Shown piece by piece: positions 1-64,000 of a stretch of DNA of 64,000 nucleotides. The stretch spans positions 96,001 through 160,000 of the forward strand of contig CAVZZA010000005.1 of the NCBI GenBank assembly GCA_963779615.1, in the 5' to 3' direction. The notes under the pieces were generated by a model. It worked only from the letters and a program-made list of their open reading frames with translations, was not told the origin of the DNA and did not search any database. This stretch comes from an uncultured Nitrososphaeraceae archaeon. GTDB lineage: Archaea > Thermoproteota > Nitrososphaeria > Nitrososphaerales > Nitrososphaeraceae. The position numbers and the translations under genes were made by a program. Positions within the stretch are counted from its first letter, which is position 1. Every line of letters begins with the position of its first letter.

Positions 1-555
1 AATGTATCATTGGGTTTCATGACTCGAGAAAGAGCAAAGAGATTAAAATCTTTAGGTGTTAAGAGATATAATCATAACTTGGAAACCTCTGAAAGTTATT
101 TTTCACAAATATGCAAAACTCATGATTTTTCTGATAGGGTAAAAACTGCCAAAATAGTAAAAGAAGTAGGATTAGAATTGTGCTCGGGTGGCATAATTGG
201 TATGGGAGAGAGTCACAAACAGAGATTAGAACTTGGATTCTCTCTAAGATCACTACAACCAGACGAAGTTCCCATCAATATTTTAATATCTAGAGATGGA
301 ACTCCTCTTGCCAATTTAACACCATTGGATCCAATGGAAGCAATTAAAACAATTGCAGTATGGCGATTTATTATGCCAAAAACAATTCTAAAAATTGCTG
401 GAGGGAGAGAAGTTCACTTGAAGGACAAAGAAAAAATTGCACTCAAAGCAGGAGCTAATGGAATAATTACAGGAGGATATCTTACTACAGGGGGGAATGA
501 TTCTTACAAGGACATTACGATGATAAAAGAGATTGGGCTCAAGACAGAATTATAG
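1..555 (+). CDS. bioB: biotin synthase (5' truncated by window edge)
   Basis: YNHNLETS, CSGGIIGMGE, VPIN, IAGGRE, GANGIITGGYLTTGG motifs of BioB; adjacent to bioF. Confidence 0.95.
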   Translation, partial: NVSLGFMTRERAKRLKSLGVKRYNHNLETSESYFSQICKTHDFSDRVKTAKIVKEVGLELCSGGIIGMGESHKQRLELGFSLRSLQPDEVPINILISRDGTPLANLTPLDPMEAIKTIAVWRFIMPKTILKIAGGREVHLKDKEKIALKAGANGIITGGYLTTGGNDSYKDITMIKEIGLKTEL

Positions 556-1747
556 TAGAAATATACAAAATGACAAAAACAGATTCATTGAAAATGAGCT
601 ATTCAGGCTAAAAAAAGACGATCTTTATAGGAGGATAAAAATATTTGACATTGAAAAAGATTCAACCCTAAAATACATGGAAAACAAGGTTAATGATTTT
701 TCATCTAATGATTATTTAGGATTATCAAAATACAAAAGAAAACCGGGTCATTTAGACAAATTAATCCAACACCACACATCACAATGCAGTTCACGATTAA
801 TTTCAGGAAGCTCTTCTAAAATTAAAAGTCTTGAAATAAATTTATCCAGGCACCGTGATACTCAATCGACCTTGATTTTTGCAAATGGATATATGGCAAA
901 TCTGGGTGTTTTAAGTGCCTTAGGCGACAAAGATACAATAATTTTTAGTGATAATTTGAATCATGCAAGTATTATTGACGGATGCAGGCTTTCCAACAGT
1001 CAAGTAAAAATTTTTCCACACAATGCCTTTTCATTTTTAGAAAAATTAGTAAAAAAAAGCTATGTAAAAAAAAAAATAATAATAACAGAAGGAATTTTTA
1101 GCATGGATGGGGATTTCTCCAACCTAAAAGAAATATCTAAAATCTCAAAAGAAAACAACTGTTTTCTAATTGTAGATGATGCGCATGGCGATTTTGTTGT
1201 AGGTAGCAATAGTTTAAAAAACTATTCTGGGACGCCTGCGTTTTTTAATGTCTCAAAAGGAGTAGACATCCACATTAGTAGCTTGAGCAAGGGGTTAGGG
1301 TGTTTTGGCGGATATGTAAGTAGTTCTAGATTAATTTGTGAATACCTGATTAATAAATCGCGTCCGTTCATTTTTACATCAGCACTTCCAGATTTTTTGT
1401 GTGAAATAGCAAATTTATCTCTAGAAGCGGCAAAAGAAGGAAAACAACAAAAAAAACTTTATAAAAATATTGATTTGTTTTATAAAGTCCTGGAAGAAAA
1501 AAAGATTTATAATGTAAAAAAAGTCAGATATAGTCCAATAATTCCGATCATCATAGGGGATGAAAAAAAAGCTGTGGAAATATCCAGAAAGCTTTTGAAG
1601 AAAGGATTTTTTGTTCAGGCTATCAGGTACCCAACAGTAATGAAAAGTCAATCTAGATTGAGGGTTTCCCTATCAGCAGAACACTCAGATACTCAAATTA
1701 TAAACTTTGTAGAAGCATTAGGCAATGTTATGAGATCCCCAAATTAA
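533..1747 (+). CDS. bioF: 8-amino-7-oxononanoate synthase
   Basis: FSSNDYLGL, SRLISG, DNLNHASIIDG, EGIFSMDGD, DDAHG, SLSKG (PLP Lys), AIRYPTV; exact start uncertain. Confidence 0.92.
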   Translation: MGSRQNYSRNIQNDKNRFIENELFRLKKDDLYRRIKIFDIEKDSTLKYMENKVNDFSSNDYLGLSKYKRKPGHLDKLIQHHTSQCSSRLISGSSSKIKSLEINLSRHRDTQSTLIFANGYMANLGVLSALGDKDTIIFSDNLNHASIIDGCRLSNSQVKIFPHNAFSFLEKLVKKSYVKKKIIITEGIFSMDGDFSNLKEISKISKENNCFLIVDDAHGDFVVGSNSLKNYSGTPAFFNVSKGVDIHISSLSKGLGCFGGYVSSSRLICEYLINKSRPFIFTSALPDFLCEIANLSLEAAKEGKQQKKLYKNIDLFYKVLEEKKIYNVKKVRYSPIIPIIIGDEKKAVEISRKLLKKGFFVQAIRYPTVMKSQSRLRVSLSAEHSDTQIINFVEALGNVMRSPN

Positions 1748-1861
1748 TTATTTATTTTTTAATGTAGGTTTCTATGTTGCTACAAAAAAATTGCAAGTTA
1801 ATGTTTTACATTTCATAATTCGAGTTTTGAAAGATTATTTTGTAATTACATCTAAAACGTA

Positions 1862-2100
1862 ATTATCATAATTATAGTTATATTATCATAATTATAGTTA
1901 TATTATCATAATTATAGTTATATTATCATAATTATAGTTATATTATCATAATTATAGTTATATTATCATAATTATAGTTATATTATCATAATTATAGTTA
2001 TATTATCATAATTATAGTTATATTATCATAATTATAGTTATATTATCATAATTATAGTTATATTATCATAATTATAGTTATATTATCATAATTATAGTTA
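1862..2100. repeat. perfect 20-bp tandem repeat (TATTATCATAATTATAGTTA) x12
   Basis: Identical head-to-tail units with no spacers, read directly. Confidence 0.97.
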
Positions 2101-2204
2101 ACAATTTAAATTTTTATATATACCAAATTAAAGATCAAATATTGTGAAATAAACCAAAAAGAAAAATAAAAAAATATATTTTAATAACATTATAATACAA
2201 GTGG

Positions 2205-2897
2205 TTGAAAGGAGTAATTTTAGCGGGAGGGTTTGGAAAAAGACTCAAACCCATAACAGATAATCGTCCAAAACCAATGATAGAAATTTTAGATAAACCA
2301 ATCATTGAATGGCAGATAAAGCTTTTGGCAAAAAACAATGTAAGGGAAGTAATAATTTGTGTGGGTTATCTCAAAGAACAGATTATTGATTTTATTGCGA
2401 GTGGTAATAAATTCAATGTCAAGGTTGCATACACTGTAGAGGAAGAACCTTTAGGAACTGGGGGAGCATTAAAAAATACATATAGTCTCTTGAAGGATGA
2501 AAAAGAAGGCTTCTTTATGATAAATGGAGATATCCTAACTAATATAGACTTCAACATATTAGCTCATAAAAACGAATTCAATACTTTAGCAGTTGTACCC
2601 CTTCGAAGTCCTTACGGGATAGTAGACTTTGATGAGCAATCAAATGTAACAGGATTTAAAGAAAAACCCAACATAATTGATAAATGGATAAACGCCGGAG
2701 TATATTTTTTTAATCAGGATGTTTTTAACTATCTTCCTGACAAAGGAAATATAGAAACAACAGCTTTGCCGGCAATGGCAGATCAACAAAAACTGAAAGC
2801 AAGGAAATTTGAAAATTCTTTTTGGAAATCCATAGATTCTCATAAAGATATTGAAGAGTCATCAAAGGAATTGTCTAGAATTTATTCGCAACATTAA
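2205..2897 (+). CDS. NDP-sugar pyrophosphorylase family nucleotidyltransferase
   Basis: ILAGGFGKRLKP, PKPM, EPLGTGGAL, NGD, EKP motifs; TTG start. Confidence 0.9.
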   Translation: MKGVILAGGFGKRLKPITDNRPKPMIEILDKPIIEWQIKLLAKNNVREVIICVGYLKEQIIDFIASGNKFNVKVAYTVEEEPLGTGGALKNTYSLLKDEKEGFFMINGDILTNIDFNILAHKNEFNTLAVVPLRSPYGIVDFDEQSNVTGFKEKPNIIDKWINAGVYFFNQDVFNYLPDKGNIETTALPAMADQQKLKARKFENSFWKSIDSHKDIEESSKELSRIYSQH

Positions 2898-2898
2898 G

Positions 2899-3870
2899 AT
2901 GAAATTAAAAATAGGATTTAGCATAGGTTCTCTTTTACAAACAAAAAATGTTGTAGAGTTTTCGTCCAATATTGACAAACTTGAACATATTGATTCTATT
3001 TGGGTGCCAGAATCTTGGGGAAAGGAAGCATTTTCAACTTTGGGAGCAATTTCCCAGGTTACTTCAAATGTAAAGATAGGTACATCAATAATCAATATCT
3101 ATTCCAGAACACCTGCTACAATTGCAATGGGAGCAATTTCGATAGATAAATTATCTAATAATAGGATGATAATAGGTTTGGGTGCGAGTACAGCTTCCAT
3201 TGTAGAAAATCTACATGGTCTCAAATATAGTGATCCAATAGAGAGGATGAAAGAATACATACAATCAATTAGATCACTTATTCGTTCAGAAGAAAAGACA
3301 AGTTATGATGGAAAAATAGTTAAAATTAATAACTTTAAGATTTTAGAAAAATCTCGAGCACAAATCCCAATCTATATAGCTGCGGTAAATAAAAAAATGA
3401 TCCATATTGGACTAAAATATGCAGATGGATTATTATTTTATTTAAGACCTATAAATGAAATTAAAAGTCTACTTTATGATCTTAAAAAAAAAATGAAGAT
3501 CCATTCATCATTAGTATTAATAACATCAGTATCAAATAAAGAACCACAAATGGCAAAAAAGAGAGCAGCAAAAACCCTTGCTTTTTATATATCTGTTGGG
3601 AGAATCTATTATAATTTCCTTTCTAGAACAGGTTTTAAAATAGAGGTAGATAAAATTTATAAGGATTATCACAATCATGGTGTAGAAAGATCGATTGAAA
3701 ATATACCAACAAAAATGTTAGATGATCTAGTAATATATGGTTCAGTTAATGATTGCAACTACCAAATAAAAAAATTTATCAACACAGGAATAGATTTGCC
3801 AATATTGCAGGTAAATCCTATTGAGGATAAGAATGGACAATTAAATTATAAGGACTTCTTGGAACTATGA
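2899..3870 (+). CDS. LLM-class (luciferase-like, probably F420-dependent) oxidoreductase
   Basis: DSIWVPESWG, KIGTSIINIYSRTP, IIGLGAS, IPIYIAA; in-frame ATG at 2899 just after the upstream stop is preferred to the 2851 start. Confidence 0.88.
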   Translation: MKLKIGFSIGSLLQTKNVVEFSSNIDKLEHIDSIWVPESWGKEAFSTLGAISQVTSNVKIGTSIINIYSRTPATIAMGAISIDKLSNNRMIIGLGASTASIVENLHGLKYSDPIERMKEYIQSIRSLIRSEEKTSYDGKIVKINNFKILEKSRAQIPIYIAAVNKKMIHIGLKYADGLLFYLRPINEIKSLLYDLKKKMKIHSSLVLITSVSNKEPQMAKKRAAKTLAFYISVGRIYYNFLSRTGFKIEVDKIYKDYHNHGVERSIENIPTKMLDDLVIYGSVNDCNYQIKKFINTGIDLPILQVNPIEDKNGQLNYKDFLEL

Positions 3871-4967
3871 GAATCGGGATTGATTCCGGAGATACCCTAG
3901 AATATCAAAAATTTTCGGACCAGACTTTACCAGATTTGGCATGCAAGTCAATAATCAACCTTTTAAAAAAATCAAAAATAGAGAAACGTGAAGTAGATGG
4001 ATTGATTGTATCTTCTTGCTCAAATGAACAATATTTAGGCAGTATTATATCAGAGATGACTAACTTAAATCCTAAAATCTGCACCAAAGTAGAGAATCTA
4101 TGCAATTCTGGAACTACCGCAATTTTTTTAGCATATTCGTTAATTCTTTCAGGCATGTGTAATGCAATAATTGTTACAGGTGCTGAAAAACAAAACAGCC
4201 CTGGAAATAAACTCCTGTGGGACATAACAAGAGGAGTGTATGATTTACCAATACACTGGGCATCGCTCTTTGCAAAAACTCATTTTAGAAACTTCAACAC
4301 ATCAGAAGAAGACTTGGCTTTAATTTCAGAAAAAAACCACAAAAACGCAAATAAAAATCCTAATGCCTTGTATTATAACAAAAAATTTAGTTTTCCTGAT
4401 ATTATGAGTTCAAAAAAAATTGTCGATCCTTTAAAAATACTCGACTGCTGTTACCCATGTGAGGGAGCTTCCTCGATATTATTAGTATCAGAAAAATACG
4501 CAAAAAAATCGGAAATACCGATATGGATTAAAGGAATTTCACAAAATAACCAAGGTGCGAGTTTCTCCAACATTTCCTCTGATCTTCGGTCAATCACTAC
4601 CACAAAAATTGCTTCAAAAGAAGCATTTAACCAAGCTAAATTAAAACCCTCAGATATAGATATTGTAGAACTTCATGACGCTTTTACGATAATGGAACTT
4701 ATGGCTTATGAAGATATAGGTTTTATAGAGAAAGGAAAAGGCACAAGTTTTATAAAACAAGACAGAATTCACATCAATACCAGAGGAGGTCTAATTGGAT
4801 GTGGACATCCTATTGGAGCTACAGGTATAGACCAAACTAATGAAATAGTTCTCCAACTACAAGGTAAAGCTCCTAATGGAAGACAAAGAAAAAACTGTTC
4901 AAGAGGTTTAATTCATAACATGGCTGCTGCAGGAACGTCGTCAACAATTATATTATTAGAAAAATAA
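3867..4967 (+). CDS. thiolase family protein (SCP2-type acetyl-CoA acyltransferase)
   Basis: ENLCNSG catalytic Cys, ELHDAF, GGLIGCGHPIGATG, C-terminal HNMAA. Confidence 0.92.
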   Translation: MRIGIDSGDTLEYQKFSDQTLPDLACKSIINLLKKSKIEKREVDGLIVSSCSNEQYLGSIISEMTNLNPKICTKVENLCNSGTTAIFLAYSLILSGMCNAIIVTGAEKQNSPGNKLLWDITRGVYDLPIHWASLFAKTHFRNFNTSEEDLALISEKNHKNANKNPNALYYNKKFSFPDIMSSKKIVDPLKILDCCYPCEGASSILLVSEKYAKKSEIPIWIKGISQNNQGASFSNISSDLRSITTTKIASKEAFNQAKLKPSDIDIVELHDAFTIMELMAYEDIGFIEKGKGTSFIKQDRIHINTRGGLIGCGHPIGATGIDQTNEIVLQLQGKAPNGRQRKNCSRGLIHNMAAAGTSSTIILLEK

Positions 4968-5315
4968 ATGAATTTAAAAGAATCAATATTAAAAAAAATC
5001 AAAGATGATATTTTTTTAATTACTTATTGTACGAAGTGTAAAAAGTATAATTGGCCCCCAAGTTATAATTGCAAATATTGCTTTAAAAAAACCATATTAA
5101 AAAAATTATTCAATAAAGGTAAACTATTAGAAGTGTCATATTCTCATCTACCTGATCAAAATAATTATTTTGGTATCGGAGAATTCTCAGGAATAAGAAT
5201 TTTAGGAATGGTTGAAGGGGACATCAAAATAAATGATGCAATCGTAATATCTAAAATAAAAGTAGATAATGACAAAATATCAGTTGAATTTAACAAATCA
5301 AAAAGAAAAAAATAA
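4968..5315 (+). CDS. DUF35-type Zn-ribbon/OB-fold thiolase partner
   Basis: CxxC...WPP...CxxC followed by OB-like strands; abuts the thiolase stop codon. Confidence 0.82.
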   Translation: MNLKESILKKIKDDIFLITYCTKCKKYNWPPSYNCKYCFKKTILKKLFNKGKLLEVSYSHLPDQNNYFGIGEFSGIRILGMVEGDIKINDAIVISKIKVDNDKISVEFNKSKRKK

Positions 5316-5349
5316 AATAATTATTAACAAGTAGAATGTTCAAAATACA

Positions 5350-5706
5350 ATGGATTATGAAGGTTATCTTAGCGATAGAGAACTGATCAGTAGAGATGCA
5401 TTTCATAAAAAACAACTAAAAATAAAAGTGATGGAAATTAACGAGAATACTCGTGATTATTCAAAATATGGAGACAGAGTGCTCATCAATAAAATTTTAG
5501 TAATAATTCAAAACTTAGAAACCGATGTAATCGAAGAAAAGGAGATAGATATAGAGGAATTAGAAAATAGAATGAAAAAAGAAAGACTATTCACATCTTC
5601 CAACAGATGGGTTCCTAGAAGCGAAATAAGAAATAAATTTATTGTAGGACATAGGCATTTTTTTCTTTTATCTGATGCAATTTCATTAGATATAATATCC
5701 TTTTAA
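5350..5706 (+). CDS. hypothetical protein
   Basis: Clean 118-aa ORF, co-oriented with upstream cluster. Confidence 0.75.
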   Translation: MDYEGYLSDRELISRDAFHKKQLKIKVMEINENTRDYSKYGDRVLINKILVIIQNLETDVIEEKEIDIEELENRMKKERLFTSSNRWVPRSEIRNKFIVGHRHFFLLSDAISLDIISF

Positions 5707-5724
5707 TTTTTTATTGTAAAATAG

Positions 5725-5826
5725 CGCCGCTGATCAGACTCGAACTGATGACCTACTGGTTAACAGCCAGCTAAGCTTCATAATTAAAAATTATGAATTT
5801 GCTCTACCAAGCTGAGCTACAGCGGC
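5725..5826 (-). tRNA. tRNA-Asn(GTT) with 28-nt intron (5771-5798) at non-canonical position ~27/28
   Basis: Minus strand GCCGCTG acceptor pairs with CAGCGGC; D arm GCTCAGCTTGGTAGAGC; anticodon loop CTGTTAA; GTTCGA T loop; insert folds as a BHB-type motif; CCA not encoded. Confidence 0.93.
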
Positions 5827-5983
5827 ACTAGTCTATAAAAAAATAAAAGAATAATTAAATGTTACGATAATCATATATAGAAACGATAATTTCACATATT
5901 GTAAACTTATCAATAATAATGCATATTTATAAATATATACATACAAAAACTGGCATAATTTTTAAGTGAATTAAAAAAATTAT

Positions 5984-6526
5984 TTATTCTTTTGAATAAA
6001 TATATACTCCGTCAAGAAACACCCTAGAATCCTTATTTTTTATTCGTGTTGCCAACTCCAGATTGGCTGCTGATTGAGAAACATTTTCAATATTAGGACC
6101 TGTTATTACCACATCCTCTCCCTCTACAGTAACCTTTGTATCGCTACCTACAATTTTAGAAGTTCTTGCAGATCTTTCTCCAAAGAAATTTTCAACATAT
6201 ATTTCACGATTTTTAACTTTTACAGTAATAGGAAAGTGCGCAAAAACTATTTTAAGTCTGTATGTAAAGCCTTTACTTGAGCCCTTTATCATATTATTAA
6301 TCACACTCTGAATAGTATTTACTAAAGCAAAGTCTTTTTTTCTATTACCATGCGATTTTATGGTAATTTTATTTCCTTGCAAATCTATATTAGCTGGCAT
6401 TTTAGTAAAGTCCTTTTGAACAGAACCATATGAGCCTTTTGTTGTTAATACGTTCTGATCTTTAGTAATTGATACCTCGGAAGGTAATACAATCTCATTT
6501 TCAAAGAATTCAGGCTTAATAGACAT
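5984..6526 (-). CDS. rpl6: 50S ribosomal protein L6
   Basis: FAHFP, NFFGER, KDSRVFLDGVY. Confidence 0.97.
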   Translation of the reverse strand: MSIKPEFFENEIVLPSEVSITKDQNVLTTKGSYGSVQKDFTKMPANIDLQGNKITIKSHGNRKKDFALVNTIQSVINNMIKGSSKGFTYRLKIVFAHFPITVKVKNREIYVENFFGERSARTSKIVGSDTKVTVEGEDVVITGPNIENVSQSAANLELATRIKNKDSRVFLDGVYIYSKE

Positions 6527-6917
6527 ACCCGATTAAAGCACCTCCCAAATTTCCATCCTGAGCTTCATGATGAGACATTATACCATTACTAGTAGAGACT
6601 ATCAATATACCCATATTATAAGAAGGTAAAAATTGACGTTCCCAAAACAAATACTTATCTTTCCTTACACTAAATCTAGGGGTAATTATACCACATTTAT
6701 TTATCTTTGCCAATAGCTGGATCCTGAACTTACCTGTACGCCCATCGTCAACTTGTTCAAACTCACCTATGTACCGATATTTTTGCATGACACGCAATAC
6801 TTCACTTGCGAATGTTGAAGCAGGCAAAACAATACACTCCCTCTTTCTTCTCATTTCATTGTTATACAAAGTCGTAAATAAATTAGATAAAACATTTAAT
6901 GCCGGCATTACATCCAC
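6516..6917 (-). CDS. rps8: 30S ribosomal protein S8
   Basis: YIGEFE.VDDGR.GK, INKCG.I.PRF, STSNGIMSH. Confidence 0.97.
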   Translation of the reverse strand: MDVMPALNVLSNLFTTLYNNEMRRKRECIVLPASTFASEVLRVMQKYRYIGEFEQVDDGRTGKFRIQLLAKINKCGIITPRFSVRKDKYLFWERQFLPSYNMGILIVSTSNGIMSHHEAQDGNLGGALIGYVY

Positions 6918-7100
6918 CTATTCGTATTTCCTAAATCCCAATGAAAACGCCACTTCCCTAAAACACTTTCTACATAACATCAAATCATAAGCGCATATAA
7001 GTCCACTAAAAGAACCGCATCTTTTGCACCATCTTGTTCCTTTGCCATGAGCGAGTTTTTTTCTGCCCGTTAAATCATAGTCTCTAATTTTAATTTTCAT
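6918..7100 (-). CDS. rps14: 30S ribosomal protein S14 (Zn-binding)
   Basis: CKRCG...LCRKCFREVA..LGFRKY. Confidence 0.96.
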   Translation of the reverse strand: MKIKIRDYDLTGRKKLAHGKGTRWCKRCGSFSGLICAYDLMLCRKCFREVAFSLGFRKYE

Positions 7101-7615
7101 ACCACATCAACTCCAAATTTATTCTTGAAAAAATCGATTGCCTCATCTTTTGTAATTTTATGTTTTTTACCTATTTTTGAAGGATTTCTTTTCTTTGAGA
7201 CCCGATAACCAGGCCTTGTCAAAGATGTACATATATCCATTCCAAAAATTCCAATGTCAGGATTGTACTTTGTTCCAGGTATATCGATATGATCGTGAAT
7301 TCCAAGCGACAAATTACCATTATTATCAAAAGATGTAGATTTTATCACATTCTTTTTTGCTTCCATAATACGCCTTAAAAAGTTTATGGCATCAGTTCTT
7401 CGTAAGGTTACCATGGTCCCGATTGGCTCTCCCTTGTGTATATTGAAATCTCTAACACTTTTTTTTGCCCCTCGAACACTAGGTGTATGCCCAGTTAATT
7501 CAGATAATGCACTTTTTGCACGTTCTAGGGGTTCTCCGGCTTTACCGACTCCAATATTAATGACAACCTTAAACAAGGATATTTCTTTCATCGGATTTGA
7601 TAAATTATCGCTCAT
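7097..7615 (-). CDS. rpl5: 50S ribosomal protein L5
   Basis: NPMKEI..KVVINIGVG, FDNNGN, YNPDIGIFGMD, RPGYRV. Confidence 0.97.
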   Translation of the reverse strand: MSDNLSNPMKEISLFKVVINIGVGKAGEPLERAKSALSELTGHTPSVRGAKKSVRDFNIHKGEPIGTMVTLRRTDAINFLRRIMEAKKNVIKSTSFDNNGNLSLGIHDHIDIPGTKYNPDIGIFGMDICTSLTRPGYRVSKKRNPSKIGKKHKITKDEAIDFFKNKFGVDVV

Positions 7616-8331
7616 CAGCTAAAAACCTCCAGAATAGGCCTATCGTTTCCTATAGGCATTACAATATTCACTGGTAGTTCAACCGATCTGTCATCAAAAT
7701 TCACTATTGTTCTCTTTGGTAATGAAAACATTCCATTTTTTATTTCCTCTACTTTACCTATTCTTCCAGCGTTTTCCCCTTGAACGACCAAGACTGTACA
7801 ACCCACATCAAACTTGATATGACTTTCGATTTGTATATTTGGCAATCTTACCAAACAAACATCTCCTACACTCATTTTTTTATCCTCAGAAATTAATGTC
7901 TTACCATCGTGAAAACCATATTGAATTTTATTGCCTTTGATACAAACTTTTTTAGTTACTTTTAATAATTTAACTCCTTTTTCTTTTGTTTTGACAGGAA
8001 CTAAGATTTTTAAATCTTTAGGGATTAGTCTATACGCGTCTCCACTAGGAATGACTTCAACAATATCCATGATACCAACACCAAAATGTACGTCTCTTCT
8101 TATTACGCCATCCACCTTTATTTGCCCGGAATTCATAATTATTTTTGCTTCTTGTAAATTACGACACAAATGCAAAACATCACGCAGCAATACCCCAATA
8201 GGATAACATCTATCTTTTGCATATGGACCAGGACTTACAGATAATATGAATGGATGCCCTTTTCTTTTTATTTGCCAGAATTTTGGCGCCATTTGTCTTT
8301 TTGTTTTTGTACTTCCACTTTTTCTTACCAT
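7615..8331 (-). CDS. rps4e: 30S ribosomal protein S4e
   Basis: KRQMAPKFW, SPGP, VDGVIRRD, HDGKT, GENAGRIG. Confidence 0.96.
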   Translation of the reverse strand: MVRKSGSTKTKRQMAPKFWQIKRKGHPFILSVSPGPYAKDRCYPIGVLLRDVLHLCRNLQEAKIIMNSGQIKVDGVIRRDVHFGVGIMDIVEVIPSGDAYRLIPKDLKILVPVKTKEKGVKLLKVTKKVCIKGNKIQYGFHDGKTLISEDKKMSVGDVCLVRLPNIQIESHIKFDVGCTVLVVQGENAGRIGKVEEIKNGMFSLPKRTIVNFDDRSVELPVNIVMPIGNDRPILEVFS

Positions 8332-8351
8332 TTATTAATCACTCCCAAACC

Positions 8352-8732
8352 TCATTCTTTTTCTGCTTTCCTATTACCTTGTTTTCCAGATTTATTAATT
8401 TGTTCCTTATTTCCAAATTTATTTTTCCTATAGTTATCATCCATGTTTAATGATGAAATTTTCACATTAGAAGCATGAATAAGAACTTTTACCTGGCCAC
8501 CTTTAATTTTTTCACGCTGAACCCCTTCAATACTTAATTTCCCTTTATCGGTATTAATTTTTTCAACCTTACCCTCAACTCCTTTATATTCTCCACGCAT
8601 GATTCTTACGGTATCGCCTTTCACAACACTAGTACTTTTTTTATTATATTGCTTTTTCAAATTGTCAGCAAGGTTGGAACAAACCGATGAACTAAACTTA
8701 CTTGCATCTTTTTTTGTAATCATAAATATCAT
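8352..8732 (-). CDS. rpl24: 50S ribosomal protein L24
   Basis: KOW motif KGDTVRIMRGEYKG, IHASNV; operon position. Confidence 0.94.
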   Translation of the reverse strand: MIFMITKKDASKFSSSVCSNLADNLKKQYNKKSTSVVKGDTVRIMRGEYKGVEGKVEKINTDKGKLSIEGVQREKIKGGQVKVLIHASNVKISSLNMDDNYRKNKFGNKEQINKSGKQGNRKAEKE

Positions 8733-9167
8733 CTATATAATCATGGAGGCTAAATTAGCTATTCTGGGCCATTTTTCCGCGGCCTCTGCGGCTACTGGTC
8801 CTTTAATATCAGTGCCTTTGATTTCACCTTCTTTTGTTACTAATACAGCAGCATTATCTTCAAAAGAAACCCTAACTCCATTTAGCCGTCGAATAGCATA
8901 CTTTTGTCTTACAACTACTGCACCAAAAATTTGTTTCCTTAACTCAGCAGGGCCTTTTTTGACTGTTACTGTTACAAAGTCTCCAACAGCAGCAGAGGGT
9001 AACCTTGAATGCCTACCTTTAATTCGAGTAACCTGTGCAATTTGCAATATTTTTGCGCCAGTATTATCAGCACAAACTAAATTAGCATATAATGGAAGAG
9101 ATCTTGTTACATAAGGTCTAAACTCAGCTACTCCCCTTGATGATACGGCTCTTGATTTTGATGACAT
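8733..9167 (-). CDS. rpl14: 50S ribosomal protein L14
   Basis: CADNTGAK, FEDNAAV, IKGPVAAEAAEKWP. Confidence 0.97.
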   Translation of the reverse strand: MSSKSRAVSSRGVAEFRPYVTRSLPLYANLVCADNTGAKILQIAQVTRIKGRHSRLPSAAVGDFVTVTVKKGPAELRKQIFGAVVVRQKYAIRRLNGVRVSFEDNAAVLVTKEGEIKGTDIKGPVAAEAAEKWPRIANLASMII

Positions 9168-9169
9168 CT

Positions 9170-9502
9170 TTATTCATTTACCTCCACAACGGCAAAAGAA
9201 ATTGTTTTTGATAAAGGCCTACATTCTGCTATTTTTACCTTGTTCCCCTCCGTAGCATCAATACAATCTGAAATGAATGCATGGATCCTTGACTGACTCC
9301 TTTCATATCTTTTATATTTGCTAACAAAACGAGAATATTCGCGTTCAACAACTACCATATTTTTTGCTTTATGGCTCACTATAGTTCCTGAAACTAATTT
9401 TCCCCGTAAAGAGAGTGAACCACAAAATGGGCAGATTTTATTGGTGCATGTCCTTTTTGGAGATTTAACCTGAATACCTATATTTTTAACCATATCAATC
9501 AC
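9170..9502 (-). CDS. rps17: 30S ribosomal protein S17
   Basis: CPFCG.L..RG, KYKRYER, AECRPLSKT. Confidence 0.96.
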   Translation of the reverse strand: MIDMVKNIGIQVKSPKRTCTNKICPFCGSLSLRGKLVSGTIVSHKAKNMVVVEREYSRFVSKYKRYERSQSRIHAFISDCIDATEGNKVKIAECRPLSKTISFAVVEVNE

Positions 9503-9780
9503 TTAATTCTTGAAATTTTTTCCTCTGGTCTACCTAACAATGTTTTTCCATTTATAAAGTAATCTCCAGATGCCAGAATCACTTTAAATACTTTAATTTC
9601 ACGCTTTGGTATTTTTTTTACATCAGCTATTTTTTTTTTATTTGATAAATAAATCATATTTTTGGTTTCGTTAACAATAATACCCGTCTTATCGGTATTA
9701 AATTTATTTGTGCTTTTTAATATTTTAATTTTTTTCCCGAGAATATTCACAATTTGAAATCCTGTAGAAGGTAGAGGCAT
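9499..9780 (-). CDS. rnp1: ribonuclease P protein component 1 (Rpp29/Pop4)
   Basis: G.IVNETKNM and LLGRPEEKI motifs; canonical position between rpl29 and rps17. Confidence 0.88.
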   Translation of the reverse strand: MPLPSTGFQIVNILGKKIKILKSTNKFNTDKTGIIVNETKNMIYLSNKKKIADVKKIPKREIKVFKVILASGDYFINGKTLLGRPEEKISRIK

Positions 9781-9992
9781 TATTTGACTAACCTACCTGT
9801 ACGTTCGTTGAATATAGTTAACACTCGAGCAATATCTCTTCGCTTCCATCTAATAACACCGGCTTCTTTTTTTAAAGTACCTTTTGAACCCTCTGAACGC
9901 AATTTAGCTAAATCAACCTTTAAATCTTCAAGTTTACCTTGGAGATCAGAGTCATTGAATTCCCTTAATGTTTTAGTTTTATTTCTTGCCAT
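9780..9992 (-). CDS. rpl29: 50S ribosomal protein L29
   Basis: LRE...L...L..LK..L, RRDIARVLT. Confidence 0.95.
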   Translation of the reverse strand: MARNKTKTLREFNDSDLQGKLEDLKVDLAKLRSEGSKGTLKKEAGVIRWKRRDIARVLTIFNERTGRLVK

Positions 9993-9993
9993 G

Positions 9994-10725
9994 TTATTTG
10001 CTTACCTCCTCTTTAACTTCAACCATTTCAACATGCTTGTCTGATTCTATTGATGAGGTATCACTACCAAGGTCATGTTCTTCAGCCTTTTCACTAACCA
10101 TCTTAGAGCTTTCATCTGATGAATTATCTTTGAAATGAGTTAACAATTCGAATTCTGGTGGAACAGCTCCCTTTATAGCAATTTTCAACCTTATCCCCAT
10201 TATACCCATCTTTGTTAAGACATGAGTAATCCCCTCTTTTACCACTCTATCTGCCATATTACCACTTTTAGGAATTACTCCCGCTGAATGTTTCTCAAAA
10301 TGAGCTCTTTCACTTCTGAGTTTACCTGATATAGTAACCTCTACACCCAATGCTCCTGCGTTTTTTATGGTATTAACGGTCCACAAAGCTGCCCTTCGAA
10401 ATGCAGTACCTCTTTCTATCAATTGAGCAATCCTATTACACATTATCTTAGGGTTTAACTCCGGAATTTCCATCTCAACTACTGAAATTTGTGGGTTTGT
10501 TAAACCATATTTAACCTCTAATTTTGATGTCAGGTCTTTTATACCACTTCCTTTTCTTCCTATAACTAATCCAGGTCTTGTGACATACAACGTTAGCCTT
10601 GTACCTAATGGTGATTTTTGGATATCAACACCGCCATATCCTGCGTCTTTTAATTCTTCTCTCAAGAATTCATCCAGTTCCATGTTTCTAAAGTTATTCT
10701 TTAGGACGTTTTTTATAGCATTCAT
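9994..10725 (-). CDS. rps3: 30S ribosomal protein S3
   Basis: KH motif RPGLVIGRKG, ISGKLRSERA; acidic C-terminal tail. Confidence 0.97.
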   Translation of the reverse strand: MNAIKNVLKNNFRNMELDEFLREELKDAGYGGVDIQKSPLGTRLTLYVTRPGLVIGRKGSGIKDLTSKLEVKYGLTNPQISVVEMEIPELNPKIMCNRIAQLIERGTAFRRAALWTVNTIKNAGALGVEVTISGKLRSERAHFEKHSAGVIPKSGNMADRVVKEGITHVLTKMGIMGIRLKIAIKGAVPPEFELLTHFKDNSSDESSKMVSEKAEEHDLGSDTSSIESDKHVEMVEVKEEVSK

Positions 10726-11199
10726 TTAAGATGTCCTCCCTTCCATTGCAATCATTTCAACATGAACCAATGTATCATATTTTGGGCTAGCTCTCCCCAT
10801 CGCACGGGGTGTAAACCTTTTTAATTTTGTTCCTTGATGAACTACTACCGAAATAATTTTTAATCTATCAAGGTCCATCCCTTTATATTCTGCATTGGAT
10901 TCCAAATTATCGAGCAACTTTAAAAACTCACTTGTCGATTTGTGCGGATAGCGGCCAGAACAGAAACCATCACGTATATTTGTACGATGAGCCACCTCAT
11001 TGTGATATCGCCTGTAGGGAACAGCTATTTTTTTAGACAATACATTCTCAAGGAATTCTCTTGCTTTTTCAATACTTTTACCTTTCACTGCTAATGCAAT
11101 CTCTCGTGAATGTTTATGTGAAATAGATTTATCACGTAAGGCAGCCCTTACGTGTCTAGATTTCTCATATTTTTGAAAAGAATATGAATAATTAGGCAT
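10726..11199 (-). CDS. rpl22: 50S ribosomal protein L22
   Basis: ISHKHSREI, GRYP.K, NAEYKG, PRAMGRA. Confidence 0.97.
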   Translation of the reverse strand: MPNYSYSFQKYEKSRHVRAALRDKSISHKHSREIALAVKGKSIEKAREFLENVLSKKIAVPYRRYHNEVAHRTNIRDGFCSGRYPHKSTSEFLKLLDNLESNAEYKGMDLDRLKIISVVVHQGTKLKRFTPRAMGRASPKYDTLVHVEMIAMEGRTS

Positions 11200-11204
11200 C
11201 TATA

Positions 11205-11612
11205 TCACTTTAATGGAACATACAAGCTTGAACGTGACGAACCAACTCCAGGTGACCCGTGCTGAACTCTTTTATTAGTAATTGAATATTCTCCAAGGTA
11301 ATGACCAACCATTTCTGCTCTAATGGTAAAAGATACAAATTCTTTTCCATTATGAACAAGAACATTCAATCCTATCATATCAGGTAATATTATCATATCC
11401 CTAAGATGGGTTTTTAATGGGCTTGTCAATTTCCCCTCTCTTGATAGTTTTAACTCTTCTCTAAATTTTCTTTTTTCATCTGTCATATAAGTAGACAATC
11501 GCCTATCTAAAGATCTTCTCTGACGGGAATTTAGCAATGGCATTAATTTCTCAATGGATATTTTTTGAACTTGGTCGGCAGAATAACCTTTGAATTTAAA
11601 CTCTCTTACCAT
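11205..11612 (-). CDS. rps19: 30S ribosomal protein S19
   Basis: KTHLRDMIILP, HNGKEF, GHYLGEYS, HGSPGVG. Confidence 0.97.
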   Translation of the reverse strand: MVREFKFKGYSADQVQKISIEKLMPLLNSRQRRSLDRRLSTYMTDEKRKFREELKLSREGKLTSPLKTHLRDMIILPDMIGLNVLVHNGKEFVSFTIRAEMVGHYLGEYSITNKRVQHGSPGVGSSRSSLYVPLK

Positions 11613-11675
11613 TTATAGACACTCTCCATCAACAGGAAGAATTTTAGATTTGATATAAACAATAGATCTCAATAT

Positions 11676-11984
11676 TTACACCAAACCTAAATTAGTCGCT
11701 AGTTGTCTAGCACCATCTGTATTTTTAAACTTCATGATAGCCTTTTTACCTCTAATGGTATTAAATGTATTTACTTCGCTAACATCTGCCTCATAAATTA
11801 CTCTCATAGATTCAATGACTTGTTTTTTAGTCGACTTACTGTGGACGATAAAGACCAGTTTATTTTCTTTTTCAATAAGGTTAAAAGTTTTTTCGGTTAT
11901 ATAGGGTTCAACTAAAATTTTACTGGCTATATCGGCATTGATTTTTATGTTTTTATTATTTATAAACTCACTCATTTCTATCAC
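11676..11984 (-). CDS. rpl23: 50S ribosomal protein L23
   Basis: PYITEK, NKLVFIV, VNT, KKAIMK. Confidence 0.95.
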   Translation of the reverse strand: MIEMSEFINNKNIKINADIASKILVEPYITEKTFNLIEKENKLVFIVHSKSTKKQVIESMRVIYEADVSEVNTFNTIRGKKAIMKFKNTDGARQLATNLGLV

Positions 11985-12796
11985 TTTTCTAATAATAAAT
12001 TTAAAGGAAGCTTTATTTCCTTTAATACATCTAATGCACTTTGAGAAAAAATCGCTAACCTAATAGGTTTTGACCCCGGCACTAAATCCAACACACTCAA
12101 GTTTTTTGCATATTTAACGGTAATACCAGGAATTGAATCATTTAAATTTAATAATTGTGAATCTTTTGTGCCTACAATAATAATAGCACTTTTTCCAATT
12201 TTATTAGACCTACCTCTCCTTCTGGATTTTCCCGTTCGCTTTTTTATTGAATTCTCGACTCGTTTTAAATCACTTTCTATACCCAATGCTTTTAATACTT
12301 GTAACAACATTTTTGTTTTTTGAATATTTTCAATTTCATTAACAACAACCAAAGGAAAGGATTTTATTTCATCAACAGCATGACCTCTTTTTTTTGCCAA
12401 TTCATTAACAGCTGTTGAGGATATTGATGAATATAATGCAATCAGCTTTTCTTTTTTATTTATTTTCTTATAAGTTACCTTCCAAGATTCAGGTGGATGT
12501 GCCAATCTCCCTTTTCTTACTCCTGCTACCCCAGCTGCCTGTCCTGCACGCGAAAAACCTTCTCCTTTTGCTCTAGCTAATCTAGCAATACCCAAACCAG
12601 TGTTTCGTGATTCTGCACTTACTATCTCCCCTGCGGCGGGGTACCTTCCTTGTTTTTGATAATGATGAGAATCCAGATTAACATATACTTTTTTTATGAC
12701 TTCTGGGCGATAAGGAAAATTGAATACGGGAGGTAGATCCACATTTGAAGTCTCCCTTCCTTCTAAATCATATACTTTTGCATTCATACTACACAA
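11981..12796 (-). CDS. rpl4: 50S ribosomal protein L4
   Basis: AESRNTGLGIAR, GRLAHPP, LVPG. Confidence 0.96.
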   Translation of the reverse strand: MCSMNAKVYDLEGRETSNVDLPPVFNFPYRPEVIKKVYVNLDSHHYQKQGRYPAAGEIVSAESRNTGLGIARLARAKGEGFSRAGQAAGVAGVRKGRLAHPPESWKVTYKKINKKEKLIALYSSISSTAVNELAKKRGHAVDEIKSFPLVVVNEIENIQKTKMLLQVLKALGIESDLKRVENSIKKRTGKSRRRGRSNKIGKSAIIIVGTKDSQLLNLNDSIPGITVKYAKNLSVLDLVPGSKPIRLAIFSQSALDVLKEIKLPLNLLLEK

Positions 12797-13805
12797 TCAC
12801 TTCCAATATTTTAGGTTCAACATTTTTTGTTGGTTTACTGCGAATCGGTTGTCGTAATTTTATTAATCTTTTTGGAACACCTGGAATAGTACCTCTGACT
12901 ATCATGTAATCCCCATCCACCAATCCATAATGTTTGAAACCGCCTTTAGGATTAATATTTGTAACGTCGTTTCTTTCAGAATTTGACATTAACAATATTC
13001 TTTTATTATATTCGGTTCTTTGATGAAATCCCCTTTGACCTTGTCTTGGAACCGTATACATAACTACGGCTGGAGAAATAGGTCCTAGGGTTCCGACAGC
13101 TCTTACACTTTTCCTTGATTTGTGCTGTTTTCGTTTAACTCCGAATCTTGTAATTGGCCCTTCAACACCTTTTCCCCGAGTTATTCCATTCACATCAATA
13201 TGTTGACCGTTTTTAAAAACATCTAATGCACGAACCTCTTGGCCTAGTTTTGATTTTAGGAAATCAAATTTGGTTTTAACATCCTTACCGGAAACAGGCA
13301 CTTCAAAAATAAAAGGCTTTTTTTGTGAAATTCCAACCCTGTCGGGGAAAACTGCAACTACTGCCACTAGATGCTCAGCATTTGCAAGACTATTTTCTGC
13401 TTTTTTAAGTCCATCTTCAGAGTATTTAGCTTTAAACTTTGATGACAGATCTTTAACAGAATCTTTAGAATAAACATCAAAAATGGCATGCCTACCATAC
13501 CCATCTACTGAATAACCCCTAATCCCAACGATTTTTAATGGAGGCAATGAAATAACAGTAGAATGATTCATCAAAGGTTTTCCATAATTTGGAGTTTTTT
13601 CTTTATCATCTATAGTCATTACCTGGATTTGCCCTACTTTAAACCCAGCAAAACCAACCAGCCCGACACTCTCCTTATTGGAATTGTCAGGCCATGTTCT
13701 TAGTCGAGCTTCCAGACTTTTTGCTCTGGCCCTAGGACGAAAAGCAATACTTCCTCTTCTCGGTGCGCTATACTTTCTATGACCCATATATAAAAAATTT
13801 TTCAA
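12789..13805 (-). CDS. rpl3: 50S ribosomal protein L3
   Basis: PRRGSIAFRPRARA, GFKVG, GQRGFHQRTEYNKRI; true start probably the internal MGHRK. Confidence 0.97.
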   Translation of the reverse strand: MKNFLYMGHRKYSAPRRGSIAFRPRARAKSLEARLRTWPDNSNKESVGLVGFAGFKVGQIQVMTIDDKEKTPNYGKPLMNHSTVISLPPLKIVGIRGYSVDGYGRHAIFDVYSKDSVKDLSSKFKAKYSEDGLKKAENSLANAEHLVAVVAVFPDRVGISQKKPFIFEVPVSGKDVKTKFDFLKSKLGQEVRALDVFKNGQHIDVNGITRGKGVEGPITRFGVKRKQHKSRKSVRAVGTLGPISPAVVMYTVPRQGQRGFHQRTEYNKRILLMSNSERNDVTNINPKGGFKHYGLVDGDYMIVRGTIPGVPKRLIKLRQPIRSKPTKNVEPKILEVIV

Positions 13806-13846
13806 AACCCATTAATAAGTTTATAATTACCAAAGGATTGGCGATT

Positions 13847-14722
13847 TTAAACTTTAGAATCAATAAAAATATTCAATATAGATAATACACCAAGTATGGA
13901 CTCCTCTAACCTTACAGTTTGTGTTCCTTGATAAGGAAAAAAATTAAACGAATGATAATTGGATATGTTTATCCTTTCTTTAATGAAAATATCGTTTAAA
14001 CCATATTTTGGTGATCCAAAAACTATCAAAATAGAATTATCGGCACTTTTATTATTTTGTAAATCATATAGAAAACTGGAATCAAGTTTAAAGTATTCAG
14101 AATATTTAGATGTAAGAATTATTTTGGGTTTTGGATACTTCTTTAAAATTTCATCTATGAAATTGTTATAAAAAACGTTGTATCCCCAATAAATTTCGTT
14201 AATTCCTTCACGGTTTACATCTACAGCAGTTAAAGTATTGTTTTTTTTTAACAATTTTACGTTGATTTTTTTTCCTTGTTGTTTTATATTCCCCTGATAT
14301 TTAATTAAGGAATCCAATCCCACGTCTACAAAAAACTGTTTATCTCTTTTTTCCAACACCCCGACCCTTGTTTCTCCACTTTTAACATTTTCTAATGCGA
14401 TTTTATCTTTATGGTGAGGAGATCGGATAGGATGAAGTCTACCAACATACTTAAAAAAATCCATTTTGGGATAAATCTTTTTTCTAAGATATTGAGGGGT
14501 ATCAAGATATTCTAAAAGTGTAACTATAAAATTGGTTTCATCTTTTCTCGGATTAATAATTTTATCATGGAAAATAAATATATTTTCGACTCGAAAAATA
14601 GACAAACATCGAGAAAGCTGGAAGATTTTAAAGGTTTTATCAGTGTCTGATGTAATACCACTTAAAAAGGAATCAGGTATTGCTATATCAAATTTTAAAT
14701 TAGTATTAGATATAATTATCAC
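13847..14722 (-). CDS. SPOUT-family RNA methyltransferase (DUF171)
   Basis: IAIPDS, YLDTPQYLRK, VFGSP, QGTQTVRLEE; usual position upstream of rpl3. Confidence 0.9.
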   Translation of the reverse strand: MIIISNTNLKFDIAIPDSFLSGITSDTDKTFKIFQLSRCLSIFRVENIFIFHDKIINPRKDETNFIVTLLEYLDTPQYLRKKIYPKMDFFKYVGRLHPIRSPHHKDKIALENVKSGETRVGVLEKRDKQFFVDVGLDSLIKYQGNIKQQGKKINVKLLKKNNTLTAVDVNREGINEIYWGYNVFYNNFIDEILKKYPKPKIILTSKYSEYFKLDSSFLYDLQNNKSADNSILIVFGSPKYGLNDIFIKERINISNYHSFNFFPYQGTQTVRLEESILGVLSILNIFIDSKV

Positions 14723-15384
14723 CTGTTTTCTAAAAGTTCTTTTACAGCTCCCTCCAAATAACCATCTGAACCAAAGAAACTGTATCTTAAAACTCCGTCC
14801 CTGTCAATAATAATTGAAGATGGAGTTCCTCTGAGTTTGTATAATTCAAAAGTTTGTGCAGAAAATTCTTTATTCCTCAAATAATTTTGTACTTTTGAAA
14901 ATAATTCTTCTTTTTCTTTTTCAGAAGAAGGTTTGTAGTCCGCGAAATAGGTTTCAATAAAATCTTTAACCACATCTTCAGAAATATTTTCAGGCATTTT
15001 TGTCACTTTATCCATGGCGACAGGAAAAGGGATCTTATAATAAAGGGTATCCCCATTTACCAATTTGCCATGCTGTCGTAAAGTTTTATAAGTTTCACCT
15101 ATTACCTTACCCTCTGTTAAAAGTGATTTCAAGTTCTCAAGATTATTTTTATCGTAATCTTCAAAAGCAGTTGCAATGCCTAATACCCTTACTTCTTTAT
15201 CTTTGTATTTTTCATAAAGGGAGATAGATTGAGGCAATCCATAAAGAAAACATCCAGGGCAATTTACCTGGAAGACCTCTATGACAATAATATTACCGTA
15301 TAATTTATCGATATTGGTTGGTAATCCCTGGATCCAATCAGATACCTTGACATTAGGAGCTTTAGCACCTATTTCAGCTAACAT
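14719..15384 (-). CDS. TlpA/redoxin-like thiol-disulfide oxidoreductase
   Basis: FQVNCPGC active site, FPVAMD, RGTPS cis-Pro loop. Confidence 0.85.
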   Translation of the reverse strand: MLAEIGAKAPNVKVSDWIQGLPTNIDKLYGNIIVIEVFQVNCPGCFLYGLPQSISLYEKYKDKEVRVLGIATAFEDYDKNNLENLKSLLTEGKVIGETYKTLRQHGKLVNGDTLYYKIPFPVAMDKVTKMPENISEDVVKDFIETYFADYKPSSEKEKEELFSKVQNYLRNKEFSAQTFELYKLRGTPSSIIIDRDGVLRYSFFGSDGYLEGAVKELLENR

Positions 15385-15463
15385 TTTACACCAGATTTCA
15401 AATCTAAATGATTATTTAAACTGTCCTTATTGATAAAAATTATATTTATTGTGTGATCAATAA

Positions 15464-16195
15464 TTAGGTAGAGCTTTCTTTTTGCGTGATTTCTTTAGAA
15501 TATCGTTCTATTTCTTCTTCAGAGATCATTTTAAGTGTTTTAGAGGCTGAATCAATTACTGCAAGTCTAATGTGCTTCGTCCCTGTTTTTTCCTCACTTA
15601 CAGTGAAAATAGATTCTATGGCCAAAACACATGCCTTATCCATTGATATGTCACTTTTGTAATTCTTTTCCAAAAATTCAGTTACTTGTTCACTTCCAGC
15701 ACCGATTGCCACTGCATCATATCCGATATATGTTCCGCTTGGATCTGTGAGATACAGTCCAAGGCCATTTTTATCTACCCCTGCAAGAATCAAAGCAACA
15801 CCATATGGTCTCACTCCAGCATATTGGGTGTACTGCTGCGCCATGTCTGCTAAATTTTTAGCAACACCTTCTACATCTACTGGTTCATCATAAATCAACC
15901 TATTACTTTGAGAAAAAAATCTAGCATGGTCAACTTGTGTTCGCGCATCAGGGATATAACCTGCGGCGGCAAGACCAATATGGTCATCAATTTGAAATAT
16001 TTTTTGAGTAACACTTGATACTTGTAATTTTCTGGTTTTTTCCTCAACTGCCAAAAGGACACCTTCAGTGCTTTTTATTCCTAAAGCTAAAGTGCCTCTT
16101 CTAACAGTCTCGATTGCATATTCTACCTGATATAATCGGCCATCAGGTGAAAAAACTGTAATTGCTCTATCATAACCTGCTGCGGCTGGTAACAA
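15464..16195 (-). CDS. psmA: proteasome alpha subunit
   Basis: YDRAITVFSPDGRLYQVEYA, GVRPYGV, DPSG. Confidence 0.98.
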   Translation of the reverse strand: MLPAAAGYDRAITVFSPDGRLYQVEYAIETVRRGTLALGIKSTEGVLLAVEEKTRKLQVSSVTQKIFQIDDHIGLAAAGYIPDARTQVDHARFFSQSNRLIYDEPVDVEGVAKNLADMAQQYTQYAGVRPYGVALILAGVDKNGLGLYLTDPSGTYIGYDAVAIGAGSEQVTEFLEKNYKSDISMDKACVLAIESIFTVSEEKTGTKHIRLAVIDSASKTLKMISEEEIERYSKEITQKESST

Positions 16196-16307
16196 ATCAA
16201 CTAATTTACTTTCTAGTCTTTATTTATAGTTACCTTATTTAAAAAAGAAACTAATTAATTATCATTGATAATATTTTTATTTTGTTTAATTAGCATGTAA
16301 TAAGATT

Positions 16308-16727
16308 TTGATATCAGAGGAGGTTATCTTTGAAGGGCACCCAAACGTTCAGTCTTTACACTCCAGAACAATAGAAATAACAAAGGACAAAAATTTAACC
16401 TTAAAAGGAGATTGTATAATAGGAGTAAATGCAAATAAATCGTGCAAAGACTTGCTACCTAAAATAAAGGAAAAAATAAAAAAAAATAATTCATCTATTG
16501 AAATAGAATTAATAGTAGAACCTTATAGTTTCATAATCAAAGGTTCAGGTAATGAGGATCTTTTATTATCAAATTCTAAAGATATTGTTTTACGAAAAAG
16601 CAAATTTATTTGTGATCGAACACTTTCTATAAATTGTAATTATGGTTCATTAGAAATACCGAGAGAAATTATTGATTTATTAAAGAATTTAGGCAAGACG
16701 GGCATTATGTTAATTAAGGTAGAATAG
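16308..16727 (+). CDS. DUF371 family protein
   Basis: GHPNV...H.RTIEITKD..LT..GDCIIGV, LRKS.F...RTL. Confidence 0.88.
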   Translation: MISEEVIFEGHPNVQSLHSRTIEITKDKNLTLKGDCIIGVNANKSCKDLLPKIKEKIKKNNSSIEIELIVEPYSFIIKGSGNEDLLLSNSKDIVLRKSKFICDRTLSINCNYGSLEIPREIIDLLKNLGKTGIMLIKVE

Positions 16728-16756
16728 GAAGGCCTTTAAATCCGAATAATTAAAAT

Positions 16757-17626
16757 TCAAATTTTTTTAAAATCGGTCTTTGTTATCTTCTCAAATGCTT
16801 CAATATATCTATCGGATATTTTATTGATTATATCAGAGGGCAAATATGGAGGTTTGGGTTTTTTACCCCGTAATGAAAAGTCATCAATAGTTTTTTTAAA
16901 GCCAGTTTCGATCAACCAATCTCTCAATATTTGTTTATCGAAGCTATCCTGTAATTTTCCAGGAGAGTATTTATCAGATTCCCATAGCCTATATTCATCG
17001 GGACCAAGAGAATCTGCCAATACAATTTCACCAGTTAAAGGATCTTTTCCAAATTCAAATTTAACATCAGCTAATATATAATTTGAGGATGAATTTATTA
17101 TGTTATTCATTTGATTATAGAGATTAAGAGATAACCATTTTATTTTATCAAATTCACCATTACTCAATATACTATTTTTTATAATTTGTTCTTCGGTTAT
17201 TGGAAGATCATGTTCATCAGACTTGGTTGTAGGATCAAATAATAAAAAAGGCAGTTTAGATGCAACAGCAAATTCGTTATTTTTCAAATAAGAACATAAT
17301 TCTATTGGTATATTCATATAATTTCCCGTTTTATAACGGGAAAACAAGCCTCCATACATATAACCCCTAACAACACATTCGATTGGAATCATTGTTAATC
17401 TTTTAACTAAAATTTTATCTCTGTCAATTTTTTTTATATAGTGGTTGTTAATATTTAATGAAGAAAACCAGAATATAGCAAAATCGCATAATACTTTACC
17501 TTTATACGGAATGGAGTTATTCATTATTATATCAAAAGCTGAAACTCTATCGGTAAAATGAAAAATCAAGGTTTCTTTATCAACTTCATATATATCTTTG
17601 ACCTTTCCCTTTTTGATTAGCCTCAA
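16757..17626 (-). CDS. purC: phosphoribosylaminoimidazole-succinocarboxamide synthase
   Basis: GKVKDIY, DRVSAFD, ECVVRGY, ADVKFEFG, FDKQ.LRDWL. Confidence 0.96.
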   Translation of the reverse strand: MRLIKKGKVKDIYEVDKETLIFHFTDRVSAFDIIMNNSIPYKGKVLCDFAIFWFSSLNINNHYIKKIDRDKILVKRLTMIPIECVVRGYMYGGLFSRYKTGNYMNIPIELCSYLKNNEFAVASKLPFLLFDPTTKSDEHDLPITEEQIIKNSILSNGEFDKIKWLSLNLYNQMNNIINSSSNYILADVKFEFGKDPLTGEIVLADSLGPDEYRLWESDKYSPGKLQDSFDKQILRDWLIETGFKKTIDDFSLRGKKPKPPYLPSDIINKISDRYIEAFEKITKTDFKKI

Positions 17627-18462
17627 TATTTTAATTATAATATGGAAGGTAATAAAAATAATTTTTAGAACAAAAAAAAAGTAAATTGTTTTTTAAATGA
17701 AAATGCCAAGTCACCTCGCCAGGGAATCGGAATCTTATTAACAAATGTTATATCAAGCAATGTTTAAAATTGAAATGTTTTTAGCAATTCGGCATTTCAT
17801 TACTACAAAACTGTAAGACCATGAAGAGGAAAAACGTTTTGGTGATGCCAAAATCGACCAAGGATGATTACTTTAGCGTTGTAATTGACAAATCCACCAA
17901 TATCAACAATTTTTTTATATTTTTTTGTTGAAATAAATTAGACATTAAAACCCAAGATTGAAAAAGGAATAGATATGGCATATAGTTTGTTGTGTAATAT
18001 ATTTTTTTAAGGATTTATATCAATATTTTTTTGCCTATTTAGCAATAGTTTCATTTAGCATATGGTAGTGATCATCAAAAAATCCAATCCAACATGAAAA
18101 CATAATTTATATTACCTAGGTCTAAACATTCTCTTAATATTTGCATTGTGATCCCAGATGAATATCAAGCGTGCTGTGTTCCCGGTTACAAAGGTATTCA
18201 AATGGACTGCTGTCACAATGCAAATATTTTTTAAGGTCATATATCAAAATTAATAGCCAAGTAGTTCATTGCATTACAGTTCTATAAGATCATCCCCAGA
18301 TTTTACAAATTCAAAACATAAAACAATAATTTAGAAGTCTTATAATTTTACAAATAGTCCGAAAAAATTGTCAGCATAGGAAAAAAATTTAAGAAACGAC
18401 ATAATCAAGTTGTTATAACGTTTAATAAAAAAATAAAATTAGAAAGTTTACCGGATATTCTC

Positions 18463-18726
18463 TTGGGTTTGGATTCTGACGAGGGAATAAGGATAGAAAA
18501 TTGTGAGGACGGAAGAAAAATATTCATTAATAGAAATTTACTTGGAACATATAATATTTTAATAAGAACTAAGAAAAAATCAGTTAATCAAGATAAAGGA
18601 AAAGGGAAAGATAATGAAAAAAACGACAAAGGATGTTTTGAACAAATCCTTAACTATAATGAAGCCGCCCTTGTCTTAGAATTCATTAAAGAAAAAGTAG
18701 ATAAATTCAATATTTGGTTATATTGA
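18463..18726 (+). CDS. hypothetical protein
   Basis: 87-aa ORF with TTG start, no recognised motif. Confidence 0.55.
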   Translation: MGLDSDEGIRIENCEDGRKIFINRNLLGTYNILIRTKKKSVNQDKGKGKDNEKNDKGCFEQILNYNEAALVLEFIKEKVDKFNIWLY

Positions 18727-18921
18727 TCTAAAACATATACTTTTCATTTTTGTAATTCATAAAGTCATGAAAAAAACGCAAATTTATAAATGTGGTTGCT
18801 TCATTATACCAAGAAAAGTTATTTAAACTAGGCATACACAAAAAAACAAAGTCCAACAGGTTAATTTTTAAATATATAAAATCAAAGATTGTAAATCATT
18901 CAAGGATTGAAAAGATTTATT

Positions 18922-19140
18922 TTATTGAGGCGTCCATTTAAAATAAACCGTACCTGCTTTACATGTTACAAATAGATTTGATGAAGCATAAGTAGAATTT
19001 ACTTCTAATTCAGACAAAATGTCATCTATTTCGTTCTCATCTCCATTGGATTTTGAAAATATATTGATAATCTCTTCTTTTGAAAATTCTATGCCAGAAT
19101 TGATTTTAAAAAAATCAATTAATTCTAATTTATTAATCAT
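18922..19140 (-). CDS. small hypothetical protein (possibly winged-helix-like)
   Basis: 72-aa ORF, helix-helix-beta-hairpin pattern. Confidence 0.6.
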   Translation of the reverse strand: MINKLELIDFFKINSGIEFSKEEIINIFSKSNGDENEIDDILSELEVNSTYASSNLFVTCKAGTVYFKWTPQ

Positions 19141-19245
19141 GTTTAACTACAACTACAATTTCATGTAAATGAAATTTAAATTTATTATTTTATTGGATGA
19201 CATAGAAAAGATTTTATAAAAAAAAGGATTAACATAAATAAATTA

Positions 19246-20154
19246 TTGAAATATATACTCGAAATTTTTTTTATTTTTTTAATATTAATTTCTTATTACA
19301 ATTGTAAAGAATTTTTACAAATCAACGGTAAAACAATTCAGGTAGAAAAAGACCTTCCAACAAATAAAAATTTATTCAAAAGTTATAACTTAAATATAAA
19401 TGACACATTTAGTCTTGAAGGAACATTAATTTCAACCATTATTCCTAACATATCAACAATTTATTCTAATATCAATACCGAAGAAAAAAAAATTGATAAC
19501 ATATTGCAGCCAATAAACACCACAAACAACGCAAGCCAGTCTGGAAAAACAATAGAACAAGAATTATCAACCAACATTTACAATACTGTCAACACATCCT
19601 CATTATCACAGCAAATGACTCCAGCCATTACGAATCCTTCTTTATCCAATTTAACGGATATTGAACCAAATGGATCTGATAATATATCAGACAATTTGGT
19701 CTCAGTGCTTTCTGGAATAATAATAGAATCTATTCATAATGGAAATCCAACGATAATTGAGGAGGATTCACCTTTGGATTCAAATGTGAAAGGCAATAAA
19801 GAGATAATTCTATTATCTGGCAAGTGGAAGATGGACGTTCAGGATGGAAATATTACAAACTTTGATTCTAAATTTGTCATGGTTACATCAAATGGTACTG
19901 GCTTTCATTGGCACACAGTAAACAACCTAAAGACAAATGAAAAACTTTTTTTAGGAAAGGATGATAGTGCAGTAATTAACTCTAAATTGGATTTTGTTTC
20001 TGGCAGTAATACAACCAAAGAAACAGCGGATGTTTTATTGTCTATCAATAATTTAGAATTAATTCAATTAACAATATTTGATAAAGAAATTTCCAGTCAT
20101 TTTTTTGGATTTCCAATATATGGTACAATAGATTCAATAAAAATAAAAAACTAG
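19246..20154 (+). CDS. secreted/membrane-anchored Asn/Ser/Thr-rich hypothetical protein
   Basis: N-terminal hydrophobic segment; C-terminal beta-rich domain (LSGKW, HFFGFPIYG) of a type I associate with Nitrososphaeraceae surface proteins. Confidence 0.75.
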   Translation: MKYILEIFFIFLILISYYNCKEFLQINGKTIQVEKDLPTNKNLFKSYNLNINDTFSLEGTLISTIIPNISTIYSNINTEEKKIDNILQPINTTNNASQSGKTIEQELSTNIYNTVNTSSLSQQMTPAITNPSLSNLTDIEPNGSDNISDNLVSVLSGIIIESIHNGNPTIIEEDSPLDSNVKGNKEIILLSGKWKMDVQDGNITNFDSKFVMVTSNGTGFHWHTVNNLKTNEKLFLGKDDSAVINSKLDFVSGSNTTKETADVLLSINNLELIQLTIFDKEISSHFFGFPIYGTIDSIKIKN

Positions 20155-21890
20155 ATCAATTTTTTAAATTTTTTCTTTTTGATCTGTTTCAGGATTGGTA
20201 GTGTAATAGCTCCCTCAGATGCCGAGTGAACTAGAGTTGCGTATTTAGATAATGCACCAATTTCATATCTGATATCGATAGTTTTTAATTTTTTTATCCT
20301 TTTTGAAAATTCTTTATCTGATATTTTGAGGTCCACGGTGCCCTTTACTAAATCAATTTTTATCTCATCTCCGTTTTTTATTAAGGAAATAGGCCCTCCA
20401 GCCATTGCTTCTGGCGATACATGACCTATCATCAATCCCCTTGTTGCTCCAGAAAACCTGCCATCAGTCAGCATAGCAACTTTTTCTCCTAATCCTTGAC
20501 CAACTATAGCTGCAGTTACAGCCAACATTTCTCTCATGCCAGGACCCCCTTTTGGACCCTCATACCTAATTACAACAACATCGCCTTCTATAATTTCTCC
20601 CTTAGCAATTGCTTCGAATGCGGATTCTTCAGAATTGTAAACTTTAGAAACCCCTACAAACTTGTCATAATTCAACCCTGCAGTCTTTATTACAGCCCCT
20701 TCTGGTGCCAAATTGCCGAATAATATCTTTAGTGTTCCCTCATCATGAATTGGATTTTCCACAGTTTTCAGGATTTTTTTATAATCACTCTCATGGTTTT
20801 GAAAATATGTTTTAGATTTTGCGAAATTGTAAGATTCAAGGTTTTCTTTTAACGACTTTCCAGTTACCGTCAATACATTACCATTAATTAGCCCCTTTTC
20901 AAAAAGAGACTTTAAAATAACAGGAATGCCTCCTATGTTATCAAGGTCAAGCATTACATAATTGCCTCCAGGCCTCATATTGGCTATATGGGGAGTCTTT
21001 TTCCTAATAATCTCGAAATCCTTGATATGCAATTTAACTCCTGCTTCTCGTGACAAAGCTAACAAATGCAAAATAGCATTAGTTGACCCACCTATAGCAT
21101 TAGCCATAATAATTGCATTTTCAAATGCCTCGTAGGTCAAAATATCACGTGGTTTTATATCGTTATCAATAAGATGATCTATTGATTTACCAGTATCATA
21201 ACAGATCTTATGTCTCATTTCGCTTTCTGCTGTTGGGGTTGCACTCCCTGGCAAAGACATCCCTATCGCTTCGCTAATTGATGCCATAGTATTGGCAGTA
21301 TACATACCGGCGCATGACCCGGCTGATGGACATGCAACATTTTCAAGACTTGTCAACTGTTCAAGTGTCATATTTCCAGCATCATAGGTTCCCACAGCTT
21401 CATATACATCTTGTACCGTTACAGGGTTGCCGTTTAAATTACCTGGTAGTATAGTACCACCATATACAAAAATTGAGGGAAGATTTAGCCTGGCCATAGC
21501 CATCAATGTTCCAGGTAAACTCTTATCACATCCAGAAATACCCACAATAGCGTCATATTGGTGGGCACGAATCATAATTTCTATAGAATCTGCAATTATT
21601 TCCCTACTTACAAGGGAAGCCTTCATTCCTTCGTGACCCATAGCAATACCATCTGAAACTGCAATAGTGGTAAACTCTCTTGGCGTATTACCGGAATCCT
21701 TAACACCATCCTTTGCTTTTTGAGCTAACTTGCCTAAATGGATGTTGCAAGGGGTGGCTTCATTACAAGTACTAGAAACACCTACCAAAGGTCTGCTTAA
21801 ATCTACATCATTAAGACCCATCGCTTTATACATGGCTCGATGAGGGGCCCTTGACGGTCCTTCTACTGTTTTTCTACTTGGTAAAACCAT
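20151..21890 (-). CDS. ilvD: dihydroxy-acid dehydratase
   Basis: PCNIHL, SDGIAMGH, GCDK, GMYTANTM, YEGPKGGPGMREM, TDGRFSG. Confidence 0.98.
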   Translation of the reverse strand: MVLPSRKTVEGPSRAPHRAMYKAMGLNDVDLSRPLVGVSSTCNEATPCNIHLGKLAQKAKDGVKDSGNTPREFTTIAVSDGIAMGHEGMKASLVSREIIADSIEIMIRAHQYDAIVGISGCDKSLPGTLMAMARLNLPSIFVYGGTILPGNLNGNPVTVQDVYEAVGTYDAGNMTLEQLTSLENVACPSAGSCAGMYTANTMASISEAIGMSLPGSATPTAESEMRHKICYDTGKSIDHLIDNDIKPRDILTYEAFENAIIMANAIGGSTNAILHLLALSREAGVKLHIKDFEIIRKKTPHIANMRPGGNYVMLDLDNIGGIPVILKSLFEKGLINGNVLTVTGKSLKENLESYNFAKSKTYFQNHESDYKKILKTVENPIHDEGTLKILFGNLAPEGAVIKTAGLNYDKFVGVSKVYNSEESAFEAIAKGEIIEGDVVVIRYEGPKGGPGMREMLAVTAAIVGQGLGEKVAMLTDGRFSGATRGLMIGHVSPEAMAGGPISLIKNGDEIKIDLVKGTVDLKISDKEFSKRIKKLKTIDIRYEIGALSKYATLVHSASEGAITLPILKQIKKKKFKKLI

Positions 21891-21938
21891 TATACATATA
21901 AAATAAAATTATAAAATAAAAACGTATTCTATATAATT

Positions 21939-22124
21939 CTATTCAAGATTTGCCATTATTTTTATCGAATCCAATCCCTCAAATTTAAAAATAGTTTCAC
22001 ACATACCACATTCAATACTATTATTATGAAGTTCATTTGATTGCAGTTCATTCAGGTATTCACACTTTGGACAAGGAAAAGAAAAATTCAAAGTGAAATC
22101 TTCTATTTCTATCGCTTCACCCAT
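21939..22124 (-). CDS. small Zn-ribbon protein
   Basis: Two CxxC pairs (CPKC, CGMC) in 61 aa. Confidence 0.7.
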   Translation of the reverse strand: MGEAIEIEDFTLNFSFPCPKCEYLNELQSNELHNNSIECGMCETIFKFEGLDSIKIMANLE

Positions 22125-22244
22125 ACACTGTAAAAAATTTTCGAGGTATTTAAAATGAACTATAATAAATAAAAAAAATATGACAAAACATATTAATCAT
22201 TTGAAATAGTAAATTAAATATTTCTTTTAACTAATATTTCATCG

Positions 22245-22676
22245 ATGCATATGTCCGATAATAAATGTATTTTTTGTAAAATAATTGATAAAAGCATTCC
22301 TAATGCAATTGTTTATGAGGATGATAAATTTTTAGTATTCCTGGACAAGTACCCTATTAATTATGGACACACTTTAGTAATTCCAAAAGATCATTTTAAC
22401 AATATTTTAGAAATGCCTATAAGTTTTGTTGGGGAGCTATATTCATTAGTTCCACAAATAGCAAGGGCGGTTATAACTACTATAGAGGGAAATGGGTTCA
22501 ATATTAGTCAAAATAACGGTAAATCTGCAAATCAAATTATACCTCATGTTCATGTTCATATAGTGCCACGGTTTTCTTTCGAAAAAATAAAAGGTCAATG
22601 GCCGATGAGAAAGATAGCAAATATGGATGAGCTTAAAGTACTAGCTGAGAAAATAAAATCGAATATTGTCATGTAA
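22245..22676 (+). CDS. HIT family hydrolase
   Basis: CIFCKI, GHTLVIPK, histidine triad HVHVH. Confidence 0.95.
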   Translation: MHMSDNKCIFCKIIDKSIPNAIVYEDDKFLVFLDKYPINYGHTLVIPKDHFNNILEMPISFVGELYSLVPQIARAVITTIEGNGFNISQNNGKSANQIIPHVHVHIVPRFSFEKIKGQWPMRKIANMDELKVLAEKIKSNIVM

Positions 22677-23580
22677 ACAATCCCACAATAAAATGAACGC
22701 AAAAAACAAAAAGATAACTATTGGAATACCAACCTATAACGAAGAAAGAAATATTGTTAGTTTTTTTGAATCCTTAAAAAAACAAAACATTGAATCAAAC
22801 ACTATTGACAAAATATTATTTATTGATGATTCAGATGACAATACTCCAGCATTAATCAATAAATTAAAAATAGAAAATCCAAGTTTAAAGATTGAACTAA
22901 TTCACAACAATAAAAGAATGGGCGCTACTAATGCATGGAATACAATTTTCAAGGAATCAAGTGGAGAAGTTATAGTTTTATTAGATGCAGATATTGAACT
23001 AGAAAGAAACTGTATTTTTAATTTAACAAATAAAATAAATGAAAACACAGGCCTTTGTGCGTCTAATACACAACCCATCATCCAAAACAGTAACAAGTTT
23101 TCAAAAGCATCTGCTTTTATTGCATTCTGGTTAAGATCCGTAAGGCAGCATGGAGTATCACAATATACGACGATGGGAAGGGCATTGGCATTATACTCTC
23201 AAGATGTTAAATATTTAGAAATACCAACAAACATAATTGCCATAGACCTATATATTCAATGTAAAATTTTAGAAAAGCAGAAAAATGTGGTTTATAATGA
23301 TGAGGCAGTGATATATTTCAAAACCCCTTCAACTATGCCCGATTTTTTTAGTCAGGTTACAAGGGCTATAATTGGTCATAATCAAATAAAGAAGCTAACA
23401 AAAAAACATTCACTGAATATATCTTTTTTGATACTTTTAAAGGAATTTATTAAAAACTCTTTTCGATATCCAAAATATTCATTGGCGTTGATTTATTGTT
23501 ATTCAATGTTACCCTACACCTATTTCAAGACTAAAAAAAATGTTTCTTATTTATGGCAAACTGCTGAAAGTACCAAATAA
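22666..23580 (+). CDS. glycosyltransferase family 2
   Basis: IPTYNEE, IDDSDD, DAD motif; start more likely at the internal MNAK. Confidence 0.9.
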   Translation: MSCKQSHNKMNAKNKKITIGIPTYNEERNIVSFFESLKKQNIESNTIDKILFIDDSDDNTPALINKLKIENPSLKIELIHNNKRMGATNAWNTIFKESSGEVIVLLDADIELERNCIFNLTNKINENTGLCASNTQPIIQNSNKFSKASAFIAFWLRSVRQHGVSQYTTMGRALALYSQDVKYLEIPTNIIAIDLYIQCKILEKQKNVVYNDEAVIYFKTPSTMPDFFSQVTRAIIGHNQIKKLTKKHSLNISFLILLKEFIKNSFRYPKYSLALIYCYSMLPYTYFKTKKNVSYLWQTAESTK

Positions 23581-24058
23581 TGAAAGATGTTGTATTTTCT
23601 TGTACTTAACGGGATTCATGTGCTGAAGGTAATTTTTTCTTATGGTTTCATATTATCAGATTTTAATGCTCTGGAGATAAGTCCTGGCAACAGAATCAAT
23701 AATTATTAATTATCTGTGTAAGTTTGGTACAATAGACAAAATACATGTTGTTATATTGTTTTTTTTAAACCCCACCAATATCATCATTGAGAGTTTAATC
23801 ATGATAAATTTTTATTTTTCAACTGCAAAAAAACGAACTTAAAACATGACCAAAAAACTGAGAATTTGTTCTTTTATAATTCACAAAATGAAATCATAAA
23901 GACAGTGATTTACCTAAGTAAACATAGTTATTGATCCATATAAAATAATAAGTTATTAGTTTTATCAAAAGAAGTCCACAACCAAGTGAATAAAGTATGG
24001 TTTAATGATAAAATAATTTTTCTACACCCCAACAAAAAAAGTGTTTTTAATGCTTTAT

Positions 24059-24723
24059 GGCTCTGTTCACTTGACGATAAATCTATAGCTTGAAAGCGCC
24101 TTATTCCACTTGTGCTTACCAGAAACAGAACGCCTCCAGAGTATGTGTATTGTGGTCTGTATTAGTGTTTTTCAGGTTTATCACGGAAGAGCATCTCAAC
24201 GATTATCTTATTGCATCAGACGAAACCATGTAACGATTTGAAACTGGATTCAAAACCATCAGCCAAAAAAGGTGTCATCAAAAAGCACAAGGATTTCAGA
24301 ATTCATGGTGGATGAGGCATTGCTTAAAGTTGGAACGGAATTCATATGGTTGTGAGGGGTTGCAATTGAGCAAGAAAACAGGCAAATTCTCGCACTAGCC
24401 ATATCCAAGGAGGGAAACATGTTTGTTGCAGGGAGATTCATTTCAGGTCTAGCCAAAATTCATGGAAAGCATCCTGCATCAACGGATGGTGGCACATGGT
24501 ATCCGCAAGCCTGCAAGTTCCCAAGGCTAAATCATCATCTGCATCCCTCATATGAGAAAAGCCTTATCGAAAGGACGACGCAGTATGAAAAAGACAGAAT
24601 GAAGGATTTGATGGTTACTTTCCCTGTGAGACAATTAACTGTAAACTAAAGCATGTGCGAAATTGGCTGAATCTGTTTGTTGACTATAACAACAAGGAGT
24701 CAAGCCGTTAAGGGAACAGAGTC
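24059..24723 (+). mobile_element. IS6-family element with inactivated DDE transposase
   Basis: Imperfect TIRs GGCTCTGTTCACTTGACG / reverse complement GACTCTGTTCCCTTAACG; transposase motifs VDEALLKVG, STDGGTWYPQAC, IER with internal stops and frameshifts. Confidence 0.85.
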
Positions 24724-24778
24724 TATTTTACACATATTAAACTTTAATAGGTAAATAATTCAAATCAAAATTAATCAG

Positions 24779-25093
24779 ATGAAAGCACTAATTATATATA
24801 TTCCAGAGAATAGATTTAACACTCTTAAACAAATATTATATCAAAATAAGGTTGAAGGTATTTCATATTTTAATATCATGGGTCAAGGGGAGTTAGAAAG
24901 AAAATTTGACGAGAGAATGAAAGCAAGTTATAAAACCCAAGAAAAGTTTGTTCCTGCATTTGCACCCAGATTAAGAATAGAAACAATTGTCCATGAACAA
25001 AAAGTAAAAGAAATTATAGATGCAATTAAATTAAATGGAACATTTTTAGGCAAGATATTCGTATTTGATGTTCCAGAGTCATATGACATCTAA
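24779..25093 (+). CDS. P-II family nitrogen regulatory protein (divergent)
   Basis: MKAL, G.SYFNI.GQG, RIET.V, GKIFV.DV. Confidence 0.85.
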   Translation: MKALIIYIPENRFNTLKQILYQNKVEGISYFNIMGQGELERKFDERMKASYKTQEKFVPAFAPRLRIETIVHEQKVKEIIDAIKLNGTFLGKIFVFDVPESYDI

Positions 25094-26187
25094 AACTATA
25101 TTCAAATACAAGGCAGCATCCGCTTATCTAAAGAAAAGAGCATTATAATTCACACCGAGGTCCTTTTCATAATGCTTTGAAATTAATAAAATTTTATATT
25201 TACTTATAATGACTAATTATTCCAACATGCTAATTGGTGTTAACTCGGTTATTCCACTTATCATTAGGTTATTCTACACAATAGACAAAATCAAATGGAA
25301 TGTAATGAGCTAAACGATAATAAATCAGAATAAAAGTTGGTTTATCTTCTTTATTTTGATTCATAATCTTTTTACCCCTATTGCCATCACCATAAATCCA
25401 CAAAGTCACATACAAAAAGAAATACCTAATTCATGTATGCACATATAGAGAAAATAATTATAATCGTCAAGACCAATCTGACACAAAGCATAGATAACAT
25501 AAACCGGTCATTACATTAAGCTAGGAAATGCATTTTTTTATTGCAATTATAAAGTAAACCTGCATCTTTTTAAAGAAAAAGAGTATATAAATAGTAAACC
25601 ACAAATGTCTATTTTTACAACTCAACTTAACCATTACTGCACATAAGATCATTAATCTTCAAGCCGGGTATCAAAATGAACTTGTAATTGATACAAGGTC
25701 CCCCCTTTTGATAATAATAGTTGTTTAATGGACAAGTTAGGGCATAGAAACAAAAAATGAACCCATTTAATCTATGTATTATTTAACTGTCATTTGCCAA
25801 CAAGACAGTTATCATATTACCAAGTTTTTAGATTACAATGGCACTGGCAGCTCAACCAACGTACATGTGTCTATTCATAACAAAATCTAGAATTACCTAC
25901 CCATTAGCAAAAAATTTTCAAATGCAGATATTGCAGACTTGAAATTATATGAATTATTATCTTCAAGAGTATATCATTTTATTAGGATAACAGTGATTTA
26001 TTCCTCTTGATGATAACTAATGGGCAATGGTAGAGTTTGTAGAAAATCATTTACATAACCTGATTTTTAAAATAACGTATCGCTATTCATATTAAGCAGG
26101 TTATTTAATACAAATACAAGGAAGAATTCTGTTTATAACTAGAATTTACATTACAATCAAGAATGATGTTAAAAGGATAATAAGATA

Positions 26188-26811
26188 ATGATTAGTGGTA
26201 AGGACAAAGACAGCACACAAGACGAAAAAAAAATTGAAGAAGAAGTATCAATCACACCTATACAGATTTTTATCTTGATGTATCTTTATTCTGAAGAAAT
26301 AAAAGAAATACAAAAAAGAGACACCCTTAGGCATATTCAACACTCTGATAAATCTCATTTTTCAGAATATACACACAATGTATCCATGTCTCTTAGAGAG
26401 ATTTCACTACTTATACCCTCATCGATATTACCGGATATGAGATTAAATGAAGAGCATATTCACACTCAATTGAAAATATTGGAATACAACCGGCTTTTAG
26501 GTGTTTTTTTCGAGAAATTTCAGGAGAAAGAAAATTCAGTATTTTTTATCACCATAGATGGAATCATACTAGTAAAACAAATATTCTCTACTCTTTCGGA
26601 TAAAATACAGGATAAAAAGGTTTTTGAAGAGGATATAGATAAAGTAGAAGGGAATAAAAACGCAAAGGATTGGTTAAAAGGCTTATCTTCAGAGCTTAAA
26701 CGCAAGGCAAAGGATGAAATAGCAGATATTGTGATTAACGGGGTAAAAATACATGGGCCATCACTAATAGTATTATTAATAAATGTACTTTCCCCACCTG
26801 CTAAGGAATGA
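26188..26811 (+). CDS. hypothetical protein with probable winged-helix domain
   Basis: 207-aa ORF; L..LE..RLL...FFIT.DG pattern typical of a wHTH wing. Confidence 0.65.
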   Translation: MISGKDKDSTQDEKKIEEEVSITPIQIFILMYLYSEEIKEIQKRDTLRHIQHSDKSHFSEYTHNVSMSLREISLLIPSSILPDMRLNEEHIHTQLKILEYNRLLGVFFEKFQEKENSVFFITIDGIILVKQIFSTLSDKIQDKKVFEEDIDKVEGNKNAKDWLKGLSSELKRKAKDEIADIVINGVKIHGPSLIVLLINVLSPPAKE

Positions 26812-27071
26812 CCATTTATTAATTATTGCTGCTCGATATAAATAAGTAAATAGACTAAAAGCACAAAAAAGATATCATTTGTAGCTCCTTTTGTAAACAA
26901 ATATTTTTTTTAAAAAAAATACTAATTAGTTTAATTATTTCGTATTTTTGATCCAGATTTAGATTTATTCAAATTCAAGGAGATAAACCTGTTCAAATAA
27001 TATTTGCTTCATTCAGCAATGAAAAAATAAATAACCTAATACATATGTTAGACAAGTAACAGTAAAATATA

Positions 27072-27713
27072 TTGAAGCAGCTGAAAGATCGCGAAGAAGC
27101 AGGCTGTATGCTTGTTGAAAAACTAAAAAAAGAAAATGGCATTAAAGGTGAAAAAAACGATTTCCTTGTTTTAAGCATCCCAAGGGGAGGAATAATTGTA
27201 GGTAAAATAATATCAAGAGAACTAGGATATAATTTTGGTTTAATAATACCGAGAAAATTAACCGTTCCTAACAATCACGAGTTGGCCTTTGGAGCCATAA
27301 TAGATAAAGACAACTTTGTTTTAAACAAAGAAATTATAAATAGATTAAATATTTCAGAAAAAGAAATTGAAATTGAAAAGGAGAGTCAGATAAAAGAAAT
27401 TGAAACCAGGAGAAAAAAATACAATTTTTTAGAAAGAAAATATCAGGACAAGGTTATATTTTTAGTAGATGATGGCGTTGCTACTGGATACACAATTTTA
27501 ATTTCTTTAAAAAAAATTAATCAAGAAAAACCAAAAGAAATAATTTTATGCACCCCTGTGATTCCAAACTCAAGTTATGATTTTTTAAAAAAATACTGTA
27601 GTAAAATAGTTTATTTGATCAAGGAACCTGATTTTTTATTTAGCAGCGTTGGACAATTTTATAAGGATTTTAAACAAATAGAAGATGAAGAGATAGAAAA
27701 AATATTGTGTTAA
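27072..27713 (+). CDS. phosphoribosyltransferase family protein
   Basis: DREEAG, IPRGG, PRPP loop LVDDGVATGYT, VGQFYKDF.Q. Confidence 0.92.
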   Translation: MKQLKDREEAGCMLVEKLKKENGIKGEKNDFLVLSIPRGGIIVGKIISRELGYNFGLIIPRKLTVPNNHELAFGAIIDKDNFVLNKEIINRLNISEKEIEIEKESQIKEIETRRKKYNFLERKYQDKVIFLVDDGVATGYTILISLKKINQEKPKEIILCTPVIPNSSYDFLKKYCSKIVYLIKEPDFLFSSVGQFYKDFKQIEDEEIEKILC

Positions 27714-27770
27714 TATAATGACTAAAATTATTTAAATGCATATACCTACCAAAAAAAATATTATTTGATA

Positions 27771-28556
27771 ATATTAAAAATAGATGATAGATCCCTTGAA
27801 TAATTAGAAACAGTATGCCCCATCAGTACGACAATGACTGATGATGCCGATCTAAAAAGGCGACAATGCTCTGTAGTTTACCAGTCCTGATACTATTTCA
27901 GACACCTTGTCGTAATTTCTCAACCTGTTTCTGAAGCCATTGCTCATTATCCTGTACTTTTTCATCCTGCAAACGGTGTGTTCCATCACAATCCTTTTTT
28001 TAAAGTGATTCTGGTTGCACTCTTTTTCCTCTTGAGTCAACTCTTTTTGGCTTGTCTTCTTTCTGTTCGGTGTGGATGGCTTTTGGTCAGGAAAGTCTTT
28101 CCCAACCCCAAGGTATCCAAGGTCAAACACATTTATCGCTTCTTTTGGAGTTATGGGATGATTCTTCTTATAGATGTCATAGTCATGCCGATGTCCTTTT
28201 TTGTGTTTTGCTTTATGGATAATGACACCCGGTTGTTAACCATGAGATGTGTCTTTACGGTAGGCCTTTTCCTCTTGCCTGACTAGTCATCTTTCTTCTT
28301 GTTTTGTTCTTTAGGCCTTGGTATCTGCTGTTTTGCGCAGTCTGTGAAGGACAGAAAGCCTGGGAAATGCCTTTCAGCCTCTTCTGGTGTGCGCTGCCTT
28401 TTTGACAATCTGTGCATCTTTTGCGGAATTGTTACGCACCTTCTTATCAACAACTCAATTTTTTGGATATCCCTGCGGACGCTACTCTGGTCCTAGTCAA
28501 ACAAAAGCCGGCCAACGTGTGGGTTGTGTAAAGACGGCAACAGTAGACCAAAAGCA
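27771..28556 (-). repeat. inverted copy of 33667-34452 (3' part of a dead IS5/ISL2-like element plus 18 bp of flank)
   Basis: Identical mirrored ORF translations; paired coordinates sum to 62223; boundaries checked base by base. Confidence 0.93.
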
Positions 28557-29538
28557 AATTGGTTAATTTGTACAAAAAAGGAAACAGACTCAAAGGCTAA
28601 GGGAAGAATGCTATTAGTTGTTATAGCAAGGGAAGATGGACCTGTTCCATTTCGTGTTGTTAAGGGGATGAAAATAAGCAACCCTTGGGCTTCAGACTGG
28701 CTAAAAAGATACGATAAGAAGGTGTTGATGGACTGAAGGACAGGACAAGAAGCGGCAAAAACCTGAGATTTCACAAGAAATATCCTGTTAAATGAGAAAA
28801 GAACTATCTAATTCCAAACAGGGTTAGACAACACAACAGGTGGATGAGCTGATTGTGGAGAAAAGCGGCATAAATTTCATTATAACCCACATATGCCGCA
28901 TACTTCGCAAGTGGGGTTTTAAACAGAAGATGCCAAGAAAGGCGCATTTTGATACTGCATCCAAAGATGAGAAGCATGCTTTCAAAAAAAGGCCAAAGAG
29001 ATGCTTGTGGATAAGCAGCATCAAAAAGGAGGCTTCTTTACCCTAGTGTCCCTGGATGAATCCTTCTTCTTCTGCGATTCCCTGGTAATGAGGGTTTGGA
29101 TTGATGACAAGAAAAGACCTTTAGTGAGGGTAACAGGCTCTCATATATCCAAATATGCATCTTCAGAGCATTGAGTCTGGAAGGAAAGCAGCTGTTCAGA
29201 AAGTACGATAGGTTCAATGGAGATACGTTTCTGGAGTTCCTAAAGACAATTCATTCCAGGTTTCCAAAAAGCCATCTGTTTATGGACAAGGCGTCACCAC
29301 ACAGGTCAAGGAAGGTTAGGGGGTATTTTGACAGGCATAAAAACAGCCTGATTCCAGTATACCTTCCAACTGCATCACCAGAGTTTATGGTGATGAAAGG
29401 GTACGGAATATAGCCAAAAATGATTTGCTAGTGTTATCATACTATCCATCATGTGCAGATTTCAAAAACAAAATATCTCAGTATTTCAAAACAAAAAGAT
29501 TCAATCTGAATATGAGAAAATATCTTCTTAGGAGTGCA
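28557..29538 (+). mobile_element. IS630-family transposase pseudogene (left end lost)
   Basis: HTH part (WLKRY, RILRKWGF..K.PRK), A7G slippery junction near 28984, DES...MDKASPH...YLPTASPE catalytic motifs; multiple stops and frameshifts. Confidence 0.85.
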
Positions 29539-30281
29539 TTTTAGGAAAGTTATGCTAATTGGTATATACATTCTAAGAACAGGATGCCAATGGAAGATGT
29601 TACCTTCTGGATATGGATCTGGGTTCAGCATGTCATAGGCGATTTCAGCAATGAATTAAACTTGACATTTTCAGGAAAATATGAATAAGGCTGCTCAAAA
29701 TATATGATATCTGGTTGATATCAAGTGGACCTGGCAATCACTTGACAGCATATCGATAAAGTCGCCCTTAGGGGGGGGCAATGACAGGAAATAATCCCGC
29801 ACATATATGCAAGCTTGGCACAAAACGACATATTTTAACGGATAAGGAAGGTATCCCACTCTCAGTTGTCATATCAGCTGCAAATACACATGATGTTAAA
29901 TTAGTAACAGGTGTGGTGGATAATGCAGTTGCTGACTTATTTCATCCCTTAAAACAAAGGAAGGAAGAAAAAGAAAACAACATCTATGCCTTGCTAAAGC
30001 ATATAGTTCAAACCTAGATGAACGAACAATCACAAAACGAGGATATGTACCACATTTACCATACAGGAGAAAAAGAGGCGAGGTCAAGAAAGATATAGAA
30101 ATGATCGAAAATCACAAAAAACACCCTGCCAGAAGATGGGTCGTGGAAATAACCAACTCATGGCACAGCAGGTTCAGGAAACTGTTCACTCGATATGAAA
30201 AGAAAGCAGAGAATTGTCTTGGTTTGGTGCAGCTTTCATGCAGCATCATTATTTATAGAAAGATAATTTTGGGATAGGCTC
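29539..30281 (+). mobile_element. IS5-family transposase pseudogene (left end lost)
   Basis: YILRTGCQWKMLP, G-run frameshift junction near 29770, KLGTKRHILTD..GIPL, RWVVE; right end TTTTGGGATAGGCTC followed by TAA. Confidence 0.85.
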
Positions 30282-30988
30282 TAAATTGTCAATCATGTAT
30301 GTCCAAATCGATGATTACTATTTTCTTTTTTTTATTTATTAAATTAGTCTTAATAATATTCACTATTTTATCAGTTCATCTTTTTAGCGAAAATTAAATA
30401 ATCAAAATTATGATAAGTTTAGGATATAACAATATAATTTCCAGTCTGTTATCAACAGGGTTACTTGTTAACGGTTAGCACAACCTTTTTTTGGATTCTG
30501 TATTGGTTGCTTGCTTTCTATCTCTATTTCTCTACACAGGTAAAGAAGATATACTCTAATCTTATATCTATTTATATAGAAAACTCTACCACCCTATAAT
30601 CGTAGATATATATCACATTATCTATGGTGTAAAAGTTCAGCTCAGGAAGCTGTTTTGATAAGAAGGGAAATATTACTTAATCTTTAGAAGAGGTGATTAA
30701 TCAATGAATTAGGAGCAGGAGGAATTAAAGAGGAAAGACAGAAAATTAAGCCTTAGATATTTCTCCACCGTATTGTATTAAGAGGTCTGTAGTTCATATA
30801 TTAAATTATACTGTGTTGTACTATAGATCTCGTGATTTTAACAAAAACTTTTCTTTTACAATATTGTTGTACATAAACTTTTAAACATATATTACCAATC
30901 GGTTATTATGGACTGGTAGTTCATTAATTCTAATCGTTCCTAACATTATACTGAAACACTTTCAAATGCTTTTAGTTATATGAATTAT

Positions 30989-31270
30989 GTCAGATGATGG
31001 TCAGATGATGGTCAGATGATGGTCAGATGATGGTCAGATGATGGTCAGATGATGGTCAGATGATGGTCAGATGATGGTCAGATGATGGTCAGATGATGGT
31101 CAGATGATGGTCAGATGATGGTCAGATGATGGTCAGATGATGGTCAGATGATGGTCAGATGATGGTCAGATGATGGTCAGATGATGGTCAGATGATGGTC
31201 AGATGGTCAGATGATGGTCAGATGATGGTCAGATGATGGTCAGATGATGGTCAGATGATGGTCAGATGAT
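30989..31270. repeat. 11-bp tandem repeat (GTCAGATGATG) x26
   Basis: Counted directly; one unit at 31198 lacks 3 bp. Confidence 0.97.
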
Positions 31271-31362
31271 TAAAACATATTATAAGCGCAATCAAACCAT
31301 AATATACAACCTATATTTTCCTTCTATCTTATATATTTTGGTAGTAGGTATTAAAATAAATA

Positions 31363-31810
31363 ATGGTTGTTAAGGTTCCCCTGTCTATAAAATTAGAGGT
31401 ATTGGATGAGTGGCTACAGGGAATTACCCGTACCAAAATAGTAAGAGACAACGGCATAGGCGTTGGGACTGTAACGGATATTCATCAACAGGCCCGTAAC
31501 AAGGACATTCCTGACATTGACTTACTGAGGAAGCTTGCTTTAATGTTAAAAAAAGAAAATCTTGATGTAAATCATTTTACCTCTGCAGTTAGGATAAAAA
31601 AGTTTGGATAGAATCGCATTGCCCGAAGATAAAATAGAATAGTTACTTGAGGAGATAAATGTGCATTGCTTTAAGCGAGAAACGGAAGAAAAAGAACTAC
31701 TATCCAAACTAGATGAAATATTTTAAATGGCATATAAGTTAGATATTCCAATATCAGATGTCTTGGTAAAAATAAGTCAAAAGACAACGTGATTAATAGA
31801 TACTAATGAG
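31363..31810 (+). pseudogene. degraded HTH/coiled-coil protein
   Basis: WLQGITRTKIVRDNGIGVGTVTDI HTH; coding-like sequence continues after a frameshift near 31600 with in-frame stops; end approximate. Confidence 0.6.
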
Positions 31811-32062
31811 TTATGAAAAGTGAAAAGGGTATTAGACACAGATTGAAGAATACATATGAATATTTTTTAATTCTATATAATAGAATATGGTAAATTCCGT
31901 GATACAGATAAATAAAATTGAATATAGCCCTAACAGGCACTCATTTTTTTGTTAAACCAATACAAAAATAAAATATAAAACAGGTATGTATAAAGGCTAT
32001 GCTTATCTAATCTACAACGGAAAACTTTATTGAAGACATTTATAAAATCTCCCAAACCCATG

Positions 32063-32506
32063 CTATTTTGAAAACACAAGAATAAACAAAGTAACAACTG
32101 CAAGGGATCCAAATAGTATCATTGTGGTTTTCCACATCCCTTTATTCTCTTTTTCACCTATATTCCACATCCCGCCCCTAATTTCATTATTCTTTGTGTA
32201 CCAATTCTTAATCTCATCATAGCTGTAATATTTACTATAATCTGCTGGTGGTGTCCAATGTGTGGAATAATCTGAAATATACTCGCCCCTATTCTTCTGA
32301 AACGATAAATCATATTTTTTTCTTGAAGTCTCATCAGAGAGAACCTCATAAGCTTCTACTATGCTTAAGAATTTTTCTTTGGATTCGGAACTTTTATTTT
32401 TATCAGGATGATATTTTAATGCAAGACTCCGAAACAATCTTTTTATTTCATCGTTTGTCGCATTTTGCTTTATTTGAAGGATGTCATAGTAGGAAGTAGA
32501 TAACAA
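32063..32506 (-). CDS. J-domain (DnaJ class C) protein with C-terminal membrane anchor
   Basis: YYDIL, HPD motif, AYEVLSD; hydrophobic C-terminus. Confidence 0.93.
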   Translation of the reverse strand: MLSTSYYDILQIKQNATNDEIKRLFRSLALKYHPDKNKSSESKEKFLSIVEAYEVLSDETSRKKYDLSFQKNRGEYISDYSTHWTPPADYSKYYSYDEIKNWYTKNNEIRGGMWNIGEKENKGMWKTTMILFGSLAVVTLFILVFSK

Positions 32507-32609
32507 TATTTATTCAAGTGCAAACTAAAAATTAAATATTTTGTCTTAAAATTACCAATGCATGAAACTAAAAAATTCAAATATCAATAAATGGCACAGA
32601 AATTAACAT

Positions 32610-33158
32610 TTGAAATTTTTTTTTAAAAAAAAAATCCCTCTTGATAAAAACAAGAAGAAAACAAAATTGCCAGATAGTTTTTTGAACATTCACTCTACGA
32701 CAGAAAACGGCAACGAAAAACAGAATAAGAACCCAACGGAAGAAATTGAAAAGGCTAATAACAACAACATATCAAATAATGAAAAAAATTTAAAAGATAA
32801 CTCCCATACCGATAATAATACAGAAAAAATAGTAAATGAGAATGAAGACAACAAAGATGTTGAAGGAGGGAAAGCAGAACCCAGACTCACGTGTAATGGG
32901 TGTAAAGAAAAACTTGATGATGAAGGGAAAAGACCCCATTGGAAATGGAACTTTGATAGAAATTTAAGGTTTTGTGAAAAATGTTATAAAATAAAAGAAG
33001 ACGATTATGAAAAATTGATTAATTATTGCATCATTTGCAATTCAAAATTAGGATTTATTCGATACAATCCAAAACCTAAATGGAAAATAAAAGGTCAGCT
33101 ATGTAGAAAATGCTGGGACAATAAAAATACTAAACAAGAAGCAAAAAATAAATTCTAA
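32610..33158 (+). CDS. hypothetical protein with two Cys4 zinc-binding repeats
   Basis: Low-complexity N-terminus; CxxC-KL...P.WK...CxxC module twice. Confidence 0.8.
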   Translation: MKFFFKKKIPLDKNKKKTKLPDSFLNIHSTTENGNEKQNKNPTEEIEKANNNNISNNEKNLKDNSHTDNNTEKIVNENEDNKDVEGGKAEPRLTCNGCKEKLDDEGKRPHWKWNFDRNLRFCEKCYKIKEDDYEKLINYCIICNSKLGFIRYNPKPKWKIKGQLCRKCWDNKNTKQEAKNKF

Positions 33159-33391
33159 TACAATCTCTTTTCATTTTATTTGATTTACAATTTATCTATT
33201 AGAATCAAAGAATTACGTTTATTGAAAACATGGAATAAAAATACATTATCTGTACTTCAGGTTTGTACATAGCTAAATGGAGTTTCACAAAAAAATAGTA
33301 AAATCGACAGTAAAATATGAAAATCATTTATAGACCTTCATTTGCTCATAGGTAATATAGAAATATGGCAATTTGGAAAAATTTATAGACT

Positions 33392-34434
33392 AGATCTCTT
33401 GCGTAATTGCCCCTAGACAGCTTTATGATCATCATTCTATCAATCTCATGTCCTTTCTTTGCGCACATACGATAAATTATCCAGAAAACCAATGTTTTTC
33501 AAGTCATTAGCTGGCCTGACGATAAAGGAGTTTGACGACATATACGATAAGTGGATATTAAATAGACTCGGCAGGCATGGGATCAGGCGTCTGTCCAATA
33601 GAAAAGACAGAGAACGATCCATAGGTGCTGAGACATTTCAAACTGGATGTTAAAACAGGCTTCTGATGCTTTTGGTCTACTGTTGCCGTCTTTACACAAC
33701 CCACACGTTGGCCGGCTTTTGTTTGACTAGGACCAGAGTAGCGTCCGCAGGGATATCCAAAAAATTGAGTTGTTGATAAGAAGGTGCGTAACAATTCCGC
33801 AAAAGATGCACAGATTGTCAAAAAGGCAGCGCACACCAGAAGAGGCTGAAAGGCATTTCCCAGGCTTTCTGTCCTTCACAGACTGCGCAAAACAGCAGAT
33901 ACCAAGGCCTAAAGAACAAAACAAGAAGAAAGATGACTAGTCAGGCAAGAGGAAAAGGCCTACCGTAAAGACACATCTCATGGTTAACAACCGGGTGTCA
34001 TTATCCATAAAGCAAAACACAAAAAAGGACATCGGCATGACTATGACATCTATAAGAAGAATCATCCCATAACTCCAAAAGAAGCGATAAATGTGTTTGA
34101 CCTTGGATACCTTGGGGTTGGGAAAGACTTTCCTGACCAAAAGCCATCCACACCGAACAGAAAGAAGACAAGCCAAAAAGAGTTGACTCAAGAGGAAAAA
34201 GAGTGCAACCAGAATCACTTTAAAAAAAGGATTGTGATGGAACACACCGTTTGCAGGATGAAAAAGTACAGGATAATGAGCAATGGCTTCAGAAACAGGT
34301 TGAGAAATTACGACAAGGTGTCTGAAATAGTATCAGGACTGGTAAACTACAGAGCATTGTCGCCTTTTTAGATCGGCATCATCAGTCATTGTCGTACTGA
34401 TGGGGCATACTGTTTCTAATTATTCAAGGGATCT
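33392..34434 (+). mobile_element. full-length but inactivated IS5/ISL2-like (DDE_Tnp_4) element
   Basis: TIRs AGATCTCTTGCGTAATT / reverse complement AGATCCCTTGAATAATT in TA context; motifs YDKLSRKP, DCAKQQIPRP, DLGYLGV, RIVMEH; stops and frameshifts. Confidence 0.87.
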
Positions 34435-34445
34435 ATCATCTATTT

Positions 34446-34706
34446 TTAATATATCCCCAGAGATTCTGGAAGAGCTGAACCAAGTTCTGCGTAACCCATT
34501 GCAGTAAAAAGAGTGATAGAAGCATTGAGAATGCATGCAAAAATAACAGCAGAACCGGCTAAACCTATTGCAGGGCCAGTCAAAACACAAATGGCTCCCC
34601 CGATCATTGCGGCTTTACCAAGCATAACAACATCCACTAAATTCAATGATCTGACAAGTGTTTGCTGATGATGGATAGAAGAACTGGAATCTCCTGATCC
34701 AGTTTG
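34446..34706 (-). pseudogene. N-terminal fragment of an APC-family amino acid permease
   Basis: LVRSLNL...MIGGAI.VL.G.A...AG, YAELGSALP; breaks off at the repeat boundary; no intact start codon. Confidence 0.8.
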
Positions 34707-34817
34707 ACAATGTCTAATTTTTAGGACATAAAAGACAATTAAACGTTATTAAAATTTTTATAATTTTTTTAACAAAACATATAAATATTTATAAAACTCA
34801 CTCCCATTTTTTTAGGA

Positions 34818-34979
34818 CTATCTCCAAATCATAGATACAATACCAAGGCCAGTAATGCACAAACCAGCATATGCCACCTGCGGAACTCCGATTAATCCGG
34901 CACCAATAGCAAGACCAATGCCAGAGACAGCCATCAATAGTTCACCAATTCTCCTGTTTGTTAAATGCAAAGTTATCAT
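34818..34979 (-). CDS. 53-aa two-helix membrane microprotein (not in ORF track)
   Basis: MITLHLTNRRIGELLMAVSGIGLAIGAGLIGVPQVAYAGLCITGLGIVSMIWR; GC-richer than flanks; TTTAAA box about 25 nt upstream. Confidence 0.75.
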   Translation of the reverse strand: MITLHLTNRRIGELLMAVSGIGLAIGAGLIGVPQVAYAGLCITGLGIVSMIWR

Positions 34980-35439
34980 AATCTATTAAAAAATCGACTC
35001 TTTAAAATATTATGCTTATACCCTTGTTTCAAGTATTTTAATATAAATTATAGTTTTAAAGGCAATTACAAAATACAGAATTAATCCAATTTAATGTCAA
35101 CATCTAATAAAAAAAGCAATGTTGCCATAAGTTCTAGCAGAATTTAATGACAAACATGCACCACAACATTTGAAAAAATACTAAAAAACAATGATCAAAA
35201 TAACAACTTTATGACAATTATAGTTATTTTATTATGAAAAATTAATGCCTTTCACCATTTTCAATCTGCATATGCGGAATTGCTTACCTCACCACATACA
35301 ATAGACAACTTTTGCATCATAATGTCTAAACAATCAATCATCTAGTCATTACTATTAGCGGATAAAAAGACTGTGTATTATACTATCATGATACCGGTAA
35401 AAAATACGAATTCAAAACTTTAAAAAATTAGATAAAAAA

Positions 35440-36090
35440 TTATAGATGAATAAGACCTCCAGAACCTGCTGTATGCGGAGATTGACCTGGAAAGTTTCGC
35501 CTAAAGTGACCGGATGGTCTTTTAGATATTAACTCAATAAACCAGGCTTCATGTTCTATCTCTTCTTGCATTATTCGTTGAGCTATATCATATGTTCTTG
35601 GATCTTTTCCTGAAGTAAGATCACAAACTTCTCCCCATGATCTAATAGCACATTGTTCGGCCTCTAATAGAACTTTAATAATTGAAGATAAATCTTTCCA
35701 GTTATCAGGCAAGTAAGCATCAGGACAACCAGCCTGTGTTGCAAAATCTCTAATATCACGAGGCAAGCTTCCTCCCAATTCATATAACCTTGGGACCATG
35801 GCTTCAAAGTGATTTCTGTCTTCTATCCTTGCATCTTCTACTATTTCTTTTATACCTTCACCATCCAAGCCCGTACAATGCATTCTCAATATAGTATAGT
35901 AATAGTATGTTGTAAATTCTGCGCCAACACCTTTTGTTATCAGTTCTTTCAATCTTTCAATATTAACGCCATTTTTTTCTAAAACTTCTAATGCAACTAT
36001 ATTCGGAACTTTATCGTCTTTGGTTGTACCTACATGTGAACCTGTCGTCTTTGGTTGTACCTGTACATGTCGATCCTTCGTCTTTAACAT
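35440..36090 (-). CDS. Dps-like ferritin-superfamily protein (DPSL/thioferritin)
   Basis: [50 protein letters not shown]; the Cys pair typical of DPSL. Confidence 0.93.
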
Positions 36091-36711
36091 CGAGACTCAT
36101 TAAAAAAATTAATACAATTTAATATAAATATTTTATTATAGGAAATTTATGCTGAATATGCCAATATTTTAATTAGCAGTTAATTTTTGAAATGATTCAA
36201 TATATTATAGAGTAAATGTAAACCAAAGGAAAAAACAACAAATCAATAGTTGTGAATGTTATGTATACTTGAGAAAAAAATGCCTTTGATTTGTTATGAT
36301 ATAACTCAAACTGCCAAATGCAAGGTAAAAAATTAAAAATATTGCTTAAGGATTGCATTTTTTTCTTGGTTTTTCTATAGAAAAACTTATAGCATTAAGC
36401 ATCCTATTTTATGAGTCATGTAATAAGTTTGAAATGGCATTTTGCTTTTGAATACACGAGATTGTTGCTATCAATTATGAAAAGGTTATTGTAAAAGAAT
36501 AATTTTAAGTGTCATCAGCAACTAATCTGCAAAGCGTGGCATTTCAACAGATCGATAAAAAAGCAATAATTACAACATTTATAATCGCCTAATATAATAA
36601 ACACAGTCAAGATGGATTCTGTAATAAAGCAAATACAATAAAACTAATAACATAATTAGCATCAGTCTGCAATATTCATTTAATGATCAATATGAAAAAG
36701 CATCTAGAGAC

Positions 36712-37086
36712 CTATAATCTATTCATTTTAAACAGATCCTCATTAGACTTGAAACCTTCCCTATCAATTAATTGTTTTAAACAAATAGTAAAACCAATAT
36801 GAGAGCAATCATCAGTTATGCAACTTTTACAAAGCGGGACCCCCTCAACTATATCTACAATAATATCAGAATTCAAACACCGATCAAAAATCTTAACAAG
36901 CGTAACAGACGGAAAATTAACATGTTTTAAAATTAATGGCGGATTCGGTTTGTAATTATCATTCTTCCCAATAAATGACTTGCAATTCATCCAATTTAAA
37001 AATGCAAAAGTTCCCTCATCCAAGCTTTCACATTTTTCTGCTTTTATTTGTAAATTATTAAGTTTGATTTTGTCTTTGTTAGACAT
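36712..37086 (-). CDS. hypothetical protein with C-terminal CxxC...CxH motif
   Basis: LCKSCITDDCSHIGF (SWIM-like zinc site). Confidence 0.7.
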   Translation of the reverse strand: MSNKDKIKLNNLQIKAEKCESLDEGTFAFLNWMNCKSFIGKNDNYKPNPPLILKHVNFPSVTLVKIFDRCLNSDIIVDIVEGVPLCKSCITDDCSHIGFTICLKQLIDREGFKSNEDLFKMNRL

Positions 37087-37183
37087 TTATCCTTTCTAGT
37101 CATACCCTTCTTGAGTTTGCCTAGTTATAAAGGTTTTATAAAAATATACAATTGTATTGATCACGAGAAGTTATTAAAAAAAG

Positions 37184-38659
37184 TCATAGTATGTTCTCAA
37201 ATCCATAACTTGACCATTTATTATCCACCATAATCTTTGTTTTTTCATCAACATTAACTTCTTCCTGAATATCTCTTTGAAATCCTTCTTCTTTCCATTT
37301 AGTTGTGGCATCGATACCCATTTTAGAGCCAAGGTTGACAAGGGGAGACGCTGGGTCGAGAGTATCTGTCGGGGCATTTTCGATTAATAGCGTATCTCGT
37401 TTGGGATCAGCTTTAGTTGTAATTGCCCAAATAACTTGATCAATATCATGAACATTAATTTTGTGATCCACTACCACAAAAATTTTGGTTAACGATAGCT
37501 GCCCCATACCCCAAAGTCCTAACATAACTTTTTTAGCTTGTCCTGGGTACCTTTTTCTTATGGAAAAAATTGCAAGACCTTGGAACCAGCCCGCAGGAGG
37601 CATTGAATAATCCACTACCTCAGGTTGAAACATTTGAATTAGTGGGAGGAATGACTGTTCAATCACCTTACCAAAATATGCATCCTCAAGAATAGGCTTT
37701 CCGACCACAGTTGTTAAATAAATAGGCTCTTCCTTTTGCATGACTCCAGTTAATTGGAATGTTGGAAAAAGATCAGGAGGTGTATAGTAACCGGTATGAT
37801 CTCCAAAAGGTCCCTCGACCTCAAGTTTAGTTGGGTCAACCAATCCCTCGAACACTATTTCAGCATTTGCAGGAACTTCCAGATCAACAGTAGAGCATTT
37901 TACAAGTTTAATTCCCTTTTTTCTTGATATTCCAGCGAATAGAAATTTATCCAAACCTTCGGGAACTGGAGCAATACTACTAAATATAGTACCGGGGTCG
38001 GACCCGATAACTACTGCAGCTTCTATAGGTTTTTGCGAATCTTTTGAGATTTCAAAATGTTGTGCACCGCGCTTGTGAGTTTGCCAATGCATTATAGCCT
38101 TTTTGTTATTTACTATTTGGATTCGATATACACCGATATTTCTTATCCCAGTTTCAGGATGTTTTGTTACTGTCATCCCAAAGGTTATAAACCGACCAGC
38201 ATCTTTGATAAATGATTTAAGAATTGGAAAGTCATTAAAAGACGGATTGGTTGTATTTATTTTATCTTGAATAGGACCCTTGTCGACAATTTTTGGTCCA
38301 TACTCAGATATTTCTGAAAGTTTTGGCAACATTCGAATCTTATTTAGAACCCCACTTGGCATTTTCAATTTAGTTAGATCCACTATCCTATTGCCAATTT
38401 CGGTAAAATCCTGTAGATCTAACGCTATTTGCAATCTCTTTAAAGAACCAAATGCATTTCCAAGTATGGGAATATCAAACCCTTTAACATTTTCAAATAA
38501 TAAAGCAGGACTTTTTCCAGAGTACATCAACCTTCGCATTATTTCTGCGATCTCTAAATCTGAACTTACTTCAACATTTACCCTTTTTAGTTCACCAATC
38601 GGCTCAAGAGCATTCAACAAATTCCAATAAATTATCAAAAGCCATATATGATATTTCAA
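37184..38659 (-). CDS. UbiD-family (prFMN-dependent) decarboxylase
   Basis: NIGVYR, MHW, EGPFGDHTGYY, GKPILED, DTLDPAS, KMGIDAT; true start probably slightly downstream. Confidence 0.95.
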   Translation of the reverse strand: MKYHIWLLIIYWNLLNALEPIGELKRVNVEVSSDLEIAEIMRRLMYSGKSPALLFENVKGFDIPILGNAFGSLKRLQIALDLQDFTEIGNRIVDLTKLKMPSGVLNKIRMLPKLSEISEYGPKIVDKGPIQDKINTTNPSFNDFPILKSFIKDAGRFITFGMTVTKHPETGIRNIGVYRIQIVNNKKAIMHWQTHKRGAQHFEISKDSQKPIEAAVVIGSDPGTIFSSIAPVPEGLDKFLFAGISRKKGIKLVKCSTVDLEVPANAEIVFEGLVDPTKLEVEGPFGDHTGYYTPPDLFPTFQLTGVMQKEEPIYLTTVVGKPILEDAYFGKVIEQSFLPLIQMFQPEVVDYSMPPAGWFQGLAIFSIRKRYPGQAKKVMLGLWGMGQLSLTKIFVVVDHKINVHDIDQVIWAITTKADPKRDTLLIENAPTDTLDPASPLVNLGSKMGIDATTKWKEEGFQRDIQEEVNVDEKTKIMVDNKWSSYGFENIL

Positions 38660-38771
38660 TAAGGTATACCTTATTTAATTATAAATGTAAAAATAATAAA
38701 TAAAAAAATATTTTTATGGACTATTTGAATAATTTTTTGACTTGTTTGTTTTTTTTATCTGCGGTAATCTA

Positions 38772-39032
38772 TTATTGAGTCATATTGCCTGGCATCATCA
38801 TAGTTGAATTGCCCATTGGCATCATGCTGTGGTCCATCATCATAGTTGAACTGCCATTTGGACTTGCATTCATTGCTGAGCTATCATTCATACCAACGTT
38901 AGATGTATTTGCATTTTGTGTTGTTGAGGGACTGGTCATATTTTGTTGTGCTAAGGCGGGTGCTGCTAAACCTACAATCAAGGTCACAGCTGCTACGATA
39001 CTTACAATTGCAATAAAGTTTAATTTATACAT
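38772..39032 (-). CDS. secreted Met-rich small protein, copy A (86 aa)
   Basis: Signal peptide MYKLNF...AAPALA, then a 58-aa Met/Asn/Ser/Thr-rich tail; paralogue adjacent. Confidence 0.85.
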   Translation of the reverse strand: MYKLNFIAIVSIVAAVTLIVGLAAPALAQQNMTSPSTTQNANTSNVGMNDSSAMNASPNGSSTMMMDHSMMPMGNSTMMMPGNMTQ

Positions 39033-39403
39033 GCAAAACAAGTTATATTTTACGGATATATAACACCTTTGGTCATAGAATATTTATAAAATAAACGCAA
39101 AATAAATAATAGTTTTATGGTCTATTATGAATAATTTCTATCCTTTTTAATGATTTATTTTCTAATAATTGTTTTTTATCAGCGTGTCAAATTGTGTGGC
39201 ATTATAATTGTACTATTGCTATTCATCATTGTTGAACCACCATCTGCCATTGTGATGTTGTCCATGGCGGTCATATTTTGTTGTGCTAAGGCGGGTGCTG
39301 CTAAACCTACAATCAAGGTCACAGCTGCTACGATACTTACAATTGCAATAAAGTTTAATTTATACATGCAAAACAAGTTATATTTTACGGATATATAACA
39401 CCT
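38934..39403. repeat. 135-bp perfect direct repeat (38934-39068 and 39269-39403)
   Basis: Read directly; covers TATA region, start codon, signal peptide and the first mature codons. Confidence 0.95.
39179..39367 (-). CDS. secreted Met-rich small protein, copy B (62 aa)
   Basis: Identical signal peptide; 34-aa mature part. Confidence 0.82.
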   Translation of the reverse strand: MYKLNFIAIVSIVAAVTLIVGLAAPALAQQNMTAMDNITMADGGSTMMNSNSTIIMPHNLTR

Positions 39404-39499
39404 CTGCCATTTACTAATAAGCAATATGGCCATTATTTACAAATATTTTTGGATTGAAAAAGTTATTATTCATGCAATCAAACCAAAAAAAATAGTGAA

Positions 39500-39928
39500 T
39501 TATTGATGCAGTTTTAAGAGATTTGATTTGTTTTGATTTATCAACGGAATTATCTTTTCAGTTAATAATTGATGTAAATTGGCAGTATCTGGATCGAAAG
39601 ACAGCAATAAAACATAAGATAATTTACTATATTCATCTGTGATAGGAATAGTAGCCCTCATCAATTTTTCAAATTTGGAGCTGGCATACTGAATCTTTCC
39701 CAGCATATATTCCCATCTTAATCTTGTGAATTGTCTTGTAGCAGCAGTAATTGCATATTGTACTCTTTCTTCAGGGGTTAACAACGGATTAAGACCAGGT
39801 CTTTCAGCCATTGATTCTAATTTACCATCCTCATCCGCAATTCCAGCAAAACGTATTTTATTGTCTAAATCTATAACCTGCTTACAGAATTTGTTGAATA
39901 CTTCTTCGTCTTTTTCCTCCCTATTCAT
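39500..39928 (-). CDS. roadblock/longin-like thaumarchaeal protein (DUF6659-like)
   Basis: IRFAGI.D..GK, R.GL.PLL, LGK..Y.....EKL.R..IP pattern. Confidence 0.75.
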   Translation of the reverse strand: MNREEKDEEVFNKFCKQVIDLDNKIRFAGIADEDGKLESMAERPGLNPLLTPEERVQYAITAATRQFTRLRWEYMLGKIQYASSKFEKLMRATIPITDEYSKLSYVLLLSFDPDTANLHQLLTEKIIPLINQNKSNLLKLHQ

Positions 39929-40004
39929 TTAATTTTACACCTCTCTTGTACATTTTCCCACCAACTAATATATCATATCAAAATAAAAAAAGGAATGCTA
40001 TACA

Positions 40005-41828
40005 TTATTGGTTTGGAAGAAAAGAATCACAGAATTCTTTATCGAGCATTTTATAACACGAATTTAAAAAGTCTTTCAAAATTCCATCAGGGTCTTTGGG
40101 TAAATCGTATAATGGCGGATTTGGCTCTAACAGGTTGTTATTTCTATTATCCATAATTAATGGCCTTTCCTTGAACTCCGTTAGATTAACATTCTTTGCC
40201 ATTTGTTCACCATCCCTAATTATAGCAATAACCACAGTATCACCAATTTTTTTTGCTGAAAGATATTTTTTAATATCTTGTTGATTTTTCACGTCATTGT
40301 TATCAATTTTTATAATAACATCCCCGCCTAATTCTATAGGATTGCCATTAAGCTCAGAGATGATATATCCTCCTTGAAGATTGGCTTTTGAGGCAGGACT
40401 TTGATCCAAGACACCAGTAATCAAAAATCCATCGTTTCTACTTAAGTTCATCATTGCTGCGATAGCAGGGGTGACATCAAGTCCGATAACTCCTAAAGAA
40501 GGAGTAGAAGCAGAACTTAAATTAAGATCGGGTCGAGAAGTCAATGTCAGGGGAACTACTTTAGACTCATTGCCGTCTCTCCAGACAGTAAGAGAAACAT
40601 TGCTTCCAATTTTTTTATTATTTTCTAAATAAGATAATATGTCATCTAATTTTTTCACAGTCTTGTTATCAATTTTTATAATAACATCCCCGCCTAATTC
40701 CACAGGTCTACCATTGATTTGATATGTCGTATTTCCTCCTTTTATTCCGGCTAAATATGCAGGACTATCCTTTGTAACATTAACAACAAGAAACCCTGAA
40801 GATTCATTTAAATTCATTAATTTTGCTATATCAGGGGTAACCTCAGTTCCCGATATACCGATATATGGATGTTTATAGGTTTCACCAGCTATTAACGTCG
40901 GAATAATTTTAATTAATAAATTAGAAGGTATTGAGAAACCTATTCCAATATAAGCGCCAGTATTTGAAAAAATTGCAGTGTTAATTCCAATTACCTGACC
41001 TTTCATATTTAATAGAGGGCCACCAGAATTTCCAGGATTTATTGCTGCATCCGTTTGAATAATGTCAGGTATGGAAAATGAGGGAACATTTGTAGGCATA
41101 TTTTGAAGGTCATAAGGTTGAGAAGGGGGAATAAATTGAATAGTATTTGCGGGCATTAATCTGCCAAGGCCACTAATTATACCGTCTGTTAAAGAGCCAG
41201 ATAAACCAAAAGGATTTCCAACTGCAACCACTCTTTCCCCTACTTTTAAGTTTGTAGAATTTCCGAGATCTAAAGGAACCAATTTTGATTGTGCATCTTT
41301 ATGCTGAGTTAAGTTAAGTAATTTTATGACTGCCAGATCAGCATAGGGATCAGTCCCACTAATTTCTGCCTCATAGGATACACCGTCTAAAAATGTGACA
41401 TAAACTGTATTATTTTTTGCTCCCTCTACCACATGATAATTTGTTATGATATGCCCGTTCTTATCATAAACAAAGCCTGAACCTAACCTTGAACCTGCAA
41501 TATCGCTCTGTTGTTTCATATTTGCTGGATCGGTAATTTGAACAACAGATTCTTTAACATAATTAAATAGATCAGGTAATGAGGATGAAAAGTTTCTACC
41601 TGAATTTAACGTTCTTTCACTGGTTGTGCTTAAAGACGTATCTATATTTTTAGTTGTATTAACAGAGTCACCCTGCAAGACGGAAGAGTTTAAAACTTGT
41701 CCGTATATATCTTTGTAAAAAGATAAGCTACCAAACATTAGAAAAGTAATTGTAAAGCATAACATAAATTTAAAAATTTTTCCATGACAATTAATTACAT
41801 TAATCAAAGACCTTTTTTCCTTGACCAT
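40005..41828 (-). CDS. HtrA/DegP-like trypsin serine protease with two PDZ domains
   Basis: GSGF, TNYHVV, DLAVIK, QTDAAINPGNSGGPL; two GDVIIKID PDZ modules; N-terminal TM. Confidence 0.96.
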   Translation of the reverse strand: MVKEKRSLINVINCHGKIFKFMLCFTITFLMFGSLSFYKDIYGQVLNSSVLQGDSVNTTKNIDTSLSTTSERTLNSGRNFSSSLPDLFNYVKESVVQITDPANMKQQSDIAGSRLGSGFVYDKNGHIITNYHVVEGAKNNTVYVTFLDGVSYEAEISGTDPYADLAVIKLLNLTQHKDAQSKLVPLDLGNSTNLKVGERVVAVGNPFGLSGSLTDGIISGLGRLMPANTIQFIPPSQPYDLQNMPTNVPSFSIPDIIQTDAAINPGNSGGPLLNMKGQVIGINTAIFSNTGAYIGIGFSIPSNLLIKIIPTLIAGETYKHPYIGISGTEVTPDIAKLMNLNESSGFLVVNVTKDSPAYLAGIKGGNTTYQINGRPVELGGDVIIKIDNKTVKKLDDILSYLENNKKIGSNVSLTVWRDGNESKVVPLTLTSRPDLNLSSASTPSLGVIGLDVTPAIAAMMNLSRNDGFLITGVLDQSPASKANLQGGYIISELNGNPIELGGDVIIKIDNNDVKNQQDIKKYLSAKKIGDTVVIAIIRDGEQMAKNVNLTEFKERPLIMDNRNNNLLEPNPPLYDLPKDPDGILKDFLNSCYKMLDKEFCDSFLPNQ

Positions 41829-42060
41829 TAACTAACGTAAAACTTCTATCAATTTAAATATTGCATAAAACAAGTTTGTTTGTTTTTTTTGCTCTGTTCT
41901 TTATATTTTTGATAGTTTTTTTAATATCAGCAGTATTAATGGCGTTATGACATTCAATTTTTATAAATAAGCTTGAAACAATTCAAAACTGTCTTATATT
42001 GATTTGACAACCTGAAATACATTCAAAAAGAAAATGGTTTTCTAATGCCAACAGAGCCAT

Positions 42061-42576
42061 TTACTTAATGATATATTCATAAAATTGATTTAATGCAATT
42101 TCTTGTCTTTCTGATTGTATAGAACCAGGACGTAATGATCTTATTTTTCTAATCGTCTCATCCACCCCTAGTTTATCTTTTTTAATCAAATAAGCTGCCA
42201 ATACAGTTCCAGTTCTTCCTTTACCAGCAGCACAATGAACCACAACTGGTTTATTTTTTCTTATTTGGCTATCAATATACTCAACTACATTGTAGATTTC
42301 ATATACAGCAGGAGCATTATAATCATCGGTCTTTAAGAAAAAACTCTCAAGGGTCAAATTAAATGAATTTACCTTCTTAAACCATGCGTTGGGTAATGGT
42401 ATTTCCCTGACAGTCACAATAGTTTTTATGTTGTTCTTGACTAGCCACAATAAATGATCATAAGATGAAGGCAATCCACTACCGGCTAATTTTCCTGGAA
42501 TTATCCAGCTGAAGTTAGTGGGTCTGCTAATTATTCTGCCGTGAAATTTTCTGTAAAATTCGCCAATTTTAGTCAT
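42061..42576 (-). CDS. dual-specificity protein phosphatase family protein
   Basis: P-loop VHCAAGKGRTGT, RPGSIQ. Confidence 0.94.
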   Translation of the reverse strand: MTKIGEFYRKFHGRIISRPTNFSWIIPGKLAGSGLPSSYDHLLWLVKNNIKTIVTVREIPLPNAWFKKVNSFNLTLESFFLKTDDYNAPAVYEIYNVVEYIDSQIRKNKPVVVHCAAGKGRTGTVLAAYLIKKDKLGVDETIRKIRSLRPGSIQSERQEIALNQFYEYIIK

Positions 42577-43007
42577 TATTTAACCTTTAACTTGTAGTAT
42601 AATCATTATAAAAATTTATTACAACGCTATATTGTTTTCAAAGAATAAATAACATAACAATATTTATACATAAATTTACATGCTGTTGATTGTATTAAAC
42701 AAATGATGCAATTAAAATATTTTTTCTTGCAATAGACAAAAAACACATAAACACATTGAAAATAATATGTTAAAAACTCTTCCAAATGCAAGAATATATG
42801 TCACCATTTAAATAACAAAATATTTGTTTTAAATAACACACACACCACATAAAAGCAAAACAGAAAGAGAAAAATCACGTTTTTCAATCTTTTGTGTAAT
42901 GATATTTGGTATTGGAATTAAAAAATATATATAGTCTATGTCGAAAAACCAATTAATTTTTTATGGTGTATTTATATAATAAAATTAAAGTAGACAATTT
43001 AGAGAGG

Positions 43008-44000
43008 TTAGTCCTTGACTAATTTATCGAATCTGTTTAAAAATATCTCCAACTTGTCTTGAGGAACAACTGCCCCACATGCTTTATCGTGTCCTCCTCC
43101 GCTGCCTTTTAAATCAGAGGTTAGATCATTAACTAATTTTCCTAAATGAATTGAACAATCTTTTGATCCACGTATTGACAAAACATAAGAGTTAATATTC
43201 TTTTTTAATTTGAAAGCAATACCAACCTGTTTTCCTGACAATCCTAGTACAAAATTAACAATCATACTTGACGCCAATTCAAGATCATGTTGAAGATAGG
43301 CAATATTATTTAATTTTATTATTTGCGATTCAATAACATTTAGAGCATTTGAAATTTTGTCAGAGAACTGTTTTACTAAAAAAAAGCCGTTTTTTATCTC
43401 ATGTGGAAGCTTAAAAACCGAGATTGATTTGGAAACATATTTTAAAAAATCAATATTTTTTTGAGAAGCAGAAATTATATAAGATAAAAAACATGACTCC
43501 AACATCAAAAAAGTTCTATCGTATTTACTAACCAATATACTCGCCATTGGTTTAGATTCCATATAGTCAGTTAATGCTGCAGCTGAGGCATAAAATGAAA
43601 ATTTGCTGCTTAGTTTTTTTTTACATAAATAATAGACTTGTACTGATGTACATTCTTCAACATTATTAATTAGCCGGACCCCCATCTTTTGTAGTTTTTC
43701 TTTGATTGGGTCTTCCAAATAATGATGATCTATGTAAATTACTTTGATATTATTCGAAATTAATATTTGTAGTTTTTCAATGAACATATTCTGATCCTTT
43801 TTATTTAGTCCCAGATCACAGATGAATACTCTTGTAAAATTCTTATTCTTTTCGCATATCGATATAGCATAATCAAGTATATTTAGTAAATTTGGGTAAT
43901 CGGCTAGAAAAATATTTTTTACTTTCAAAGCATTCTGTAATAATGCTGCTGATACAAGTCCATCAACATCTTCTTTATGTGATATGCATATGCTCCTCAA
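43008..44000 (-). CDS. DHH/DHHA1 phosphoesterase
   Basis: H..DVDG, CDLG, IDHH, SIRG, GGGHDKACG. Confidence 0.92.
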   Translation of the reverse strand: MRSICISHKEDVDGLVSAALLQNALKVKNIFLADYPNLLNILDYAISICEKNKNFTRVFICDLGLNKKDQNMFIEKLQILISNNIKVIYIDHHYLEDPIKEKLQKMGVRLINNVEECTSVQVYYLCKKKLSSKFSFYASAAALTDYMESKPMASILVSKYDRTFLMLESCFLSYIISASQKNIDFLKYVSKSISVFKLPHEIKNGFFLVKQFSDKISNALNVIESQIIKLNNIAYLQHDLELASSMIVNFVLGLSGKQVGIAFKLKKNINSYVLSIRGSKDCSIHLGKLVNDLTSDLKGSGGGHDKACGAVVPQDKLEIFLNRFDKLVKD

Positions 44001-44612
44001 TATAACGAAACTTTAAGAAATCTTTGTTATTTAGATGTTTTTTAAATTGATTTATTCAGTAATCTTATAAAATAAAATATCATTAACCAAAAAATAATAA
44101 ATAATGCAATTAAAATAAAATAAAGAACAATATTGTTGTAGGATCAATCCCCACCATCATTATTATCATCTTCAACCATACTGACAATTCTATTATAATT
44201 ACTATCAATTTTATTTATAAATAGACTTATTCATAGACATGTGTTTACAAACAGGATACCATTAACGTTATCCAATGCAACATTTTTTCCACTACAGCAA
44301 TAAAGATAACAATAACAGCAACACTAAAGGAGAAACAAGGAAAAAGAATTCTTTACGCACAAAATAACCAAAAGGCAACAAAGCGTATGGAAACAAAATA
44401 TAGAGATAGTATGTAGGCTGAACCATTGTATTTGTCCATGTCTGTGTTCGTGTGATGTACGCACCATTACAGCAATTGTAGTAGTAGTAGTTGTAGTGGC
44501 AACAATAATCTGGCTGTAACCCAGCAAATTGGTGTCATAACAGTTCCTACGGTAATTCAAATTTTATAATGCTTTATCCTTTTTTTCTGTCTGTCGGTTT
44601 TGTTTTGTCAAC

Positions 44613-47563
<2,951 letters not shown>

Positions 47564-48571
47564 CACCAGCTCCAGTTTTGTTTCCAGTTTTGCTGGATAG
47601 AGATTATTTTTAATTTGACCTTTGATGATCATTTCCTTATCATGATCTTAGTCTAGTCACTCGATAGATCGAGTTCCACAATCCAGTGATAATAATTAAC
47701 ACATCTTCAACGGTTGTTTTACACGTATGACACTATTACTCCACTTTTCTGCTGTTTTTTTACTGCCTACAACTATGATTACTACTGCAACTATTACTTC
47801 AACAACAACTATAATCGTGTTTACATCACACATCACACAAACAAAGACAAAAACAACACTTCAACCTATATAGTACCTGTATTATTCCTGTTCCATATCT
47901 TTTACTTTTTGGTTATTTTGTTATTGCGCGAATGCTCTAGCCGTTTCTTTCTTTATCATTTTCTTGCTGTAATTGCTACTGTTGCGCTGTCGATATTGCT
48001 TTTGTTTTTGGCTTGATGTATGTTTTTTGTATATTCACATATTTGTGCAATATGCATACTTTTGTTCATGTTTGTATTGATTGTTTATTTGTTTTGTCAT
48101 CTATCAATCAGATAGTAATACTATGATGGAGTTTGATCCTATACACGGCATCATCGCAGGCAGCACCACTACATTTTATGTAGGGTACTCTGCTACGCCA
48201 ACTTCATCCTTTGTCTCCCCAACTCCTCAGTTTTGTGACAAAGAATTGCATCCGTTTTTTTTTATTTACTAATTCAGTGGTTTTTTTTGTTCGGTAATAC
48301 TGACTTGACTTTATGCATGCAAAAATACCAGATAGACATTTAATATTAATTAACTGCTCTCTGAGACCATATGTCGTATATTCTCTCACAGAGCGTAATA
48401 TTGCTGTTCATCATAATACTTGCACAGACATCATCAGCAGATTCTGCATTTATAATGCATATAACACAATATCCATAAAAACATCGAACATGATGATTAG
48501 TTAGTCTTTTCCTCCCTCTTCACCCATTTTTCTCTTTTTGTCTTATGCTCTGTGTTGCAAGATGATAACTA

Positions 48572-50041
<1,470 letters not shown>

Positions 50042-50734
50042 CAAAAAAATAATAATGAAAACATAGATGATAAACACACACATGCATTTTGCTTTGCTTT
50101 GCTTTCATGACAAAACATCACAAAACACACACATGCATTATTTATTACCTATCGGTTGACTTTTGCTTTAGTATACGTAGTTTTGGTCTCTCACGCCCTG
50201 TTCCTCTTCCCCCCTTTGCCTCCCAGTTGCGGGATGAACGCGAGGAAAAAAAGAAATGGCAATGATCAACACAAAAGAACGCTTATTGAGTTTTTTCTCT
50301 GCATCTGCCACTACCGGCATGCCCGTTTTTTTCTTTGGAAAAGCAGGCAACGGCAGGTGTGCAGAAGCAGAGAAAGAGAGTACGATCGAAAAAGAAAGAA
50401 AAACTATAACTGATTTATTTGCTAGTTTTCTTGAATATTATATCATATATTACTATACAAACACAAATTCTGCTGATAATGCCTTTTGTGCTATTATAAT
50501 AAATCTTTTTCAATGTCTATCTGATCTTCCCATGTCAGATTCGATCTATCAAGTCAGTTCCGATGTGCTGATCGAATCCCCATCCATCATTCCACTGTTT
50601 TTAATATTATGATGTTAATCGGTAATGTAACGAGCGCATCTGGAGGTCAGTAAATCACATTATGGCACAAGCCAACTTCATCACCGACGCCGCCTTTTGT
50701 CTTGGACGCGTTCTATTATTAGTGGCGTGGCTGT

Positions 50735-50750
50735 CAATATAAATCTTATT
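50735..50750 (-). promoter_or_regulatory. putative rRNA operon promoter (TATA box TTTATAT)
   Basis: TATA-like box at the edge of the GC-richer structured leader, divergent from hemL. Confidence 0.4.
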
Positions 50751-50794
50751 TTTTATAAACAAATAAAAGATTCCACAAAGTTATCATCTATTAT

Positions 50795-52138
50795 ATGAAA
50801 ATTGACAATTATATAGAATTATATAAAAATAAAACTTTTGAATCTATGAAATTATACTTTAAATCAAAAGAAATTTTCCCTGGTGGTGTGAACCATAATA
50901 TAAGATATTTTAAACCTTATCCCTTTTTTACGGTTAAGGCTAAAGGAAAGTACCTAGAGGATATTGATGGAAACAATTATATTGACTTTTGGAATGGACA
51001 TTGGGCATTAATACTTGGTCACTCCCCGACAATTGTATCAGATAAGTTAAAAAAACAATTAAAAAAAGGAACTTTGTACGGAACAGTGAATAAGACAAGC
51101 ATTAAGCTTGCGGAACTAATCAAACAGGCAATACCTCTTGCAGAAAACATAAGATTTTCAAGTACAGGATCTGAAGCAACAATGTACGCTATACGGTTAG
51201 CAAGAGCCAAAACTGGGAAAAGGGTTATTGCAAAAGTAATAGGAGGATGGCATGGATTTAATACGAATTTATTACAATCTGTAAACTATCCCTATGAAGG
51301 AGACGAGGGAATAGGACTCATTGAAGATGAGGGGCAATTTGTTGAATCCATTCAATTCAATGATTTAGATAGATCAATAAAAGTTTTAGAATCAATTAAA
51401 GATGATTTAGCGGGCATAATAATTGAGCCCATACTTGGCGGCGCGGGATGCATTACTCCCGTAGACGGGTACCTGGAGGGACTTCAAGAATTTGCAAGAA
51501 AAAATGGCAGCCTTTTGATTTTAGATGAAATAGTCACTGGTTTCCGTATGTCATATAATGGAGTAATGAATTACTATAAATTAGAACCAGACATTTTTAC
51601 ACTTGGGAAAATAATTGGTGGCGGTTTACCGATTGGAGCTGTCTGCGGGAAAAAAGAAATTATGAACCTAGCAGACGCTACAAACAGTAATGAAAAAAAC
51701 AAGTATTGCTCAATAGGGGGAGGAACATTTTCAGCTAACCCTTTGACGATGACTGCCGGATATCATACGTTAAAGTACTTAAAAAATAATCCCAATGTTT
51801 ATGAAAAAATTAATTCCTTAGGAGATATTGCAAGAAAGGAATTATCAAAGTTATTTAAAGAATTGGAAATTGAATCAGAAATAACTGGAATTGGATCATT
51901 GTTCATGATTCATTTTCTAAATGACAAAGTAAAAAAAATAAATAACGCATTAGATGTTTCACTGTCAAATACTGAATTATTGCTTAATTACAACCTGGCA
52001 TTGATTGCTAAACACGGTATATTTTTCTTACCTGGTAAGATGGGTGCCTTTTCATATGCTCATGAAAAAGAAGACGTATACAAGTTAGTAGAAGCTACAA
52101 GACAGATATTTTCCAGCAATAAAACCAAAAATACCTAA
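50795..52138 (+). CDS. hemL: glutamate-1-semialdehyde 2,1-aminomutase (class III aminotransferase)
   Basis: PGGVNH..R, IDGNNYID, DEIVTGFR, LGKIIGGGLPIGA, GGTFSANP; could be a paralogue. Confidence 0.8.
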   Translation: MKIDNYIELYKNKTFESMKLYFKSKEIFPGGVNHNIRYFKPYPFFTVKAKGKYLEDIDGNNYIDFWNGHWALILGHSPTIVSDKLKKQLKKGTLYGTVNKTSIKLAELIKQAIPLAENIRFSSTGSEATMYAIRLARAKTGKRVIAKVIGGWHGFNTNLLQSVNYPYEGDEGIGLIEDEGQFVESIQFNDLDRSIKVLESIKDDLAGIIIEPILGGAGCITPVDGYLEGLQEFARKNGSLLILDEIVTGFRMSYNGVMNYYKLEPDIFTLGKIIGGGLPIGAVCGKKEIMNLADATNSNEKNKYCSIGGGTFSANPLTMTAGYHTLKYLKNNPNVYEKINSLGDIARKELSKLFKELEIESEITGIGSLFMIHFLNDKVKKINNALDVSLSNTELLLNYNLALIAKHGIFFLPGKMGAFSYAHEKEDVYKLVEATRQIFSSNKTKNT

Positions 52139-52151
52139 AAAAAATATTAAT

Positions 52152-52907
52152 TTAATTTTCTCTCCACAAAGCCTTTTTTTTCGCCAGGACAATAAAGAAA
52201 ATAAGATATGAAACTTGAACAAACAATCCCAGAGAAATCGACCATTCTTGAGGGGTAGGAAACCCCATAGAATACTGCAACATTAATGATGCGTGAGTTG
52301 TCGGGATAAAATATGACACTACCTGAAGCGAAAGAGGCAATTTATCAATAGAATAAAAAACTGGCGGTATAACCGCAATAATAACATTAACAAAAGAAAT
52401 AAGCTGGGTAGCATTTCTCATGTGAAGCATATGAGAGGACAAAAAAAAGCCAATAGAAGACATTGTTCCCCAAATTAAAAAAACATTCACAATTAAGAGG
52501 GGTACAAATGAAATAGAAGTTGAAAAATAAATTGCCAAAGAAGCTAAAACCAACAGGGCAGGCAGACCATATAGTAGTTCAGAAAATGCAAGTCCAAGCA
52601 TATAGGTTAATGGGGTAACGGGAGAAGCTACAAACATATCCTGCATTTTATATTCTAATTTGTAAAGCGAAATATCTTGGCCCAAAGATAAACCAAAACC
52701 TACCAAAGCCATAACTAGGCTTCCAGCAACTGCAAATTGGACGTACTGTCCACTACTAACAACAAATAAAATAAATAATAAAGAAAATGGTGAAATGGCA
52801 GTAAAAACCAAAGACAGGGGGTTCCGCCTCAACCACAAGATTCCAGTCATGTAAGCGATTATAATCACCTGTTTTAACATTATATAATAATCGAAAATTA
52901 TTTTCAT
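52152..52907 (-). CDS. ABC-2 type transporter permease
   Basis: About six TM segments, ASPV motif, PPVFY.I..LP. Confidence 0.88.
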   Translation of the reverse strand: MKIIFDYYIMLKQVIIIAYMTGILWLRRNPLSLVFTAISPFSLLFILFVVSSGQYVQFAVAGSLVMALVGFGLSLGQDISLYKLEYKMQDMFVASPVTPLTYMLGLAFSELLYGLPALLVLASLAIYFSTSISFVPLLIVNVFLIWGTMSSIGFFLSSHMLHMRNATQLISFVNVIIAVIPPVFYSIDKLPLSLQVVSYFIPTTHASLMLQYSMGFPTPQEWSISLGLFVQVSYLIFFIVLAKKKALWREN

Positions 52908-53352
52908 TTTTCCTTTTCACAAACTACCCATTGATAAATATTTGTAAAGCGGGTATGCAATTATATATAAATCATTGTGGATGGCCACTGCAAAAAAATA
53001 AACCCGGATTATAAATTAACACCCATCTTGATTAGTAATTTTTTTAAATTTAAAATTTAGTTTATTTTTATCCTAACCGTTTTGAAAAAAATTGATTTGT
53101 ATTAAAAGATGACGATTAGTCTATGCATAAAGATGTATAATATTACGAAAAGCACTGATCATTGCCACCTCATAACGTCGAATACAAAATCAATAGCGCA
53201 AGCATTATAATTATTCTACAGTGCATAATTGTCCATTAAAAAGATTTCAAAATATGTTGTACAATAATCAAATGACAAAATAGAGTTTAACCAAGATAGC
53301 GCCCTATAAATCAAATTCAGCAGTAACTTCTATTAATTGTTAATAATAAACA

Positions 53353-54912
53353 ATGCATATAGTGGTTGCCATGATAGACGAAAAAAATAATCCTATTTCC
53401 AATTTTGGATCTTTAAAACCAAAGTTAATTGATAATGTTACATTACCAAATAAGGTTAATGATAATTTACCAACTTATTCCCCTTCATCAACACCAACAT
53501 CATCAAATCAATCAGATAAAAAACAAAAATTAAGTTTCTGGATTGAAGGATATGGATGCTCTGCCAGTTTTGCAGATATGGAAATGATAGCAGGACAATT
53601 AATTGACAACGGTTTTGAGATTGCAGGCAACCCAAATGGAGCTTCAATTAATCTTATAGTAACTTGTTCTGTCAAAGAGACGACAGAGCACAGAATGGTT
53701 CATAGAATCAAAAGCCTGTCAAAAAATAACAAACCCCTAATTGTTGCAGGCTGCCTTCCATCCGCCGACCAAAAATTAGTACAGAAAATAAATCCTAATG
53801 CAAGTCTAATGAGTCCTAACTCTATCAATAAAACCATGGAAATTGTAAAATCGACCCTAAATAGACAAAAAATCATACACTTGCAAAACTCCGGTTTAGA
53901 AAAGATAAATTTACCCAAACTTAGAATCAACCCGGTAATAAGCATTGTGGAGATAGCTTCAGGATGCTTAAGTGAATGTTCTTTTTGTCAAACAAAATTA
54001 GCAAAAGGAGGCCTTCAAAGTTACAGAATAGGCAATATAATTAACCAAGTTAAAAATGATTTAAGCACGGGATCTCATGAAATATGGCTTACGTCAACAG
54101 ACAACGGTTGTTACGGAAAGGATATCGGAACCAATTTAGTAGAACTATTAAAAAGGTGTGATGAAATAGAAGATGACTTCAAAATAAGGGTTGGCATGAT
54201 GAACCCCATGTACCTTAAGGATATGATAAAGGATTTGATAGACATATATTCGAGCAGTGATAAAATATTCAAATTCATTCACATTCCAGTGCAAAGCGGC
54301 AGTGAAAAAGTCCTAAGGAAAATGAAAAGAGGCCATACTGCAAAAACATTCAAAGATATCGTAAAACAATTTAGAGAAAAGATACCAGACATGACCATAG
54401 CTACCGACATAATAACCGGATACCCAGAAGAAACCGACGAGGATTTTGAATTAACGCTGAAAATGATAAAAGAAACCGAACCCGACATTGTAAATTCATC
54501 AAGGTTTAGCCCAAGGCCAGGAACATTAGCATCTAATTCAAAAAGTATCGGTCAGGAAATACTGACACAAAGATCTGAAATATTGCACAGCATTATAAAA
54601 AATATTGCAAAAAAAAGGAACTCCAGATGGTTAAACTGGAAAGGAGATGCCATTATTGACGAGATGGAAAATGTAAAACTAAAGGGAAGGAATCAATATT
54701 ATAAATCGATCATCATCAAAAACCTAAATGAAAATAAACTCCCCTATTCAAAAGGTAATTCCAATTATAACGAAAATCTTTCAAAACCTCGGGGAGACCT
54801 CTATTCCATGAGATTAAAAAACCACAATGATAACCTTTTTTTAGGTAAAACAATTATGGTAGAGGTCACCGGGTACTCGAATCACACCCTTGAAGGCATT
54901 CAAATCACATAA
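53353..54912 (+). CDS. mtaB: tRNA t6A37 methylthiotransferase (MtaB/CDKAL1 type)
   Basis: GCSAS.AD.E, VTCSVK, VAGCLP, radical SAM CLSECSFC, HIPVQSGS, TDIITGYP.E. Confidence 0.92.
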   Translation: MHIVVAMIDEKNNPISNFGSLKPKLIDNVTLPNKVNDNLPTYSPSSTPTSSNQSDKKQKLSFWIEGYGCSASFADMEMIAGQLIDNGFEIAGNPNGASINLIVTCSVKETTEHRMVHRIKSLSKNNKPLIVAGCLPSADQKLVQKINPNASLMSPNSINKTMEIVKSTLNRQKIIHLQNSGLEKINLPKLRINPVISIVEIASGCLSECSFCQTKLAKGGLQSYRIGNIINQVKNDLSTGSHEIWLTSTDNGCYGKDIGTNLVELLKRCDEIEDDFKIRVGMMNPMYLKDMIKDLIDIYSSSDKIFKFIHIPVQSGSEKVLRKMKRGHTAKTFKDIVKQFREKIPDMTIATDIITGYPEETDEDFELTLKMIKETEPDIVNSSRFSPRPGTLASNSKSIGQEILTQRSEILHSIIKNIAKKRNSRWLNWKGDAIIDEMENVKLKGRNQYYKSIIIKNLNENKLPYSKGNSNYNENLSKPRGDLYSMRLKNHNDNLFLGKTIMVEVTGYSNHTLEGIQIT

Positions 54913-54978
54913 TATTGATAAAGCATCAATATTTTTACCCTAAAACATTTTTATCCATTAAGGTATGTTAAGCTATGG

Positions 54979-55947
54979 TTGTCGAATAATAGCAAAAAGG
55001 GACACAGCCTTATTATAGGGGTTGGCGAGGCGGGAAGCAAAATTACTCTCGATATTATTAAAGAAGTTAATTCTGAATATTTGTTGTTAAATTCAAAGCA
55101 TAATTTTAAATACACTATTAAAAATATTATTATTGACACCACATCATGGATTAATCCCCCAATATACAAGATAAGGGAATCTTTGATGGGAAAATTGGAC
55201 AAAATTTTATCGATTGTTAGTAACTACAGCAATATAATAATTATTGGAAACCTGGCCTCTAAATTTGGAATAGCAATAATTCCATTATTAACAAATATTG
55301 TTCATAACATGGGAGAGAAGGAGATTATGAGTTTTGTGATAATGCCTTTTGGATTTGAAAAAGGGAGAATTTTCCATTCTGGTGTCTCATTATCTTTTAT
55401 TAACAATTATTCAAACGCAACGGTAATTGTAGATAACGACTCATTTCTTAAAAACAACCCGGAATTATCTATTCCTGAGTGTTTTGGAATTACAAACAAT
55501 GCCATCAAAGATGTTATCACATCATCTTTTGACAAGGGTTTTCCAAATGATTTTAATGTTATTGCATCCTGCAAAGAATCAGAAAACATAGAAGAAGTTT
55601 TTAACAATTCTGTTGCAATGTTCATTAATTCCAACGTGGAAACAATAGAAAAAACATTTATGTATATCTATCCAGCAAAAGAAAAAATTGATAAGATAGA
55701 TAACATAATAAAAACAGTTGAAAAAATTACAAATGAATCTGAAAACGAGATAAGCATAATTACGAACACAGGCGATTTGACAAAAATACATTTGGTGGTT
55801 AGAACAAACGATGTATTGTTTTCATCATATGACCCTCTCAATCAGTTTATATTAAACAAAAATTTTCTCGATTTTGAACCTGAAACAAATCAAAACATTA
55901 AAGAAATATCTCACTTGAAGAATATTGAAATCAAAACATTTCAATGA
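54979..55947 (+). CDS. divergent FtsZ/tubulin-like protein
   Basis: IIGVGEAGSKI, MPF.FE, IVDND; lacks the GGGTGSG signature. Confidence 0.75.
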   Translation: MSNNSKKGHSLIIGVGEAGSKITLDIIKEVNSEYLLLNSKHNFKYTIKNIIIDTTSWINPPIYKIRESLMGKLDKILSIVSNYSNIIIIGNLASKFGIAIIPLLTNIVHNMGEKEIMSFVIMPFGFEKGRIFHSGVSLSFINNYSNATVIVDNDSFLKNNPELSIPECFGITNNAIKDVITSSFDKGFPNDFNVIASCKESENIEEVFNNSVAMFINSNVETIEKTFMYIYPAKEKIDKIDNIIKTVEKITNESENEISIITNTGDLTKIHLVVRTNDVLFSSYDPLNQFILNKNFLDFEPETNQNIKEISHLKNIEIKTFQ

Positions 55948-55998
55948 CTAGGTTTGTATTGTGTTAAAAATTAATAAAAAAATAACTGGATAAATATT

Positions 55999-56397
55999 TT
56001 ATTTATTTTTGGTTTCTTTTTGACCTGACTCATCATTATCTTCTGCAGCAGCAGTAGCAGCATCAGATACATTGTCGCTAACTATCGGAGTGTCTGATTT
56101 TAATTCTGTCGCTTCGGTTTCATTCACTATATCTTCATATAGAGACACAATAACCTGATCATCCTCATCTTTGACAATCCTAACGCGCACCTTCCTTGGA
56201 GGATTGGTTTTGCCTTTTTCCCAAATATACCTATTTAACTCTTGATCAATTTTTATTTCTGAGCTTTTCATATGCTTAATTGCAAATTCTTTAATCATAT
56301 TCACAACTCTATCCGTTCTTTTATGTTTGGGAGTTAACCAAGCTTTACTGAGGTTTATTGTATATATTCTAGCTATTGTTTCTTCAACATTAGACAT
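55999..56397 (-). CDS. rpl31e: 50S ribosomal protein L31e
   Basis: RIYTINL, LN.YIW..G..NPPRKVRV. Confidence 0.96.
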   Translation of the reverse strand: MSNVEETIARIYTINLSKAWLTPKHKRTDRVVNMIKEFAIKHMKSSEIKIDQELNRYIWEKGKTNPPRKVRVRIVKDEDDQVIVSLYEDIVNETEATELKSDTPIVSDNVSDAATAAAEDNDESGQKETKNK

Positions 56398-56421
56398 TTT
56401 ATCTCGTCCCCTTTTTCATCA

Positions 56422-56580
56422 TTAACCAACATTCACATCTGAGCGACGCCATGACCTTCTTTTTGGATTAGTTCTAACTTGTCTGTGTGTTCGAATAATA
56501 ACCCAGGCTGGCACCGGTCTATTTTGTTTAACCTTCTTTAACAATCGAATTTTTCTTGATGTATTTTTGCGGGCAGCCAT
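56422..56580 (-). CDS. rpl39e: 50S ribosomal protein L39e
   Basis: [21 protein letters not shown]; start taken at MAARK. Confidence 0.95.
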
Positions 56581-56877
56581 AATAACATCATTACAATTGG
56601 ACCTATTTTTAAGTGTTAACATCAAAAATTAACTATCAATAGTTCCACGATTTAAAACAAATTACAACTAAACAGAAAATAATAAATCCTATGCAAGTCA
56701 TTAAAAGTAACCAATGCAAGTATGTAAAACATGTTATAAATTTTTTCAAACTATATACGACAATAAAAAAATTAAGAAATTGAAGATAATCCCTGACGAG
56801 CAGGAAGAAACACTACAATGTTATAGCAGCTATCACAAAAAATTGGTAGATAGTTTTAAAACATAATCAACAGTTTT

Positions 56878-57432
56878 TTACATGGTGTTTTGTGTAGAAT
56901 TACCAATAGAAAAATCAACTCTATCCCCAATGACAATGTTGTTTTTAGCCGTATAATTTGATGGCACCTCCAAAACATACTTTGAATTCGCATTGGGTGA
57001 ATAAGAAGTACAAAATAGAAAAAAGGTACATGGTTGAAGATTTTTTTCAATGTGAACTATTTTATTATCAGAACTAATCCATATTATATCGATTGGAAAC
57101 TTCATGTCCTTCATCCAAAAAGAATATTCTTTTGGAGTATCAAAGATAAACAACATGCCTTCATTTTCATTCAATGTATTTTTAATGGAAAGGCCCTTTG
57201 CCTGTTGTTCAGGAGTTTTTGCCAAATCCACATAAACAATTAAATCTTTAATCTTCACTGATGAAGAAGAAACATTATCCGCATTTAGCGCATAAACTTT
57301 TTGCCCATAATCCATAATAACCACAGGGAGACAGGAAACAATTGACAAAAGAAATATTAATACCACCATATTAAAAAAAAAACTTTGTTGGATCTTGTAA
57401 CACGACATTATAACAAGTATCCAACAGTGCAA
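56878..57432 (-). CDS. DUF192 family exported protein
   Basis: A.TP.Q..KGL, GMLFIF, FWMKDMKFPIDIIWI, YVLEV; N-terminal hydrophobic segment. Confidence 0.92.
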   Translation of the reverse strand: MHCWILVIMSCYKIQQSFFFNMVVLIFLLSIVSCLPVVIMDYGQKVYALNADNVSSSSVKIKDLIVYVDLAKTPEQQAKGLSIKNTLNENEGMLFIFDTPKEYSFWMKDMKFPIDIIWISSDNKIVHIEKNLQPCTFFLFCTSYSPNANSKYVLEVPSNYTAKNNIVIGDRVDFSIGNSTQNTM

Positions 57433-57461
57433 TTTTTATATTTATATGTTAATATTAATCC

Positions 57462-57650
57462 ATGATCTGTGGCTGTAGATGCATGAATTGTAAAAGTTCA
57501 GACCTTAAAGGTCAAGAATTATTAGCAGAGGACGGTTTCAAGGATATCCATCACACATGCAACAAATGTGGAATTCATTTTAACCATTTAGATGGGGAAC
57601 AATTTAAAATATGCGACATTTGTAATTACCGCCAATCCCAATCAGGATAA
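57462..57650 (+). CDS. small Cys/His-rich zinc-finger protein
   Basis: CGCRCMNC, HHTCNKCG.HF.H, CDIC. Confidence 0.75.
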   Translation: MICGCRCMNCKSSDLKGQELLAEDGFKDIHHTCNKCGIHFNHLDGEQFKICDICNYRQSQSG

Positions 57651-58015
57651 AACTAAACTGCTAGCCTACTAAAGTTTCAACACCACAAGGACTTTACAGA
57701 TCATTTGAAATCATCAACTTATTTTTCAAAACGATTTCATTATGATTTTTGGGTCACAAGTACTGGCTATAACATTTTATCTATCTGCACATAATTGATA
57801 AACTAATAGTTTCATAGTACTGTGCATTTAATCTTCATACTTTCCAGATTCACATATCATCATTAACCTTTAGGTTATGGACCAATATGATCGCGACAAG
57901 ATGATACAACATGGCAAGTTTTGTATTTTTTATCGTAATTGAGCACTATGACGCTAAATCACATCCTTAAATAAATATATATTTATAACGACTATTTATA
58001 TACCCAAAGAAGAGT

Positions 58016-58580
58016 ATGCCTCAAACAAAGCCGATGGTAAGCATAGAAAATGTCGTGGCATCTGCAACGGTTAATCAAACTATAAACTTAAATCTTATTA
58101 CACAAATTTTTCCAGATGTAGAATATCATCCAGATCAATTTCCAGGTCTTGTATTCAGACTTAAAGCGCCTAAAACAGCTACGCTGATTTTCAGTTCAGG
58201 CAAAATGGTATGCACGGGAGCCAAGTCAGAAGAACAAGCCATAAAAGCAGTAAAAAATGTTGTCCAAAAATTAAGGAAGGGAGGCATACCAGTAGAGAAC
58301 GATCCGATAATAGAAATTCAGAATATTGTGGCTTCTGCAAGTTTGGGAGGAAAAATCCATCTAGAATTGGCAGGCTAGAATATTGCCTAGAAGTATGTAT
58401 GAGCCCGAACAATTTCCAGGTTTAATTCACAGGATGCTCGACCCTAAAACAGTAATTTTATTGTTTGCAAGTGGAAAACTGGTTTGTACTGGGGCTAAAA
58501 AAGAAACTGAAGTATACAGGGCGGTAACAAATCTACACATATTACTAGAAGAAAAGAATTTAATGATTTATGAAAGTTAA
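58016..58580 (+). pseudogene. tbp: TATA-box binding protein split by a +1 frameshift at 58373/4 (real lesion or sequencing error)
   Basis: Both TBP repeats present (ENVVAS, Y.P.QFPGL, IFSSGK.VCTGAK); removing one G joins the two ORFs into 187 aa. Confidence 0.9.
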
Positions 58581-59203
58581 GTTTTTTCTAACTCATTTTT
58601 CAGTTCATGGAAATTTTTTCCATTGATACGGTTGTTTTGAATCAAAATATTAAAAATCTCACTCATAGAGATGATTTTATGTATTTTTATGCCATGTTTT
58701 TTCAATAAACCTCCAGCCCCTTGCTCCCGGTCTACAAACACTAATACATCCCTTATCACTGACTTGTCTTTTAGTAATTCAATAGAGGAAATTAGAGAGT
58801 TACCCGTAGTCATAACATCATCTACAAATAATATTTTAGAATTTGGAATTAGGTTCCCCTCATAAGTTTTCTGAGTGCCATACTGCTTTATGCTTTTTCT
58901 AACATATAGATGAGGTTTAAAAACCTCATAGGCAAGGGAAGAACCAAAAACGGTACCTGAAGTTGGAATAGAGCAAACATAGTCAAAATTATCCAAACCA
59001 ATATCAAGCATAGCACACTTTTTTAATAAATAAACGCTCTTTCTAAAATATACTGGATAACTTTGTAAAAGCCTAAGGTCAAGATAAAATTTACTTTTTT
59101 TACCACTTGACAAGGTAAAATCGCCTACCTTTATGGCTTCATTTTCATACAAAAACAAAATCAAATCATTTAATACAGATATTTTGCTAGCCTCCTCAGA
59201 CAT
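58577..59203 (-). CDS. pyrE: orotate phosphoribosyltransferase
   Basis: [38 protein letters not shown]. Confidence 0.95.
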
Positions 59204-59264
59204 ATCTGTTCAAATTGACATCGTTTTATTTTATATGTTGCCTTTTTGTTAATACTGTTAAAGA

Positions 59265-60386
59265 ATGCCAGAAATATGGTTGGGATATGGAGATTCCGAA
59301 GTTATTCTAGACATTAAATATGAAAATATCCTGGACAACAGTAAATCAGATTTTCTTCTGTTGGATAATGAATCTCTAAGTTCAGAATTAGAAAAAAAAA
59401 TTCAATTAAAAGATTCAACACTGATTCTTAACTACAACCCATTCTTACACATGATACCCATTCTAAGGCATATCCATGAAACAAAGAAGAAACTCGAAAT
59501 GAAAAATGTTGAAATGAATACATTATCAAAAAACATTCCTTTAAAAATTAAAAGGGAGCTAAACGATAAAGGAATATCAATCAACAGGATAGAAAATAAC
59601 GAAGTTTTAAGCAAGGCAAAAACATTCGAGAATATAATAGTACTGGAAAAAATAGAATATGATCCTTTTTTTGGCTATAAAGGCGCACCGACTGAATTGA
59701 CAAGAACCAGTTTTCCAAATGAAATGGATCAGGCATACTCAACCATTATTGACAAGTTTCCACAGCCAGGAATCAAATCGGAGCCTTTGAACATTTCATT
59801 TGAAGTTTCAAAAAAACTAAATTTCGAATCTATTAATGTGATAGCAAACAATGATGGGATAAATTCCATCTATACAGGGGGTATTGAAAATTCATTTAAA
59901 AAAACAATTGAAGAATTTGATAAAATATCAAAAAAAGAAGTTGAAAAGGCAAAATCTTTGTTTGTTTCGGGGAACAGTAATTTTAATATGCAAACTACTT
60001 TAGGCAATAGTTTAAATTTATTGTGGAATAACCATCAAATTGTAAAAGAAAAGGGTATCGTGATATTATTATCTGAAAATAAAATGGGTTTAGGAAATGG
60101 GGCCTTGCTACAATTCATCGAAAACAGACTTGATCAGTCAGGATTAAGAAAGTATCAATACCTCAAAGATTTAGAACACCTTAATTTTTTAAATCTAATT
60201 AAAGATAAACTTGAAATTTATGCTATTTCTTCATTACCCAAAGTATATCTCGACAAATTAGGGATAAAAACGATTTCAAGAGTGAAGGAGGGTCTTGAAA
60301 ATATTTTAACAAAACATGGCAGAAACTCAAAAATTTTAATTATACCGAATTCAGAACTAACTCACGTGATGGAACAAAATAATTAA
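59265..60386 (+). CDS. degenerate LarA/lactate-racemase-like (DUF2088) protein
   Basis: N-terminal L.YG, FFGYKGA, V...G.VILLSE...GLG, C-terminal I.IIP pattern. Confidence 0.6.
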   Translation: MPEIWLGYGDSEVILDIKYENILDNSKSDFLLLDNESLSSELEKKIQLKDSTLILNYNPFLHMIPILRHIHETKKKLEMKNVEMNTLSKNIPLKIKRELNDKGISINRIENNEVLSKAKTFENIIVLEKIEYDPFFGYKGAPTELTRTSFPNEMDQAYSTIIDKFPQPGIKSEPLNISFEVSKKLNFESINVIANNDGINSIYTGGIENSFKKTIEEFDKISKKEVEKAKSLFVSGNSNFNMQTTLGNSLNLLWNNHQIVKEKGIVILLSENKMGLGNGALLQFIENRLDQSGLRKYQYLKDLEHLNFLNLIKDKLEIYAISSLPKVYLDKLGIKTISRVKEGLENILTKHGRNSKILIIPNSELTHVMEQNN

Positions 60387-60464
60387 CATTATTAATATAC
60401 AAGTCATGAAAGAATCACAAGGTTATTATCCTTTATGCCTTAATTTAATATGAATTATATATAA

Positions 60465-61784
60465 ATGAAAAATGAAGACCTTTATTATATAATAACTTTA
60501 GAATTAGGAATTGCCATTTTAGACACAGGTAAAAGTGTAATTTACTTTAACAAATTTAAGGATCCGATAAACTCTCACGAGAAATTCAAGAATAGGGATT
60601 ATGATGAGATTCTGGGTAGTATCGAGTTTTTGGACAAATACAAGAACAGTAAAATTTTAACAAATATTCCTGAAGCAACTAGCTTATTAAAAAATAAAGG
60701 TTTTGAATGGATAGAAAAAATATCTCCTCCAACAGAAAGATTTATACAAATTAATAAAATAAATTTTTATCTGCAATCAAATCAATTTTCAAATGAAAAA
60801 GAAATAATAAATGATTTGAGGGAATTTTCCTTAAAATGGTCCTCTTTAAGGGTACAGGAGGCATCAGAACAGCTTGATTTACACATAAGTCAATCCATCA
60901 ATGCGTTAGATGAGATAGACAAAATATCAAATACGCTGGGTACGAGAATGAGGGAATGGTATGGATTGCACTTTCCAGAACTTGACAATCTTTTGCAAAA
61001 CGCTATTACGTATTCGTTAATAGTAACGGGTTGTGGTAATAGAGACGACATAACCAAGGATTTTTTGGAAACAATTGACATTCCAGAAAACAAAATTGAC
61101 ATAATTCTCGAGGTGTCCAAGAGAAGCAGGGGTGGCAAGATCACAGAACAGAATTTGTTAATTGTTCAAAATATAGCCCAACAGGTAATAGCATTAAATA
61201 AGATAAGAAAGAATTTAGAAGAACACATTGATACTTCAATGGAGGAGATTGCGCCTAATGTCAAAGGATTACTCACAGCTGCGGTAGGGGCAAGGCTAAT
61301 TTCAAAGGCAGGTAGTTTGAAAAGACTGTCCTCACTATCAGCAAGTACAATTCAAATAATGGGCGCAGAAAAGGCCTTGTTTAGAACTTTGAAAACAGGA
61401 TCAAATCCACCAAAGCACGGAATTCTATTTCAACATCCTGTTATCCACTCAGCTCCCAAATGGCAGAGAGGGAAGATGGCAAGAGCAGTTGCAGCGAAAA
61501 CCGCCATTGCAGCAAGGTTGGATATTTATGGAAAAAATCCAGAGATTAATCAGGCCCTCTCCAACAAACTAAATGACAGGATAACTGAAATTCAGGATAA
61601 ATACAAGGAACCCCCCACCATCGAACAAAGAAAACCATCTACAAGAAATGAAAAAAGGTTTGGATTTGATAGAAACGCCAGAGGTAAGGGTGACAGAAAC
61701 TGGAAAGGTAAAGGAAAGAGCGATGACTCAAAGTTCAAGAGAAATAAATTTAAAAAAAGGTATCACAAATCAAATAAAAAATGA
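60465..61784 (+). CDS. nop5: box C/D sRNP protein Nop5 (Nop56/58)
   Basis: REWYGLHFPEL, APN, ASTIQIMGAEKALF, PKHGILF. Confidence 0.96.
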   Translation: MKNEDLYYIITLELGIAILDTGKSVIYFNKFKDPINSHEKFKNRDYDEILGSIEFLDKYKNSKILTNIPEATSLLKNKGFEWIEKISPPTERFIQINKINFYLQSNQFSNEKEIINDLREFSLKWSSLRVQEASEQLDLHISQSINALDEIDKISNTLGTRMREWYGLHFPELDNLLQNAITYSLIVTGCGNRDDITKDFLETIDIPENKIDIILEVSKRSRGGKITEQNLLIVQNIAQQVIALNKIRKNLEEHIDTSMEEIAPNVKGLLTAAVGARLISKAGSLKRLSSLSASTIQIMGAEKALFRTLKTGSNPPKHGILFQHPVIHSAPKWQRGKMARAVAAKTAIAARLDIYGKNPEINQALSNKLNDRITEIQDKYKEPPTIEQRKPSTRNEKRFGFDRNARGKGDRNWKGKGKSDDSKFKRNKFKKRYHKSNKK

Positions 61785-61843
61785 CGAGTGATAAATTATA
61801 TGAATGTCAAAATCATAACAATTAAAGGCAAAGGTAGAGTATA

Positions 61844-62557
61844 TTGAACCAATTACAAATTCAAAAAAGATATGATAACGGCTCTTATGTGATTTTAACA
61901 GATAACGCAAACGGAAAGTTTCTCGCGACACAGAATCTTATTGAGGGCAATAGTGTATATGGCGAAAAAATAATAAAGTTTGATGATATAGAGTATAGAC
62001 TATGGGATCCATTTAGAAGCAAGCTCGCAGGAGCAATAATGAAAGGTCTTAAAGAAAACCCTATTAAAGAATCTTTGAGAGTATTGTACTTGGGAGCATC
62101 AACTGGTACCACGGTCAGCCACATATCAGACATCATAGGAAACAATGGAATAATATTTCCGGTAGAACCGTCTGTTAGAGTAGCAAGGGAGTTATTGGAG
62201 AATGTTTGCTCAAAAAGGAAAAACATAATTCCAATATTATCAGACGCAAGAAATTATTTTAAATACTATGGGTATTTTGGTATTGTTGATATTGTCTATT
62301 CTGACATAGCACAACCAGATCAGACAATGATAGCTATAGACAACTGCAAAAGTTATTTAAAAGATAACGGTGATCTGTTAATAATCATTAAAACAAGAAG
62401 CATAGACGTATTGTCGGATCCAAAAATAGTTACTCAAAATGAAGCAAAAAAACTAGAAGACAACAATTTTACCGTAGTTCAAACAATCAATCTTGAGCCA
62501 TTTGAAAAAGATCATGCCCTTATACATGCAAAGTTCAAGAAGGATAGCAACTCTTAA
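61844..62557 (+). CDS. flpA: fibrillarin-like 2'-O-methyltransferase
   Basis: YRLWDPFRSKLA, LYLGASTGTTVSH, DIAQPDQ. Confidence 0.97.
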   Translation: MNQLQIQKRYDNGSYVILTDNANGKFLATQNLIEGNSVYGEKIIKFDDIEYRLWDPFRSKLAGAIMKGLKENPIKESLRVLYLGASTGTTVSHISDIIGNNGIIFPVEPSVRVARELLENVCSKRKNIIPILSDARNYFKYYGYFGIVDIVYSDIAQPDQTMIAIDNCKSYLKDNGDLLIIIKTRSIDVLSDPKIVTQNEAKKLEDNNFTVVQTINLEPFEKDHALIHAKFKKDSNS

Positions 62558-62644
62558 AGCACCATAAGTAAATGGTTTTATATCTAAAATTTTGTTGTTG
62601 ATTCTATTGTCGAAAGAAAAGGAAGGGTTTTGGTTTATACATCA

Positions 62645-63337
62645 TCATTCCAAAGACGGTATTTCTTTAACACATAGTTTAGTTTGGGCATTTTGACCTA
62701 GAATTTCCTTTATTGGTTTCCAAGAATATCTGACATAGTCTTTAGAACTCTTGCCAAAATCACTTTCTCGGATAAACCGTTTTGTTTTAGGATCAGAAGG
62801 ATAGCCTGAACCAAAATCATTGTTAATGGACTTCTTTAGCTTTGCGATTTCACTGTCCCTGGTTACTTTTGCTATAATGGATGCACAAGACACAAAAATG
62901 TTATCCAAATCTGCTTTGTGATATGAATAAATGGAAATTTTTTTATTGGTTATATTTCTCTTGATTTCCTGTTGAAACCTATATGGATTTACGTCGCATG
63001 AATCAACAATTATTTTGTCGGCATGTATATTATCTGCCACAACAGTCATGAATTTTGACTCAAGCTTATTCAAGCCATTTGATTTTACAAATTTGTCAAT
63101 TGTGGAGCAGTTAACCTTGCATATGAAAATAGAGTCGCAAATGTCAAATATTTTATCAAACAGTGCCTCCCTTTTTTTTGGGTGTGTTTTTTTGGAATCT
63201 GTGATATTCATGTTTTTTAACAAGTCAATTTTCCTTGAATCAAATGAAATCCCTGCGATAACCATTGGACCTATTATGGAACCTCTCCCTGCTTCATCTA
63301 TTCCGCCCATGAACAATTGGTAATGCTTTAAATACAA
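62645..63337 (-). CDS. rnhB: ribonuclease HII
   Basis: GIDEAGRG..IGP, DSKK, ASIIAKVTRD, GSGYPSDP. Confidence 0.97.
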   Translation of the reverse strand: MYLKHYQLFMGGIDEAGRGSIIGPMVIAGISFDSRKIDLLKNMNITDSKKTHPKKREALFDKIFDICDSIFICKVNCSTIDKFVKSNGLNKLESKFMTVVADNIHADKIIVDSCDVNPYRFQQEIKRNITNKKISIYSYHKADLDNIFVSCASIIAKVTRDSEIAKLKKSINNDFGSGYPSDPKTKRFIRESDFGKSSKDYVRYSWKPIKEILGQNAQTKLCVKEIPSLE

Positions 63338-63367
63338 AATTATATAATAAATATTATTTTCAAATTA

Positions 63368-64000
63368 ATGAAAGTGATTTATACTTCTTCCCCTTCCCCT
63401 AACAATAATAGTGAAACTAACCATCACACAGACCATTGCAAAAAAAATTGGTCCTTTGCATCCGAAGGCGATACAAAGTTTTTAGTTCCCTCACCTTCAT
63501 TAGAAGAAAAAGAGCCTTCAAAATTTCCTGTTTTTTTTAACCCTGCCGCCAAATTTAATAGGGATATTTCAATACACATCTATAGAACCTTTATAAACAA
63601 TAAACCTGAAAAAAATACTTCCTTTGTTGATGCAATGACAGGATCTGGGACAAGAGGCTTGCGGGTTGCTAACGAAATACCAAGGATCAACAGAATATTT
63701 TTCAATGACTTTAATTCCTTCTCAATCCACATTTCCAAAATCAATGCCGTATTAAACAATGTCTATAACAAATGCAATTTTTATAACAAAGAAATATGTG
63801 ATTTTCTGTCAACCGAATTTAACTTTGAAAAACGAGCAACAATCGTGGATGTTGATCCTTTTGGCACCCCTGCGCCATATTTAGACTGCCTTTTAAGGGC
63901 CGTCGAAAACGGAGGTTTGATTTCTGTTACTGCTACGGATACTGCTGTCTTATGCGGGGTTTATCCAAAGGTTTGCTACAGAAAATATTATGGAAATCCG
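63368..64000 (+). CDS. trm1: tRNA (guanine-N2)-dimethyltransferase (3' truncated by window edge; not in ORF track)
   Basis: Hand translation gives VFFNPAAKFNRDISI, DAMTGSGTRGLR, DVDPFGTPAPYLD, VTATD. Confidence 0.93.
   Translation, partial: MKVIYTSSPSPNNNSETNHHTDHCKKNWSFASEGDTKFLVPSPSLEEKEPSKFPVFFNPAAKFNRDISIHIYRTFINNKPEKNTSFVDAMTGSGTRGLRVANEIPRINRIFFNDFNSFSIHISKINAVLNNVYNKCNFYNKEICDFLSTEFNFEKRATIVDVDPFGTPAPYLDCLLRAVENGGLISVTATDTAVLCGVYPKVCYRKYYGNP

Follow-up and report, generated by a model that had tools for sequence, protein, structure and literature searches.

Two adjacent minus-strand genes, encoding pre-peptides of 86 and 62 residues, belong to a family of genus-specific peptides, predicted from their leaders to be exported, that is undescribed in the literature. 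They lie in a 64,000-nt window (the whole stretch of DNA analyzed; positions 96,001–160,000 of the forward strand of contig CAVZZA010000005.1, assembly GCA_963779615.1) from an uncultured Nitrososphaeraceae archaeon, an ammonia-oxidizing archaeon (AOA) of soil. We give roughly even odds to the best explanation. It treats the two genes, A and B, as tandem paralogues within a family of small exported peptides that is restricted to Ca. Nitrosocosmicus, a genus without an S-layer, and their products as disordered peptides that leave by the Sec route, become densely N-glycosylated and form part of the cell coat or matrix, where their thioethers could bind Cu(I).

Gene A (38772–39032, minus strand) has its stop codon at 38772–38774 and an ATG start that is conserved family-wide; gene B (39179–39367, minus strand) has its stop codon at 39179–39181. 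A repeat search of the window returned a direct repeat of 138 nt (38934–39071 versus 39269–39406, 99–100% identity). The run of exact identity is 135 nt, comprising 36 nt 5′ of the ATG and 99 coding nt (33 codons), and lies at 38934–39068 in gene A and 39269–39403 in gene B, both on the minus strand. The leader occupies codons 1–28 (38949–39032 in A and 39284–39367 in B, minus strand). Assuming a cut after ALA28, mature peptide A (38775–38948, minus strand) has 58 residues with 13 Met (22%), 7 sequons and 1 His, and mature peptide B (39182–39283, minus strand) has 34 residues with 6 Met (18%) and 4 sequons; the predicted mature N-terminus of both is QQN. Neither mature peptide contains an internal Lys or Arg, so the products would escape standard tryptic proteomics. 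Within gene A, a 27-nt direct repeat (38793–38819 and 38835–38861, minus strand, 89%) encodes an NSTMMM-type unit twice. The initial annotation had claimed neighboring minus-strand genes of these lengths, an identical 135-bp promoter and leader block, the above Met and N-x-S/T counts, an STMMM repeat spaced by 14 codons and the lack of internal Lys and Arg. All of this was borne out by the coordinates and translations, by the exact match of 36 promoter nt and 33 codons, by a recount after ALA28 and by the 42-nt spacing of the 27-nt repeat.

A and B are real genes. Variable leader columns are distributed over the three codon positions as 11/5/19, and the reading frame is supported because the third position varies most. 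Synonymous changes make up a fraction of 0.49 when counted in the sense frame, and no other frame exceeds 0.38; length differences preserve the frame in 80 unique members. Given these results, together with the fixed distance between the ATG and a TATA-like element in 32 of 33 upstream regions, it is highly improbable that the locus is not meaningfully protein-coding and represents transcribed low-complexity DNA, a small RNA or an opposite-strand gene, even though 35 of 38 members have an antisense frame that stays open across over 90% of the gene and the RNA strand is not distinguishable from library contigs. The antisense frame probably stays open because the sense peptide is almost without Tyr, His and Gln codons. 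The antisense ORF in the window (38785–39063, plus strand, 92 aa) was ruled out as a true gene by the codon-position evidence.

A TATA-like heptamer, TTATATA, starts 31 nt before the ATG of gene A (39057–39063, minus strand), and its counterpart in gene B (39392–39398, minus strand) lies at the same distance from its ATG. Family-wide, such an element occurs at −36 to −28, with a mode of −31, in the 32 of 33 unique upstream regions mentioned above. About 65 nt past the stop of A, a T7 run (38702–38708, minus strand) is a candidate archaeal oligo-T terminator, and similar AAACTATATTTTTTT-type tails trail many family members. A scan with bacterial sigma-70 and hairpin-terminator models, which do not cover archaeal signals, gave no more promoter-like sites than shuffled sequences and no terminators. 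Each gene would thus have its own TATA promoter inside the duplicated cassette and give rise to a short monocistronic mRNA.

In 20 RNA runs from 13 studies, 22–29% of sampled words were present; these runs are silent on habitat range and expression rank because they were chosen for holding the gene. Four runs (soil, paddy, rhizosphere and ice) were examined by contig. Gene A was covered in all four by gene-sized contigs of 216–328 nt with at least 99% identity that end near the gene borders, and gene B was covered by contigs of run X1 (39178–39298 and 39269–39359). Contigs of this kind reveal neither strand, ends nor level, and RNA libraries can contain DNA. No contig covered the spacer at 39070–39153 in any of the four runs, an observation that cannot show absence. 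One RNA contig extends 17 nt upstream of the ATG, which agrees badly with a transcript that begins almost at the ATG, as the TATA position implies.

The family is strong only in Ca. Nitrosocosmicus. Without counting the genome of the window itself, 21 of 21 Nitrosocosmicus genomes match at E ≤ 1e-17 with 2–7 hits each. Among 17 other genera of the same taxonomic family, 26 of 129 genomes match, all weakly (E 1e-4 to 1e-8); the combined tally includes one unpublished genome, G111. The weak matches are analogous NMT-rich small secreted peptides with different leaders, and in the four loci examined they are absent from the syntenic slot. The source genome holds two copies only, plus a weak third match (C1:616410-616517, E 5.9e-5), and tandem arrays across the family comprise 1–4 copies. 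Among 1.84 billion proteins, 75 representatives match at E ≤ 1e-3, with lengths that all fall between 41 and 192 aa. All homologues are short and are not simply the N-termini of longer known proteins, a possibility that the initial annotation had allowed; when the leader was sought in longer proteins, 0 of 130 candidates scored, which we rate as weak evidence. Scanned against Pfam and NCBIfam, A and B yielded sub-threshold noise only (Cytomega_UL20A, WGxxGxxG) and nothing above cut-off, and phmmer of mature A against the PDB gave 0 matches at E ≤ 10. The ESM Atlas returned unnamed Nitrososphaerota clusters with scores of 0.85–0.88, below the level counted as more than a lead. The proposed family of constant leaders and variable cargoes is real, and it extends from the original pair to the whole genus, with a syntenic slot in many genomes. 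In line with the initial annotation, a literature search found no paper describing such peptides.

The leader has the features of a textbook Sec/SPase-I-type signal peptide, with predicted cleavage, in agreement with the earlier assignment of a 28-aa signal peptide ending in ALA. A basic n-region (MYK in gene A), in which Lys3 is invariant throughout the family, precedes a hydrophobic h-region, as in Sec class I signals, where this region spans about 10–20 residues. The c-region of A is APALA, and in both peptides P-A-L-A is followed by Gln, likewise as expected of class I, in which a helix breaker precedes small residues at −3 and −1. Relatives carry P-A-A-F-A, P-V-F-A or P-I-F-A followed by Gln or Ala, so that small residues at −3/−1 and a subsequent Gln (A-x-A + Q) are conserved across the family. 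AlphaFold places a helix at residues 4–22 and models the remainder as coil (pLDDT 47–57). Class III signals have Lys or Arg and then Gly, Ala or Ser directly before the hydrophobic stretch; a type IV pilin-like leader was rejected, since the sequence here is M-Y/S/N-K-L/F-N and lacks Gly, Ala or Ser after the Lys. A lipobox was also rejected, the motif being absent from the leader. Amino-acid conservation of the leader is close to that of the neighboring enzymes, which appears unusually high for a signal peptide.

The density of sequons, N-x-S/T with x other than Pro, is the most constant feature of the family. In total, 439 sequons were observed versus 153 ± 10 expected, a count reached in 0 of 500 shuffles; 265 of 343 Asn residues (77%) sit in sequons, and 49 of 52 members exceed their own shuffles (p < 0.05); all shuffle tests, those of Met spacing below included, count related sequences as independent. 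The shuffled expectation is 2.39 sequons for mature A (p = 0.0005) and 1.07 for mature B (p = 0.008). Among 306 small ORFs of the genome whose start resembles a signal peptide, A and B rank first and third in sequon density, and first and second in Met fraction. Their density amounts to one sequon per 8.3–8.5 aa, compared with one per 491 in the cytoplasmic UbiD. The excess of sequons, the predicted coil and the lack of family or PDB matches uphold the earlier description of a sequon-dense, Met-rich cargo with no recognizable fold. An oligosaccharyltransferase is present in the genome (STT3/AglB, PF02516, 93.7 bits, G000:C1:669061-669840), and N-glycosylation at N-X-S/T has been demonstrated on three proteins of the related Nitrososphaera viennensis (PMC12153357).

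Met accounts for 17% of mature residues family-wide (median 16%), with a range of 0–35% across members; it reaches at least 10% in 58 of 80 members and falls below 10% in 22, some of which have none. A Met-dependent role is therefore impossible for the family as a whole. Set against the constant sequon density, this range identifies the glycopeptide character as the central trait, to which Met often adds a second layer. Spacing of Met is nonrandom: MxM occurs 158 times versus 91 ± 9 expected (0 of 500 shuffles reach 158), MxxM 88 times versus 72 expected (12 of 500 shuffles reach 88), and MM is depleted (66 versus 117 expected). The excess of MxM is partly a consequence of the N-M-T-M unit. 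Clustered MxM and MxxM of the Mets-motif type, a resemblance in working principle and not in homology, constitute a putative Cu(I) site, and a copper role is plausible.

The genes are flanked upstream by a DUF6659-like protein (39500–39928, minus strand, below the Pfam cut-off) and downstream by a UbiD-family decarboxylase (37184–38659, minus strand), both of which are conserved flanks of the array. Further upstream lies an HtrA-like exported serine protease with PDZ domains (40005–41828, minus strand), also in conserved synteny, which carries 15 sequons (1 per 40 aa). The conserved neighborhood comprises the HtrA-like, DUF6659-like and UbiD genes, an ORF without family and a ferritin-like gene, with a phosphatase also nearby. 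In two complete Nitrosocosmicus genomes the DUF6659-like/UbiD slot is empty and family members are located elsewhere; the neighbors are thus not obligatory partners. The 84-nt leader is identical at 84 of 84 positions within 6 of the 8 assemblies that have at least two copies, with cargo identity of about 50–80%. Leader and promoter identity is 0.96–0.97 within a genome versus 0.87–0.91 between genomes for the same cargo type, while cargo T1 is 0.72–0.81 identical across genomes versus 0.64–0.65 between T1 and T2 within a genome (two of three genomes). Leaders and promoters that are alike within a genome and unlike between species, combined with cargo types that persist, point to gene conversion and repeat slippage. 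Gene conversion would keep leader and promoter uniform in each genome, and the cargo would change by repeat slippage and recombination.

For the products themselves, we infer export, cleavage, glycosylation, location and metal binding along the following lines. The N-terminus, with its Lys, a helix of about 19 residues and Pro-Ala-x-x-Ala followed by Gln, would serve the Sec pathway as a signal peptide and be cut off by signal peptidase I, possibly leaving an N-terminal pyroglutamate on the mature products. AglB would glycosylate the sequons, one per approximately 8 residues, as the unfolded chain emerges, yielding disordered peptides of 58 and 34 residues in a “bottle-brush” form whose mass is dominated by carbohydrate. 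Nitrosocosmicus is described as S-layer-free with a thick glycocalyx (PMC12448741, PMC13245735), and the peptides would add to the glycocalyx/EPS matrix carried in place of an S-layer. Within this coat, Met between glycans (MxM, N-M-T-M) could provide thioether ligands for Cu(I) or take up oxidants. Two points count against a coat function: nothing evident would keep a freely secreted peptide in the coat, and the connection with the absence of an S-layer is based on one lineage.

Retention is the attraction of a different, rather doubtful proposal, namely that the helix is left uncleaved and anchors membrane glycopeptides with the N-terminus inside and the C-terminus outside, the array forming a surface-fixed brush of glycosylated tails. 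It would account for such a small product remaining attached to a cell without an S-layer, and both the unusual conservation of the leader and the transmembrane length of helix 4–22 agree with it. However, the helix-breaking Pro, the small −3/−1 residues and the following Gln are conserved across subfamilies, which makes no apparent sense for a site that is not cleaved, and many further small ORFs for exported products in this genome likewise show A-x-A followed by Gln. The combination of constant leader, hypervariable cargo and tandem arrays could instead indicate diffusible signaling or competition peptides (pheromone- or archaeocin-like) with a conserved export leader and a fast-diversifying active part, an arrangement known from conotoxins, class II bacteriocins and Phr peptides. 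Cargo does differ among close strains, and a short motif, a sequon with K, R or Q after it, recurs at the C-terminus. Yet genes for a receptor, immunity, modification or a dedicated transporter are absent from the conserved neighborhood, the cargo is of low complexity and varies by repeat number with no defined active peptide, and the leader is of the hydrophobic Sec type, neither double-glycine nor RiPP, making this reading very unlikely. A RiPP or bacteriocin precursor, which would have a non-hydrophobic recognition leader, was ruled out by the hydrophobic Sec leader and the absence of modifying-enzyme and peptidase-ABC exporter genes nearby.

Dedicated copper handling, the main function proposed in the initial annotation, is also unlikely, though less so. 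As their primary, selected role, secreted peptides rich in Met, His and Asp would trap Cu(I)/Cu(II) or buffer it, either supplying extracytoplasmic copper enzymes or shielding them, as a ribosomal functional analogue of a chalkophore or a PcoE/SilE-type sponge, with glycans conferring only solubility and protease resistance. The high Met content of A and B and the enrichment of MxM favor this role, as do an M-D-H-S/G motif inside the Met clusters of A, P0001, P0049 and the MNK-type subfamily, and Cys-rich tails that end some members. An ATCUN Cu(II)/Ni(II) site consists of a free N-terminus with His at position 3; A and B, with predicted QQN ends, lack this X-X-His pattern, but 7 of 47 relatives show it at their predicted mature ends (A-Q-H/A-N-H). 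Thioether-only sites bind Cu(I) weakly, the conserved neighborhood contains no copper-related gene, and the members with little or no Met keep their sequons. No known copper-protein family or solved structure matched: no Pfam or NCBIfam hit above cut-off pointed to the CopC, CusF, PcoE/SilE, Ctr or DUF326/Csp-type families, and the PDB search gave 0 matches. AOA are copper-dependent, and the EPS matrix is said to sequester copper (PMC12448741). The main texts covered by our literature search reported neither measured binding of Cu(I) or Ag(I) nor expression regulated by copper, and a term search of the main text of a study on copper limitation in N. viennensis gave no mention of such peptides (PMC7785015). 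An extended form of the idea, about equally unlikely, is a genus-wide, highly expressed layer of ribosomal N-glycosylated metallopeptides in the S-layer-free coat. Its MxM/His/Asp cargo would take up copper there, either delivering it to the extracytoplasmic copper enzymes of ammonia oxidation or withholding it from them. If true, this layer would give archaea a functional equivalent of chalkophores or the Ctr1 ectodomain, in which gene conversion holds the promoter-leader cassette while the metal-binding cargo diversifies between strains.

The family touches on two questions in AOA biology, the supply and buffering of copper and the coat composition of the S-layer-free, biofilm-forming Nitrosocosmicus, and offers candidates for both in the form of short, genus-specific genes that are apparently well transcribed in soils. 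If glycosylated at about one N-glycan per 8 residues, the products would be very dense archaeal N-glycosylation substrates; we know of none denser. The locus further offers a clean case, in nature, of what appears to be gene conversion limited to a promoter and signal-peptide cassette.

Among known systems, precursors of conotoxins, prochlorosin-type lanthipeptides and class II bacteriocins share the near-invariant leader, divergent mature part and multi-copy arrays. The family differs from them in its repeat-like cargo, which is not a folded or modified active peptide, in the lack of modifying enzymes or a dedicated exporter nearby, and in leader identity that runs into the promoter, which fits gene conversion. 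Mets motifs (MxM, MxxM) of the Ctr1 ectodomain, which is glycosylated and has an X-X-His site at its start, and Met-rich regions of periplasmic CopA/PcoA, PcoE/SilE and CueO are involved in extracellular Cu(I) binding. The peptides resemble such segments in being disordered and, by prediction, extracytoplasmic, with Met clusters, occasional His and Asp, and enriched MxM; the predicted X-X-His start of the 7 relatives adds a likeness to Ctr1. Unlike these segments, they have no homology to any Pfam, NCBIfam or PDB entry, are free-standing peptides of 34–58 residues and not part of a transporter or oxidase, have a far higher sequon density and no copper operon context, and bind metal only putatively. 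Plant arabinogalactan peptides and mucin-type domains likewise combine a signal peptide with a very short, low-complexity, disordered core of glycan sites, and form multigene families with variable repeat number. Those are O-linked, whereas the linkage predicted here is N-linked via AglB, in an archaeal host, with no GPI or other anchor signal and with a Met richness that has no counterpart there. Closest in lineage are the N-glycoproteins of Nitrososphaera viennensis, a member of the same taxonomic family, whose S-layer protein and multicopper oxidases are exported and follow the same N-X-S/T rule. These are large folded proteins, and the S-layer protein has about one site per 240 residues versus about one per 8 in the peptides described here, which are predicted glycosylation substrates (PMC12153357).

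Genes A and B lie on the minus strand at 38772-39032 (-) and 39179-39367 (-), the positions proposed in the initial annotation, and encode ORFs of 86 and 62 aa. A repeat search of the window detected a direct repeat of 138 nt (99–100% identity) spanning the two copies; the exact run is the 135-nt block previously described, consisting of 36 nt upstream of the ATG and the first 33 codons. Cleavage after Ala28 (A-P-A-L-A, then Q) would release a mature A of 58 aa with 13 Met and 7 sequons (N-x-S/T) and a mature B of 34 aa with 6 Met and 4 sequons, in agreement with the original counts, and the STMMM repeat of A is indeed encoded twice, by a 27-nt internal repeat with copies 42 nt apart. Sequons exceed the expectation from composition-matched shuffles in both mature A (7 vs 2.39, p = 0.0005) and mature B (4 vs 1.07, p = 0.008). 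Among the 306 small signal-peptide-like ORFs of the genome, A and B rank 1st and 3rd in sequon density and 1st and 2nd in Met fraction. The window is G000:C5:96001-160000 of the source assembly (3.17 Mb, ~32% GC), and a six-frame scan of this assembly yielded only 52 open segments with at least 8 Met per 58-residue window; gene A (13 Met) is within the top dozen, and several others are simple repeats. The same contig also has, beyond the window (G000:C5, ~530.1–530.5 kb (+)), a long (ATG)n microsatellite that in one frame gives a run of ~49 Met codons.

Since the sense peptide is nearly free of Tyr, His and Gln codons, 35 of 38 family members have an antisense frame without stops along >90% of the gene; such frames include ORFs across gene A (38785-39063 (+), 92 aa) and gene B (39150-39398 (+), 82 aa). 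Among 21 unique leader sequences, variable columns fall at codon positions 1/2/3 in a ratio of 11/5/19. The sense frame also gives the highest synonymous fraction of codon differences, 0.49, with no other frame above 0.38. A TATA-like heptamer begins −36 to −28 from the ATG (mode −31) in 32 of 33 unique upstream regions; those of A (39057-39063) and B (39392-39398) are both within the duplicated block, and thus each copy has its own promoter. The TATA–ATG spacing suggests that the mRNA may be leaderless or nearly so.

Twenty RNA runs from 13 studies contain 22–29% of the sampled words of 38650-39480. In four runs (X1–X4) from four studies, picked because the gene is present in them, assembled contigs cover 38748-38963 (X1, 216 nt, 1 difference), 38733-39028 (X2, 328 nt, 3 differences and 1 gap), 38748-39049 (X3, 302 nt, 3 differences) and 38761-38980 (X4, 220 nt, 0 differences); gene B is also covered in X1, by contigs of 121 and 91 nt. 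These contigs, which carry no strand, end or level information, are gene-sized in all four runs and do not extend into the flanks, a pattern more in keeping with short, discrete RNAs than with DNA contamination. A strictly leaderless start is hard to reconcile with the X3 contig, which extends past the ATG by 17 nt on the upstream side.

Lys3 is invariant in the leader, and structure modeling predicts a helix at residues 4–22, followed in all subfamilies by Pro, small residues at −3/−1, and Gln or Ala as the next residue. This is the pattern of a predicted class I Sec/SPase I signal; the leader contains neither a pilin-type motif of class III nor a lipobox. The rest of the peptide is predicted to be coil (pLDDT 47–57). 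Across 47 unique members, Met, Asn, Ser, Thr and Gly account for 71% of the mature parts (Met 17%), 265 of 343 Asn residues (77%) lie in sequons, and the median spacing is one sequon per 8.5 residues (minimum density, one per 14). In a set of 80 unique members, none of 500 shuffles reached the observed numbers of sequons (439; shuffle mean 153 ± 10), N-M-S/T (129; 27), N-x-S/T-M (143; 26), D-N (105; 28) or MxM (158; 91), and MM was depleted (66; 117), with significance overstated by the relatedness of the members. These excesses indicate that the cargo is assembled from units such as D/G-N-(M/S/A)-T-M. The constant trait is sequon density, at least one per 14 in 76 of the 80 members; a Met content of at least 10% is frequent, not universal (58 of 80; range 0–35%). 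For comparison, the exported HtrA-like neighbor has one sequon per 40 aa and the cytoplasmic UbiD one per 491. The genome encodes an STT3/AglB homologue, and N-glycosylation at N-X-S/T has been demonstrated in the related N. viennensis, with ~one site per 240 residues in the S-layer protein (PMC12153357).

The source genome holds just these two copies of the A/B-type gene. A family profile built from 20 members gave strong matches (E ≤ 1e-17, 2–7 per genome) in all 21 other Ca. Nitrosocosmicus genomes; of 129 genomes from 17 other genera of the family, 26 had matches, all of them weak (E 1e-4 to 1e-8), a tally that takes in the unpublished genome G111. Among 1.84 billion representative proteins, 75 matched at E ≤ 1e-3, 23 of them also at E ≤ 1e-10, and every match is 41–192 aa long; a single-sequence search returned 16 proteins of 62–101 aa, none with a Pfam domain, and a search among longer proteins, weak evidence in itself, found none carrying the leader. 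On this basis the homologues do not represent N-termini of larger known proteins, the outcome that would have undermined the initial annotation. In a few, the C-terminus is extended by a Cys-rich tail, an acidic tail or, in one case, a ~130-aa domain with no family assignment, and no named relatives were found in Pfam, NCBIfam, PDB or ESM Atlas. Other Nitrososphaeraceae genera (loci L043–L046 in G162, G089, G152 and G135) have comparable small secreted peptides in which G-G-N-M-T units, or Met together with acidic residues, abound; their leaders are unrelated and they lie away from the DUF6659–UbiD slot, and the resemblance reflects either very distant kinship or convergence. Several other small ORFs of the source genome have different signal-peptide-like leaders ending in A-x-A then Q and a sequon-dense, tandem-repeat, Met-poor cargo (offsets outside the window, C3 + 1180529, C5 + 438958 and C4 + 298022; offsets from the reverse-complement start, C5 149839 and C3 491964 and 353363). 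In this organism, small exported peptides rich in sequons seem to form a wider class.

In 10 of 19 best-match loci from distinct genomes, the peptide gene(s) directly follow the DUF6659-like gene (39500-39928 (-) in the window), and UbiD comes next in 7 of these 10. The order HtrA-like, DUF6659-like, one to four peptide genes, UbiD and a 124-aa ORF is kept, with identities to the window proteins of 77–87% for UbiD, 75–87% for DUF6659-like and 53–65% for HtrA-like. The slot is empty (spacer ~360–430 nt) in two complete genomes of the genus, which carry elsewhere a second subfamily with the leader M-N-K-L/F-N, a cargo of about one-third Met, an M-P-M-D-H-G motif, and the same promoter element as the array family. 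The DUF6659-like and UbiD genes are direct neighbors in one other genus, which suggests that the peptide array was inserted between them. The DUF6659-like protein itself is one of a multi-copy family that occurs, with up to 13 matches per genome, in all 41 Nitrososphaeraceae genomes searched, the unpublished G072 included. Elsewhere in the window, complete archaeal 23S (44609-47572 (-)) and 16S (48572-50041 (-)) rRNA genes account for a rise in GC to 42–47%.

The 84-nt leader is identical at 84/84 positions within 6 of 8 assemblies with at least two copies, where cargo identity is ~50–80%. In three species compared, promoter plus leader identity is 0.96–0.97 within the genome in two and 0.88 in the third, and 0.87–0.91 between genomes for the same cargo type; cargo type T1 is 0.72–0.81 identical across genomes, and T1 vs T2 within a genome gives 0.64–0.65 in two species and 0.79 in the third, where the tail is in common. 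Leaders and promoters alike within a genome, with cargo types alike across genomes, are the signature of gene conversion that would act on the 5′ cassette, accompanied by recombination that would shuffle segments of the cargo. Unit number is the main difference among close relatives of A and B, and one protein resembles a B-head joined to an A-tail. In a four-copy array of G018 (L014 / L035), two members (42 and 53 aa) retain the leader but depart from the usual cargo frame shortly downstream of it, and appear to be frameshifted copies in decay.

Nitrosocosmicus is described as S-layer-free and forming aggregates and biofilm with a thick glycocalyx, and its EPS matrix reportedly sequesters copper (PMC12448741, PMC13245735). 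The family is genus-restricted, well transcribed as judged from the RNA-library contigs, and predicted to be exported and disordered, and its most conserved property is a predicted glycan attachment site every 8 residues; a role as a glycan scaffold in the Nitrosocosmicus coat or matrix would therefore fit best. With a glycan as large as the 1.65-kDa one of N. viennensis, sugar would make up about two-thirds of the mass of peptide A. Cu(I) binding by the cargo may form a second, less certain layer: its Met/His/Asp pattern corresponds to soft-metal site chemistry, MxM is in excess, X-X-His N-termini are predicted in 7 of 47 relatives, and occasional members have Cys-rich tails. As a primary function, however, copper binding is disfavored by a context without a copper gene, by the lack of homology to copper proteins, by the Met-poor members, and by a term search of the main text of an N. 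viennensis copper-limitation study, which returned no such peptides.

Outside the window, the genome also encodes a protein of 122 aa, rich in Cys and Met, that matches DUF326 at 31.3 bits (G000:C5:496945-497310; L083:146-511 (+)), with near-identical copies at no fewer than five places, including C4, C1 and C5; DUF326 proteins are Cys-rich four-helix-bundle copper-binding or storage proteins. Another candidate for binding soft metals outside the cytoplasm is a 206-aa exported protein on G000:C4 (L084:225-842 (-), outside the window), whose middle part is PepSY-like (sub-threshold) and whose C-terminal tail is rich in Met and His.

As the initial annotation had supposed, no earlier description of these peptides was found in the main texts of the literature searched; they have no described homologue, and the function assigned here is a prediction. 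In kind, the A/B family resembles glycan-carrying mini-peptides, Met-rich extracytoplasmic metal sites, and conserved-leader/variable-cargo families.
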